IMG/VR virus record: IMGVR_UViG_3300005980_000006
Span: 1-41,378 of that record
Strand: one strand, 5' to 3'
DNA: 41,378 bases
Origin: a virus
Taxonomy: Duplodnaviria > Caudoviricetes
How positions within the stretch are numbered: position 1 is the first letter of the stretch; each line of letters starts with the position of its first letter. Shown piece by piece: positions 1 through 41,378 of this stretch. The notes under the pieces are model-generated. The model did not search any database. It was not told where the DNA came from and was given only the letters and a program-made list of their open reading frames with translations. A program made the translations under genes and the position numbers.

Positions 1-133
1 TAAGAGAATGGACTTGTTCGGAATGTGGCGCACATCATGATCGTGATGTGAACGCCGCCAAGAACATTCTCCAGCGCGGACATGCGCTGCTAGCTGTAGG
101 AATCCCCGTCCTTTAGGGCGGGGAGGATGTCAA
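1..133 (+). mobile_element. Right end of an IS200/IS605-family element
   Basis: tnpB 3' end, then GAAT (100-103), subterminal hairpin TCCCCGTCCT-tt-AGGGCGGGGA (103-124) and terminal TCAA (130-133), as at the IS608 right end. Confidence 0.9.
3..116 (+). CDS. tnpB: TnpB RNA-guided nuclease, C-terminal fragment (truncated by window edge)
   Basis: Manual translation [37 protein letters not shown]: zinc-ribbon CxxC and RuvC-III DRDxNAAxNI. Confidence 0.93.
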
Positions 134-339
134 CTTGCCGTCTTCCGCATTTCATCTAAATACTTCGCTACATCTCTAATATCGGCTCGTAGTGGTTTCC
201 CTGTCATCGGGATAGGAAATGTTCCGTTGCAGCGCTGCACGTAGGCAGTATTGGTGCCTACGCCAACGATGTCACAGACCTCCTGAAGTGTCAGTACAGG
301 TTTGTTATAAATCGACAAAAGCATAAATTCTGCTTGCAT
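130..339 (-). CDS. Excisionase-like / AlpA-PrtN-type HTH protein (start MQAEF)
   Basis: 69 aa, LTLQEVCDIVGVGTNTAY...GTFPIP wHTH pattern; last gene of the leftward operon; AAGGA RBS before 339. Confidence 0.7.
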   Translation of the reverse strand: MQAEFMLLSIYNKPVLTLQEVCDIVGVGTNTAYVQRCNGTFPIPMTGKPLRADIRDVAKYLDEMRKTAS

Positions 340-340
340 A

Positions 341-469
341 TTACTTTCCTTTACTCGTTGCCTCTTTCGGCAAATGAAAAGTGGTCGGAGAATCAAGTAA
401 AACAACTGCTGCAGCACCACAAAAAGAAATGGCAAGCACTAGGATCGTGGCAGTGAACTTATTTTTCAT
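341..469 (-). CDS. Small hypothetical protein with N-terminal hydrophobic helix (42 aa; not in ORF track)
   Basis: Manual translation MKNKFTATILVLAISFCGAAAVVLLD...; ATGA coupling to the upstream ORF; GGAG RBS. Confidence 0.55.
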   Translation of the reverse strand: MKNKFTATILVLAISFCGAAAVVLLDSPTTFHLPKEATSKGK

Positions 470-615
470 GCTGTTTTCTCCTGGATTGATTTTAGTAGTG
501 CGGCGCGGTACTGTCCCAATGTCTGAAAAGACATTGCAAAGCCATCGTCTTTGATTAGTTGCTTAATTGCGTCTAGCGACAGCTTTGGCGTATTGGTTCC
601 TGGTATTCCGATCAT
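466..615 (-). CDS. Small phage hypothetical protein (49 aa; not in ORF track)
   Basis: Manual translation MIGIPGTNTPKLSLDAIKQLIKDDGFAMSFQTLGQYRAALLKSIQEKTA; fills the operon gap exactly. Confidence 0.6.
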   Translation of the reverse strand: MIGIPGTNTPKLSLDAIKQLIKDDGFAMSFQTLGQYRAALLKSIQEKTA

Positions 616-616
616 T

Positions 617-1033
617 TTAGCCCCTCAGTCTATGAGTAGTGATTCCAGTAATACCAGGAGGAAGTGCTTCTGGCGGTGTTTTGATTGGTGCCATTTCTAA
701 GAAGTTGCTCCCGACGGCACCTGTCAATTCTTCTGCGATAAGAATTTTTCGGAAATTAATGGAACATCTCCCCTTGTCTATGCCAAATCCAAACCAGCAC
801 AAAAGCCACTCGCGATCGCATGGTTTGCAAAGAGGATCGAATAAGTCATCTAAACGTTTCCACATTTTTCCCTCATAGACTCCACTTGGTATAGTTGATG
901 AGTATTCTGAGAGTTTGTTGAAGTCAGATCGCGAAAGCAGTGCGTGTTGATCGTCGATAAGAATGCAATCCCGCTGCGGCTGTTTCCAATGCTTTCCTAA
1001 TTTGTGGGTCACTTCCGGAATCTGGTTTTTCAT
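617..1033 (-). CDS. Phage hypothetical protein
   Basis: 138 aa ORF coupled (ATGA) to the upstream gene; LSEYSSTIPSGVYEGKMWK motif typical of phage early proteins. Confidence 0.75.
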   Translation of the reverse strand: MKNQIPEVTHKLGKHWKQPQRDCILIDDQHALLSRSDFNKLSEYSSTIPSGVYEGKMWKRLDDLFDPLCKPCDREWLLCWFGFGIDKGRCSINFRKILIAEELTGAVGSNFLEMAPIKTPPEALPPGITGITTHRLRG

Positions 1034-1644
1034 TTGATTTCTCCGATTGCTTTGGTGGCAGCTGCTAACGCTATTTCTAATCCTTCGTTTTCAGTGCGTA
1101 GTGTTTCGATTTCTTTAACGACTTCAGCACCATTTTTATCTACCGCAATGCTGTACAAAATATTCATGCGTAGAACTAGGGTGTTAAGGCGACATCCTTT
1201 TGCGATTGTTCCGTGACCCACTTTAATATCGCAAGGTAATTTCCAGGACAAAGGATCAATAGATTCTGGTGATAAGATCGAGAATCCATTCTGATGAATC
1301 ATCATGCAGAAGTTCGCAACGTCAACAGGATCGCCTTTTTGAACATGCTCGATCAGCATTTGTGTCAACGCTTCAGCACTAGCTGTTTGCCATCCGCTTC
1401 GGCCTTCGTCGCGTTTCTTATCTAACTTAGTCATCATTGCTTCGGAGAATGCGTCGAATGCGATTAGGTCGTGATCGCGATCGTTCAAGACGTAGCAGTC
1501 ATCACACGCCGCCATTATTTCTTTGCGCGTGCGCGTATCGCCAAATGAAGGTCCGCAGTTCATCGTACAACGTTTAACCGTAGGCTGACTCTTCGCACAC
1601 GTGCAACGTCGTCCTTGGTTACGGTCGTGTGTGCATTGGCTCAT
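1030..1644 (-). CDS. Eaa/Ead-like mosaic early protein (KGDPVDVANFCMM motif, MazG-like helical domain)
   Basis: Motif recognition; Cys-rich N-terminus; coupled in operon. Confidence 0.6.
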   Translation of the reverse strand: MSQCTHDRNQGRRCTCAKSQPTVKRCTMNCGPSFGDTRTRKEIMAACDDCYVLNDRDHDLIAFDAFSEAMMTKLDKKRDEGRSGWQTASAEALTQMLIEHVQKGDPVDVANFCMMIHQNGFSILSPESIDPLSWKLPCDIKVGHGTIAKGCRLNTLVLRMNILYSIAVDKNGAEVVKEIETLRTENEGLEIALAAATKAIGEIK

Positions 1645-3437
1645 GCTGCACCTGCCGTTTCTTCGTTTGCAGAGTGTGCTTTCTTTTTGATGCTGAGTGT
1701 CGGCCGCTTAACTGGTGTCGCATCAACTGGCTTATCCAGATCTACGCGGAACTGTTCGAGATCGATGCCCTCAGCGTTGGCCATGCCGATGAGTGTGTGG
1801 TATTCGCCTGTGTCGGATGGGTTCATCCATGACACGCTGAATGCTTCGCCCAGGAGTAAATCAAGCATGACGTTAAGAACAGCATCTTTGTTTGCTTGAT
1901 CGATATAGGCGATTACGGCCTCATCAGATCCGCTTGTTCCGAATGGGTAAAGGTCTGCCAACATATCGTCAGGAATTGCGTAGGAACTGAGTAAATTTTT
2001 AGTCAGCTCACGCAGTGATTCAACGGTGAGGTTGTTGAATCCAGTTAAACGGATGCGCTTGTACAGTGCTACGCGAAATTTAGTTTCTTTCTCGGCTTTT
2101 GCTTTCGCGAAGTCTTCCCGCTTCAGGCGTTCGATGTATGGGTCGTAATAGGTCGTTGATAAAGTCGCTCCGCCGATGTTGACATCGACTTCAGATTGAC
2201 TGTCAGCTTCATCATCTTGTGTCTTAGTGGTTGCTTCTGCACGCTCCTCGCCACGGTTGAATGCTTCAACTCCGGATGCGCACAGGCTAAGATCTTCGAG
2301 TAAATTCTGGATTTTCTGTGTCTCGTAAAGCTCTATGAGAGTCCCGCATTCTGTTTTAGCATACGCATCAGCTGGCGGGAATTTGTCTGTTGTGATGAGT
2401 GCGTAGATTGTGTTGTTTTCGAGATTGCTTCTAGCACGTGGAAAAGCGCGCAAAAAAGTATTTTTTGTGACATACAAGTTATTTGCATTTACTGCAGATC
2501 TCAAAGCCATTTCGGCAAGTTTCCCTTGAAAAACTGGAATGTTTTGTTTTTCCAGTTGTAGGATTTTTGCATTCAGAGTTGCAGCCTTTTTCTCTGCAAA
2601 ACAGTCTGGATTTGTGCAGATGTTTTTTCCAATGTCGGTAAAAATTTCTGGCTGGTTGCCAGTCCGCATTGGACACTTAATACAACTTGGAGAATCGATA
2701 AGCTTCGCATCTTTGGTATCAAATGGCGCATCATCCAGATCCAGTGTGTAGTAAGTTTCCAGATACTCTTTCGCTTCACGCGATGACATTGGTTCGTTGG
2801 AATCGTCTGTCCCCATGATGTGACGCATGGCCTTAACTTGTAGTGTTGGGACAGGGATGCGTGCAACATATAAAGCAATAGTTGAGCTGAACTTACGATT
2901 TAAAAAATCATCGTGTAATGGTTCTGCCAGCGAGCATAATTTCAGTCGTCCGTAAATGTAGCTACGGGATTTATTCAGCTCTGTAACGAGCTGATCGGCG
3001 CTATAACCATGCGCAAGCATCAACGCCTGATAGCCGAGCGCTTCCTCCAGTTCGTGCGGATCTTCGCGCTGCAAGTTTTCAAGGATCTGAATTTTCGCAG
3101 CTTGCAAATCAGTCAGATTGCGAATCATTGCGGGAATGGTTGTGACTCCCGCGATTTTGGAAGCGAGGAAACGGCGTTCGCCGGCGACAATCTCATAAAT
3201 CTCAGGTTCAGCTTCTGTCGGGGTAACTGTGCGAATTAATATAGGCTGTGCAACGCCTATGTCTTTGATACTTGCTGCCAGTTCCGTAAGCTTCAGCTGA
3301 TCGAAGTGTTTGCGGTTTGTTTTTGAGATGCGAATCAGATTCAGTGGGATGACTTCAAATCTACCTTTATCCATCACAAGTTCATCAACAACGATAATTG
3401 GATCTGCAACAGCGACTGCTTTCTTTTTAGCGACCAT
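1641..3437 (-). CDS. ParB/RepB/Spo0J-family protein with long C-terminal extension
   Basis: LAASIKDIGVAQPILIR, YEIVAGERRFLA, ENLQREDPHELEEA, HTH; CxxC...CxxxxC cluster. Confidence 0.88.
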   Translation of the reverse strand: MVAKKKAVAVADPIIVVDELVMDKGRFEVIPLNLIRISKTNRKHFDQLKLTELAASIKDIGVAQPILIRTVTPTEAEPEIYEIVAGERRFLASKIAGVTTIPAMIRNLTDLQAAKIQILENLQREDPHELEEALGYQALMLAHGYSADQLVTELNKSRSYIYGRLKLCSLAEPLHDDFLNRKFSSTIALYVARIPVPTLQVKAMRHIMGTDDSNEPMSSREAKEYLETYYTLDLDDAPFDTKDAKLIDSPSCIKCPMRTGNQPEIFTDIGKNICTNPDCFAEKKAATLNAKILQLEKQNIPVFQGKLAEMALRSAVNANNLYVTKNTFLRAFPRARSNLENNTIYALITTDKFPPADAYAKTECGTLIELYETQKIQNLLEDLSLCASGVEAFNRGEERAEATTKTQDDEADSQSEVDVNIGGATLSTTYYDPYIERLKREDFAKAKAEKETKFRVALYKRIRLTGFNNLTVESLRELTKNLLSSYAIPDDMLADLYPFGTSGSDEAVIAYIDQANKDAVLNVMLDLLLGEAFSVSWMNPSDTGEYHTLIGMANAEGIDLEQFRVDLDKPVDATPVKRPTLSIKKKAHSANEETAGAA

Positions 3438-3451
3438 GATTAATCTCTTAT

Positions 3452-3712
3452 TTAAAGTTGATTTGAAGTGAATAGTCGGTTGGCATATTTGGGTTTTAGT
3501 AAACCTATTGATGCACTAGGAAAAACAACCTGATAGTTGATTGATTCGAGTGGTATGGCAATGGTTTGATTTTCTTTTGCCGCTATCAATGCCATTTTTT
3601 GCCCGTTACTGATATCAATCTTTGAGCCCAAAAAAGTACCGATTAAGCATTCGCCGTTGATCTTGTAACTAACAGTTTTGAAGGGTTCAAGTTGTTCGTA
3701 TAAATCGCTCAT
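3452..3712 (-). CDS. Hypothetical protein
   Basis: 86 aa ORF coupled to the upstream gene. Confidence 0.6.
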   Translation of the reverse strand: MSDLYEQLEPFKTVSYKINGECLIGTFLGSKIDISNGQKMALIAAKENQTIAIPLESINYQVVFPSASIGLLKPKYANRLFTSNQL

Positions 3713-4095
3713 GGTGCACCTACACCAGATTGCGTATTAAGAAAGCGAGCAGGAATAGCGAAGGCTTTCGAGATATGTTCTTGCGTTGATTTAATGAATT
3801 CTTCAACCTGACCAACTTCGCTAGTCAAAGTAGTGATTGACGGCGTGCGTGGGAGCCCTGCGGCTGCTTTTAATTCAGCGATGGAGATACCAGATTCTTC
3901 GTGTGCGTTTAGTAGAATTGACGCTCCGATGGCCAACTGACTATTGCGAATCTTGCTGATTACAGGTGGAGCGACTTGTAGCCGACGCGACAACGCAGCA
4001 TCGTTTTTAAGTTGCATTTTTTCGATCAACAAATTGATAAACAACTCTGGTGTGTAGTCAGAAGATTGCAGGTCGAATTTGGAAATTTTTTTCAT
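3709..4095 (-). CDS. XRE-like HTH protein of the LKNDAALSRxLxVAPPVISKIR family
   Basis: Motif recalled from a small HTH family common in Oxalobacteraceae. Confidence 0.75.
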   Translation of the reverse strand: MKKISKFDLQSSDYTPELFINLLIEKMQLKNDAALSRRLQVAPPVISKIRNSQLAIGASILLNAHEESGISIAELKAAAGLPRTPSITTLTSEVGQVEEFIKSTQEHISKAFAIPARFLNTQSGVGAP

Positions 4096-4131
4096 AATAT
4101 TCTTTCGTAGTTAGATTAGTTTTTTTGGGGA

Positions 4132-4329
4132 TTAGTCATCGTTGCTGCAGCGAACTGCTTTTCCATCGAATCGATTTAGCTTTGCCTGGTGCAATCGTGC
4201 TGCTTGTTCCAGAGATATCTTCATTGCTGGATTTTTCAGCATGTCATCGAGTGGGATGGACTTGTCTGTTAGCCTGCTATAAGCGATCTCCAGCGACAGA
4301 CGATCCGGCGTGGTCTTAGCTTTTCGCAT
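4132..4329 (-). CDS. Hypothetical protein (start MRKAK)
   Basis: ORF track; GAGG RBS before 4329. Confidence 0.6.
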   Translation of the reverse strand: MRKAKTTPDRLSLEIAYSRLTDKSIPLDDMLKNPAMKISLEQAARLHQAKLNRFDGKAVRCSNDD

Positions 4330-4516
4330 GGCGAACCTCGGCATGTGCAGACGTCTGTACTTTTTTGACGGATGGCTTTAGGCCGTTTGCATCGATGTAT
4401 GCAGGACCATAAAGACCTTTGTAGGGATCGGTTTTCGATGCGCAAACACGAGCAATAAATGCGTCGATCACTTCTGTTGGCTTCTTTGCGTGATCAAGAA
4501 AATTGAACTTAGCCAT
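4316..4516 (-). CDS. Hypothetical protein (start MAKFNF)
   Basis: ORF track; GAGGTG RBS. Confidence 0.6.
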   Translation of the reverse strand: MAKFNFLDHAKKPTEVIDAFIARVCASKTDPYKGLYGPAYIDANGLKPSVKKVQTSAHAEVRHAKS

Positions 4517-4658
4517 GATCCACCTCTGGCTTAACACTTATCGACGCGACTCCAAATTGATCGATTGCATCCGCGTGCGCGTCGAATGAACTTGCGGCAA
4601 GTGCTGAGTATTGAAAGGCCGAATCGGTGGTGCGTACAGTAACGATGAATGCGCTCAT
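4509..4658 (-). CDS. Small phage hypothetical protein (49 aa; not in ORF track)
   Basis: Manual translation MSAFIVTVRTTDSAFQYSALAASSFDAHADAIDQFGVASISVKPEVDHG; ATGA-coupled. Confidence 0.6.
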   Translation of the reverse strand: MSAFIVTVRTTDSAFQYSALAASSFDAHADAIDQFGVASISVKPEVDHG

Positions 4659-5044
4659 GCTGTCACCCGTTCGTTTACGAAGTGGGTTAAGTAGCCTGGC
4701 GCGGTATCGATAGAGAAAGCAACCTCCCCCTTGACCAGGATCACTCGGTCAAACTGGCCTGCATGGTGTCTGCGGAAAACTTCAGTAAAACCTAGCGAGT
4801 GCAACGCTACATGCAGTTCAGTATCCTGATGGAATCGGTTGATGCATACGTGAATCGGGTATGGTGCTCTGCCGTGATAATTGAGCGGCTGGTCGTTACG
4901 GAATTTGCTTTCCAGCATTTCTTCAAGCGTTGTAAGAACCGGCTGAGCTGCAACCAACAGATCGGACATAAGTTCGATCTCGGCTTTGCGGTGCTGAAAT
5001 TGCTTATTGTTTGCTTCGATGAGGCGTTCGTGAAAATTATTCAT
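4655..5044 (-). CDS. Hypothetical protein, first gene of the PL operon (start MNNFHE)
   Basis: ORF track; GGAG RBS; downstream of PL. Confidence 0.7.
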   Translation of the reverse strand: MNNFHERLIEANNKQFQHRKAEIELMSDLLVAAQPVLTTLEEMLESKFRNDQPLNYHGRAPYPIHVCINRFHQDTELHVALHSLGFTEVFRRHHAGQFDRVILVKGEVAFSIDTAPGYLTHFVNERVTA

Positions 5045-5074
5045 TTTTGCTCCGTCTGTTAGTTGACAGTGCAA

Positions 5075-5117
5075 AATATACGCGAACGAATAATAAAAAA
5101 CAATACGCGAATGGATA
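5075..5117 (-). promoter_or_regulatory. PL promoter with two operators (OL)
   Basis: TTGTTT(5103-5098)-17bp-TATATT(5080-5075); operators ATACGCGAACGAATA 5078-5092 and ATACGCGAATGGATA 5103-5117 match those at cI/cro. Confidence 0.85.
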
Positions 5118-5156
5118 ATTTAATTTATTTTTTTGTTATTAAATAATTCAGAGGTG

Positions 5157-5182
5157 AAAAAAAACCGCATAAATGCGGCTTT
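5157..5182 (-). terminator. Rho-independent terminator after the lipoprotein gene
   Basis: CCGCAT-aa-ATGCGG stem followed by a T-run on the minus strand. Confidence 0.75.
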
Positions 5183-5200
5183 GGAGTTTGATGTGATTAG

Positions 5201-5599
5201 TTACTGTATCGATTTTGGATCCTGTGTCGTCATTGGGGCAACCACGGTCCCTTGGCGGCTACCCGATCCTGAGCTCGTGTAATTAATTTTTGTTAGGATG
5301 CCATCTTTGTTAATAAAATACATCGCAACGGTGTGCGCGTAATCCGCTCCGCCAGCAAATAATCCGACAACAGGAATAAAAGTTGCTGCTTTTGTTTTGT
5401 ACTGATAGCCAGAGTAGCTAATGATTTTAGTGTTGCCTGTGATCGATACTGACGTTGGGTTTCCAAGGGTATTGATAATTTCTTGCTCGGTTGTAACGCC
5501 TTCTTTGAATGCTGTTGCGGCTTGTTGCGAAACCTGAGTTCCAGAAGATGCGCATGCGGCCATAGTTAAAGCCAGCAAAATCGTGAGAAGCTTCTTCAT
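5201..5599 (-). CDS. Outer-membrane lipoprotein, SmpA/BamE-like fold (candidate superinfection exclusion)
   Basis: Signal peptide with lipobox LTMAAC; FKEGVTTEQEIINTLGNP motif. Confidence 0.75.
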   Translation of the reverse strand: MKKLLTILLALTMAACASSGTQVSQQAATAFKEGVTTEQEIINTLGNPTSVSITGNTKIISYSGYQYKTKAATFIPVVGLFAGGADYAHTVAMYFINKDGILTKINYTSSGSGSRQGTVVAPMTTQDPKSIQ

Positions 5600-5682
5600 T
5601 TGTCATTCCTTCAATATTTGTTGAAATAAAAATAATATCAGAATATCTATGTATTAGAAACGACGCTTGATCAATGTTGCAA

Positions 5683-6591
5683 TTAGTCGACGCTTGGACG
5701 TCGAACAGGAGTGTGTCTTGAAACCATTTGTTTGATAAATTCAGTGGTAGTTGGGCTATTTCCTCCGATTTCTTTAATGCAAATATATAGTTGGTTCTTT
5801 GCCCACTCGTCCGTCAAGTGAGTAATGTGCACTGGGTGCGTCGCACGATATACATTTGCCGCACTTTCAATAGTAATCGCGATTCCGATGTCTGTTGACG
5901 CGGCGTAATACGCTTGTACATCAAAGCTCGGACAGATGATGGGGCGTTTCAGCGAGATATTCATTTTTGCTGCGATGTCGTCGATGATAGGTGTTATGTG
6001 TTCAAGCGTTTCCGTGTGAATCATGGGCCATTTGATAGCATTTATAAACGCAACCTCCGTGCTGTTAGACAAGGGGTGTGATGTTGACATCATCAAACAA
6101 ACTCGCTCGCAACGATAGGGAATTAACCGTAAACCGGCGACATGTGGATCGCCGGCTATTAGTCCAGCATCGATTTTTCCTGCAATTACGTTCTGTATAA
6201 TTTCTGTAAAACTTCCCCGCTGAAGGCGTATTTTCAATGCAGCATTGTTTAGCAGCATTTGTTGTGTGACGAGCGGTAAATCTCGTTTTAATAGAACTTC
6301 ATCAGCCATCAGGTCGAGATGTGGGCCGCGAAGGCGGCCCAATTTGGTTTGTAGATTGGTGAACTCGCGCTTCATTATTTCGCAATGTTCAGCGATTTCT
6401 CGCCCTTCGGTCGTGAGCGTTAAACGTCCTTTTCGAGTAGCGACGGTATAGCCAATTTTATTTTCGATTTTGTCTAGGCGTTGAGAAACAGCGGATCTGC
6501 TTATTCCCAGCCGCTGGCCTGCGGCGGTCAAGCTAAATTCGCGTGAAATTGCAAGAATCGTGTCGATGTCTTTTGGATCTAGTGCTAACAC
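5683..6591 (-). CDS. LysR-family transcriptional regulator
   Basis: SLTAAGQRLGISRSAVSQRLDKIENKIG HTH, LTTEG, substrate-binding domain (GKIDAGL); 302 aa. Confidence 0.93.
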   Translation of the reverse strand: MLALDPKDIDTILAISREFSLTAAGQRLGISRSAVSQRLDKIENKIGYTVATRKGRLTLTTEGREIAEHCEIMKREFTNLQTKLGRLRGPHLDLMADEVLLKRDLPLVTQQMLLNNAALKIRLQRGSFTEIIQNVIAGKIDAGLIAGDPHVAGLRLIPYRCERVCLMMSTSHPLSNSTEVAFINAIKWPMIHTETLEHITPIIDDIAAKMNISLKRPIICPSFDVQAYYAASTDIGIAITIESAANVYRATHPVHITHLTDEWAKNQLYICIKEIGGNSPTTTEFIKQMVSRHTPVRRPSVD

Positions 6592-6667
6592 AGTTACTTA
6601 TAGAAAATGATACCTGTGTGCAAGTCTGTACGCAATCGCATACTTTTGAAATGTAGAAACTGCAAGA

Positions 6668-6739
6668 CGTAAGCAGTTCTGGCGTCATCGTAAGTAAAAC
6701 TTAACAAGATGTGACAAAAACTTGGTTATATTAATAACC
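6668..6739 (+). promoter_or_regulatory. Putative LysR box and separate palindromic operator at the small-ORF promoter
   Basis: Perfect T-N11-A dyad TAAGT-AAA-ACTTA 6691-6703; CGTAAG repeated at 21-bp spacing (6668, 6689); -10-like TATATT 6727-6732 inside palindrome GGTTAT-ATTA-ATAACC 6724-6739. Confidence 0.55.
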
Positions 6740-6772
6740 CATGTACATTTTGAAATAAAAAAAGGCAACGTT

Positions 6773-6931
6773 ATGGATGAGGATGAGCAAATCGCGGAGT
6801 GGCGTTTAATACAGCAAAAAATGAATCCGGAGGCTTTTGCAATGCTGCTTGATTTAGCGCGAGAATGGTTGAATGACTATCCTCGGGAAAACGAACCGAA
6901 GCTAAGACTCATCGTTGGGTCGCGCCGTTAG
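6773..6931 (+). CDS. Small 52-aa protein, candidate antirepressor
   Basis: AAGG RBS; divergent from lysR, convergent with and overlapping the 3' end of repressor 2. Confidence 0.6.
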   Translation: MDEDEQIAEWRLIQQKMNPEAFAMLLDLAREWLNDYPRENEPKLRLIVGSRR

Positions 6932-7273
6932 CTGCTTGGGTACAGTTGAGCATGTGGTTTTTATTAGCGATTTACCCATGTCATTTGCTTCTCGAAATTG
7001 AGTTAACAAACGAAGTTCTTCAGCAGTCACATACACAAGACTGATATCAGAAGAGTTATTGGGTTTTAAATTTTCGCCAGTCACGATCCAGTCGATGCTA
7101 ACCTTACACGCATTAGCTATTGCAGAAAGATTTTCGATGCTCGGTTGGGATTCGGATTTCAGTATCCTAACTATGCTTGAGTTTGGGACGCCAGACAATC
7201 GGCCTAATTCGGACTGACTTCTGATGCCAGCAAACTTCATGGCGATATCAATTCGGTCAGCTATTGTGGTCAT
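6902..7273 (-). CDS. XRE HTH repressor paralogue 2 (no S24 peptidase domain)
   Basis: IADRIDIAM...SQSELGRLSGVPNSSIVRIL...VSIDWIVTG; C-terminal LVYVTxEE motif shared with cI. Confidence 0.85.
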   Translation of the reverse strand: MTTIADRIDIAMKFAGIRSQSELGRLSGVPNSSIVRILKSESQPSIENLSAIANACKVSIDWIVTGENLKPNNSSDISLVYVTAEELRLLTQFREANDMGKSLIKTTCSTVPKQLTARPNDES

Positions 7274-7281
7274 GCGATCGA

Positions 7282-7310
7282 ACTATACGCACGCCCCACG
7301 TTGCACTCAA
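7282..7310 (-). promoter_or_regulatory. Sigma70 promoter of repressor 2 (near-leaderless transcript)
   Basis: TTGAGT-17bp-TATAGT, with ATG 8 nt after the -10. Confidence 0.65.
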
Positions 7311-7352
7311 GGATCTGTCCGAATGTGGTTGTGTATCCCCGAAATCGGCAAA

Positions 7353-7766
7353 TCAAGAAGCGGGTTTCAGTATTCCTTCTAATTTTTTTCGATCTTTAGG
7401 TAGTTTTGTTGCAGCGGTGTAGATAAGTTTTTGCTGCATTTCAGGTGCTTCTCGGTATGACTGAAGAATATCCATTTCTTCATCAGTTACGTAGACCAAG
7501 CGGATTTTTGGTTGTACTACTTCGACAACTTTCTTCTCAACCTGCTCCATAGGTTCTGCTGGTTGTTCGCCGCTCAGCCATAAGAAGCTCACTCCACAGG
7601 CTGCAGCTAGCTTTTTTAGCGTCTCAGTTTCAGGCCCTCGTTTTCCACCGCCTTTCAGGATCCTATTTACCGTGGGCTGTGGAATTCCTGCCGCAACAGC
7701 TAAGGCTTGTTGCGTTTTATACCCAGCAGTTTTCATTGCCTGATCTAGGCGATCTCCAATATTCAT
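7353..7766 (-). CDS. cI: CI-like immunity repressor (true start MNIGDRL; no peptidase domain)
   Basis: HTH TQQALAVAAGIPQPTVNRIL; divergent from cro across the operator array. Confidence 0.85.
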   Translation of the reverse strand: MNIGDRLDQAMKTAGYKTQQALAVAAGIPQPTVNRILKGGGKRGPETETLKKLAAACGVSFLWLSGEQPAEPMEQVEKKVVEVVQPKIRLVYVTDEEMDILQSYREAPEMQQKLIYTAATKLPKDRKKLEGILKPAS

Positions 7767-7772
7767 GCGTGA

Positions 7773-7849
7773 AATATACGCGGATGAATAAACATCGTGC
7801 AAATTTTCATCCATTCGCGTATTGACTAAATTATCCATTCGCGTATATT
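7773..7849. promoter_or_regulatory. OR region: PRM, PR and three operators
   Basis: Operators 7776-7790 (inverted), 7808-7822, 7832-7846 (TATCCATTCGCGTAT); PR TTGACT-16-TATATT; PRM TTGCAC-18-TATATT on the minus strand. Confidence 0.85.
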
Positions 7850-7857
7850 CCTGTTTT

Positions 7858-8061
7858 ATGGAAAACATAACTTCACTCCTACGGGAGATAAAAACACGGT
7901 CCAGGATGAGCGAAAAGCAAATTGCTGCTCGTCTTGGAGTCTCTCAGCCCACGGTTAACAGAATGTTGCGTGGGCAGGACCGATGCCTTAGCACAACACT
8001 AATAGGCATCCAAAACCTGCATCGCGAAATTTCTACTCAGTCCGAAAATGCAGGGCCATGA
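7858..8061 (+). CDS. cro: Cro-like HTH protein (start MENIT)
   Basis: SEKQIAARLGVSQPTVNRML; recognition helix QPTVNR shared with CI. Confidence 0.85.
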   Translation: MENITSLLREIKTRSRMSEKQIAARLGVSQPTVNRMLRGQDRCLSTTLIGIQNLHREISTQSENAGP

Positions 8062-8291
8062 ATTCGATGAACTTATATCAGCTTCTGAATCATGTGATTG
8101 GCTCGAATTTCACCGATCAATTCAGCGACGTGAGTTTTAACTTGATCGTGGCTGCAGATCGACAGCTTATTGCTGAAGTTGTCCGCGAATCGATCGTGCC
8201 AACAGTGCTCGATCGCCATCGACCGAGACGCTTGCAAACGTCTTCGAGCCGATCTCATTCAATGCATCGCACACGACAGTGCCGAAACTAG
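8058..8291 (+). CDS. Possible hypothetical protein coupled to cro
   Basis: ATGA overlap with the cro stop, but overlaps the antisense ORF. Confidence 0.35.
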   Translation: MNSMNLYQLLNHVIGSNFTDQFSDVSFNLIVAADRQLIAEVVRESIVPTVLDRHRPRRLQTSSSRSHSMHRTRQCRN

Positions 8292-8442
8292 GGTCGTGTT
8301 TGACGATGGCTTTGACAAGAATCGCGATTGCTTGCGCGGTCGCAACCCGGTGGCTGTCGATGATCGAGTTGAGATAGTCAGACTGTTTAAGAAGCTCATT
8401 GAGTTGCTGTTGTGCCAGGTGTCGTTGTTCAGCGTTTGTCAT
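8167..8442 (-). CDS. Hypothetical protein antisense within the PR operon
   Basis: GGAG RBS, helical protein-like composition, AT-rich upstream region. Confidence 0.6.
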   Translation of the reverse strand: MTNAEQRHLAQQQLNELLKQSDYLNSIIDSHRVATAQAIAILVKAIVKHDPSFGTVVCDALNEIGSKTFASVSVDGDRALLARSIRGQLQQ

Positions 8443-8524
8443 AGCGATCTCCGGTTAAAGCTTCGCGACAGTTTAAATAAAAAATTTTCTAAATTTTTGA
8501 AAAACACAAGAAAAGGAAAAAACG

Positions 8525-9010
8525 GTGATCACACTAAGACAAGCTTATTTAAAAATAATTAAAGCTTTCCCAGGCGGTTGGGATGCAATGTCCGGGGCTC
8601 TCGGGATGACGCGTGATGCTTTAGAGAATCGAATATTTGAGAGACGCGGTCAAGATTTAACAGTCCAAACGGCTCTGATGATGCAATCGTTTACAAATTG
8701 CAGAGCGTTTGCTGAAGTAATTGCTAACGAAAGTGGGGGTGTTTTTATCCCAATGCCTCAGGGGGGGGCTTTGGGCAAAGATGTGGCTAGTGAAAAATTT
8801 CTCGAATTAATCGCAGAGATCGGTGAGCTTTCTGAAGAGTTTAAACATGCTGTTGCAGCTCACGAAATCAGCGGGAAAGACCAAGTACGAATCAATAACA
8901 TCATTGATCGGATCAATCGCACAACGTTTCAATTCCATTCGATTTTAAAGCAGTTTTACTGCCACAAAACGAAAGCAGAAACTGATGCTGCGGAGGTGAA
9001 GCATGCCTAG
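8525..9010 (+). CDS. CII-like / YmfL-family regulatory protein
   Basis: AFPGGWDAMSGALGMTRDALENRIFERRGQ motif; position after cro. Confidence 0.8.
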   Translation: MITLRQAYLKIIKAFPGGWDAMSGALGMTRDALENRIFERRGQDLTVQTALMMQSFTNCRAFAEVIANESGGVFIPMPQGGALGKDVASEKFLELIAEIGELSEEFKHAVAAHEISGKDQVRINNIIDRINRTTFQFHSILKQFYCHKTKAETDAAEVKHA

Positions 9011-9443
9011 ACCACAAGGACCAAGAGCCGGCTCTGCAGCCCAAATTGCAATCTGTCGAATTGTTGAATTGGGTGGCCATGCGAGTTTCAAACAGATCGT
9101 AGTGCATTTAAAACCTGAACAACAGCCGCTCAAAGCTTTTCGTCAATTAGTACTCAATCCTTTGGTCGACCATGGCTATGTAAACATCGTGAATGGCGAT
9201 AGTTTTAAAGCAACCAGTATGGGTAAGGACTACGCGTCACGTTACATTTCTCACTTGCTCCCATCGAATCAATGTTACGAAGGACAGGTTGCGCTTAGTC
9301 GCAATTTTAAGCCTGCACGTGAATTGAATTTAGCGCGGCATCGTGCTGTCGCACCATTCCGTCCAGGGGCCGATGATCACTTACGTATTCCGTCATTAAT
9401 GGGTTCGACGCGTAAATTACCAAATGGCGAGGTAATTGAATGA
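9003..9443 (+). CDS. Hypothetical protein, possible winged helix
   Basis: Coupled ORF before the primase; RPGADDHLRIPSLMG tail. Confidence 0.7.
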   Translation: MPRPQGPRAGSAAQIAICRIVELGGHASFKQIVVHLKPEQQPLKAFRQLVLNPLVDHGYVNIVNGDSFKATSMGKDYASRYISHLLPSNQCYEGQVALSRNFKPARELNLARHRAVAPFRPGADDHLRIPSLMGSTRKLPNGEVIE

Positions 9444-12250
9444 GTTTGACACCAGAAGAAATGTGTCGTGCACAAATGATTGACGCGGGGTACAACAACC
9501 TTCCAGTCGGCCATCCTGTTTTAGACGGGGCAATCAAGCGTTTTGGTAAAGGTAAAAAGAGCTGGTACGTGGCGCGTAAAGTCGAGCTTCCATCAGGAAA
9601 AGTTACCGTTAGCGGTGCGTTTGGAACCTACCATGGTGACGATAACGGCGCGATCAAGTTTCGCTGTGATGTTGAGCGCATGTCTGATGCTGATCGTGCT
9701 GCTTTGATCAAAAGACAGAATGAGTTAGCTCGTATCGAGCAGGAGAAAGAAGAGCAAAAACATCAACTGGCAGCTAACCGTGCGCGTGATCAGTGGGGTA
9801 GGGCTATCGCATGCAACGATAACGAACCGCATAGCTATTTGGTTAAAAAGCAGGTGCTGTCGTATGGTTTGCGAGTAGACAGCGACGGCAAGCTGCTGAT
9901 GCCGTTGTGGTCGGACGGTGGTTGCGGCGCTGATCTGCGCGGGCTGCAGAAGATTGATAGCAAGGGCGATAAACGCTTTAACGATGGCATTAACAAGGTC
10001 GGCGCGGCTTATCACCTGGGTGATATTCCTGCCGATGCTGAGCTGATTAATATCGGTGAGGGTTATGCTACGTGCGCATCAATGCTGCTTGCAGTACCTG
10101 GCTCATTTGTTGTTTGCGCCATCGATGCGGGTAATTTGATGCCTGTGGCTAAGCATATCCGTGCCACATATCCGAACGCGCATATTCGCTTTCTCGCGGA
10201 CGACGATTACCTGTTGTTGCCTCGTTTCATCGAGCGCTTGCGCGAGCAATTCAATCTCTCCCTGCCGGAGCCTGTGATCGATGGCGTGACCAGATCATAT
10301 GAGGCTGTTGATGGCGAAAACGTCGATGTAACTGCATGGTGGCGTAAAGATGCACAGGGAATTGATTACATTGAATCTGACGTACGCAAAGGCCGCAAGC
10401 AGCGTACAGAGTCATTCAAAAATGCAGGGCTGTATCGATCATACGAGGCCGCAGCAGAGATAGGGAATGCCTCTGTCATTTATCCAATATTTAGCGCCCG
10501 TAATGGCGAAAAGTGGACCGACTTTAATGACCTTCATGTACTCGAATCCCTTGACGCGGTAGCGTCACAAATCAATGCTGTTGCCCCTACTGAGCTGATG
10601 GCGTTTACGTCTCCCGCACCCTCTGCTAGAGTATTGCCGCTATTTTTCCCTGCTGCGCAGCAGCCAAGACAAGATTCTGACGTTGATGATATCCCTGCAT
10701 GGGTTGCGGATGCCCCACAAGTGGATTCGCTTCCTCCCCCGTCCCCTCCTGAAGATGCTGCGGAGATTGTTGGTTTGGTGCCGATGACATGGGCGCTTTC
10801 GCATTGTGCGTTGATTCAAGGGTCAACGGATATATGGGATTCGGTCAATAAGCTGCGAATCAAGAGAGCGGCATTTGTCGCGATGGTTGGTAAAGATGCT
10901 GCGAAGCAGTGGGAGTCTCATCCTGAGCGGCGTTCAATTAGCCCGCGCAATCTACCTAAAATTATTCGCGGCGTAGCAAAAGCGGCAGAGGGGGCGGGGG
11001 ACGATGGCATGGCGAAGATGTTAGATCGCTATACGTTGCTGTATGGGACGAAGACCGTATGGGACGCTGAGAAGAAGCTTGTCATCAATTTTGATGCGAT
11101 GGCACTGGCACGTGGTGAGTTAGCGACGCGCTGGCTACAACACCCTCTGAGGCAGGAAAAAGACCACGATAAGCTGGTGTTTGATCCGACGCAGAGGGTT
11201 GATCCGGACACGCATATCAATATGTTTGAGGGGTTTTTGATTAAGCCACGACATGATGATGCAAAGGCCGAACTGGTGTTGCGCCTACTGGAAAGTCTAT
11301 GTTCTTCAGAGCCTAACGGGGCTGATATTTTTGTGTGGGTGCTGCGCTGGCTGGCTTATCCATTGCAGAATCCGGGCGCAAAAATGCAGACGGCATTGCT
11401 GTTTTTTGGGAGTAAGCAGGGAACGGGTAAGAGTCTGTTCTTCGAAGGAGTGATCAAGCCTATCTACGGCAAGCATGGTGCAACCGGTGGACAAAATCAG
11501 TTAGACGCGGCTTATTCTGCTTGGCGCTCTCAAAAGCTCTATGTGCTGTTTGAAGAGATTTTGTCTCGACAAGATAAGTACAGCTCCTTCGGCTTGGTGA
11601 AGCATTTGATCACGGGACGTGACGCACCTATCACGCAGAAATTTAAAGATGATCGCTTTGAAGAAAATCATTTGAACGTGGTGATGCTGTCGAATGAATT
11701 TCAGGCCGTTCCTATCGAACCGGAGGATAGGCGATTTTTGGTCGCGGAAGCGTTGAATCACCCAGATCCTGAATTGCTTGCTGCGCTGACAAAAAATCAG
11801 AAACATGGGGAAGTTGTCCCTGAAATTGTTGAGGCATTTTATGACTTTTTGCTGCGGTATCCGCTAGGTGATTTTACGCCGCACACGAAGCCGATCATGA
11901 CGCAATCGAAGGAGCGAATGATTGAGTTTGGTCGGCCAGATTGGGAGGTGTTTTATCTCGAATGGAAACTAGGTGCTTTGGCGTTTCCCTATTGCTCGTG
12001 TATCGCAGAGCATTTGTACGAGGCGTATGAGATGTACTGCTCAAAATTTCATTACCGCGCACTATCGATGAAGAAGTTCTCTGAGCTGATTAATAGCCAG
12101 ATCAAGCGAGATCGGCAATGGGTAACGCTGGGCGTACAGAAGAAGCGGCTCCGTACTGTTTTTCACGTTGAGTGCGATACCGGAGAAACACTGTCTCAGC
12201 AGTGTAATACGTTCATGCTGGCGGCCAACATTAAGGATGAATCGAAATGA
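9440..12250 (+). CDS. DNA primase-helicase (TOPRIM plus DUF5906/D5-like NTPase)
   Basis: GEGYAT, AIDAGNL, ADDD, TDFNDL TOPRIM motifs; Walker A GSKQGTGKS; EDRRF. Confidence 0.9.
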   Translation: MSLTPEEMCRAQMIDAGYNNLPVGHPVLDGAIKRFGKGKKSWYVARKVELPSGKVTVSGAFGTYHGDDNGAIKFRCDVERMSDADRAALIKRQNELARIEQEKEEQKHQLAANRARDQWGRAIACNDNEPHSYLVKKQVLSYGLRVDSDGKLLMPLWSDGGCGADLRGLQKIDSKGDKRFNDGINKVGAAYHLGDIPADAELINIGEGYATCASMLLAVPGSFVVCAIDAGNLMPVAKHIRATYPNAHIRFLADDDYLLLPRFIERLREQFNLSLPEPVIDGVTRSYEAVDGENVDVTAWWRKDAQGIDYIESDVRKGRKQRTESFKNAGLYRSYEAAAEIGNASVIYPIFSARNGEKWTDFNDLHVLESLDAVASQINAVAPTELMAFTSPAPSARVLPLFFPAAQQPRQDSDVDDIPAWVADAPQVDSLPPPSPPEDAAEIVGLVPMTWALSHCALIQGSTDIWDSVNKLRIKRAAFVAMVGKDAAKQWESHPERRSISPRNLPKIIRGVAKAAEGAGDDGMAKMLDRYTLLYGTKTVWDAEKKLVINFDAMALARGELATRWLQHPLRQEKDHDKLVFDPTQRVDPDTHINMFEGFLIKPRHDDAKAELVLRLLESLCSSEPNGADIFVWVLRWLAYPLQNPGAKMQTALLFFGSKQGTGKSLFFEGVIKPIYGKHGATGGQNQLDAAYSAWRSQKLYVLFEEILSRQDKYSSFGLVKHLITGRDAPITQKFKDDRFEENHLNVVMLSNEFQAVPIEPEDRRFLVAEALNHPDPELLAALTKNQKHGEVVPEIVEAFYDFLLRYPLGDFTPHTKPIMTQSKERMIEFGRPDWEVFYLEWKLGALAFPYCSCIAEHLYEAYEMYCSKFHYRALSMKKFSELINSQIKRDRQWVTLGVQKKRLRTVFHVECDTGETLSQQCNTFMLAANIKDESK

Positions 12251-12259
12251 TCGCACTAT

Positions 12260-12500
12260 CGATTACAGGGTTTTCACTGTGCTTTTTTGATGCTGTTACG
12301 TTGAAAGCCAGTGTCCATGCGGGTTTTACAGGGTTAACAGGGTTAACAATGTCACTCGCGCATGTGCGCGTAAAAAACAGCATCACTTCATACGTTAATA
12401 AAAAAATAGATTCTCTCTCGTGTGTGTGTGATAACCATGTTAACCATGTTAACCCTGTTAAACATCAATATTCATGCGGGTTTCAGCGTATCAGGGTAAT
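12260..12500. repeat. Putative replication origin: convergent 9-bp iterons around an AT-rich core
   Basis: ACAGGGTTA repeats 12328-12348 and inverted TAACCATGT/TAACCCTGT x3 12432-12458; CATGCGGGTTT at 12316 and 12473. Confidence 0.7.
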
Positions 12501-12545
12501 CAGTTTTATCTGCAAAGCACTGTTAATGACGGAGAGGGAATCAAA

Positions 12546-12911
12546 ATGACGTCGCTTAGAACACTAATGCCAGTGACTGCGCGCCAGATAGATCGTATGC
12601 GGGAACGGATGGGGTTTGCTGAGGCTAATGAAATCATTAAGAGGGCGATATCAGGTGAGCCTGGTTATTTTTTCGCAACAGAGAATCATAGAACCTTCGG
12701 AACTCCCGATACGACCCTTACAACGGTTATTTGCTGGGATTTATTGGGTCGTTGCTATAGACGTGACCCTCAGTGGATGATCGATGCGACAGAGTTTGCA
12801 AACATTATTGGGATTGAGATAGAAGTGAAAGATGATCAAGATCACGAAGAAGCAAGAGAGCGAGCAAGACTTTTACGGAAAATTTTAAGAGAGGCGAAAT
12901 GCAATGCGTAA
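12546..12911 (+). CDS. Hypothetical phage protein (start MTSLRT)
   Basis: GGAGAGG RBS; GEPGYFFATENHRTFGTP motif. Confidence 0.7.
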   Translation: MTSLRTLMPVTARQIDRMRERMGFAEANEIIKRAISGEPGYFFATENHRTFGTPDTTLTTVICWDLLGRCYRRDPQWMIDATEFANIIGIEIEVKDDQDHEEARERARLLRKILREAKCNA

Positions 12912-13497
12912 AAATTGGTCTTCAATTTTGGAAAAGGGATTAGTGCAAACGGGTTTTACTGAAGAAACGTCTTTAGTGAGTAAAAACTCAGAGATTGATT
13001 CGGTTGATATTGATTTTGAAATGAGACTAATGAACTGGGGGCGAATTACAAATCCGAAAAGCGTTTATTCTGGTTCTGCTGGGGCATCAACTTTTTGGGC
13101 GAAAAAATACATCGAATTTCGGAACAACCATGAAAAGCAATTGGCGATATCGTGCGGCGTTCTTGAAAAACAAAATGTATTAAAGCAAATTGAAAATGAG
13201 GTGTTTTCAGAAGCTGAACATGATGATGCTTTGTTGATTGAGAAAGCCTGGTCTTCATTGGCTGATTATCAGCAAAAGAAAATTTTAAAAATGCGCTATG
13301 TTGATCGGTTACCGGATGCCTTAATTCGTAGGAATTTTAATCTGCGTGGTATGAAAAATCTGAGTTTGATTTTATGGAGATCGAAAGAAAATTTAAAAAG
13401 TTACCTTGCATCTGAAAAAAAGCCAGTTATAATTAACCCTGAACTTAACCGAATTAACCAAGTTAACTACAATTTGAACCGCCGGAAACGTGCCTGA
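12904..13497 (+). CDS. Late antiterminator Q-like protein
   Basis: EMRLMNWGR motif, sigma4-like C-terminal HTH, position before late genes. Confidence 0.6.
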   Translation: MRKNWSSILEKGLVQTGFTEETSLVSKNSEIDSVDIDFEMRLMNWGRITNPKSVYSGSAGASTFWAKKYIEFRNNHEKQLAISCGVLEKQNVLKQIENEVFSEAEHDDALLIEKAWSSLADYQQKKILKMRYVDRLPDALIRRNFNLRGMKNLSLILWRSKENLKSYLASEKKPVIINPELNRINQVNYNLNRRKRA

Positions 13498-13542
13498 TTT
13501 TCTCACCTCAAAAGGGTGCAGAAACACGTCTAAAGAAAAATG

Positions 13543-13575
13543 AAGCCCTGACAAATTTGATTGTCGGGGCTTTTT
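13543..13575 (+). terminator. Rho-independent terminator
   Basis: AAGCCCTGACAA...TTGTCGGGGCTTTTT. Confidence 0.8.
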
Positions 13576-13630
13576 GTTTTTGGGGATGATCATGTAATGT
13601 TCTAAATTCCATATCAAAGGGGAGCCCTGA

Positions 13631-13782
13631 ATAGCCCGCAACCTCTTGCGAAAATAGAGGTTCGTTAGATGAGCGAGTGTTAAAGAAGTCATCCAGACCT
13701 AAAAATATTCCGCTGATGGTAAAGCGTCTGAAAGGGCTATGTCGGGTGTTGCCAGCATCGCCGGAAACGTAACCGGCACGAC
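13631..13782 (+). ncRNA. Candidate structured ncRNA (strand uncertain)
   Basis: Seven nested helices found by eye forming a 4-way and a 3-way junction; no credible ORF. Confidence 0.5.
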
Positions 13783-13820
13783 TACTTTGCAAATGTGCTG
13801 TTAGCTATGTTTGTTCAAAT

Positions 13821-13861
13821 AAGGGCAAGTCAAATTCGACTTGTCCTTTTTCTTTTTTTTT
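13821..13861 (+). terminator. Rho-independent terminator
   Basis: AAGGGCAAGTC-aaattc-GACTTGTCCTT plus long T-run. Confidence 0.8.
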
Positions 13862-13883
13862 ACGACCTAGTTATTTGTGCCTT

Positions 13884-14648
13884 ATGAAGATCTCGATCAA
13901 GTCGAATGTTGACAAAATCACTGCAAAGATGACGGAATTTCCTCGCAATCAATTGCCGTTTGCATTGGCGCAGGCGTTGACAAAGACGGCTCAGGATATC
14001 GAGAAGGCAGAGATCCGCGAATTGAATGATGTGTTTGATCGTCCAACGCCATACACGCTGTCGAGCTTTTATGTAAAACCGGCGCGTAAGACACAACTGT
14101 CAGCGAGTGTTGGCATTAAAGATTTTGGTGGCAAGGGCACTCCAGCTATTAAGTTCCTAGCAGCTCAGATCGATGGTGGTACTCGTAAGCAAAAGCGATT
14201 TGAGCGTGCATTGCAATCGGTAGGTGCGATGCCATCAGGTTACTTCGCGGTACCAGGCTCGGCAGCTACATTAGATGCATACGGCAACATCGATCGAGGG
14301 TTGATCGTACAGTTGCTCTCGTACTTTAAAGCGTTTCCCGAAATGGGATACAAAGCGAATATGAGTGATAAACGCAAGGCAGCACTCGCCAAAGGGAATG
14401 CGAAGAAAGGCATTGCCGCTGTTGTGTACTTTGCAGGCATACCTGGTGATCGTCTACCCCTTGGTATTTGGGCTCGCTATAAATTAGGACATGGAAGCGC
14501 AGTCAAACCAGTACTTATCTTTGTGAAGTCTGCGCACTATAAAAAGCTACTCGACTTCTATTACGTATCCGAATCAACAGCGAAAGCGACGATGGATAAG
14601 AACATTCAAGAGTCGGTCCGTCAGGTGCTAAGCCAACTCAAGCCCTAG
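13884..14648 (+). CDS. Tail completion protein (lambda gpZ-like / neck)
   Basis: QLPFALAQALTKTAQD, VFDRPTPYTL motifs; basic protein. Confidence 0.65.
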   Translation: MKISIKSNVDKITAKMTEFPRNQLPFALAQALTKTAQDIEKAEIRELNDVFDRPTPYTLSSFYVKPARKTQLSASVGIKDFGGKGTPAIKFLAAQIDGGTRKQKRFERALQSVGAMPSGYFAVPGSAATLDAYGNIDRGLIVQLLSYFKAFPEMGYKANMSDKRKAALAKGNAKKGIAAVVYFAGIPGDRLPLGIWARYKLGHGSAVKPVLIFVKSAHYKKLLDFYYVSESTAKATMDKNIQESVRQVLSQLKP

Positions 14649-14669
14649 TGTATGCCTACAAAAAATCGC

Positions 14670-14713
14670 GGGTCCTTCCTGGGCTCGAGTCGATGGGGGT
14701 AATTCAAACCCCG
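14670..14713 (+). other. cos site (cosQ plus cosN)
   Basis: GGGTCCT (lambda cosQ sequence) at 14670-14676, then dyad GGGGT-AATTCAA-ACCCC 14696-14712, just upstream of terS. Confidence 0.75.
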
Positions 14714-14811
14714 TTTTTTCGTTAGCGGCTGGGCTGGAAAGTTAGTTAAATTAACCTCTTATGAAGGGTTAAAGGTTAATCGGTTAAATCAACGTATCTA
14801 ATGGGTTAAAT

Positions 14812-15414
14812 ATGGAAGAAGCGACCTATCTCACACGAAAAGAGTTCGCTGAGAGTATTGGTTGCACTCCGGCCTATATATCGAAGCTTGGTAGCCAAAA
14901 GCGTCTCGTATTAAGCGAAGATGGCAAGCGGGTGAACGTGGCGGCAACAAAGGAACTGCTAAAAATGAGTTCTGACCCCAGCAAAGTAGGCGTCACCGCT
15001 CGGCATGAGCGTGAGCGTGCTGAGCGCGATGTGGGCCGCTACACAAAACCCGATGCGCCTGATATCCCCGATGTTGTCCCTGATGGCACGAGCGCAGTAT
15101 TTGTCACTGGGGAGCAGGGGCCTTACCACAAGGCACGTGCGAATCGAGAACATTTCCTCGCGTTGCAAGCCGAAAACGAATACTACAAACAAATCGGTGC
15201 TTTGGTAGAGCGCGAGAAAGTCGAGGCAGCTGCGTTTAAGCTCGGTCGTTTGCAGCGCGACATATTTATGTCGTTACCGACAAAAATTGCGCCGCTGCTT
15301 GCGCCGATCAATGATTCGTGGGAGCTGGAGAAAGCTCTACGCGAGGCTATTCGCAATACGCTTTCTGAACTTGCCAAGATGGCAGAGCAAGATATGAAAA
15401 ACGCGATGAACTGA
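14812..15414 (+). CDS. terS: Terminase small subunit (Nu1-like)
   Basis: N-terminal wHTH (LTRKEFAESIGCTPAYISKL), coiled coil GALVEREKV; precedes terL. Confidence 0.85.
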   Translation: MEEATYLTRKEFAESIGCTPAYISKLGSQKRLVLSEDGKRVNVAATKELLKMSSDPSKVGVTARHERERAERDVGRYTKPDAPDIPDVVPDGTSAVFVTGEQGPYHKARANREHFLALQAENEYYKQIGALVEREKVEAAAFKLGRLQRDIFMSLPTKIAPLLAPINDSWELEKALREAIRNTLSELAKMAEQDMKNAMN

Positions 15415-15470
15415 TTACGTCGGCATGCTTTGATTTGTGCAGACGTCTACACAAATGAAAGGATAAACAT

Positions 15471-17462
15471 ATGAATGCCGTGTTTGATGGCAGGGTAGCC
15501 TATGCCAATCAGTACGCGGCAGGCCTACAACCTGATCCTCCGCTTTGGATCAACCAGTGGGCGGAAGAATACATGCGTATTCCTCCCGAAAACGGCGCGG
15601 AACCGGGCAAATATAGTTGCGATCGAACTCCCTACGCTTTGGAAGTGATGCAATGTCTGTCGCCTGAGCACCCTTGTAAGCGCGTCGTTTCTAAGGTCGC
15701 GTCGCAGTTGATGAAAACTCAGGTCGCGTTGAACTGGATCTGCGGTAGCATTCATCATGCGCCTGGCAATATGCTTGCGCTTCTGCCTTCGTTAGGGCTG
15801 GCCAAGCGTGTCAGTGGTCGTATCGATAAAACGATCAAGGCCGTACAGGTTGTTCAAGATTGTGTGGCGCCACCGCGTAGCCGCGATAGTCGCAACACGC
15901 TAGATACCAAAGAGTTTAAGGGCGGAACACTTTACATCACGACCGCTGGCAGTGCTGCGAATTTGGCCGAGATTCCGGCTCGTTATATTTATGGCGACGA
16001 AGTAGATCGCTGGGCGACGAATGTCGACGAAGAGGGTGACCCAATCGAACTGGCTGAAGCGCGTACAAGTACCTACGGTCGTAATGCTAAGATTTACTAC
16101 ACCAGCTCTCCGACCTTGGAAGGAGCAAGTCGCATCGATGACTTGTTTCAGTCCAGCGACCAGCGGTATTACTTCGTGCCTTGCCCGCATTGCGGACACA
16201 TGCAAGAGTTGGTTTGGGAGAATGTGAAATATACGGCCGATGATGGCTACAGCTATGCGTATTACATCTGCATTGAGTGTGACAGCGTCATCGAAGAACA
16301 TCATAAAACAGCGATTTTGAAGGCCGGAAAATGGGTTGCCAAAGCGCCTGGCGATGGCGAAACAGTTGGCTTTCAGCTGTCGGCGCTCTATGCACCGGCT
16401 GGCTGGATCAGCTGGGGCGCACTTGGAAAGCAATACGATAAAGCGAAAGCCGCTTTAGATCGCGGCGATCCTGAACCGATGCAAGTGTTTTACAACACCA
16501 GGCTTGGCTTGTGTTGGGATATGGCGCAAGAGCGTACCAGCGCGGACGAGCTGAAAAAACGTGCCGAACGTTACGACCTGCGCAGCATCCCCGATAAAAC
16601 GCTGGTATTGACTGGGGCAGTTGATGTCCAAGGCAATCGTCTAGAACTAAAAATTGTTGGATGGGGGCGTTGGCTCGAATCATGGATTGTCGATTATGTC
16701 GTCATCCCTGGTGATCCTGCTGAGCGCAGCACATGGGACAAGCTCGATGAGATTTTGCTGACGCCGCTCATGCGCAGTAATGGTAGAGAAATGAAAATCG
16801 AAGCCGTTTGTATTGATTCTGGTGACGGTAATTCTGTTGAAGAAGTATATGCATTCGTGCGTAATAAGCGGCACCGCAATGTAATTGCTATTAAGGGGCA
16901 AAGTCGCCCTAATAAACCAGTGATTGCTAGCCGTCCGGGTAAGGTTGATATTAATAAGCGCGGTAAAAAAATAGAGCGCGGGGCTGAATGGTGGATGGTT
17001 GGTACAGATACAGCGAAAGACTGGATCTATAACCGTCTAAAATTTACAGCCGGTCCCGGTGCGATTCATTTCAGTGATGATTTGTCTGCGGATTACTTTG
17101 AGCAAATGACTGCCGAACGCAAGATTACGCGATACGTTAAAGGTTTTAAACGTAGTGAGTGGGTCAAATCAAAAGCGGCGCGAAATGAAGCGTGGGATTT
17201 GATGGTCTATAACCTGGCTGCAGCGCATTTCCTCGGTCTGCATCGTTGGCGCGAGGCAGACTGGGATCGACGGGCAGAAAAAATTAATCCATCGCAGCAA
17301 GATATCTTTGCGCCGCCACCTGCAATTCTGGTGCCGATAACTGAGGCGGATGAGCCAGAACCACCGCCAACGCGACCAAAAACAGTATTAACACCACAAG
17401 TAAATCCCGACCAAGCGTCGGGATTTGTCGTTTACCAATCAACGGATTCTGATTATGGCTGA
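15471..17462 (+). CDS. terL: Terminase large subunit (lambda gpA family)
   Basis: ASQLMKT Walker A variant, YGDEVDR, SSPT, CPHC, CIDSG, RNEAWD. Confidence 0.96.
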   Translation: MNAVFDGRVAYANQYAAGLQPDPPLWINQWAEEYMRIPPENGAEPGKYSCDRTPYALEVMQCLSPEHPCKRVVSKVASQLMKTQVALNWICGSIHHAPGNMLALLPSLGLAKRVSGRIDKTIKAVQVVQDCVAPPRSRDSRNTLDTKEFKGGTLYITTAGSAANLAEIPARYIYGDEVDRWATNVDEEGDPIELAEARTSTYGRNAKIYYTSSPTLEGASRIDDLFQSSDQRYYFVPCPHCGHMQELVWENVKYTADDGYSYAYYICIECDSVIEEHHKTAILKAGKWVAKAPGDGETVGFQLSALYAPAGWISWGALGKQYDKAKAALDRGDPEPMQVFYNTRLGLCWDMAQERTSADELKKRAERYDLRSIPDKTLVLTGAVDVQGNRLELKIVGWGRWLESWIVDYVVIPGDPAERSTWDKLDEILLTPLMRSNGREMKIEAVCIDSGDGNSVEEVYAFVRNKRHRNVIAIKGQSRPNKPVIASRPGKVDINKRGKKIERGAEWWMVGTDTAKDWIYNRLKFTAGPGAIHFSDDLSADYFEQMTAERKITRYVKGFKRSEWVKSKAARNEAWDLMVYNLAAAHFLGLHRWREADWDRRAEKINPSQQDIFAPPPAILVPITEADEPEPPPTRPKTVLTPQVNPDQASGFVVYQSTDSDYG

Positions 17463-17682
17463 TCTCTCGACACTACAAAATTACTTAGCAGCAGCTGAAT
17501 CTGCCCTGCACAGCTTGCAGACTGGCCAGCAGGTCGTCGAATTTGATCGCGGAGGTACCAAGATTCGCTATACACCCGCTCAAGTTCCGCAGCTTGAAAG
17601 CTATATCGCCAAACTGCGTTGCCAGATCGCTGCATTGAACGGATCTGGCTCGCGTCGCCGTGTCATTTATCAGCAGTGGTAA
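17455..17682 (+). CDS. Head-tail joining protein gpW
   Basis: AAESALHSLQTGQQVV...IRYTPAQVPQLESYIAKL; between terL and portal. Confidence 0.88.
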   Translation: MADLSTLQNYLAAAESALHSLQTGQQVVEFDRGGTKIRYTPAQVPQLESYIAKLRCQIAALNGSGSRRRVIYQQW

Positions 17683-17684
17683 AT

Positions 17685-19298
17685 ATGAAAAATCGACATA
17701 AGAAAAAATCGACTATGGCTAGTGCAACGGCTGTAGTTCCCAGAGCAATGGGAAATTTTCCGGCGCATACCGGTGCTTCGCGTACCAGCCAGCAACTTGG
17801 ATCGTGGCAGCCTTACCTAGGTTCAGCGGATACCGATACGCTGATGGATCTGCCCGCACTGACATCCCGTAGCCGTGATCTAACTCGGAACAATGGCATC
17901 GCTGCAGGGGCAATTCAAACAAAAAGCGATAACGTTGTTGGAATTGGCTTGCGACTCAATGCAATTCCTGAATGGAAGCTACTCGGCAAAACGCAGGAGT
18001 GGGCATCTGAGTGGGGACGTGATGTTGAGCGACGTTTCCGTTTGTGGGCAGAAGGTACAGGGTGTGACGCAGCCCGCGAGCGCAATTTTGCTGGCTTGAC
18101 GACCTTAGTTTACAAATCGCGGCTCTTCAATAGTGATGCACTTGTTTTGCCGATTTGGCAACCGGTTCAAGGTGAGCAATTCGCTACTCGCCTATTTGTG
18201 CTTGAGTCTGACCGACTGTGTAACCCGAATTTTTCGTTTGATACACAGTCGAGACGTGGTGGTATTGATATTGATGAGTATGGTCGGGCACTGTACTACA
18301 ACATCCGTACCACACACCCGGGCGACATCTTTACCGGATCAATGGCTCCAGGCGTATGGGAAAAAATCCCAGCGACAACCGCGTGGGGACGCAAGCGTGT
18401 CATTCACTGGGCATCTAAAGATAGACCGGGTCAGACGCGAGGCAAGCCGATTTTTTCATCGGTTATGCAGCAATTCAAAATGCTCGATCGCTATGCAAGT
18501 GCTGAGCTCGATGCCGCGACAGTGAATGCCATGATTGCGGCATTCATTGAAACCCCGATGGAGCATGAAAGCCTGGTGGCTATGTTCGACGGTGATGAAT
18601 CAAAAATCAAGCCGTACATGGACACTAAAGCAGCCCCACAGAATCGGGCGCGTCTAAAAAGTGGTGCCATTGTTCCATTGTATCCAGGCGAAAAGTTATC
18701 GGCTTTTAATCCAGGACGCCCTGCAGCTGGTTTTGCTTCGTTTATGGAATCCGTTTTGCGTCATATTGCAACCGGATTGAATCTGCCCTACGAGTTGCTG
18801 CTGAAAGACTTCAGTAAAACGAACTACAGCAGCGCTCGTGCAGCCTTGCTCGAAGCCTGGCGCTACTTCCGTTCCGAGCGGCAAGGTCTGACTGATTACT
18901 GGGCCAAGCCGGTGTATGAGCTGTGGCTGGAAGAGGCGGTCAATGCAGGTATCGTCGAAGCGCCAGACTTTTACCAGAACAAGGCTGCATATTGCCGCAG
19001 CCGTTGGATAGGTTCTGGTCGTGGCTGGGTCGATCCTGTCAAAGAAGCGCAGGCCGCAGAAATTCGCATGGATGCAGGGTTATCGACGCTCGAAGCGGAA
19101 TGTGCGGAACAGGGTCTCGACTGGGAAGAAGTCTTACATCAGCAGGCGCGTGAAATGCAATTGCGCAATGAGCTTGGTTTGCCGATGCCAGTACGAACTA
19201 AACCGCCACCGGGTGAAGTACCGGGTGACGCACCGGAACCTGATGATATGGAAGTCAATCCATTGAATCTCCAAGAACCAGAAAGTGAAGAGGACTAA
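17685..19298 (+). CDS. Portal protein, lambda family (start MKNRH)
   Basis: RSRDLTRNN, RPGQTRG, DFSKTNYSSARAALLE, GWVDPVKE. Confidence 0.96.
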   Translation: MKNRHKKKSTMASATAVVPRAMGNFPAHTGASRTSQQLGSWQPYLGSADTDTLMDLPALTSRSRDLTRNNGIAAGAIQTKSDNVVGIGLRLNAIPEWKLLGKTQEWASEWGRDVERRFRLWAEGTGCDAARERNFAGLTTLVYKSRLFNSDALVLPIWQPVQGEQFATRLFVLESDRLCNPNFSFDTQSRRGGIDIDEYGRALYYNIRTTHPGDIFTGSMAPGVWEKIPATTAWGRKRVIHWASKDRPGQTRGKPIFSSVMQQFKMLDRYASAELDAATVNAMIAAFIETPMEHESLVAMFDGDESKIKPYMDTKAAPQNRARLKSGAIVPLYPGEKLSAFNPGRPAAGFASFMESVLRHIATGLNLPYELLLKDFSKTNYSSARAALLEAWRYFRSERQGLTDYWAKPVYELWLEEAVNAGIVEAPDFYQNKAAYCRSRWIGSGRGWVDPVKEAQAAEIRMDAGLSTLEAECAEQGLDWEEVLHQQAREMQLRNELGLPMPVRTKPPPGEVPGDAPEPDDMEVNPLNLQEPESEED

Positions 19299-19300
19299 GA

Positions 19301-20599
19301 ATGCGCTATCCGCACTTATTTAGCCGCTTGTATAACACACCTTTGATGTTGCATCCGGATAAGGCAGCGCTTATCGAAAGTGTGTTTCGTAGTTATGCCG
19401 GCGCAATTGCTGCTGACGCGCAGGATCTACCGCGCCCTGCTGCAGCTACGTTTTCCACATCGCGTGGCGATAAGCCGTATTCTCTGAGCGATGGCGGTGT
19501 AGCAGTCATCCCTGTCATGGGGACGCTAGTTCAGCGTGCTAGCAGCCTCGATGCAATGTCGGGCATTACATCGTATTCGCGTGTTTCCGGTTTGATCAGT
19601 AATGCGCTAAACGACAACGATGTTCGAGGAATCATTCTCGAACTCGATAGTCCTGGCGGCGAGGTCAATGGTTTGTATGACCTGGCTGATTCGATTTATG
19701 CCGCTCGCAGCGTTAAGCCGCTGTGGGCAGTTGCCAACGAATCGGCTTACAGCGCCTGCTACGCAATAGGTAGTGCGGCCGACAAGCTATATATGCCACG
19801 CACAGCCGGAGTTGGCAGCATCGGTGTCATTGCTATGCACGTCGACCAGAGTAAGCGCGATGCCGCACAAGGTTATAGCTACACGTCGATCTTCGCCGGC
19901 GACAAAAAAAATGATTTCAACAGCCATTCACCGCTCAGCGACAGTGCGCTTGCAGATTTGCAGTCGCAAATCGATCGTTTGTACAGCATGTTTGTTGAAA
20001 CCGTTGCGCGCAATCGCGCAATATCGGCCAGCGTTGTTACAGCGACGCAAGCTGGTGTGATTTATCCGCAGCAAGCAGTGGATGAAGGTTTTGCAGATGG
20101 TATCGCTACACTGCAGGACACCATCGAAATGTTAGAAGCAGAAGTTAAACCCCAACCCGTCCAAGTCGCGTCCTTTGGCGCACATAGAAAGGAAACTCGC
20201 ATGTCTCAAGAAGCGAACCCACAAAACGCCAGCGCAGAAGCTCAGGCTTTGATCAACCAAGCACGTGCCGAAGGCATCCGCACCGGCGCGACGCAAGAGC
20301 GTACGCGTATCAGTGCGATTATGCAGAGCGAAGAAGCGAACGGTCGCGAAGCGATGGCGCAGACGTTTGCACTCGAATCTGATCTTGATGCCGATACTGC
20401 AAAGAAGCTGCTGGCAAAATCGCCAGCAGCAACGGCAGCGATAACGGCCTCGAGCAGCTTTCAGCAAGTAATGGCAGCGGTGCCTAACCCAAAAGTAGGA
20501 GCATCGTCTGATGTAGGTCAGGACTTGACACCAGAGGCTGAAGCACAGATGTTGGCGCAAAAAATCCTCGGTGCTGGCGTTCTCAAGAAAATCAACTAA
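19301..20599 (+). CDS. S49 head maturation protease (gpC-like) with C-terminal scaffold
   Basis: DSPGG, AYSACY, VGSIGV. Confidence 0.94.
   Translation: MRYPHLFSRLYNTPLMLHPDKAALIESVFRSYAGAIAADAQDLPRPAAATFSTSRGDKPYSLSDGGVAVIPVMGTLVQRASSLDAMSGITSYSRVSGLISNALNDNDVRGIILELDSPGGEVNGLYDLADSIYAARSVKPLWAVANESAYSACYAIGSAADKLYMPRTAGVGSIGVIAMHVDQSKRDAAQGYSYTSIFAGDKKNDFNSHSPLSDSALADLQSQIDRLYSMFVETVARNRAISASVVTATQAGVIYPQQAVDEGFADGIATLQDTIEMLEAEVKPQPVQVASFGAHRKETRMSQEANPQNASAEAQALINQARAEGIRTGATQERTRISAIMQSEEANGREAMAQTFALESDLDADTAKKLLAKSPAATAAITASSSFQQVMAAVPNPKVGASSDVGQDLTPEAEAQMLAQKILGAGVLKKIN
20201..20599 (+). CDS. Nested in-frame scaffolding protein (Nu3-like)
   Basis: Strong internal RBS AAAGGAA before in-frame ATG (MSQEANP); same arrangement as lambda C/Nu3. 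Confidence 0.7.
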   Translation: MSQEANPQNASAEAQALINQARAEGIRTGATQERTRISAIMQSEEANGREAMAQTFALESDLDADTAKKLLAKSPAATAAITASSSFQQVMAAVPNPKVGASSDVGQDLTPEAEAQMLAQKILGAGVLKKIN

Positions 20600-20664
20600 G
20601 GTTTGGCAGTATAAATCGTCGTTTTTCAACTCAATCATTTCTTTCTTCGTTATAGGGGATTTAC

Positions 20665-21051
20665 ATGGATTTAAATACACAAGCTGGCATGCGTACCGAC
20701 GTGTACACGCCAGATCGTTTGATTGCCGGACCATCCGATGACATTGTTGGTAAAGGCATTACTGTGCTAGCAGGTCAGGTTCTGCAGCGCGGTGCTGTGC
20801 TTGGCATGATCACTGCGTCGCGCAAATACGTGCTGTCTCAAACCGCAGCTAATGATGGTTCGCAAAACCCTAGCGTTGTGCTCGCACAGGACTGCGATTC
20901 GACGGCAGGTGATATTCAGGGACTGGCTTATTTAAGCGGAACGTTCAATAGCTCTGCTTTGATACTCGGTACAGGTCAAACTACTCAGTCAGTTACCGAT
21001 GCGCTGCGTGGCCTGTCGATCCTGATCGTCGACACCATTGGCGGCGTCTAA
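20665..21051 (+). CDS. Head decoration protein (gpD-like)
   Basis: YTPDRLIAG, LQRGAVLG, DGSQNP; position before the capsid gene. Confidence 0.9.
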   Translation: MDLNTQAGMRTDVYTPDRLIAGPSDDIVGKGITVLAGQVLQRGAVLGMITASRKYVLSQTAANDGSQNPSVVLAQDCDSTAGDIQGLAYLSGTFNSSALILGTGQTTQSVTDALRGLSILIVDTIGGV

Positions 21052-21076
21052 GTTTTCCTTCAGACTCAACCTAATG

Positions 21077-21110
21077 AAACGCCTCGTTTTCTAACGGGGC
21101 GTTTTCTTTT
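21077..21110 (+). terminator. Terminator-like hairpin
   Basis: AAACGCCTCGTT...AACGGGGCGTTT plus T-rich tail. Confidence 0.65.
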
Positions 21111-21128
21111 CCTATTTTGGAGAAATAA

Positions 21129-22157
21129 ATGCAATTCAATATGTACAGCTCAATCGTGCTGGCGAATGTCGTCGCCTATCTTCCGCAAGCACAAACTTTT
21201 TTTCTCGATCGCTATTTTCAGAAAGAGCAGCGCAGTCAAACTGAATTGATTGCTTTTGACGTTGAAGGCGGTGCCCGTCGTATGGCTCCATTTGTCTCGC
21301 CATTAGTACAGGGTAAGGTAGTTCAAGGTAAAGGTTTCTCGACTAAAACTTTTGAACCTGCCTACATCAAAGATAAACGTGTCTTTGATCCGACCAAAGC
21401 CCTCAAACGTTCCATCGGCGAGCAGATCGGAGGAACCTTATCGCCAGAAGAACGTACGCAAATTAATTTGCGTAGTGAATTGGAGGATCAAGTGGCGATT
21501 GCTACTCGTCGCCTGGAGTGGATGGCAACGCAAGCACTATTGACTGGCAAAGTACTTGTTGCAGGCGAGAGTTATGCACCAGTGGTAGTTGATTATGGCC
21601 GCAATCCGGCGCATACCATTGTCAAAGTGGCGGGGTCTAAATGGTCCGATGCAGGTGTTAACCCGCTCAATGACTTACAAGATTGGGCACTTGGCCTAAT
21701 TTTGAAAAATTCTGGAGCGATGGCGCGCGATGTAATTATGACGACCGATGTATGGGAAGTCTTTCGCGAAAATCCGTTTGTACAAAAGCGCTGGAACTCA
21801 CTCAACCCCAACAACGCAAAATTAGCACTTGATAGCGTTGCCGAAGTCGGTGGCGTGTATATGGGTACGATCGACGGCTTTAATATCTTTGTCTATGCCG
21901 ACTGGTATGTTGACCCATTAGATAACATCGAAAAACCGATGATTCCAGCAGGTACGGTATTGATGTGCGGTGCCCAGGTTGAAGGCGTTCGCGCTTTCGC
22001 GGCGATTCGTGATGAGGCCGCGGGCTTCCAGGCGGTACCTTTTTATCCAAAATCTTGGGTCGAAAATGATCCATCTGTGCGCTATCTGTTGATGCAAAGT
22101 GCTCCGCTGCCTTATCCATCTCGGCCAAACGCATCGTTGTCCGCGACAGTTCTTTAA
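21129..22157 (+). CDS. Major capsid protein (lambda gpE family)
   Basis: MAPFVSPLVQG, FEPAYIKDK, RRLEWM, MQSAPLP. Confidence 0.96.
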   Translation: MQFNMYSSIVLANVVAYLPQAQTFFLDRYFQKEQRSQTELIAFDVEGGARRMAPFVSPLVQGKVVQGKGFSTKTFEPAYIKDKRVFDPTKALKRSIGEQIGGTLSPEERTQINLRSELEDQVAIATRRLEWMATQALLTGKVLVAGESYAPVVVDYGRNPAHTIVKVAGSKWSDAGVNPLNDLQDWALGLILKNSGAMARDVIMTTDVWEVFRENPFVQKRWNSLNPNNAKLALDSVAEVGGVYMGTIDGFNIFVYADWYVDPLDNIEKPMIPAGTVLMCGAQVEGVRAFAAIRDEAAGFQAVPFYPKSWVENDPSVRYLLMQSAPLPYPSRPNASLSATVL

Positions 22158-22238
22158 TTGCTCAGACGCTGTCTGACGCATAAAAGCTTTTAAACCAAAT
22201 GATCGGAGCGCCAGGCGGCAACGTCTGGCGACGAAATT

Positions 22239-22529
22239 ATGAAAATTATTCCCAATATCACGCTGCAAGATGGTCGCGACTATTACCCAGGTGGCGTCGA
22301 AGTTGATGTTGACGATGATGTTGCTCGAGATCTAGTTGAACGTGGCTTCGCAGTTTTGGCACCTGGTGCGGCATTTAAATCGCCAAGAGCTAATGCTAAA
22401 AGAACGACGATCAATACAACTCAACCGTTGCTAGATACAGGTAATACCGCCAATTCGGTCCCAGATGACAGTGATCCCGTAACTGGTTCCCAAGAGCCTG
22501 ATACGTCGCAAAGCGGCGCTCAGTCGTAA
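22239..22529 (+). CDS. Possible DNA-packaging / FI-like protein
   Basis: Position after capsid; ARDLVERGFA motif with disordered tail. Confidence 0.55.
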   Translation: MKIIPNITLQDGRDYYPGGVEVDVDDDVARDLVERGFAVLAPGAAFKSPRANAKRTTINTTQPLLDTGNTANSVPDDSDPVTGSQEPDTSQSGAQS

Positions 22530-22846
22530 TGTCTGGGGATGTATGGCGGCAAACTGTCAAGGATGGCTTTAAGCGTTTAACAGACTTTGCAGGTGTGGAT
22601 GCGTTATTTACCGATACCACTGGTACCGTGTTTGAAGCTCGTGTACTGTTTTCGCAACCATCCGCAGATGTTCTCGGCGCAATGCAGATCAGCGACGAGT
22701 ATGCGATCGAGTTCGATCCTGATGATTTGCCTAGTTTGAAGCATAAGTCTCCGATAACCGTAGATGGTTTTAGGTTCACGGTTCGTGAGGCTCCAAAAAA
22801 TACCGACGACGGTTTTACCCGTCTGGCAACGTTATCAAAGGAGTAG
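22529..22846 (+). CDS. Head-tail joining protein (gpFII-like)
   Basis: Size, position, ITVDGFRFTVRE...DDG motif. Confidence 0.75.
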   Translation: MSGDVWRQTVKDGFKRLTDFAGVDALFTDTTGTVFEARVLFSQPSADVLGAMQISDEYAIEFDPDDLPSLKHKSPITVDGFRFTVREAPKNTDDGFTRLATLSKE

Positions 22847-22848
22847 GC

Positions 22849-23055
22849 ATGTCACTTTTCATCATTACCGATGGTGAGTTCATTATGGATGATCGATCGA
22901 GAAAAATAGTTGGCGAGCAGATCGAGCTGGCCGACGACATTGCTGCGCAGTATTCAAGTCGTCTACAGCGGGTCGTCGAGGTCGCTAAGGTAGTTGTTGT
23001 ACCAGATATGCAGCGAGTGAGTGAATCGGAAGTCATGGATCCGGTGAAATCATGA
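22849..23055 (+). CDS. Hypothetical virion protein
   Basis: GGAG RBS, coupled in the late operon. Confidence 0.65.
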   Translation: MSLFIITDGEFIMDDRSRKIVGEQIELADDIAAQYSSRLQRVVEVAKVVVVPDMQRVSESEVMDPVKS

Positions 23056-23486
23056 CAACTGTCCCACTTACTGAGCAAATCCTAGAAGCGATCAAGTCTG
23101 CACTTTGTACAGTTCCTGGAATGGATCAATCAGTCTACAGATCACGTGAAGAAGCAATGGACCGCATTGAATTACCTGCGTTTGTTGTCATGCCAGATGA
23201 AGAGGAGACTAAGCGTTATTCTAGTAACACCGATCACAATACGTTTCGGTTTGAGCTGCGCATCTTAGTTCGTGGAGATGTCTGGGATTCTGTAGCGGCT
23301 CCTCTTGATCTACAAGCTGATCGAGCGATTATGCTCAGTTCGGAGGTGGTTGCGATGGTCGATAACATCCAACGTAGCGGTTCACGTTATAACGGAGCTA
23401 ATGCTGATCTTACCGCTGGCGAACAGGTGATTCGTTATCAGGCGACATACCTGACGAATGTTTATGACAGATCGTCGCGTGTGTGA
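23052..23486 (+). CDS. Tail terminator protein (gpU-like)
   Basis: EQILEAI...VYRSREEA...ELPA motif; precedes the tube gene. Confidence 0.75.
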   Translation: MTTVPLTEQILEAIKSALCTVPGMDQSVYRSREEAMDRIELPAFVVMPDEEETKRYSSNTDHNTFRFELRILVRGDVWDSVAAPLDLQADRAIMLSSEVVAMVDNIQRSGSRYNGANADLTAGEQVIRYQATYLTNVYDRSSRV

Positions 23487-23510
23487 ATAGTCTGTATTCA
23501 ATTAACTAAC

Positions 23511-23537
23511 ATCCCGCAGAAGCGGGATTTTTATTTT
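23511..23537 (+). terminator. Terminator-like hairpin
   Basis: ATCCCGC-agaa-GCGGGAT plus T-run. Confidence 0.65.
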
Positions 23538-23550
23538 CTAAGGAAATACT

Positions 23551-24303
23551 ATGCGTAACTTTGGTTCGGGCGTCGCCTGGGGAACTCCCGGTCTCGACGC
23601 TTACGGTAATGCTTATGCGACGCCTTCAGCGTTTCAGTTTGGCATTTTGCAGGATATCGGCATCGATATGTCTTTCGATGAAAAATTCATGTACGGATCT
23701 GGTCAGTTTCCTGTTGATATGGGACGGGGGAAGGGCAAGATTAGCTTGAAAGCTAAGTTCGGAAACTTTAACGCATTAGCTTTTAGCGCGGCGTTTTTTG
23801 GCATTCCAGCTGTACCTGGTCTGATCACATCGAATAATGATCTGAATGGAATGATAATCACAGCGCAGCCGACAGTTATCGTTCCCGGCGCTGGACAAAC
23901 CTTCTTTGCAAACCTGGGTGTACGATCAGATGCGAATGGCACACCGATGATACGCGTTGCTGCTAATCCTGTCTCTGGTCAGTACACTACTGATGGTAAT
24001 GGTAGCTATTCGTTTGCCGCTGCGGACGTGGGGAAATTAGCTTTCTTCGATTACCAGTTGCTGAATGCAACATCTGGTCAATTGTTGACGATGCGTAATA
24101 TGCTGATGGGTACAGCACCAAGCTTCCGGCTGGATTTCTCGATGCAGCGTAATGGTAAAACATTCACCTTAAGTTTCCCGAAAGTTGTGAGTAACAAACT
24201 CGCTCTGTCGACGAAACAAGATGACTTCATGATCCCCGAGATCGATATGTCAGCTCTAGCTGACGATAACGGTTTCGTCTTCAAGTGGAGTGCTTCAGAA
24301 TGA
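23551..24303 (+). CDS. Major tail tube protein
   Basis: FGSG start, FGILQDIGID, KQDDFMIPE; position; strong RBS. Confidence 0.8.
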   Translation: MRNFGSGVAWGTPGLDAYGNAYATPSAFQFGILQDIGIDMSFDEKFMYGSGQFPVDMGRGKGKISLKAKFGNFNALAFSAAFFGIPAVPGLITSNNDLNGMIITAQPTVIVPGAGQTFFANLGVRSDANGTPMIRVAANPVSGQYTTDGNGSYSFAAADVGKLAFFDYQLLNATSGQLLTMRNMLMGTAPSFRLDFSMQRNGKTFTLSFPKVVSNKLALSTKQDDFMIPEIDMSALADDNGFVFKWSASE

Positions 24304-24791
24304 AAATTCTATTTAGAATTTGGGCTGGTTTGGTCTGGATTTTTACAGGCGGCAATGATGATTCTGTACAGACGTGTGCAGGGCAGACGCCTCCAGTGCG
24401 CAGTCCACCGTCTCCGGAAATATCCTCGAAAACTGACGAGCAATCAGTTGTACATGTGCTTAATGTGCCAGGGGATACCGTAGAAATTGGCGGAAAGCAG
24501 TGGATACTTGCCCCGCTTAATGCTGCCGCAACAAAGCAGTATCAGAGACAAATTCGCGAAGTCGGTATCGGTGCACTCCCTGATGTAGAGCTTGTTGCTA
24601 AACTCGCCTACATGTCCTTGCGCCGAAATTATCCAGACATCACAATCGAATATGTTGAGTCGATTGTTGATTATGGAAATTTCCTCAAGATTTGGGAGAC
24701 CTTGCTTAACGTAACTGGTTTAGTTGCTCAAGCGGGGGAGATGATGCGGAGAATGCAAGTGCAAATGGAGGCGGCGGGCTTGAAAGCCTGA
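24300..24791 (+). CDS. Tail assembly chaperone (gpG-like)
   Basis: Between tube and tape measure; SLRRNYPDIT motif. Confidence 0.75.
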   Translation: MKILFRIWAGLVWIFTGGNDDSVQTCAGQTPPVRSPPSPEISSKTDEQSVVHVLNVPGDTVEIGGKQWILAPLNAAATKQYQRQIREVGIGALPDVELVAKLAYMSLRRNYPDITIEYVESIVDYGNFLKIWETLLNVTGLVAQAGEMMRRMQVQMEAAGLKA

Positions 24792-25024
24792 TCGCGCATA
24801 TAGTCGCTTGCACCGGCTGCACTCCGCAGCAAGCTTGGAGCGAATGGGATATCCCTTCGCTTCGAGCTCAAATCGAGTACTGGCGGATAAGGCCACCTGT
24901 ACACGAACTAGTTGCCGGTTATATGGGGTATGAAGCTCCTGAGCCACGCAACAATCAGTCCAATCCGCAAGGCAGCCTGGACGATCTTTTCAGTATGTTC
25001 CCCCCGCCCGATGGTCTCCTATGA
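24734..25024 (+). CDS. -1 frameshift extension of the tail chaperone (gpGT-like; not in ORF track)
   Basis: Slippery G GGG GAG 24734-24740; -1 frame open to TGA 25022-25024 (LIAHIVACTG...YWRIRPPVHELVAGYMGY). Confidence 0.7.
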   Translation, partial: GGDDAENASANGGGGLESLIAHIVACTGCTPQQAWSEWDIPSLRAQIEYWRIRPPVHELVAGYMGYEAPEPRNNQSNPQGSLDDLFSMFPPPDGLL

Positions 25025-25054
25025 GCCTATCGGGCTTTTTTATATGGTGCTCCC

Positions 25055-27691
25055 ATGGCAGACAAAAGTATTGAATATAGCGTGACCGCTGACGGTACGC
25101 CGTTTGACGAGGCGATGAAGAAATCCGCCGCAACGGCGCAGCAAACTGCAAAAGATATTAGCAACAGCTTTAAATCTGTTGAATCGTCACTGCAACAAGT
25201 GGCTAACATGTTCAAATCTGTTACTGCAGTAATTGGTGGAATGACTGCAGCCATAGCAGGTGGTAAAGCATTTAAAGAAGTGATAGGCGCATCCAATGAG
25301 TGGACTGGCGAGGCTAAAAAACTCTCTGTGCAGTTGGGTGTCACTACTGAACGGGCCAGTGTCATGATGGTCGCGATGCGTAGTATGGGTATGGATAGTG
25401 AGGTTGTTACCCTTGCATCAGGCAAGATGGCTAAACAGATCGCAACTAACGGCCAGGCATTTGAAAAGCTTGGCGTGGCTGTAAAAGATAGTACGGGGCA
25501 ATATCGCCCATCGCTAGACATTATGGGTGAGGTCAACGCCAAGCTCAAAGAGATTAAAAATCCGATTGAGCAGAATATCGCTGGCACTCAGGTCTACGGA
25601 AAATCGTGGAATGATGTACGTGGCGTGATGCGTTTGACTTCGGAAGAAATTAAAGCTGCAGAACAAAAAACCAAGGATCTTGGCTTGGTTGTTGGTGATG
25701 AAGGCGTTGCGAATGCTAAAAAGTATAAAGAGTCAATTAACGATATGAAACTCATCATGACCTCGCTTGAAGTACAGCTTGGTGCGGCTGTGATTCCTGC
25801 TTTTGTCGCTCTTGGTTCATGGTTGAGTGGTGTTGGACCTACTATCGCAAAAGCCATGGGGGTTGCGATCACGTCGTTAACTAGCATATTCAATACGTTA
25901 TCTGAAACCGTGATGTCGGTGTGGGATGTGGTAGCAGATGGATTTTCTCAGATCGGACAGATCATCTCGGGCGTGATGGGTGGCACTGCGCCGGCGGCGA
26001 TGGAGTTCTTCGTCAACGTTTTAAAAGTTGTTGAAATGGCGTTTGTTGTCTTTAAGGTTGCTGTACAGACTGCTCTTGAAGCTGTTATGGCAAGTATCGA
26101 CATCACTCTTGCCACATTGATTCAAGTCGGTGCAGTGGCTGAGCGAGTTCTACATTTAGATTTTTCCGGCGCAAAAAAAGCGTGGGAAAACGGCACTAAA
26201 GAAATTGAAGGTGTATATAGAACCCACATGGATAGACTCGTCAAAATTGCCGAAGCTGGTAAGGTCAAGATGGATGACATCGCCGTACGATCATCGAAAA
26301 AAGATGCGCCGATTAAAGATAAAAAAATTGAAGGTGGACCCACCTATGATTTTAACGATGGAAAAGAAGATAAAGTTAAGTCGCGCATGCACGAATGGGA
26401 AGGCAAGCTAGGTGCTGATAAAGATGGCTTTGCAAAAGAACAAGCGATTGCTGGTACTGCAAGAGAATATAGCCATGCGCAAGAGCGCGACTATTGGAAA
26501 AACATCCTTGATACAGTGAAGATGAGTAAAGAGGAGCGTGGCCAGGTAGAGAAAAAATACTACGCTGAAACTGCGACAATTCGTAAAGAGACTTTCGAAA
26601 GTGAAATCGCTGGTGAAAAAGCGACGCTAGAAAATTTCAAGCATAACCATATCGAACGTGAAGCTATTGCGCAGCAAATCTACAAGCAAAATGTCGCCAG
26701 ATTTGGAGATGAAAGTAAAGAAGCAAAAGCGGCGTATGCGGAGGTTTTGAAAGAGCAACGTGCCTTTGCTGAGCAGTCATTAGCGACATCGAAAGTAATT
26801 TCTGATGCAAAGCGCAACGCTGCTCTCGCTGATATTGATACTGAGGAGCATAACGCTGAGTTTAGTTTATCTATGAATCAAATTACTCAGGCGCAATTAC
26901 TGGAAATGCAAGAGGGATTTGAGGCGAAACGGTATCAAATTAAGATGCAAGCACTCACTGAGCAGGAAGCAGCGATGCATGGTGGTGATGAGGATCCAAC
27001 GGCACTCGCTCAAATTCACGCACAAGTGGAAGCATTAGAGCAGCAACATCAGGCGAAACTTGGGGATATTAAAAAACGTCAGATTCAGGAAGAGCAAAAA
27101 TATAGACAGCAAATGTATAGCTCTATTGAGGGCGGTATGCAGCGTGTAATTACTGGTACGTTAAATGGCACTATAAAGATGAACAATATTCTTCAAAGTT
27201 CATTTCAGGTTGTTTATGGAGCGATGACGGACATGATAGGGAAAATGGCGATCGATTGGTTGAAGAATGCCATTTTCGGTAAAACGGTTCAGAGTGAAAC
27301 TGCTTTGAACAACATTACTGCAAATGCTGGTGTCGCAGGTTCTGCTGCTTGGGCGTCTATCGCTGCGATTCCTATCATTGGCCCTGAACTTGCTCCTGAA
27401 GCAGCGGCAGCAGCAGCAGCTGGTGCAATGTCCTTCGCGCCCATGGCATCCTTTGCCGTCGGTGCTTGGGATTTGCCACGCGACATGATCGCCCAGGTGC
27501 ATCAGGGCGAGACAATTTTGCCGAGGACGTTTGCTGAGGATTTCCGAAACAATGCTGGAAGTATGGGTGGTGGCAGTAGTGGACCAGCGGTTCATTATCA
27601 TGACTATTCAGGCAAATTGTCGCAGAGCGATATTAGACGCAACATTAAATTTATTGCTGATCAATTGAAGGATCATGCGAGGAAACAGTGA
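25055..27691 (+). CDS. Tail tape measure protein
   Basis: 878 aa helical, Ala-rich; C-terminal ASIAAIPIIGP, VHQGETILP. Confidence 0.92.
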   Translation: MADKSIEYSVTADGTPFDEAMKKSAATAQQTAKDISNSFKSVESSLQQVANMFKSVTAVIGGMTAAIAGGKAFKEVIGASNEWTGEAKKLSVQLGVTTERASVMMVAMRSMGMDSEVVTLASGKMAKQIATNGQAFEKLGVAVKDSTGQYRPSLDIMGEVNAKLKEIKNPIEQNIAGTQVYGKSWNDVRGVMRLTSEEIKAAEQKTKDLGLVVGDEGVANAKKYKESINDMKLIMTSLEVQLGAAVIPAFVALGSWLSGVGPTIAKAMGVAITSLTSIFNTLSETVMSVWDVVADGFSQIGQIISGVMGGTAPAAMEFFVNVLKVVEMAFVVFKVAVQTALEAVMASIDITLATLIQVGAVAERVLHLDFSGAKKAWENGTKEIEGVYRTHMDRLVKIAEAGKVKMDDIAVRSSKKDAPIKDKKIEGGPTYDFNDGKEDKVKSRMHEWEGKLGADKDGFAKEQAIAGTAREYSHAQERDYWKNILDTVKMSKEERGQVEKKYYAETATIRKETFESEIAGEKATLENFKHNHIEREAIAQQIYKQNVARFGDESKEAKAAYAEVLKEQRAFAEQSLATSKVISDAKRNAALADIDTEEHNAEFSLSMNQITQAQLLEMQEGFEAKRYQIKMQALTEQEAAMHGGDEDPTALAQIHAQVEALEQQHQAKLGDIKKRQIQEEQKYRQQMYSSIEGGMQRVITGTLNGTIKMNNILQSSFQVVYGAMTDMIGKMAIDWLKNAIFGKTVQSETALNNITANAGVAGSAAWASIAAIPIIGPELAPEAAAAAAAGAMSFAPMASFAVGAWDLPRDMIAQVHQGETILPRTFAEDFRNNAGSMGGGSSGPAVHYHDYSGKLSQSDIRRNIKFIADQLKDHARKQ

Positions 27692-28296
27692 TGAGTAATG
27701 CTATTTTCCCTGTGCTTCCTGGCTTGTCTTGGGGTACAGATTGGGCGCCGAAGTTCATCACCAAAATTCAGACAGCGACGTCTGGTAAAGAGTACCGGGC
27801 ATCGATGGCAAGTTCGCCGACGTACACATTCAAATTGAAATATGAATTTTTACGGTCTGCAAGTCGCCAAGAATTGCAAACGATGTTTGCGTTTTTCTTG
27901 GCGCGGCGGGGCTCTTTTGATAATTTTTTGTATTCATATCCTGACGATTGTAGTGTTACAGACCAGGTGATCGGTGTAGCTAACGGCTCGCAATTGAATT
28001 TTCAATTGGTACGTGGTTTCTCTGCTGATTTTGTTGAGCCAGTGCAAAATGTTAATCAGATCGTAAACATCAAAGTCAATGGTGTTCTGGTAAATGTGGG
28101 ATCTGATTGTACGGTCAGTCCCACTGGTATGGTGACGTTTTTGGTTGCGCCAAGAGCGGGGGTGATTACGTGGTCTGGTACGTACTATTACCGTGCTCGA
28201 TTCACGCAAGATTCGTTGGCGTTTACAACGATGCTGCAATTTTTGTATGAGTTGAAAAGCTTGGAAATGACAGCTTCCTTAGGGTTGAAAATATGA
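27691..28296 (+). CDS. Distal tail protein (DUF2460-like)
   Basis: SGKEYR, FFLARRG, ITWSGTYYYRARF. Confidence 0.82.
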   Translation: MSNAIFPVLPGLSWGTDWAPKFITKIQTATSGKEYRASMASSPTYTFKLKYEFLRSASRQELQTMFAFFLARRGSFDNFLYSYPDDCSVTDQVIGVANGSQLNFQLVRGFSADFVEPVQNVNQIVNIKVNGVLVNVGSDCTVSPTGMVTFLVAPRAGVITWSGTYYYRARFTQDSLAFTTMLQFLYELKSLEMTASLGLKI

Positions 28297-29141
28297 AGGC
28301 GCGATCTGCAAATTTACAAGCAATGCTAGATAGTGGTCTTTACGTTAAATGTAATCTTTTTACTGTAACGATGATCACTGGCCAGGTGTTCTATTGGACT
28401 GATGCTGACATCGATGTGACTGTATATGGTCAGGTCTATAGCAGCACTGGGCCAAGTATTAAAGGGGCGCATTTCCATTTGCAGCGTGGGTTGCAAGTTG
28501 ATACATTGACGCTTAATGTGATGACGCAACCTACGGATCTGCTGGGAGGTGTGACATGGGACGTCGCAGCGCGCTCTGGTGCACTTTACGGAATGATCAT
28601 CAAGATCGACAAAGCTTTTCTGCCTGCATGGGGCAGTCCTGGTGAGTCGCTTAATTTCTTCGTTGGCAAGGTTACGTCGTCGCAAGTTGGCGAATTGATT
28701 ATCACGTTGACTGTTGTGTCGGATGATGATTTTCTCAATACGCCAGTGCCGTTGCTGACGTTTCAGCCTGGGTGTGTTCGTGATCTTTATAGTGCTGGCT
28801 GCACTGTTGCCAGATCTGCGTTTAAGCGATCTTCGAATATTACTGCTGTCACCAATCGCATCAAATTTACGGCGACGTTACCCGATCCGGATGGCTGGTA
28901 TGCCCTTGGTGCGGTCACGTTTTTGAGCGGTCAGAACAGTGGGGTGCGTCGTTCTGTAAAAAGTTTTGTCGGTGGGTTGGTCGAGTTATCTAGTCCACTT
29001 GTTTTTGATCTTGCGCCTGGCGATGCTTTCACGATTGTGGCTGGTTGTGATCATACGCAAGCGATGTGTGCTTCAAAGTTCAATAATTCAGCGAACTTTA
29101 AAGGCACGCCATTTGTGCCGAAACCGGAGACCATGGTATGA
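28293..29141 (+). CDS. Baseplate hub / gpL-like protein (DUF2163, BR0599 type)
   Basis: C..LY...C and GCDHT...C..KFNN..NFKGTPFVP Fe-S-type motif. Confidence 0.88.
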   Translation: MKARSANLQAMLDSGLYVKCNLFTVTMITGQVFYWTDADIDVTVYGQVYSSTGPSIKGAHFHLQRGLQVDTLTLNVMTQPTDLLGGVTWDVAARSGALYGMIIKIDKAFLPAWGSPGESLNFFVGKVTSSQVGELIITLTVVSDDDFLNTPVPLLTFQPGCVRDLYSAGCTVARSAFKRSSNITAVTNRIKFTATLPDPDGWYALGAVTFLSGQNSGVRRSVKSFVGGLVELSSPLVFDLAPGDAFTIVAGCDHTQAMCASKFNNSANFKGTPFVPKPETMV

Positions 29142-29566
29142 CGCCAGAACAACAATCCGCCGTAGTTGCAGAGGCTAAAACATGGCTCCAAACACCGTAC
29201 CATCATCATGCTGACGTGAAGGGCGAGGGTGTGGACTGCGCGATGATATTAGTACGCGTTTATGGAGCCTGCGGTTTGATCCCTGAGATTGATCCCCGTC
29301 CTTATCCGCAGGATTGGCACTTGCATCGCGACGCTGAGCGGTATCTCGGTTGGGTTGAAAAGTATGCAGATCAGGTCGATGCGCCCGAGCCAGGAGATAT
29401 TGCCATGTTCCAGTTTGGGCGTTGTGTGGCGCATGCGGCGATTGTGATTGAATGGCCGATTGTGCTTCATGCGCTTGCTCAGCATCGAGAAGTCGTTTTG
29501 TCGGATATCAGTACTAGCGACCATTTTCGCGATCGTCTACGAGGGTTTTACAGATTAAGAGGATAA
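29138..29566 (+). CDS. NlpC/P60 tail-associated peptidase
   Basis: WLQTPYHH...GVDC...HAAI. Confidence 0.92.
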   Translation: MTPEQQSAVVAEAKTWLQTPYHHHADVKGEGVDCAMILVRVYGACGLIPEIDPRPYPQDWHLHRDAERYLGWVEKYADQVDAPEPGDIAMFQFGRCVAHAAIVIEWPIVLHALAQHREVVLSDISTSDHFRDRLRGFYRLRG

Positions 29567-29569
29567 AAA

Positions 29570-32500
29570 ATGTCAGGATTAATGGGTGGCGGATCGTCAA
29601 GTCAAAATGCAACAGCTATCGGGACGCTAAATCTTCAGACATCCTGCTACGGTAATCCTATTCCGTGGGCGTTCGGTACTGTTCGTGTTGCGCCAAACCT
29701 GATTCAATACGAGGACTTTACCTCTATTCCGCATCAGCAGTCGGGCGGTGGCAAGGGTGGGCATGCATCCGGAGGTACGACTTATACGTACACTGCAGCT
29801 GTGATTATGGCATTGACGCATGGTCCTATTGTCGGTGTGCCTAAAGCGTGGAAGGACAAGGATGTTTCAACGCTCGGCGATCTTGTGCTTGATCTTTATA
29901 CGGGGTCGTCTGCGCAAAATCCATATCCGTACATGCAAACGAAGCATCCAGATCGTGCGCTGGGATATCGCGGTATCAGTTATGTCGCCGGTGGTGCTTA
30001 TGACCTTGGGAATAACGCACAACTTGGCAACCATTCGTTTGAAGTGCAGACGTCTGCACGTATTGGTGGCCTCCCGGATGCAAACGTTGCTGATGTTATC
30101 AAATCGATTTTGACTGATCCGGAGCAGGGTTTGGGCCTACCTGCATCTAGCGTCGGTGATCTGACGCAGTTTTCAAATTTTTGTCTCGCGAATGGAATTT
30201 GGGTTAGTCCATTGTACAAAGAGCAAAAGCCTGCGTTTGAAAATATCAAGAACTTACTGCAGATCGGTTTTGCTGACTGCTATCGATCTAGTGGTGTTCT
30301 TAACGTTGTTCCTTATGCTGATTTTCCTGCCACAAGCACGTATGGCAATTTTGTGCCGGCACTGCCTGCGCCCTTGGTGATCGGTGAGGACGACATTTTA
30401 GACGTCGGAGATGATCCGCTATTGATGACGCAAAAGTCGCTGAGCGAATCGTTTAATCACGTGCAAGTCAAGTTTTCAGATCGATCTAACGATTACAACG
30501 ACAATATTGCAGAGGCAAAAGACTTCGCAGATATTGAGCAGTTTGGCATTCGTAGTATGCCTGTCGTAGATATGAAAGAAATCTGCGATCCAGCGACTGC
30601 GACAAAAGTAGCAGATTTTCTGTTGCATCGTAGTTTGTACATTCGCAATGAGTACGAGTTCAGTTTGCCGTGGAAATACTGCTATCTGGAGCCGATGGAC
30701 TTGCTCGCGATAACGTATCCGCGCAAAGGTCATGACGGTACTGTCGTGATGATTACTGAGATCACTGAAGACGAAGATGGCATGTTGACGGTGAAAGCGG
30801 AAGAGTATCCGTTGGGTACCAATAGTCATGCTATAAAGACGCCGCCAACGACCGATGGCTATACGCCTGATTTCAGCGTTGATCCGGGCGGCGCGTCTGA
30901 TCCGGTGATTTTTGAACCACCTCTTCAGCTGACAAACAACAATTCGCAAATCTGGATTGCGGCGTCTGGTGGTGCAAACTGGGGCGGTGCCGACGTGTGG
31001 GTGTCGACTGACAATGCGACGTATAAAAAAGTTGGGCGTATTCAGCAAAAGTCCCGCTACGGATACACGTCGTCGGCGATCGATGCGGTACCTGGTGTTG
31101 ATTCGGTAAGTAATCTGGGTGTGAATCTCGGCGGATCCTCTGGCGTTCTTTTGTCGGGCACCCAACAAGATGCGCAAAATTTGGTGACCGGCTGCTACGT
31201 GGGCGGCGAGTACTTGTCGTACGCAACTGCGCAGCTCACAAGTGCTAATAACTACAATCTGTCGTACTTAGTGCGTGGATGTTATGGAACAAGTAGCTTG
31301 GCTCACTCTGCAGGTGTTCCTTTCGTGCGTTTGGATGATGCGATTTTTTCTTATGACTATCCTGCTGAGTGGGTTGGTAAAACAATTTATATTAAGCTGG
31401 CCAGCTTTAATAGCTTCGGTAGTGCAGTGCAGGATATCTCGCAGGTTGAAGCGTATAGCCATACCCTGAGCGGCGGCCCCGTCGCATTGGCTACAGTGCT
31501 GAAAGCAGTGCCAAAGGTTTTCTCGATCGAGTTGGATTGGTCGATGCCGCCGACAGTTGATTATTTGCAGTCGACGGAGGTTTGGTATTCATTAACGCCT
31601 GATCGCGGATCAGCAAAGCTGCTGACGACTGTGGCAGCGCCGCAGGCGTCATTTGTAATGTCCGGTTTGGGTGCCGGTGTGGAGTTTTATTTCTGGATCC
31701 GCTTCGTTGATAAAAAAGGGAATATTGGTGATTTTTTCCCCAGCGGGGCGGGTGTTGATGGGCAGTCGAGTTCTGATGCAACGCAAATTCTTGAATATCT
31801 GAAAGATGGCATTACTAAATCTCAGCTTGCAAAAGACTTGCTTTCACAGATCCAATTAATATCTGATTTAGAGGTTGCAATTGCAGCGATGCCGCCCGGA
31901 TCGACATTGCAGCAAATGGTTGCGCAGCAGCAGAATCAGATTGCTGCCAGCGAGGCGTTGGCGGCATATCAGTTGATGTCTTTTGCTAGTGCCGACCAGG
32001 CATTGACGACAGCGAAGACTCAGTTGAAGTCGAAAATCGCGAATGCGCAGGCGCAGCTAGATGTGATTCAGCAGACTGTCGCAACGGAAAACTCTGCAAT
32101 GAGTCAGCAGATAACGCAACTGCAAGCAGTGGTTGGTGATAATCACTCGGCCATTTTGAGTGAGCAGCAGGCAAGGGCAACCGCTGATCAGTCTCTGGCG
32201 TTACAGATCACGCAGATGAGTACTGTTGTCGGACAGAATACGTCTGCTATACAAACAGAACAGCAAGCGAGATCAGATGCGGTTCAATCGCTAGCAACGC
32301 AGATTAGCCAAGTACAAGCGACGGCAGGTGATGCTTCAGCAGCAGTTCAGAATATCTCGTCGGCAGTGGCGAATATTAATGGACAACTATCTGCAACGGA
32401 GACGATTAAGACTCAGATTACGGAGGGTGGGAAGACGTACATTGCTGGCATCGGTCTGATGGTCGATAACTCCGGTGGCACGCCTGAGTCGGAAATCTTG

Positions 32501-32995
32501 CTTTCTGCGCAAAAAATTGCTTTTGTCGATGAAAGTACTGGGAACGTGACAGTGCCATTTGTTGTCGTGGGTGGTCAGACGTTTATTTCCCAGGCGTTTA
32601 TCGGAACCGCAAACGTCGATACGCTGCAAATCGCGGGCAATGCGGTAACCGTTCCGTTAAGTGCGACGATGAATACGACAATTGTTGGAAATTCATCATG
32701 GCAAAATATTTTGTCAATCACGATGCCAGCATCAGGCCAAGGCCAGAAGTTTCTGGGGATATTTTCAGCGCGCGCCAGCTACACAAATAACGGTGATGTG
32801 TATTTTCAAGTATTGAAAAATGGAAACGTATTTCAGACGTACGGTCATACTTTTGGCGGCGACGACTGGCCTAGCTTTCATTTTCCTGACGCGCTGGGCG
32901 TAGGAGAGAGCGCTACTTATACCGTGCAGTTTCTTGGTGGTAGCTTTATATCGATCTTTTTCGCGTCGATGTTTTGTATGGGAATTAAACGATGA
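29570..32995 (+). CDS. Tail tip / host-specificity protein (gpJ-like; FN3, coiled coil, DUF1983-like)
   Basis: YGNPIPWAFGTVRV, FYFWIRFVDKKGN, YIAGIGL...PFVVVGGQTFISQAFI. Confidence 0.9.
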   Translation: MSGLMGGGSSSQNATAIGTLNLQTSCYGNPIPWAFGTVRVAPNLIQYEDFTSIPHQQSGGGKGGHASGGTTYTYTAAVIMALTHGPIVGVPKAWKDKDVSTLGDLVLDLYTGSSAQNPYPYMQTKHPDRALGYRGISYVAGGAYDLGNNAQLGNHSFEVQTSARIGGLPDANVADVIKSILTDPEQGLGLPASSVGDLTQFSNFCLANGIWVSPLYKEQKPAFENIKNLLQIGFADCYRSSGVLNVVPYADFPATSTYGNFVPALPAPLVIGEDDILDVGDDPLLMTQKSLSESFNHVQVKFSDRSNDYNDNIAEAKDFADIEQFGIRSMPVVDMKEICDPATATKVADFLLHRSLYIRNEYEFSLPWKYCYLEPMDLLAITYPRKGHDGTVVMITEITEDEDGMLTVKAEEYPLGTNSHAIKTPPTTDGYTPDFSVDPGGASDPVIFEPPLQLTNNNSQIWIAASGGANWGGADVWVSTDNATYKKVGRIQQKSRYGYTSSAIDAVPGVDSVSNLGVNLGGSSGVLLSGTQQDAQNLVTGCYVGGEYLSYATAQLTSANNYNLSYLVRGCYGTSSLAHSAGVPFVRLDDAIFSYDYPAEWVGKTIYIKLASFNSFGSAVQDISQVEAYSHTLSGGPVALATVLKAVPKVFSIELDWSMPPTVDYLQSTEVWYSLTPDRGSAKLLTTVAAPQASFVMSGLGAGVEFYFWIRFVDKKGNIGDFFPSGAGVDGQSSSDATQILEYLKDGITKSQLAKDLLSQIQLISDLEVAIAAMPPGSTLQQMVAQQQNQIAASEALAAYQLMSFASADQALTTAKTQLKSKIANAQAQLDVIQQTVATENSAMSQQITQLQAVVGDNHSAILSEQQARATADQSLALQITQMSTVVGQNTSAIQTEQQARSDAVQSLATQISQVQATAGDASAAVQNISSAVANINGQLSATETIKTQITEGGKTYIAGIGLMVDNSGGTPESEILLSAQKIAFVDESTGNVTVPFVVVGGQTFISQAFIGTANVDTLQIAGNAVTVPLSATMNTTIVGNSSWQNILSITMPASGQGQKFLGIFSARASYTNNGDVYFQVLKNGNVFQTYGHTFGGDDWPSFHFPDALGVGESATYTVQFLGGSFISIFFASMFCMGIKR

Positions 32996-33294
32996 TTACT
33001 CAATATCACATTATTAAAGATGGGTATGTGATCGGAAGTGGAGAAAGTCACGAAGATCATCTCGATAAAGTGGTTACCTACGGCGGCGAATTGGTCGTTG
33101 GCGAAGCTCCTGCTGATCTTCCGCTACCTCCGGAGCCTGTAAAAACCTACGCTCAACTTCGTCGCTCAGAGTATCCATCGTCCTCCGATTTTGCTGACGC
33201 AATGTATTGGCGAGATCGTGGCGACGATACAAAATGGGCTCAGTATCTAGCTAAGTGTGACGAAGTAAAGCGAAAGTATCCAAAATCTCAATAA
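32992..33294 (+). CDS. Small tail-associated protein
   Basis: YAQLRRSEYP...VKRKYPK motif typical of fibre-adjacent proteins. Confidence 0.7.
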   Translation: MITQYHIIKDGYVIGSGESHEDHLDKVVTYGGELVVGEAPADLPLPPEPVKTYAQLRRSEYPSSSDFADAMYWRDRGDDTKWAQYLAKCDEVKRKYPKSQ

Positions 33295-33298
33295 ATAG

Positions 33299-33323
33299 AA
33301 ACCGCTTTTTAGCGGTTTTTTTT
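33299..33323 (+). terminator. Terminator
   Basis: AAACCGCT-tttt-AGCGGTTTTTTT. Confidence 0.7.
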
Positions 33324-33342
33324 CGTCTATAGGAAGTGAAAT

Positions 33343-36300
33343 ATGGCCTGGTACAAAACTGGAACAGTTTCAGTAACACAAGGTTCAGATGCGGTGCAAG
33401 GGGCCGGAACCGACTTTGTATCTAATACTGCAAAAGGAAATGGATTTGTCGGTCCGGATGGTGTGGTTTATGAGATTGATCAGATTATCGATCTTCAGAC
33501 TCTGCATCTTGCGAAGCAATACGGAGGTGTAACGGCTCAGGGTGCGGCATATTCAATTATGCCGACGCAGGCGTATATTCAGCAATTGACGCAGAGTGCG
33601 TCAGCGCTGTTGAATACTTTTGGGTCGTTTCGAGATGATTATTTGGCGGGCGATTTAGTTGGTAAGGGATTGCAGCTCAAAGGAGTGTTAAGTTCAAGTG
33701 CGCAGTTACCTAGTAGTCCAGCTGTTGGGGATGCTTATTTATTGAATGCTAGCATTTACGGGTGGAATGGCATTTCGTGGAATGATCAATCGATTAAAGG
33801 CGATCAAGGTGTTCCTGGTGACGTTACTCCTACGTATCTTGCGATGGGAAGCCAGGTTGCAAATGACGCTCAGCAAACTTCCGCTGATCGGGCAGCGACG
33901 TCTCAAAATGCACAAACTGCTAGTGCTGCAGCAATTACTGCGACGTCCCAGGCGACGTTAGCAACGACCAAAGCGAGCATCGCATCAGATGCTGCAAATG
34001 CGGCATCAGTAGCTGCGAGTAGTTTAGTTTCTGCGCTCTCATCTTTCCGATCAGTTTTTATTGGAGACTTGCCGTCCGCGCCAACTGTTGACGGTAACGG
34101 AAATCCGTTGCAGCCAGGCGTCGAGTATTTTGATACTACAAAAAATAAGCTTCAAATTTATACGAATAGTGCTTGGGGTGATTACGATCAAACTGCGCAA
34201 GCTGCGACAAATAATGCTGCGTTAAGTGCTAGTAATGCCGCATCGAGTGCAGCTTTAGCTCAATCGCAAGCAGCCGCTGCAACAGCAAGCCAAGCTTCTG
34301 CTACTGCATCAGCAGTAAGTGCTACAAGTTCAGCTGCCACAGCAACGACTGACGCCGGGATTGCTACAGTACAAGCGCAAATTGCAACTGCAGAAGCGGT
34401 TGCTGCGGCATCTGCAGCTTCTACAGCAACGACAGTAGTTGCGAAAATTACAGGGGTGAACGGCGCACAAGCTATTCCATATCAGTCACCGTTGCCGGCA
34501 AGTGTTCCGACAAATGTTTACGCAAAATTGCAAAATATTAGTGTTGACGTTGTAGCTGATTTTCTTGCTGATCCAACGGGAGCGAGTAGTTCGTTGGCTT
34601 CGCTTCAAGCGGCTAGTGATGCGTTGAAAGTTATTGGCGGCGTGATTCGTATTCCGCCCGGTACGTATATAGTTGAAAAACCGGTTTTGTTATGGCCAGG
34701 GGTTTCCATTGATGGGCCTGGTGCGGCTGCCGCTGCAATTGTGAAGACTACAAACTCTCCTGGTATTGGGTCCATAAAGTCGCCGAATGGTTACTCTGGC
34801 GGGGTGCTAAGTCTCGAAAGCTATGCTGTTGATTCAATTATTTCTATTGTTGCACCTGACAATAGCTATGCGTATAACACAAAGATATCAAATATTACGC
34901 TAAAGAGATCTTCGTACTCTGGATCGACGAGCTACGGAATTTACGCGCCGAGATTGTCCCACGCGGAATTTGGCTCACTACTAATCCAAAATGTTGGCGT
35001 TGGAATATTTTCATATAACTCATGGATGTGTCATTTCCGACGCATTACATGTCAGGCAGTCAACAGAGGTTTTTATTGGCAGAATGACGGTTCTGGTTCA
35101 GGTGCTGGGACGAGTACGACATTCGAGGCGTGCTGGGTTAATTTTGATAATACCGTGGCGCAACCTATTGTAGGATTCGATATATTCGGATTGACATATT
35201 CCGCGATGATTGGCTGTGGTTGCGACAATGGGATACAGTCAGGTAGTAGCACTACGCCAGTCGTTGCATATTCATTTAATTCGTGTGCAGGTATTCATTT
35301 AGTTGCATGTGCAACGGAGAATTTGAATGGTACGCCAATCGCATCATACTCATCTACGATTACGGTAACCTCGTTTCGAACTGGATCGATTACTGGGGCG
35401 GTGGGAGCAAATACGGCAGCGACGATTATTGCTGATTCAAATTCTAAAATGACGCTGATTGGTTGTTCGTTTTATCCGACGACGACCGCATCATCGACGT
35501 ATTACAACTGGCTGATCCAAAATGGGGCTAGCGTCATTGAGATAAATCCTGGATTATCGCCGACAGGTGGCAACACATTCACAAGTTATAGTGGAGGAGC
35601 TTCAAAGACTACAATTTTGAACGGAGTTACAACAGTATCGACGTCTATTGGTAGTTGCACGTCAGGAAAAGCGATAGACAACACGCCTATCGGTTCAACT
35701 ACACCATCATCAGTTGCTGCAACAACGGTCTCTGCGACGACCTCTTACGCGATATCTCCTGGATCTGGAGCGTGGGGAGCCAGCTATAAAGGCTTGCAAG
35801 TTGGAAATGGCGCCTTTGTAGTAAGCGGTGTCGTTCCGTTAGTTGCTGCGAATTATTACAACAATGGATTCGGTGATATTTATTCAACGTCTGCCGCCGC
35901 CTCTCGCTATTATCAGAGCAATGGCACACATTATTTTGCATTTGCATCTGTGGGGACCGTTGGAAATCCAGTAATTTGGAGTGTCCCTTATCAATTGGGA
36001 CCAAATTTATCAATATTGAATGTTCCAGTACAGGTTGGTCAGTTGCTCGGTGGGGGAGGTACTCCTGCAATTACAACTGGTGTAGGACTGGGAACGAATG
36101 GTACGTGTTCGGTGGCAGGAACATCTACAGCGATGACGTTGACTGCGAATGTCGGCACCGCTCCGACCGCAGGGTGGTTCGCTACTGTGACATTTAGCAT
36201 TCCATATGCCGCCGCGCCGCGAGTGATGATTTCCCCTGCAAATGCAGCAGCAGCGGCATTGACAGGTGGGCAAGCCATATACACTTATCTTGTAACTACA

Positions 36301-36381
36301 AATGCTTTTATTTTGTCTGTTGCTTCGGCTGCACTTGCCGCTGGGACGACGTATGTATGGAACATAACTGTAATTCAATAA
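33343..36381 (+). CDS. Tail fibre/tailspike with pectate-lyase-like beta-helix (candidate depolymerase)
   Basis: MAWYKTGTVSVT anchor, Ala/Ser/Thr stalk, DFLADPTG...LQAA...GGVIRIPPGTY beta-helix cap. Confidence 0.85.
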   Translation: MAWYKTGTVSVTQGSDAVQGAGTDFVSNTAKGNGFVGPDGVVYEIDQIIDLQTLHLAKQYGGVTAQGAAYSIMPTQAYIQQLTQSASALLNTFGSFRDDYLAGDLVGKGLQLKGVLSSSAQLPSSPAVGDAYLLNASIYGWNGISWNDQSIKGDQGVPGDVTPTYLAMGSQVANDAQQTSADRAATSQNAQTASAAAITATSQATLATTKASIASDAANAASVAASSLVSALSSFRSVFIGDLPSAPTVDGNGNPLQPGVEYFDTTKNKLQIYTNSAWGDYDQTAQAATNNAALSASNAASSAALAQSQAAAATASQASATASAVSATSSAATATTDAGIATVQAQIATAEAVAAASAASTATTVVAKITGVNGAQAIPYQSPLPASVPTNVYAKLQNISVDVVADFLADPTGASSSLASLQAASDALKVIGGVIRIPPGTYIVEKPVLLWPGVSIDGPGAAAAAIVKTTNSPGIGSIKSPNGYSGGVLSLESYAVDSIISIVAPDNSYAYNTKISNITLKRSSYSGSTSYGIYAPRLSHAEFGSLLIQNVGVGIFSYNSWMCHFRRITCQAVNRGFYWQNDGSGSGAGTSTTFEACWVNFDNTVAQPIVGFDIFGLTYSAMIGCGCDNGIQSGSSTTPVVAYSFNSCAGIHLVACATENLNGTPIASYSSTITVTSFRTGSITGAVGANTAATIIADSNSKMTLIGCSFYPTTTASSTYYNWLIQNGASVIEINPGLSPTGGNTFTSYSGGASKTTILNGVTTVSTSIGSCTSGKAIDNTPIGSTTPSSVAATTVSATTSYAISPGSGAWGASYKGLQVGNGAFVVSGVVPLVAANYYNNGFGDIYSTSAAASRYYQSNGTHYFAFASVGTVGNPVIWSVPYQLGPNLSILNVPVQVGQLLGGGGTPAITTGVGLGTNGTCSVAGTSTAMTLTANVGTAPTAGWFATVTFSIPYAAAPRVMISPANAAAAALTGGQAIYTYLVTTNAFILSVASAALAAGTTYVWNITVIQ

Positions 36382-36404
36382 TTGATAAAAAGTGATTGTT
36401 CATC

Positions 36405-36427
36405 GCCCCGCATATGCGGGTTTTTTT
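36405..36427 (+). terminator. Terminator
   Basis: CCCGCATATGCGGG plus T7. Confidence 0.7.
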
Positions 36428-36444
36428 ACGCCTAAAGGTTCACG

Positions 36445-36618
36445 ATGAGAGAGTTTCGCGCATTTTTGTTGGGGGTATCGCTAAGTACTTTTATAACCAT
36501 TGCGTCGTTTGAGGTTACGGCTAACCTTTTTTACTTGTGGTTGGTGTTCGCAGTTGGGGTTTGTAGTGCCAGTGCAGTTTATTACATTAACGAGATCATG
36601 GAGGATCGGGATGGCTGA
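36445..36618 (+). CDS. Small 2-TM protein, candidate holin/antiholin (57 aa; not in ORF track)
   Basis: AAAGG RBS; MREFRAFLLGVSLSTFITIASFEVTANLFYLWLVFAVGVCSASAVYYINEIMEDRDG. Confidence 0.6.
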   Translation: MREFRAFLLGVSLSTFITIASFEVTANLFYLWLVFAVGVCSASAVYYINEIMEDRDG

Positions 36619-36787
36619 TAAAAGTGAGGAAAAGCGCGTATACAAAGAGGCACTTAAAGAAGTGCTAGAGGAATGGCTTGATAAGCAGTTTGCGTTGTTC
36701 GGCAAGTGGACTGTCACTGGGTTGGTAGCCATGGCATTTGCCGGCGCGGTTTATTTAGCGCTAGCAGGTCAAGGGTGGCACAAATGA
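36611..36787 (+). CDS. Small 1-TM protein, candidate holin (start MADKSE)
   Basis: GGAGG RBS; C-terminal TM; coupled to the endolysin. Confidence 0.7.
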   Translation: MADKSEEKRVYKEALKEVLEEWLDKQFALFGKWTVTGLVAMAFAGAVYLALAGQGWHK

Positions 36788-37320
36788 CACTCGATCAATT
36801 ACATCAAATTTACAAGCTCGCCGGAAAACGTTGCGAGCTTTTTTTTGATCCTCTCACGAAAGCAATGGTGCAATTCGAAATCAACACGCCATTGCGCCAG
36901 TCTGCGTTTCTTGCCCAGGTAGGCCATGAAAGCGCGCAACTTTTTTACACGCAAGAGCTGGCCAGCGGTCAGGCGTATGAGGGGCGAAAGGATCTGGGGA
37001 ACACGCAGAAGGGGGATGGTGTTCGTTATAAAGGCCGTGGTCTTATTCAGATCACCGGTCGCGATAATTACGTCGATGTCATGATCGATCTCGATGTCGA
37101 TTGCGTCGAGCATCCTGAATTACTAGAGCAGCCGGAACTTGCGGCGCGGTCTGCTGCTTGGTTTTGGAAAAAACACGGACTCAATGAACTGGCTGACGAC
37201 CAGCTTTTCACTGAGATTACAAAACGAATCAATGGAGGGCTTAACGGTCAAGCAGATCGCTTGGCATTATACGCACGAGCAAGGCTCGTTTTATTAACTA
37301 ATGGAGGAAAAGATGTTTGA
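36784..37320 (+). CDS. Endolysin, glycoside hydrolase family 19 (start MTLDQ)
   Basis: FLAQVGHES, YKGRGLIQITGRDNY, ITKRINGGLNG. Confidence 0.95.
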   Translation: MTLDQLHQIYKLAGKRCELFFDPLTKAMVQFEINTPLRQSAFLAQVGHESAQLFYTQELASGQAYEGRKDLGNTQKGDGVRYKGRGLIQITGRDNYVDVMIDLDVDCVEHPELLEQPELAARSAAWFWKKHGLNELADDQLFTEITKRINGGLNGQADRLALYARARLVLLTNGGKDV

Positions 37321-37747
37321 AAAATTCTCAGCTTTTATTGGGCTGTTTCGAAAAGGTCAGGAGATTGCAAATGTCGATGTGTGGAAGTCCGGTGGAATCT
37401 CTGCGGCGGCATTGTCTGCTTTTATTCTTGCGATTGTGTCTGTTGCAAGCGCATTCGGAAAAGAAATTCCGATTTCTGCTGATCAGGCAAACGCTATTGC
37501 TGCTGGGATTATTGCAGTCGTTGGCGTCGTGCTCCCTGTTATCACTTCAAAGCGAGCCGGCATCTTGCCAGCGACACCTGGGCAATCAGCTAGCCCAGTC
37601 GATCAACCAAAGCCAGACGATGTGTCAACAGTGGCAACGCCAACAGCAACCGCAGCAAAACAATCAACTTCAGTGTCGCCACTCCGTCAAGCTGCTGACG
37701 GTTCGGTCATCGACACCAGCTGGGAGCAAACCTACCGAGGTGGGTGA
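37313..37747 (+). CDS. 2-TM membrane protein of the lysis cassette (start MFEKF)
   Basis: GGAGG RBS; two hydrophobic helices, Pro/Thr-rich tail. Confidence 0.7.
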   Translation: MFEKFSAFIGLFRKGQEIANVDVWKSGGISAAALSAFILAIVSVASAFGKEIPISADQANAIAAGIIAVVGVVLPVITSKRAGILPATPGQSASPVDQPKPDDVSTVATPTATAAKQSTSVSPLRQAADGSVIDTSWEQTYRGG

Positions 37748-37778
37748 AGAATTTCGGCAGTTCATCGCCGTATTTGTT

Positions 37779-37803
37779 GGCTCCATTGATGGAGCCTTTT
37801 TTT
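37779..37803 (+). terminator. Terminator
   Basis: GGCTCCAT-tg-ATGGAGCC plus T7. Confidence 0.7.
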
Positions 37804-37834
37804 CGTCTGAATGTCAATTTTAAGAAAGCTAATC

Positions 37835-38323
37835 ATGAATATTTTATTAATTATTCAATCCTTTATTTCTATTTTCCAAGCTCTCACAAGTCTGATGCCA
37901 CAGGGATCCACGCAAGAGAAGTTTGAAGCGACGATTGTCGGTGTGCAGGGGATTTTCGGTGACATTGCGCACTTGTTGCCCGCTTTGTCGGGGCTGGCGA
38001 CTTCTGTCGACGCGGCTCTGGCTGCACCTGGATCAGTGGGTGGGATTGATTACAAATTGCTTGTGGGGACCTCAATGAACCTCATTAAGAATGTTGAAGA
38101 GTTGATGCCGGCATCACCAGGTGAACAGAAATTTAATGCGGTGGTGTCTGGATTGAGTGTGCTGGTGGGTGATGTCTCGTCATTCATTCCGCAGCTCAAA
38201 GTATTCGCTACGTCGGCGGTCAATGCGCTGCGCGCTGCGGATGTATTTAATGCGTCGCTTGTTACTCCAGATGCGGCGGCTGTGCGTGCTGGTGATGTGC
38301 GCCAAGTGCAGACATCCGTATAG
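37835..38323 (+). CDS. Amphipathic helical protein with internal duplication (start MNILL)
   Basis: Two copies of LMP...KF.A.......GD.....P.L...ATS. Confidence 0.7.
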   Translation: MNILLIIQSFISIFQALTSLMPQGSTQEKFEATIVGVQGIFGDIAHLLPALSGLATSVDAALAAPGSVGGIDYKLLVGTSMNLIKNVEELMPASPGEQKFNAVVSGLSVLVGDVSSFIPQLKVFATSAVNALRAADVFNASLVTPDAAAVRAGDVRQVQTSV

Positions 38324-38377
38324 ACACGTTGCGGTAATACTGAGTAACGTGTGTTGCTCAGTGACTTTTCTTACATT

Positions 38378-38452
38378 TTATTAATTATTAAGTATTTTTT
38401 TGACAAAAAAGAAAATATGATTAAATATACAGAAATTAAATTTTTAATATCT
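38378..38452 (+). promoter_or_regulatory. AT-rich putative moron promoter
   Basis: Perfect TTGACA at 38400-38405 in a very AT-rich tract; -10 ambiguous. Confidence 0.5.
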
Positions 38453-38469
38453 AAATGTGGGGTTTTGTG

Positions 38470-39330
38470 ATGGGAAGGAAAATAAATTTTGACGTGTCAG
38501 GCGTCAACATACGTGTTCACACTGTGCATGAGCCTTTGGAATACGTGGCGTTGTGGGAGGCAATGAATAAAACCCGCTCATATATCGTCCATGCAAATAA
38601 CGCTTTAATGATTGGTGATTTGAGGTACGCTGATAAAGATGATCCTCATGGTTTGATTTTAGGCAATTTTTATCGATTTCTTGAAGTCGATCTTGAAAAC
38701 CCTTGGTTTGATATTGATAAGCATAAAAAAGCTGCAGAGGAAGATGTTGATAAGGTCAAAATACCCGTCGCGCTAAAGCCTAATTTAACTGAAATACCTT
38801 ATGTTTTTAATCCTAAAACACATCAGTTATATTTTGTATCCAAATCATCATTGGCTTCTGCATCACCACATTTAGTGCATAAATTGCTTTCCGCAATATG
38901 TCAAAAGCGTGAGATTTCAGACAAATTTAATAAGGTTGACCTTACGATTCTCACTGATAAGGGTAAAGTCGAGGAAATGTTAAATTGGCCGGAGATTAGA
39001 AATCTTTCGATTAAGATAGAGCGGCCAAATCCAGTTGATCAAGATGATGAGCGCGCGGTTTATGACCGCTTGCGCGCGCGGCGGTTGGAGTCAGAGACGA
39101 CTATATATAAAAAGGCGTCAGGTGAGTCGAGTATAATTCCTGACGAAGAGATGAAGGCTCGTGCAAGAATTGCTGCAAATAATGGATTGGTTGAGGTAAG
39201 CGGGAAGAATTTACAGCGCGTTTCTGACAAGGCAAGTTCATCTGATTTCCCGCTTAAACTTAAAGGGATTTACGATAGTAAGCTTCAACCTTTATTGGAC
39301 GCACTGAAAGCAGTTATTTTAAATATTTAG
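38470..39330 (+). CDS. DUF4747-like protein
   Basis: Recalled family pattern (NIRVH...Y..L, PWFD, P.LKPN, I.RPNP, A..NG.V.V.G); AT-rich moron. Confidence 0.7.
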   Translation: MGRKINFDVSGVNIRVHTVHEPLEYVALWEAMNKTRSYIVHANNALMIGDLRYADKDDPHGLILGNFYRFLEVDLENPWFDIDKHKKAAEEDVDKVKIPVALKPNLTEIPYVFNPKTHQLYFVSKSSLASASPHLVHKLLSAICQKREISDKFNKVDLTILTDKGKVEEMLNWPEIRNLSIKIERPNPVDQDDERAVYDRLRARRLESETTIYKKASGESSIIPDEEMKARARIAANNGLVEVSGKNLQRVSDKASSSDFPLKLKGIYDSKLQPLLDALKAVILNI

Positions 39331-39334
39331 CAAA

Positions 39335-39937
39335 ATGACTAAAAATGATGAAGTAAAAAGTAATCTTCAGATTTTGGTGATGGCTTGGAAAATTACCGGG
39401 GGTTGGAAAGCTGTTGTTTTCTCCGCTGATTTTTGGGTCTCCATTTTTATATGGGTGTTGTGTGCTCCATATTGGGTGAGTTTTCCATGGTGGGACCAGG
39501 TTATTTCGGTTTTTCCAAATGTTCTGGGTTTTACTTTGGGTGGATTTGCAATTTTTTTAGGGTTTGGAAGTGAGTCATTTAAAAGGGTTCTATCGCACGA
39601 AGATGAGATGAAATCGCCATACCTTAGTGTTAGTGCAGCTTTCCTAATATTTTTATTCTTTCAAATCATAACGCTACTATACGCATTCGTTGCAAAATCG
39701 CTGCATATTCCCACCCCACTGTGTTTATCTCCTTATCTTGAGTGGATAAATAAAGCAGAAGTGATCTCGTCGGGCATTGGTTACTTCTTGTCTGTTTATA
39801 GCCTTAATTTAGCGTTTAAGGCTGGAATGAGAGTGTTCAGATTAAGCCGTTGGTATCATGCTTTAATTAATGTTGAGATAGCAGAGGATAAGGTTAAAGC
39901 CGCGGCTAGTGCTTCGACAAAAAACAGCGCAGTGTGA
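39335..39937 (+). CDS. Multi-pass (about 4 TM) membrane protein, partner of the DUF4747-like gene
   Basis: WWDQVISVFPNVLGFTLGGFAIFLGFG motif; 4-nt gap to the upstream gene. Confidence 0.8.
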   Translation: MTKNDEVKSNLQILVMAWKITGGWKAVVFSADFWVSIFIWVLCAPYWVSFPWWDQVISVFPNVLGFTLGGFAIFLGFGSESFKRVLSHEDEMKSPYLSVSAAFLIFLFFQIITLLYAFVAKSLHIPTPLCLSPYLEWINKAEVISSGIGYFLSVYSLNLAFKAGMRVFRLSRWYHALINVEIAEDKVKAAASASTKNSAV

Positions 39938-39954
39938 TCTTTAAGTTTTTGCTA

Positions 39955-40081
39955 TGCTGTCATTTTGTTGTCATTTCAGTGCAAAAACAGCCCCAAATAA
40001 CCCCATTTAATGACAGGTTTAAAATCATAAGTCATTGATTTTAAATGATATTATGGTGTGGTCGGCGGGAATCGAACCCCC
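39955..40081 (-). other. att-like site: tRNA 3'-end fragment, IHF site and arm-type repeats
   Basis: Minus strand GGTTCGATTCCCGCCGACCACACCA (40078-40054); AATCAATGACTTA (40040-40028) fits WATCAANNNNTTR; TGYTGTCATTT tandem 39955-39976 and inverted partial copy 40009-40016. Confidence 0.7.
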
Positions 40082-40084
40082 GGT

Positions 40085-41107
40085 CTATGGCAGTATAGTG
40101 TGCAAGTCTTTCGCTTTTAATTGCACGTACCTGCTCAGCATTTTCCAGCTTCGGTGTCCGGATATGAGTGCTACTTGTTCGATTCTGTATCCCTTTTCAA
40201 ATAACCGGCTAATCCCCTCGTGGCGAAGATCGTGAAAGCGCAGATCTTCAATTTTGAGTGCCTTGCATGCTCTCGGGAATAATGATGACGGTGTGTTTGG
40301 GTTGCCGGGGAAGATCAACGGTTCGTCAGGGATGCGTGGTTGCGCCATCAAGATGTCGTAGCTAGTTCCTAGTAATGGTACTTCCTGATTGTTTCCTATT
40401 TTTTGAGTAGGATGTTTTCTATCTCTGATTATGATGGTTTTATTTTCGTGATCTATATCGTCCCATCTTAGATTTAGTATCTCACCTTGGCGCATGGCGG
40501 TTTCAATAGCAAAAAGGATGAGAGATTCCATCGGAACCTTTTGACGAACCTTCGTCGTGAAGTAAAGGCAGATGTCATCAATTTCCTTTTGCGTTGGGCG
40601 GCGTTCGCGTTCCGCTGATTTTTTTGACACGCCTATATATTTGAGGCTGGCAGCTGCCTTTGATGTTATTTCTATATCAATTGGAATTTTCCAAAGTTCT
40701 TTCACAATGCGAAGTACAGTGCCCAGATGTGCAAGGTCAACGAGAATCGTCGGACCCTTAACAGTTTTTGCGCGGGCGTGAGCCCAAGTTGTTAGCAATT
40801 CTTCCGTTAAGGCATCGAGAGATAAATTACCATAGAGCTTTTTCCAATATTTGAGGGACGTTTCCTTCGTTCTGCCGATCGGAGTGAGTGACGCAATCTC
40901 TGTTAGGTAGCGATCAATAACTTTTCCCAAGGTAAATCCAGCCAAGCTTCGGATATCTTTGAATGACATTGCATCAATACTAGCTTCGACTTCCCGCGCC
41001 CAGGCGAGTGCTAAAGACTTTGTTTTGAATGACTTGGTGATAGACTTATGGCCTTTGCGGCGAATGTCCGCGACCCACGAGCCATTTCGTTGACGGATTG
41101 ATGCCAT
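40085..41107 (-). CDS. int: Tyrosine integrase, dusA-associated type
   Basis: TAMRQGEI, RKHP, FHDLRHEG, SGHRSWKMLSRY; divergent from dusA. Confidence 0.95.
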   Translation of the reverse strand: MASIRQRNGSWVADIRRKGHKSITKSFKTKSLALAWAREVEASIDAMSFKDIRSLAGFTLGKVIDRYLTEIASLTPIGRTKETSLKYWKKLYGNLSLDALTEELLTTWAHARAKTVKGPTILVDLAHLGTVLRIVKELWKIPIDIEITSKAAASLKYIGVSKKSAERERRPTQKEIDDICLYFTTKVRQKVPMESLILFAIETAMRQGEILNLRWDDIDHENKTIIIRDRKHPTQKIGNNQEVPLLGTSYDILMAQPRIPDEPLIFPGNPNTPSSLFPRACKALKIEDLRFHDLRHEGISRLFEKGYRIEQVALISGHRSWKMLSRYVQLKAKDLHTILP

Positions 41108-41115
41108 AGTTTCCC

Positions 41116-41141
41116 TAATTTCTCCGTAATTTCTCCGTAAT
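41116..41141. repeat. Tandem 11-bp repeat TAATTTCTCCG, probable integrase arm-binding sites
   Basis: Two exact copies plus a partial one between int and dusA. Confidence 0.6.
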
Positions 41142-41198
41142 GGGTTCGTAAAATAGCATAATATTGATTAAGTTTAAATAAGATTGTAAGTTTTAAAA

Positions 41199-41378
41199 AT
41201 GAAGCCTGTCATAGAGAAAAGCCCCGTATTGCCACCTAGACGGGTTTCTGTTGCCCCGATGCTCGATTGGTCAGATCGCCATTGTCGCGAATTCCACCGT
41301 CATATTACTCGCCATACTTGGTTGTATACCGAGATGGTGACGACGGGTTCATTGTTGCATGGCGATGTTCAACGCCAT
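41199..41378 (+). CDS. dusA: tRNA-dihydrouridine synthase A, 5' part (truncated by window edge)
   Basis: Manual translation [60 protein letters not shown]. Confidence 0.93.

Follow-up and report, generated by a model that had tools for sequence, protein, structure and literature searches.

The closest precedent for the locus analysed here is the extended arbitrium system AimR-AimP-AimX-AimC-AimL of Bacillus phages (bioRxiv 10.1101/2025.11.23.689978). There, a phage-encoded ligand-binding regulator is combined with a small antirepressor gene. The latter converges on the gene for a short, non-cleavable HTH repressor of 80-140 aa, beyond which lies a cro-like gene. The convergent genes overlap by 30 bp in phi106, a LexA site is found in some members only, and the antirepressor attacks the C-terminal domain in the manner of SinI. 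In the linear plasmid phage modules VqmA-phage/Qtip, TF72, TF63 and XRE-LuxR/smORF, the regulator is divergent from a small ORF, the product of which inactivates the repressor independently of SOS (PMC10432266). The Gifsy pairs GfoR/GfoA and GtgR/GftA consist of a short repressor without autocleavage and a small protein that relieves it, with the antirepressors under LexA control and encoded outside the immunity region (PMC3121763). The SinR/SinI switch of Bacillus subtilis likewise pairs an XRE repressor that has a two-helix C-terminal domain with a small free mimic, but is a chromosomal biofilm switch. It also exists in a two-paralogue form with SlrR (SlrR/SlrA).

The logic of the switch proposed here is already known from the AimR-AimX-AimC, VqmA/Qtip-type and Gifsy systems, and what would be new is the LysR input together with twin repressors. 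The word LysR is absent from the main texts of the arbitrium and linear plasmid phage papers (bioRxiv 10.1101/2025.11.23.689978; PMC10432266), and our literature search found neither a LysR version nor a twin-repressor form of such a switch.

A lysR gene and two non-cleavable repressors in one immunity region

The analysed DNA, referred to as the window, comprises positions 1-41,378 of IMG/VR record IMGVR_UViG_3300005980_000006, which is linear and 83% complete. The original prediction had described lysR, a 52-aa ORF and two XRE repressors in this order, and all of them were found where it had placed them. It had missed the arbitrium precedent, the likeness of the small protein to the repressor C-terminal domain, and the relatives in which LysR is dispensable. 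The lysR gene (5683-6591, minus strand) encodes a full-length regulator of 302 aa, with HTH_1 (PF00126) and LysR_substrate (PF03466) domains above the Pfam cut-offs. The small ORF (6773-6931, plus strand) is preceded by AAAAGG at 6760, and its last 30 bp coincide with the end of rep2. Both rep2 (6902-7273, minus strand, 123 aa) and rep1 in the CI position (7353-7766, minus strand, 137 aa) have an XRE HTH and the same type of C-terminal domain. The claim that neither has an S24 domain is upheld, as Pfam detects HTH_3 only, and a search for S24 across the whole linear, 83% complete record found none. The two repressors thus fall into the Gifsy-type size range of about 120-150 aa and are non-cleavable. 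A cro-like gene (7858-8061, plus strand) is followed by a CII-like gene (8525-9010) and a replication gene (9440-12250), and an integrase is encoded at 40085-41107. The gene downstream of lysR (5201-5599, minus strand, phrog_3135) is lipoprotein-like cargo outside the switch, and most relatives have other genes in this variable slot.

The comparison with the related locus L006 indicates purifying selection, with synonymous to non-synonymous changed codons of 17:4 for the small ORF, 119:12 for lysR, 29:9 for rep2 and 43:9 for rep1, so that the genes of the module are real. The spacer between lysR and the small ORF is 181 bp long, and 168 of its bases are unchanged in L006.

Compared with arbitrium (bioRxiv 10.1101/2025.11.23.689978), the overlap is of the same length as in phi106, but the regulator is a LysR instead of AimR and divergent from the small gene, the spacer contains no AimP-like peptide gene, the host is Gram-negative, there are two tandem repressors, and the small protein weakly resembles, at the level of families, the repressor C-terminal domain in sequence. 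The linear plasmid phages use LuxR or XRE factors near repA/telN or par, act on a cleavable cI, which responds to DNA damage as well, and have smORFs without homologues (PMC10432266), whereas the present phage is an integrating prophage with LysR inside the immunity region and no cleavable repressor. In contrast to the Gifsy antirepressor genes, the small gene is adjacent to the repressors and has no SOS box (PMC3121763).

In our preferred reading, to which we assign a probability of about 0.6, LexA has given way to a phage LysR as the signal that feeds an antirepressor of the SinI/AimX kind. The prophage LysR would control the promoter from which the divergent small gene is read, binding both T-N11 sites of the spacer and, upon a change of ligand, activating a promoter with a weak -35 element. 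Like SinI and AimX, the hairpin protein would then stand in for a repressor C-terminal domain by binding the C-terminal oligomerisation domain of one or both non-cleavable repressors, so that PR and PL open and lysis starts without RecA or LexA. Rep1 would be the CI acting on OR and OL. Rep2, with a promoter of its own, a C-terminal domain of the same type and a transcript antisense to that of the small gene, is most likely an autoregulated decoy or partner that sets a threshold.

Two exchangeable cassettes

The gene order is common to 17 prophage loci (the window, L002, L004, L006, L027-L038 and L042; L003 and L005 were left out as duplicates), in which LysR identity ranges from 22 to 96%. 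Conserved linkage of lysR to the small ORF, chosen beforehand as one of the points on which the proposal could fail, was found, with the whole module present at 14 of the 20 examined LysR matches in the host genus. Conversely, 14 of the 16 modules of small ORF and twin repressors in that genus have LysR. The reading of the locus as a LysR sensor with a small antirepressor is partly supported, and the linkage does not refute it. LysR is dispensable in two close relatives, L118 and L119. They keep the small ORF, with a palindrome before it, rep2, rep1 and cro without lysR and without an SOS box, hold cargo in the lysR slot, and gave no match to the LysR profile anywhere in their genomes at E 1e-40. 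In L039 and L045, the phage LysR faces a different small ORF, and co-resident prophages in one genome (G062) carry different LysRs.

Co-variation was computed on 15 loci, without L006 and L033. Similarity between spacers tracks LysR (rho 0.60 for the N-terminal and 0.63 for the C-terminal part, p 0.0005) and not the small ORF (rho -0.04). Small ORF similarity follows rep2 (rho 0.57), rep1 (0.68) and the rep1 C-terminus (0.61), but neither the rep1 N-terminus (0.13) nor LysR (-0.10). The window, L002 and L004 have a common spacer and small ORFs of three different classes. As the spacer tracks LysR and the small ORF tracks the repressors, and not the reverse, there are two exchangeable cassettes, one of lysR and spacer, the other of small ORF, rep2 and the rep1 C-terminal domain. 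Co-variation of neighbours can stem from physical linkage, and the loci are non-independent.

The changing contents of the slot, the cargo found there in L118 and L119, and the failure of LysR similarity to track the repressors could also mean that lysR is itself cargo, regulating host genes or the genes behind it, and that its adjacency to the small ORF is incidental. We consider this very doubtful, because lysR stays divergent from a small ORF at a distance of 160-270 bp throughout, even at 22% LysR identity and although the genes behind it change, and because the -10 region of the small ORF is part of the conserved spacer that moves together with LysR. Still more improbable is a main role in trans, in cross-induction or anti-immunity, with the small protein directed at other prophages or at phages entering the cell and not at its own repressors. 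Tandem free copies of its domain do occur in satellite-like elements without a facing repressor, and the Gifsy and Fels-1 antirepressors work in trans (PMC3121763), but the sequence class of the small ORF tracks its own neighbouring repressors.

The small protein and its probable target

Modelled as a single chain, the small ORF product forms two helices (pLDDT 87.5), and so does the C-terminus of rep2. When the modelled rep2 was used in a fold search, the best full-length match, fourth overall, was SinR from the SinR/SinI complex. By sequence and fold the similarity was to the SinR HTH only, and no sequence match to SinI was found. The resemblance of rep2 to DicA-like repressors is limited to a weak DicA match below the cut-off. 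The small ORFs belong to no Pfam or PHROG family that we could find. In a word-index search, the small ORF matched only itself, a single viral-contig match (L001) was spurious, and the best ESM Atlas score of 0.77 was uninformative.

Cross-matches occur in both directions: small-ORF profiles pick up other XRE proteins (L083, L120) in their C-terminal domains, and free small ORFs are picked up with the rep2 profile. Profile-profile comparison of the small ORF with the repressor C-terminal domain aligned the two in register at E 0.0016. For the proteins of the window itself, the homology is weak. Profile-profile probabilities are 2.5-16%, likeness to the window's own repressors is undetectable on the small-ORF profile, the C-termini of rep1 and rep2 scoring only 2.1 and -1.0 bits, and cognate and non-cognate pairs do not differ (23.9 versus 23.3). 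Taken together, the profiles weakly suggest that the small ORF is homologous, at the family level, to the C-terminal domain of the repressors. An antirepressor role is indirectly supported by the co-variation with the repressors, the hairpin fold, and the existence of versions with SOS boxes in other phages. The same geometry with a 30-bp overlap belongs to an experimentally established antirepressor in arbitrium phages (bioRxiv 2025.11.23.689978).

The predicted rep2 promoter (TTGAGT-17-TATAGT, 7310-7282) and an upstream palindrome CCGAAATCGG (7339-7348) occupy 7282-7348 on the minus strand, and the rep2 start behind this promoter is leaderless. The palindrome is the only exact copy in the window, and L037 has two copies before its rep2 (65% identical), which makes it a candidate autoregulatory site. 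Rep1 would act at an OR-like region (7776-7846) with three operator copies (7776-7790, 7808-7822, 7832-7846) around PR (TTGACT-16-TATATT, 7822-7849), and at an OL-like leftward pair (5078-5117) of two TATCCATTCGCGTAT motifs (5078-5092, 5103-5117). This motif recurs where a rep1-type HTH is present (L006, L029, L042), and in L002 it lies upstream of rep2. A rep1-rep2 heterodimer, considered as the cause of the asymmetric operator, is unnecessary, since the motif tracks the rep1-type HTH alone.

The rep2 promoter, an overlap of 4-68 bp between the small ORF and the rep2 end in each of the 17 loci, and the resemblance of class C small ORFs to the C-termini of rep2 and not rep1 would all fit a protein, or an antisense transcript, that hits only rep2 or affects only the decision after infection, with rep1 relieved in another way. 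This appears quite unlikely, as the small ORF faces CI itself in the single-repressor relatives L081, L084, L102 and L144, and co-varies with the rep1 C-terminus even where the rep1 N-terminus is swapped. Selection on the small ORF acts at the protein level, and for AimX, a recoded overlap made no difference (bioRxiv 2025.11.23.689978).

A proposed LysR input in place of LexA

The spacer holds a predicted lysR promoter (6623-6651, minus strand), with TTTCAA (6651-6646) and CAGACT (6628-6623) separated by 17 nt. The pattern is found at the same place in 13 of the 17 spacers, from which it was itself derived (shuffles: mean 0.25, maximum 4). The dyad TAAGT-AAA-ACTTA (6691-6703) and CGTAAG at 6668 and 6689, all pointed out earlier, are present. 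The dyad adjoins the -35 position of the small-ORF promoter, as a candidate LysR activation site, and its right half AAAACTTAAC is retained in L002, L004, L006 and L033. An upstream T-N11 site (6670-6682), about 63 bp before the predicted start of small-ORF transcription, is degenerate in the window and perfect in L002 and L033 (TAAGC-N3-GCTTA). The predicted -10 element TATATT (6727-6732) lies within a second dyad, GGTTAT-N4-ATAACC (6724-6739, plus strand). As anticipated, the -35 is poor: none is good at 17 nt, and the promoter scan lists no consensus promoter. Promoters activated by LysR proteins usually combine a poor -35 and two T-N11 sites in this way (PMC11495319). A third, AATACWTTGTTACAAC-like element was found by pattern in 7 of the 17 spacers. 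Its interpretation as a host regulon site (51 matches versus 23 for the control in 5 genomes) was rejected, because the 13 inspected matches lie nearly all inside coding sequence.

The absence of a CTGT-N8-ACAG box from the window was also confirmed. Since only 0.41 such boxes are expected there by chance, and 9% of shuffled versions of the spacer contain a perfect 5-bp T-N11-A dyad, each of these features says little alone, and the support comes from the comparison with relatives. None of the 17 lysR spacers has an exact SOS box, and their best match to the 20-bp SOS consensus has 9 mismatches. Convergent pairs of small ORF and repressor without lysR have an SOS box just upstream in 4 of 11 cases (Fisher p 0.016 against 0 of 17, for loci that are non-independent, with three of the four SOS cases from one genus). 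These four relatives, L081, L083, L087 and L102, represent the LexA-wired counterpart. No SOS box accompanies the remaining seven pairs, and there are thus further kinds of input. Loss of LexA from the host, considered as the reason for the use of LysR, was rejected, as lexA with CTGT-N8-ACAG boxes is present in all five host-genus genomes examined. The window and two related provirus records showed no credible SOS box, and as the record is 83% complete, a LexA-controlled gene may lie elsewhere in the phage, outside it.

LysR might also control the small gene without an outside cue, acting ligand-free, as a repressor, or through an internal by-product of stress or DNA damage, in which case induction may still follow damage. 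Most prophages answer to damage, and this one would have to do so without S24 and without an SOS box; many arbitrium phages that lack a LexA site before aimX are still damage-induced (bioRxiv 2025.11.23.689978), and the phage LysRs sit on long branches. On balance we regard this alternative as unlikely, as the effector domain is full length at 16 of the 17 loci, with invariant residues kept and under strong purifying selection, and as the spacer has the activator layout described above.

If LysR responds to a ligand, as we prefer to assume, its relatives offer a hint. The phage LysRs form a mobile-element clade, set apart from chromosomal LysRs by a long, fully supported branch. Among 401 genomes, with five candidates scored per genome, LysR matches of at least 335 bits occur in only 5, all of the host genus, and none of the next 25 LysR loci examined has an XRE repressor nearby. 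GenBank phages contain no close relative of the LysR or the small ORF (best identity 26%). The chromosomal LysRs that best fit the profile of the phage LysR are often beside genes for a CoA-transferase and a CitE/RipC-like protein, both below curated cut-offs. Other genes next to these LysRs presumably encode a hydratase and an acyl-CoA dehydrogenase. As a weak guess, the ligand could be a small organic acid. The CoA-transferase and CitE/RipC-like neighbours recall the ItcR/RipR-type LysRs of itaconate catabolism (PMC13491972), but the long branch separates the phage LysRs from these chromosomal matches, and the ItcR/RipR ligand is not transferable to them.

The waking of prophages in nature without strong DNA damage is an open question, and the phage sensors described so far respond to quorum signals or to peptides of phages. 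If true, the wiring of phage LysRs to an antirepressor would extend phage sensing to metabolites. The switch is directly testable, as there are hosts in culture (L002 comes from a named Undibacterium aquatile strain) and the promoter spans only 181 bp. As one antirepressor occurs naturally in a LexA-wired and a LysR-wired form, the two can also be swapped by experiment. A wider picture is possible, although we would wager slightly against it: a betaproteobacterial prophage lineage may have captured and diversified a metabolite-sensing LysR, which replaced LexA before an antirepressor that mimics the repressor tail, with an added second repressor setting a threshold. Each phage would in that case be woken by a small-molecule cue of its own, and not by DNA damage. 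The divergent phage LysRs would also form a small library of new ligand sensors.

A conserved module in prophages of one genus

The window, 41,378 bases long, is a linear record of a lambdoid-type prophage (83% complete by CheckV) that encodes an integrase, a ParB-like gene, a terminase, a major head protein and an endolysin. Its host was probably Undibacterium or a close relative, because the named LysR homologues at 56-71% identity belong to that genus and the 72% identical locus L002 is from Undibacterium aquatile. The early left operon of this integrating phage contains a ParB-domain protein of 598 aa (1641-3437), kept in many relatives, and two low-GC cargo genes of unknown function (38455-39937; phrog_10040, phrog_20580), possibly a defence module, precede the integrase.

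The predicted gene order, lysR (5683-6591, minus strand), small ORF (6773-6931, plus), rep2 (6902-7273, minus), rep1 (7353-7766, minus) and cro (7858-8061, plus), is borne out at the window locus. Both repressors are HTH_3 proteins lacking S24, as proposed, and the whole 83% complete record has zero matches to this domain. Comparison of the window with the related locus L006 indicates purifying selection on lysR, the small ORF, rep2 and rep1; the lysR/small-ORF spacer is identical at 168 of 181 positions, with silent changes in 32-40% of the codons of the flanking small ORF and lysR.

The module is real and conserved. In 84 genomes of the genus, a LysR profile matched 21 times, and 20 of these matches were examined (all but G004:C34). 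The expected synteny of lysR, small ORF and twin XRE genes held at 14 of the 20; two (L039, L045) face another small ORF, and four are chromosomal. Adding the window, L004 and L006 to the 14 brings the module loci to 17, each with two repressors; L003 and L005 are not counted, as duplicates of L002 and the window. In one of the 17 (L033, genome G056), a deletion has fused what remains of lysR, its first half, to a ParB-like frame, and the right arm is shortened as well; even so, this remnant keeps the small ORF, rep2, rep1 and cro intact. The reverse search with the small-ORF profile returned 19 matches, namely the same 14 module loci, which as profile members are found by construction, two modules without lysR (L118, L119), two satellite-like ORFs and one repressor C-terminus.

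In a sample of 401 family genomes (counting one unpublished genome, G164, which enters nothing but this total), LysR matches of at least 335 bits are confined to the host genus. Scores then drop to 249 bits or less, and an XRE neighbour is absent from the 25 examined loci in this range. In a LysR tree (n=33), a 100/99 branch parts 16 chromosomal from 17 mobile LysRs. Searching 50%-identity representatives with the profile brings up a few dozen stronger matches without gene context, so that the clade extends beyond the loci placed here. At L039 (6129-6398) and L045 (genomes G004 and G030), phage-clade LysRs face a different small ORF of 78-89 aa. The mobile element there is of another kind, with a large DarB-like/structural protein and tail-related genes close by, and may have reused the LysR cassette. 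In L027, a third XRE gene, resembling class B rep1, occupies the cargo slot behind lysR and possibly provides extra immunity.

The spacer and a probably exchangeable promoter input

The dyad TAAGT-AAA-ACTTA (6691-6703) and the CGTAAG half-site (6668) are both present as claimed; a dyad as good arises by chance in 9% of shuffled spacers. The small-ORF promoter has a predicted -10 and lacks a good -35, and the T-N11 sites precede its predicted transcription start by about 42 and 63 bp. A leftward promoter pattern is found in the spacer of 13 of the 17 loci. L002 and L033 have a perfect upstream T-N11 site, and in other LysR clades different dyads stand at the equivalent place. Such a layout has been described for LysR-activated promoters (PMC11495319), and the T-N11 sites are candidate LysR sites. 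In the L037 spacer, the presumed LysR site is a perfect palindrome of 39 bp, each arm 17 bp long. Between -10 and small-ORF start (6740-6760) there is a AATACWTTGTTACAAC-like element, degenerate in the window and conserved at the equivalent place in L004, L028-L031, L035, L036 and L038. It is possibly an operator or translational element; its identity as a host regulon site was dismissed by test.

As to the ligand, the best chromosomal LysR matches often adjoin CoA-transferase and CitE/RipC-like genes, the setting of the itaconate-responsive ItcR1 (PMC13491972). An itaconate-type ligand is only a lead, since a long branch separates the phage LysRs from these matches. Solved LysR structures match the phage LysR at 1e-28 or weaker.

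All five host-genus genomes checked have lexA and CTGT-N8-ACAG boxes. This box does not occur in the window, where chance alone would give only 0.41 SOS boxes. A relaxed SOS pattern gave nothing credible in the window or in two related provirus records. None of the 17 lysR spacers has an exact SOS box; one holds a single-mismatch string lacking CTG. Eleven further loci have the convergent small ORF-repressor pair without lysR; four (L081, L083, L087, L102) carry the SOS box TACTG-N10-CAG 43-152 bp before the small-ORF start, and seven lack it (4/11 versus 0/17, Fisher p = 0.016, for loci that are not independent). L118 and L119 are close to L042 in every immunity gene, but where L042 has lysR and its spacer they carry a terminator and, behind it, an 18-bp palindrome. 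The palindrome lies some 60 bp ahead of the small ORF, in the place that lysR or an SOS box takes in relatives. Across these loci, the small gene is thus what stays, and the input to its promoter, be it LexA, LysR or another, is what can be exchanged. No other argument is as strong for the small protein being an induction factor and for LysR being its input; the exchange also shows that some members do without LysR.

Co-variation across 15 loci divides the module into two cassettes. Similarity between spacers tracks LysR (rho 0.60-0.63) but neither the small ORF (-0.04) nor rep2 (-0.01), and similarity between small ORFs tracks rep2 (0.57), rep1 (0.68) and the rep1 C-terminus (0.61) but neither the rep1 N-terminus (0.13) nor LysR (-0.10). 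Physical linkage can give such correlations, but distance alone fails to explain them, because the small ORF lies closer to the LysR start than to the rep1 C-terminus. Three small-ORF classes pair with three repressor types, and the window, L002 and L004 combine one common spacer with three different classes. In the window's class, the rep1 C-terminus is retained and the DNA-binding domain swapped.

Repressors and the small protein

A 15-bp motif occurs in three copies between rep1 and cro and two at the leftward promoter. It goes with the rep1-type HTH in relatives, and rep1 is therefore taken as CI. The rep2 gene has its own predicted promoter, a leaderless start and an upstream palindrome; its product might buffer the small protein or pair with rep1. 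Both repressor genes (starts at 7273 and 7766) look leaderless, with a -10 6-8 bases before the ATG, as in many relatives.

No family name was found for the small ORF in Pfam or PHROG. The AlphaFold2 model of its product has two helices (3-16 and 19-35; mean pLDDT 87.5), and in that of rep2 a loose linker joins an HTH to two helices (84-95 and 98-110). The best full-length structural match to the rep2 model is SinR from the SinR/SinI complex (rank 4), at an rmsd of 14 because the domains are placed differently. Small-ORF profiles pick up the C-terminal domain in unrelated XRE proteins, and free small ORFs are picked up by the rep2 profile. Small ORF and repressor C-terminal domain align in register in a profile-profile comparison (E 0.0016, probability 16%). 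Against this, the C-termini of rep1 and rep2 in the window have scores near zero with the small-ORF profile, and only class C shows a clear likeness. Profiles and models thus make the small protein a probable diverged, free-standing repressor tail.

Free repressor-tail domains, in one to four tandem copies, are also found without a facing repressor in satellite-like elements (L082, L088, L089, L091, L094, L104, L105, L133-L136, L138, L140, L143, L145, L146), where they may derepress helper phages. In L086 and L092, a longer protein encoded behind an AlpA-like gene has the domain as its N-terminus.

Relation to known switches

The closest known system is arbitrium AimR-AimX-AimC-AimL, in which the small ORF overlaps the gene of a short non-cleavable repressor by 30 bp, and its product was shown to bind the repressor and block DNA binding (bioRxiv 2025.11.23.689978). 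Factor-smORF modules (PMC10432266) and Gifsy antirepressors (PMC3121763) are further near systems. The original remark that no described LysR-based version is known agrees with the literature searched, main texts mostly from outside the subscription journals; the supplementary gene tables of PMC10432266 could list LysR factors. LysR has no mention in the main text of a 2026 review (PMC13492144), and where PMC13603594 brings it up, the subject is secretion systems.

The switch logic is already known; no description was found of LysR as the input, of twin repressors, or of a visible exchange of LexA for LysR within a single antirepressor family. The best reading of the module is a LysR-wired version of the switch built from sensor, small antirepressor and short repressor, every functional step of which we infer. 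One genome (G062) harbours three prophages with the module (L032, L035, L036) and two distinct LysR types, and is a natural test of signal partitioning between co-resident phages.

Follow-up and report, generated by a model that had tools for sequence, protein, structure and literature searches.

In the window that we have analysed, i.e. the whole 41,378-nt stretch of viral DNA, two adjacent genes are located on the plus strand: gene A (38470..39330), which encodes a DUF4747 protein of 286 aa, or of 291 aa if translation begins at the ATG at 38455, and gene B (39335..39937), which encodes a membrane protein of 200 aa; the gap between the two ORFs is 4 nt. Upstream of the pair, on the same strand, are a GH19 endolysin gene (36787..37320; E 2e-5, marginally below the Pfam cut-off) and, after it, a weak holin-like gene (37301-37747), while a tyrosine integrase gene (40085..41107, minus strand) is located downstream, so that the pair does occupy the position between lysis genes and integrase that an earlier note on this DNA had given. 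A 170-aa ORF with an internal repeat (37811-38323), located 3′ of the holin-like gene, has zero matches in Pfam, PHROG, NCBIfam and PADLOC.

A terminator-like hairpin (38338..38363, plus strand), identified by consensus match only, with an 11-bp stem and a T-rich tail, stands between the lysis genes and the pair, where it would close the upstream lysis-region transcript. The pair is preceded by an AT-rich leader (38378..38469, plus strand; the GC content is 0.25 over 38324-38469), which contains a perfect −35 hexamer, TTGACA, at 38400-38405, without a consensus −10 downstream; a sigma-70 promoter scan returned three sites, all on the minus strand, versus 5.2 in shuffled sequences, and zero on the plus strand. 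The hexamer of the promoter that had been claimed for the pair is therefore present, while the promoter itself is suggested rather than established, because the scan gave no plus-strand site with an acceptable −10. The GC content of positions 38378-39937 is 0.381, versus 0.469 for the window, and is lower than that of every non-overlapping 1560-bp segment of the contig (mean 0.473, minimum 0.397); over a length of 1.56 kb, no other part of the prophage is as AT-rich as the pair and its leader, and the earlier description of the pair as an AT-rich, tightly coupled two-gene unit stands.

The window as a whole represents a tailed temperate phage, with repressor-like genes, primase, terminase, portal, capsid, tail, endolysin and integrase present. 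The integrase gene is divergent from the 5′ end of dusA, a fragment of which is found from position 41199 onward, to 41378; the two together indicate a prophage integrated at dusA, in the divergent layout described for dusA-associated integrases (PMC4482086). The 21-bp att repeats that were sought in the window were not located. After the integrase stop codon, the minus strand carries at 40054-40085 a sequence that resembles the 3′ end of a tRNA or tmRNA, with a T-arm-like stem ending in ACCA; its Rfam tmRNA match is weak (E 0.096, far below the cut-off), the Rfam scan of 38200-41378 has zero matches at gathering level and ARAGORN finds zero tRNA or tmRNA genes. This element may be the relic attachment site of an earlier integrase, the prophage now being at dusA. 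At the other end, positions 1-135 resemble the 3′ part of a tnpB element of the IS200/IS605 family; the next feature is a small ORF on the minus strand (130-435), which has no PHROG match and may be an excisionase. Two adjacent repressor-like HTH genes (6902-7273 and 7353-7868) are located about 30 kb from the pair; inverted repeats of 16-20 bp, at 5101-5122 and 7809-7846, bracket the region of these two genes and are possibly operators.

Gene A matches the Pfam family DUF4747 (PF15931) with E 9.6e-54 and 183 bits, against a cut-off of 27, over model positions 1-254 of 257; the DUF4747 call, which had been made from the letters alone, is thereby confirmed, and the gene also matches phrog_10040. 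PADLOC has no match for either gene of the pair, and the PADLOC 2.0 and NCBIfam models do not match any of 150 gene A relatives. The likely start is the ATG at 38470 rather than the one at 38455, because the database protein begins there, GGGG is located just upstream and the homologues align there (96% of 150 at this Met). The family comprises 1024 clusters at 50% identity with E <=0.001, and 386 at 1e-30, and is sparse, with two of 401 and two of 400 genomes in two samples, each of which includes the centre genome. Homologues of either gene, or of a second family member used as query, are absent from 50,697 GenBank phage records, and a fused longer form is absent from 7996 candidates of 567-2000 aa, which is weak evidence. 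Among solved structures, a sequence search with gene A alone returns nothing, and with the profile, one chance-level match. The family alignment has invariant residues at Y25, G65, H118, N187 and G239, which in our judgement recall no familiar catalytic site, a conserved acidic loop at positions 189-194 and conserved K/R positions; the family median pI is 7.1, so that composition gives no sign of a basic cavity for DNA binding.

The comparison of the gene A model (AlphaFold2 from 150 sequences, pLDDT 96.5) with known structures points to a RexA/RdgC fold. Lambda RexA is the first Foldseek match (8TWQ, E 9.5e-7 and 7.6e-5; TM-score 0.29), followed by RdgC; if the hinge joining the two domains had a different angle, this would be compatible with the low TM-score over the whole chain. 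With VIA-align, RexA (Z 8.2, rmsd 4.5 Å, 135 residues) is the sole chain with Z >=8 among 996 chains, the next match being 1.1 Z lower; the matches that follow are CENP-N/Chl4 and then Iml3, which are named as relatives in the RexA structure paper (PMC11077077). We regard the match of the model to RexA as moderate, the fold being common to the non-defence RdgC and kinetochore proteins. A homodimer of gene A is also predicted, with a score of 0.47 versus 0.00 for the best control, 100% agreement of the contacts between runs and partner pLDDT of at least 84; of the solved proteins used for calibration, 20 of 30 homodimers and one of 23 monomers attain this mark. In the predicted interface, an antiparallel strand pair at about 203-225 (strand 208-214) extends the β-sheet, resembling the β10-β10 sheet of RexA; the prediction may have passed because gene A resembles RexA or RdgC, whose dimers have been solved.

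Gene B matches phrog_20580 and zero Pfam families. We have found 130 homologues, and those that are named are mostly from Betaproteobacteria; NCBIfam gives one chance-level match for 120 gene B relatives. The model is all-helical (pLDDT 93) and has no Foldseek match at E <=0.001, while its structure search in the Atlas gives TM below 0.5. The family hydropathy outlines four segments, near 25-45, 57-76, 95-123 and 141-167, and the family mean K/R counts are 3.7 at the N-terminus, 0.5, 2.5 and 1.2 in the successive loops and 5.6 at the C-terminus; these counts fit the positive-inside rule and thus predict an N-in/C-in protein, with its two termini and its central loop in the cytoplasm. The four-segment topology that had been proposed therefore holds for the family by hydropathy and by the positive-inside pattern, and is less clear in the present copy, where the fourth segment is weak, below the Kyte-Doolittle cut-off of 1.6. 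The second segment is Gly-rich and nearly invariant, and conserved charges are located in the central loop (E80, K83) and in the C-terminal helix (R166, R169, R172). The central-loop mutants R70A and D73A of Sbash gp31 abolish defence (PMC6426596) and may be compared by analogy with the central loop of gene B, bearing in mind that the two proteins do not align.

A holin role for gene B has been considered and rejected: there is no PHROG lysis match, a terminator is located between gene B and the lysis genes, and gene B travels with DUF4747 and not with endolysins.

The association of the two genes has been followed in 107 loci selected through gene B, which comprise the complete set of 27 from viral contigs and the 80 best of the 84 metagenome loci; one of the 107 is an identical copy of the window. 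DUF4747, in some loci partial or truncated, is located directly upstream of gene B on the same strand in 100 of the 107, and in 77 of 82 after dereplication. Among the seven misses, five start within 140 nt of the contig end, one (L098) retains a DUF4747 remnant cut by an IS, and one (L119:906-1224) has gene B alone, after a HTH repressor-like ORF and a 99-aa ORF, in a contig that ends inside the gene. Conversely, gene B is present in all eight loci selected on gene A (seven distinct places), and also in the locus L203. Among endolysin-selected phage loci the pair occurs in none of 80, of which 28 have 3.5 kb downstream and which come from distant phages, a weak control.

This near-obligate coupling equally fits a toxin-antidote-like dependence, as would be expected if the antiviral effector were the DUF4747 protein, sequestered or tempered by its membrane partner until infection; such an arrangement resembles the Butters pair, where gp30 alone defends and gp31 attenuates it (PMC7542560). 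We find it unlikely here: both genes are needed in lambda, Sbash, CarolAnn, RexABpp and Sucellos (PMC7542560, PMC12894663, bioRxiv 10.1101/2024.07.02.601686), and the invariant Gly-rich second helix of gene B would suit a packed oligomer over a simple tether. The locus with gene B alone is compatible with this arrangement and with a RexAB-type one.

In 67 of 70 loci the GC content of the pair is lower than that of its flanks, with a median difference of −0.097. In a Pfam scan of neighbouring genes (the 150 nearest of 264 candidates, from 58 loci outside the viral collection), a restriction-modification, McrBC, GmrSD or OLD-type gene is found within about 1.4 kb in nine of the 58 loci (L045, L051, L056, L066, L082, L083, L087, L102 and L103), a raw count without a background rate; in many other loci of this set, integrases, transposases or phage genes adjoin the pair. 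In the viral loci, for which 70 hand-picked neighbours from 22 loci have been considered, the pair may lie amid head genes, behind Q or lysis genes, next to integrases or behind repressors, and therefore behaves as movable cargo. In one locus (L023) the neighbour of the pair is a protein IV-like assembly gene of filamentous phages, so that inovirus-like elements are also among its carriers. In another (L054:1878-2750), an RdgC gene is located directly upstream of the DUF4747 pair, so that neighbouring genes encode proteins sharing one fold.

These neighbourhoods also bear on a role outside defence, in which the pair, tethered to the membrane, would bind DNA and modulate either the lysis-lysogeny switch or recombination, in the manner of RdgC. 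Such a role finds encouragement in RdgC as the second-best fold match, in the effect of RexA on the lambda switch, which it biases (PMC11077077), and in three loci (L037, L101 and L109) where a CI-like repressor is located directly upstream of the pair; we nevertheless consider it very unlikely, given that the pair turns up in phages unrelated to one another, at many positions that do not correspond, and also on plasmids and next to restriction genes, nearly always AT-richer than its flanks, that in the window about 30 kb separate it from the repressor genes (6.9-7.9 kb), and that RexApp has no effect on its own repressor promoter (PMC12894663).

Among the known systems, the closest in layout is RexA/RexB of phage lambda (PF15969/PF15968; 8TWQ), which shares with the pair the A-then-B order, the prophage location and a membrane partner of four segments; like gene A, RexA is cytoplasmic, of about 280 aa, with the RexA/RdgC fold and a strand-mediated dimer, both of which are predicted for gene A. 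The lambda order cI-rexA-rexB also recurs in those relatives of the pair that directly follow a CI-like repressor. The differences are that RexB has 144 aa and gene B 200 aa, and that lambda RexAB belongs to the cI operon, whereas the pair in the window comes after the lysis genes and has its own leader. The RexA and RexB Pfam models and the PADLOC RexAB models do not match the pair, whereas lambda RexA and RexB match their own models strongly.

The same architecture is seen in CarolAnn gp44/gp43, Sbash gp30/gp31 and Butters gp30/gp31, from actinobacterial hosts, and the Sbash and Butters pairs fill the same slot between lysis genes and integrase; their soluble proteins have 370-403 aa, versus 286 aa for gene A. 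Weak HHpred matches of the soluble proteins of these three phages to DUF4747 are reported, with 69% probability and E 140 for Butters (PMC7542560, PMC6426606, PMC6426596). By hmmscan, PF15931 matches none of the eight RexAB, Sbash, CarolAnn and Butters proteins, and hhalign of the pair against RexA/RexB, Sbash 30/31, CarolAnn 44/43 and Butters 30/31 gives probabilities below 1%; for the three actinobacterial-host phages, these are at most 0.2% against single sequences, and 0.12% and 0.03% against shallow four-sequence profiles. The pair is thus RexAB-like by predicted fold and by layout, while in sequence it belongs neither to the RexAB nor to the CarolAnn/Sbash/Butters families.

Two proteobacterial RexAB-like pairs have been tested experimentally, RexABpp of P. 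putida (PMC12894663) and Sucellos SclA/SclB (bioRxiv 10.1101/2024.07.02.601686), and like the present pair they combine a RexA-like soluble protein with a membrane protein, theirs being predicted to form pores. Sucellos is described as often prophage-borne and with its own promoter (bioRxiv 10.1101/2024.07.02.601686), and is modelled in DefenseFinder (PMC13656390, PMC13612085); RexApp-His, at 37.5 kDa, is larger than the 286-aa gene A protein (PMC12894663). DUF4747 is not named in the main text of either the Sucellos or the RexABpp paper, and the RexABpp locus (PP_5643/PP_5644) was not found in viral contigs by a primer-derived pattern. The gene A/B family may already be Sucellos or RexABpp, both of which are set beside it here through their descriptions.

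DUF4747 operons have themselves been catalogued: 17 "DUF4747/CarolAnn" operons, 16 from Acinetobacter and one from a Pseudomonadales genome, are reported downstream of the immune regulators capKS, which are DNA-damage-responsive (PMC13373217). By the label of that paper, which is bioinformatic, these operons belong to the same Pfam family as gene A and are treated as known or predicted immune operons; capKS genes are beside them, and none is next to the copy in the window. In Salmonella, a hypothetical gene of 606 bp has been reported to follow a DUF4747 gene (PMC11181664). Our literature search, with most subscription journals outside its coverage, has brought up no experimental test of any protein assigned to PF15931. 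The novelty that had been thought possible is accordingly largely removed, since RexAB-like systems are already characterised (RexAB, CarolAnn 44/43, Sbash 30/31, Butters 30/31, P. putida RexABpp and Sucellos are of the same kind) and DUF4747 operons already carry the label of PMC13373217.

The placement after DNA-damage-responsive capKS (PMC13373217) also counts against a simple entry exclusion, in which the membrane protein would block DNA injection by related or unrelated phages, the soluble protein would be accessory and the infected cell would survive. A membrane moron beside lysis genes would suit such a role, and single prophage membrane proteins that block DNA injection are known (Charlie); we judge it highly improbable, as it leaves both that placement and the RexA-fold cytoplasmic dimer, encoded in 100 of the 107 loci, unexplained.

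In the Kiwa system, KwaB is a DUF4868 protein and the membrane gene comes first, whereas the soluble gene is first in the present pair. The Kiwa (KwaA/KwaB) HMMs give no match in PADLOC or Pfam, and Kiwa structures are absent among the Foldseek and VIA-align matches listed, and may nevertheless share a fold with the pair. From the earlier proposal of a sensor paired with a membrane effector, the likeness to RexAB is thus retained, and that to Kiwa finds no support.

We consider it probable (roughly 70%) that the pair is a RexAB-type abortive-infection system, by analogy with the characterised pairs: a dimeric RexA-fold sensor, gene A, with an inner-membrane effector, gene B, that would damage the membrane and halt the infected lysogen. 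The RexAB-like reading is supported by the RexA fold, the predicted dimer, the near-obligate coupling and the mobile and defence-rich neighbourhoods; the RexB-like role of gene B and the anti-phage defence by the pair are what we infer from these. The pair would be expressed in the lysogen, as in lambda RexAB, RexABpp, Sbash, CarolAnn and Sucellos, where the gene A dimer would sense the infecting phage. By analogy, this would involve non-specific DNA binding, which has been demonstrated for RexA, Sbash gp30, CarolAnn gp44 and RexApp (PMC11077077, PMC12894663), and the trigger could be either a complex of phage DNA with protein or one particular protein of the phage. Gene A would then switch on its four-helix membrane partner, and the activated gene B protein would form a pore, damage the membrane and stop the infected cell. 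The candidate contact surfaces between the two proteins are the acidic loop of gene A (189-194) and, in gene B, the helix with R166, R169 and R172 and the loop with E80 and K83.

The pair would not be a new kind of immunity, and the copy in the window has no unusual feature compared with its relatives. As a tentative proposal, which we hold to be possible rather than probable, DUF4747 and its membrane partner may form a large Rex-like immunity branch (more than 1000 clusters at 50% identity) that is separate from RexAB, CarolAnn/Sbash, RexABpp and Sucellos and is missed by PADLOC and NCBIfam, and in which the acidic loop of gene A and the basic cytoplasmic helix of gene B would mark the contact from sensor to pore. 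If this is true, the sensor-to-pore contact would become directly testable. The deep alignments and confident models offer clear residues to mutate, in order to see how a RexA-fold protein activates its membrane partner. If the pair defends, an annotation gap would be filled, since gene B has no Pfam family and both genes are without a PADLOC or NCBIfam model, and a widespread proteobacterial family would join the Rex-like exclusion systems.
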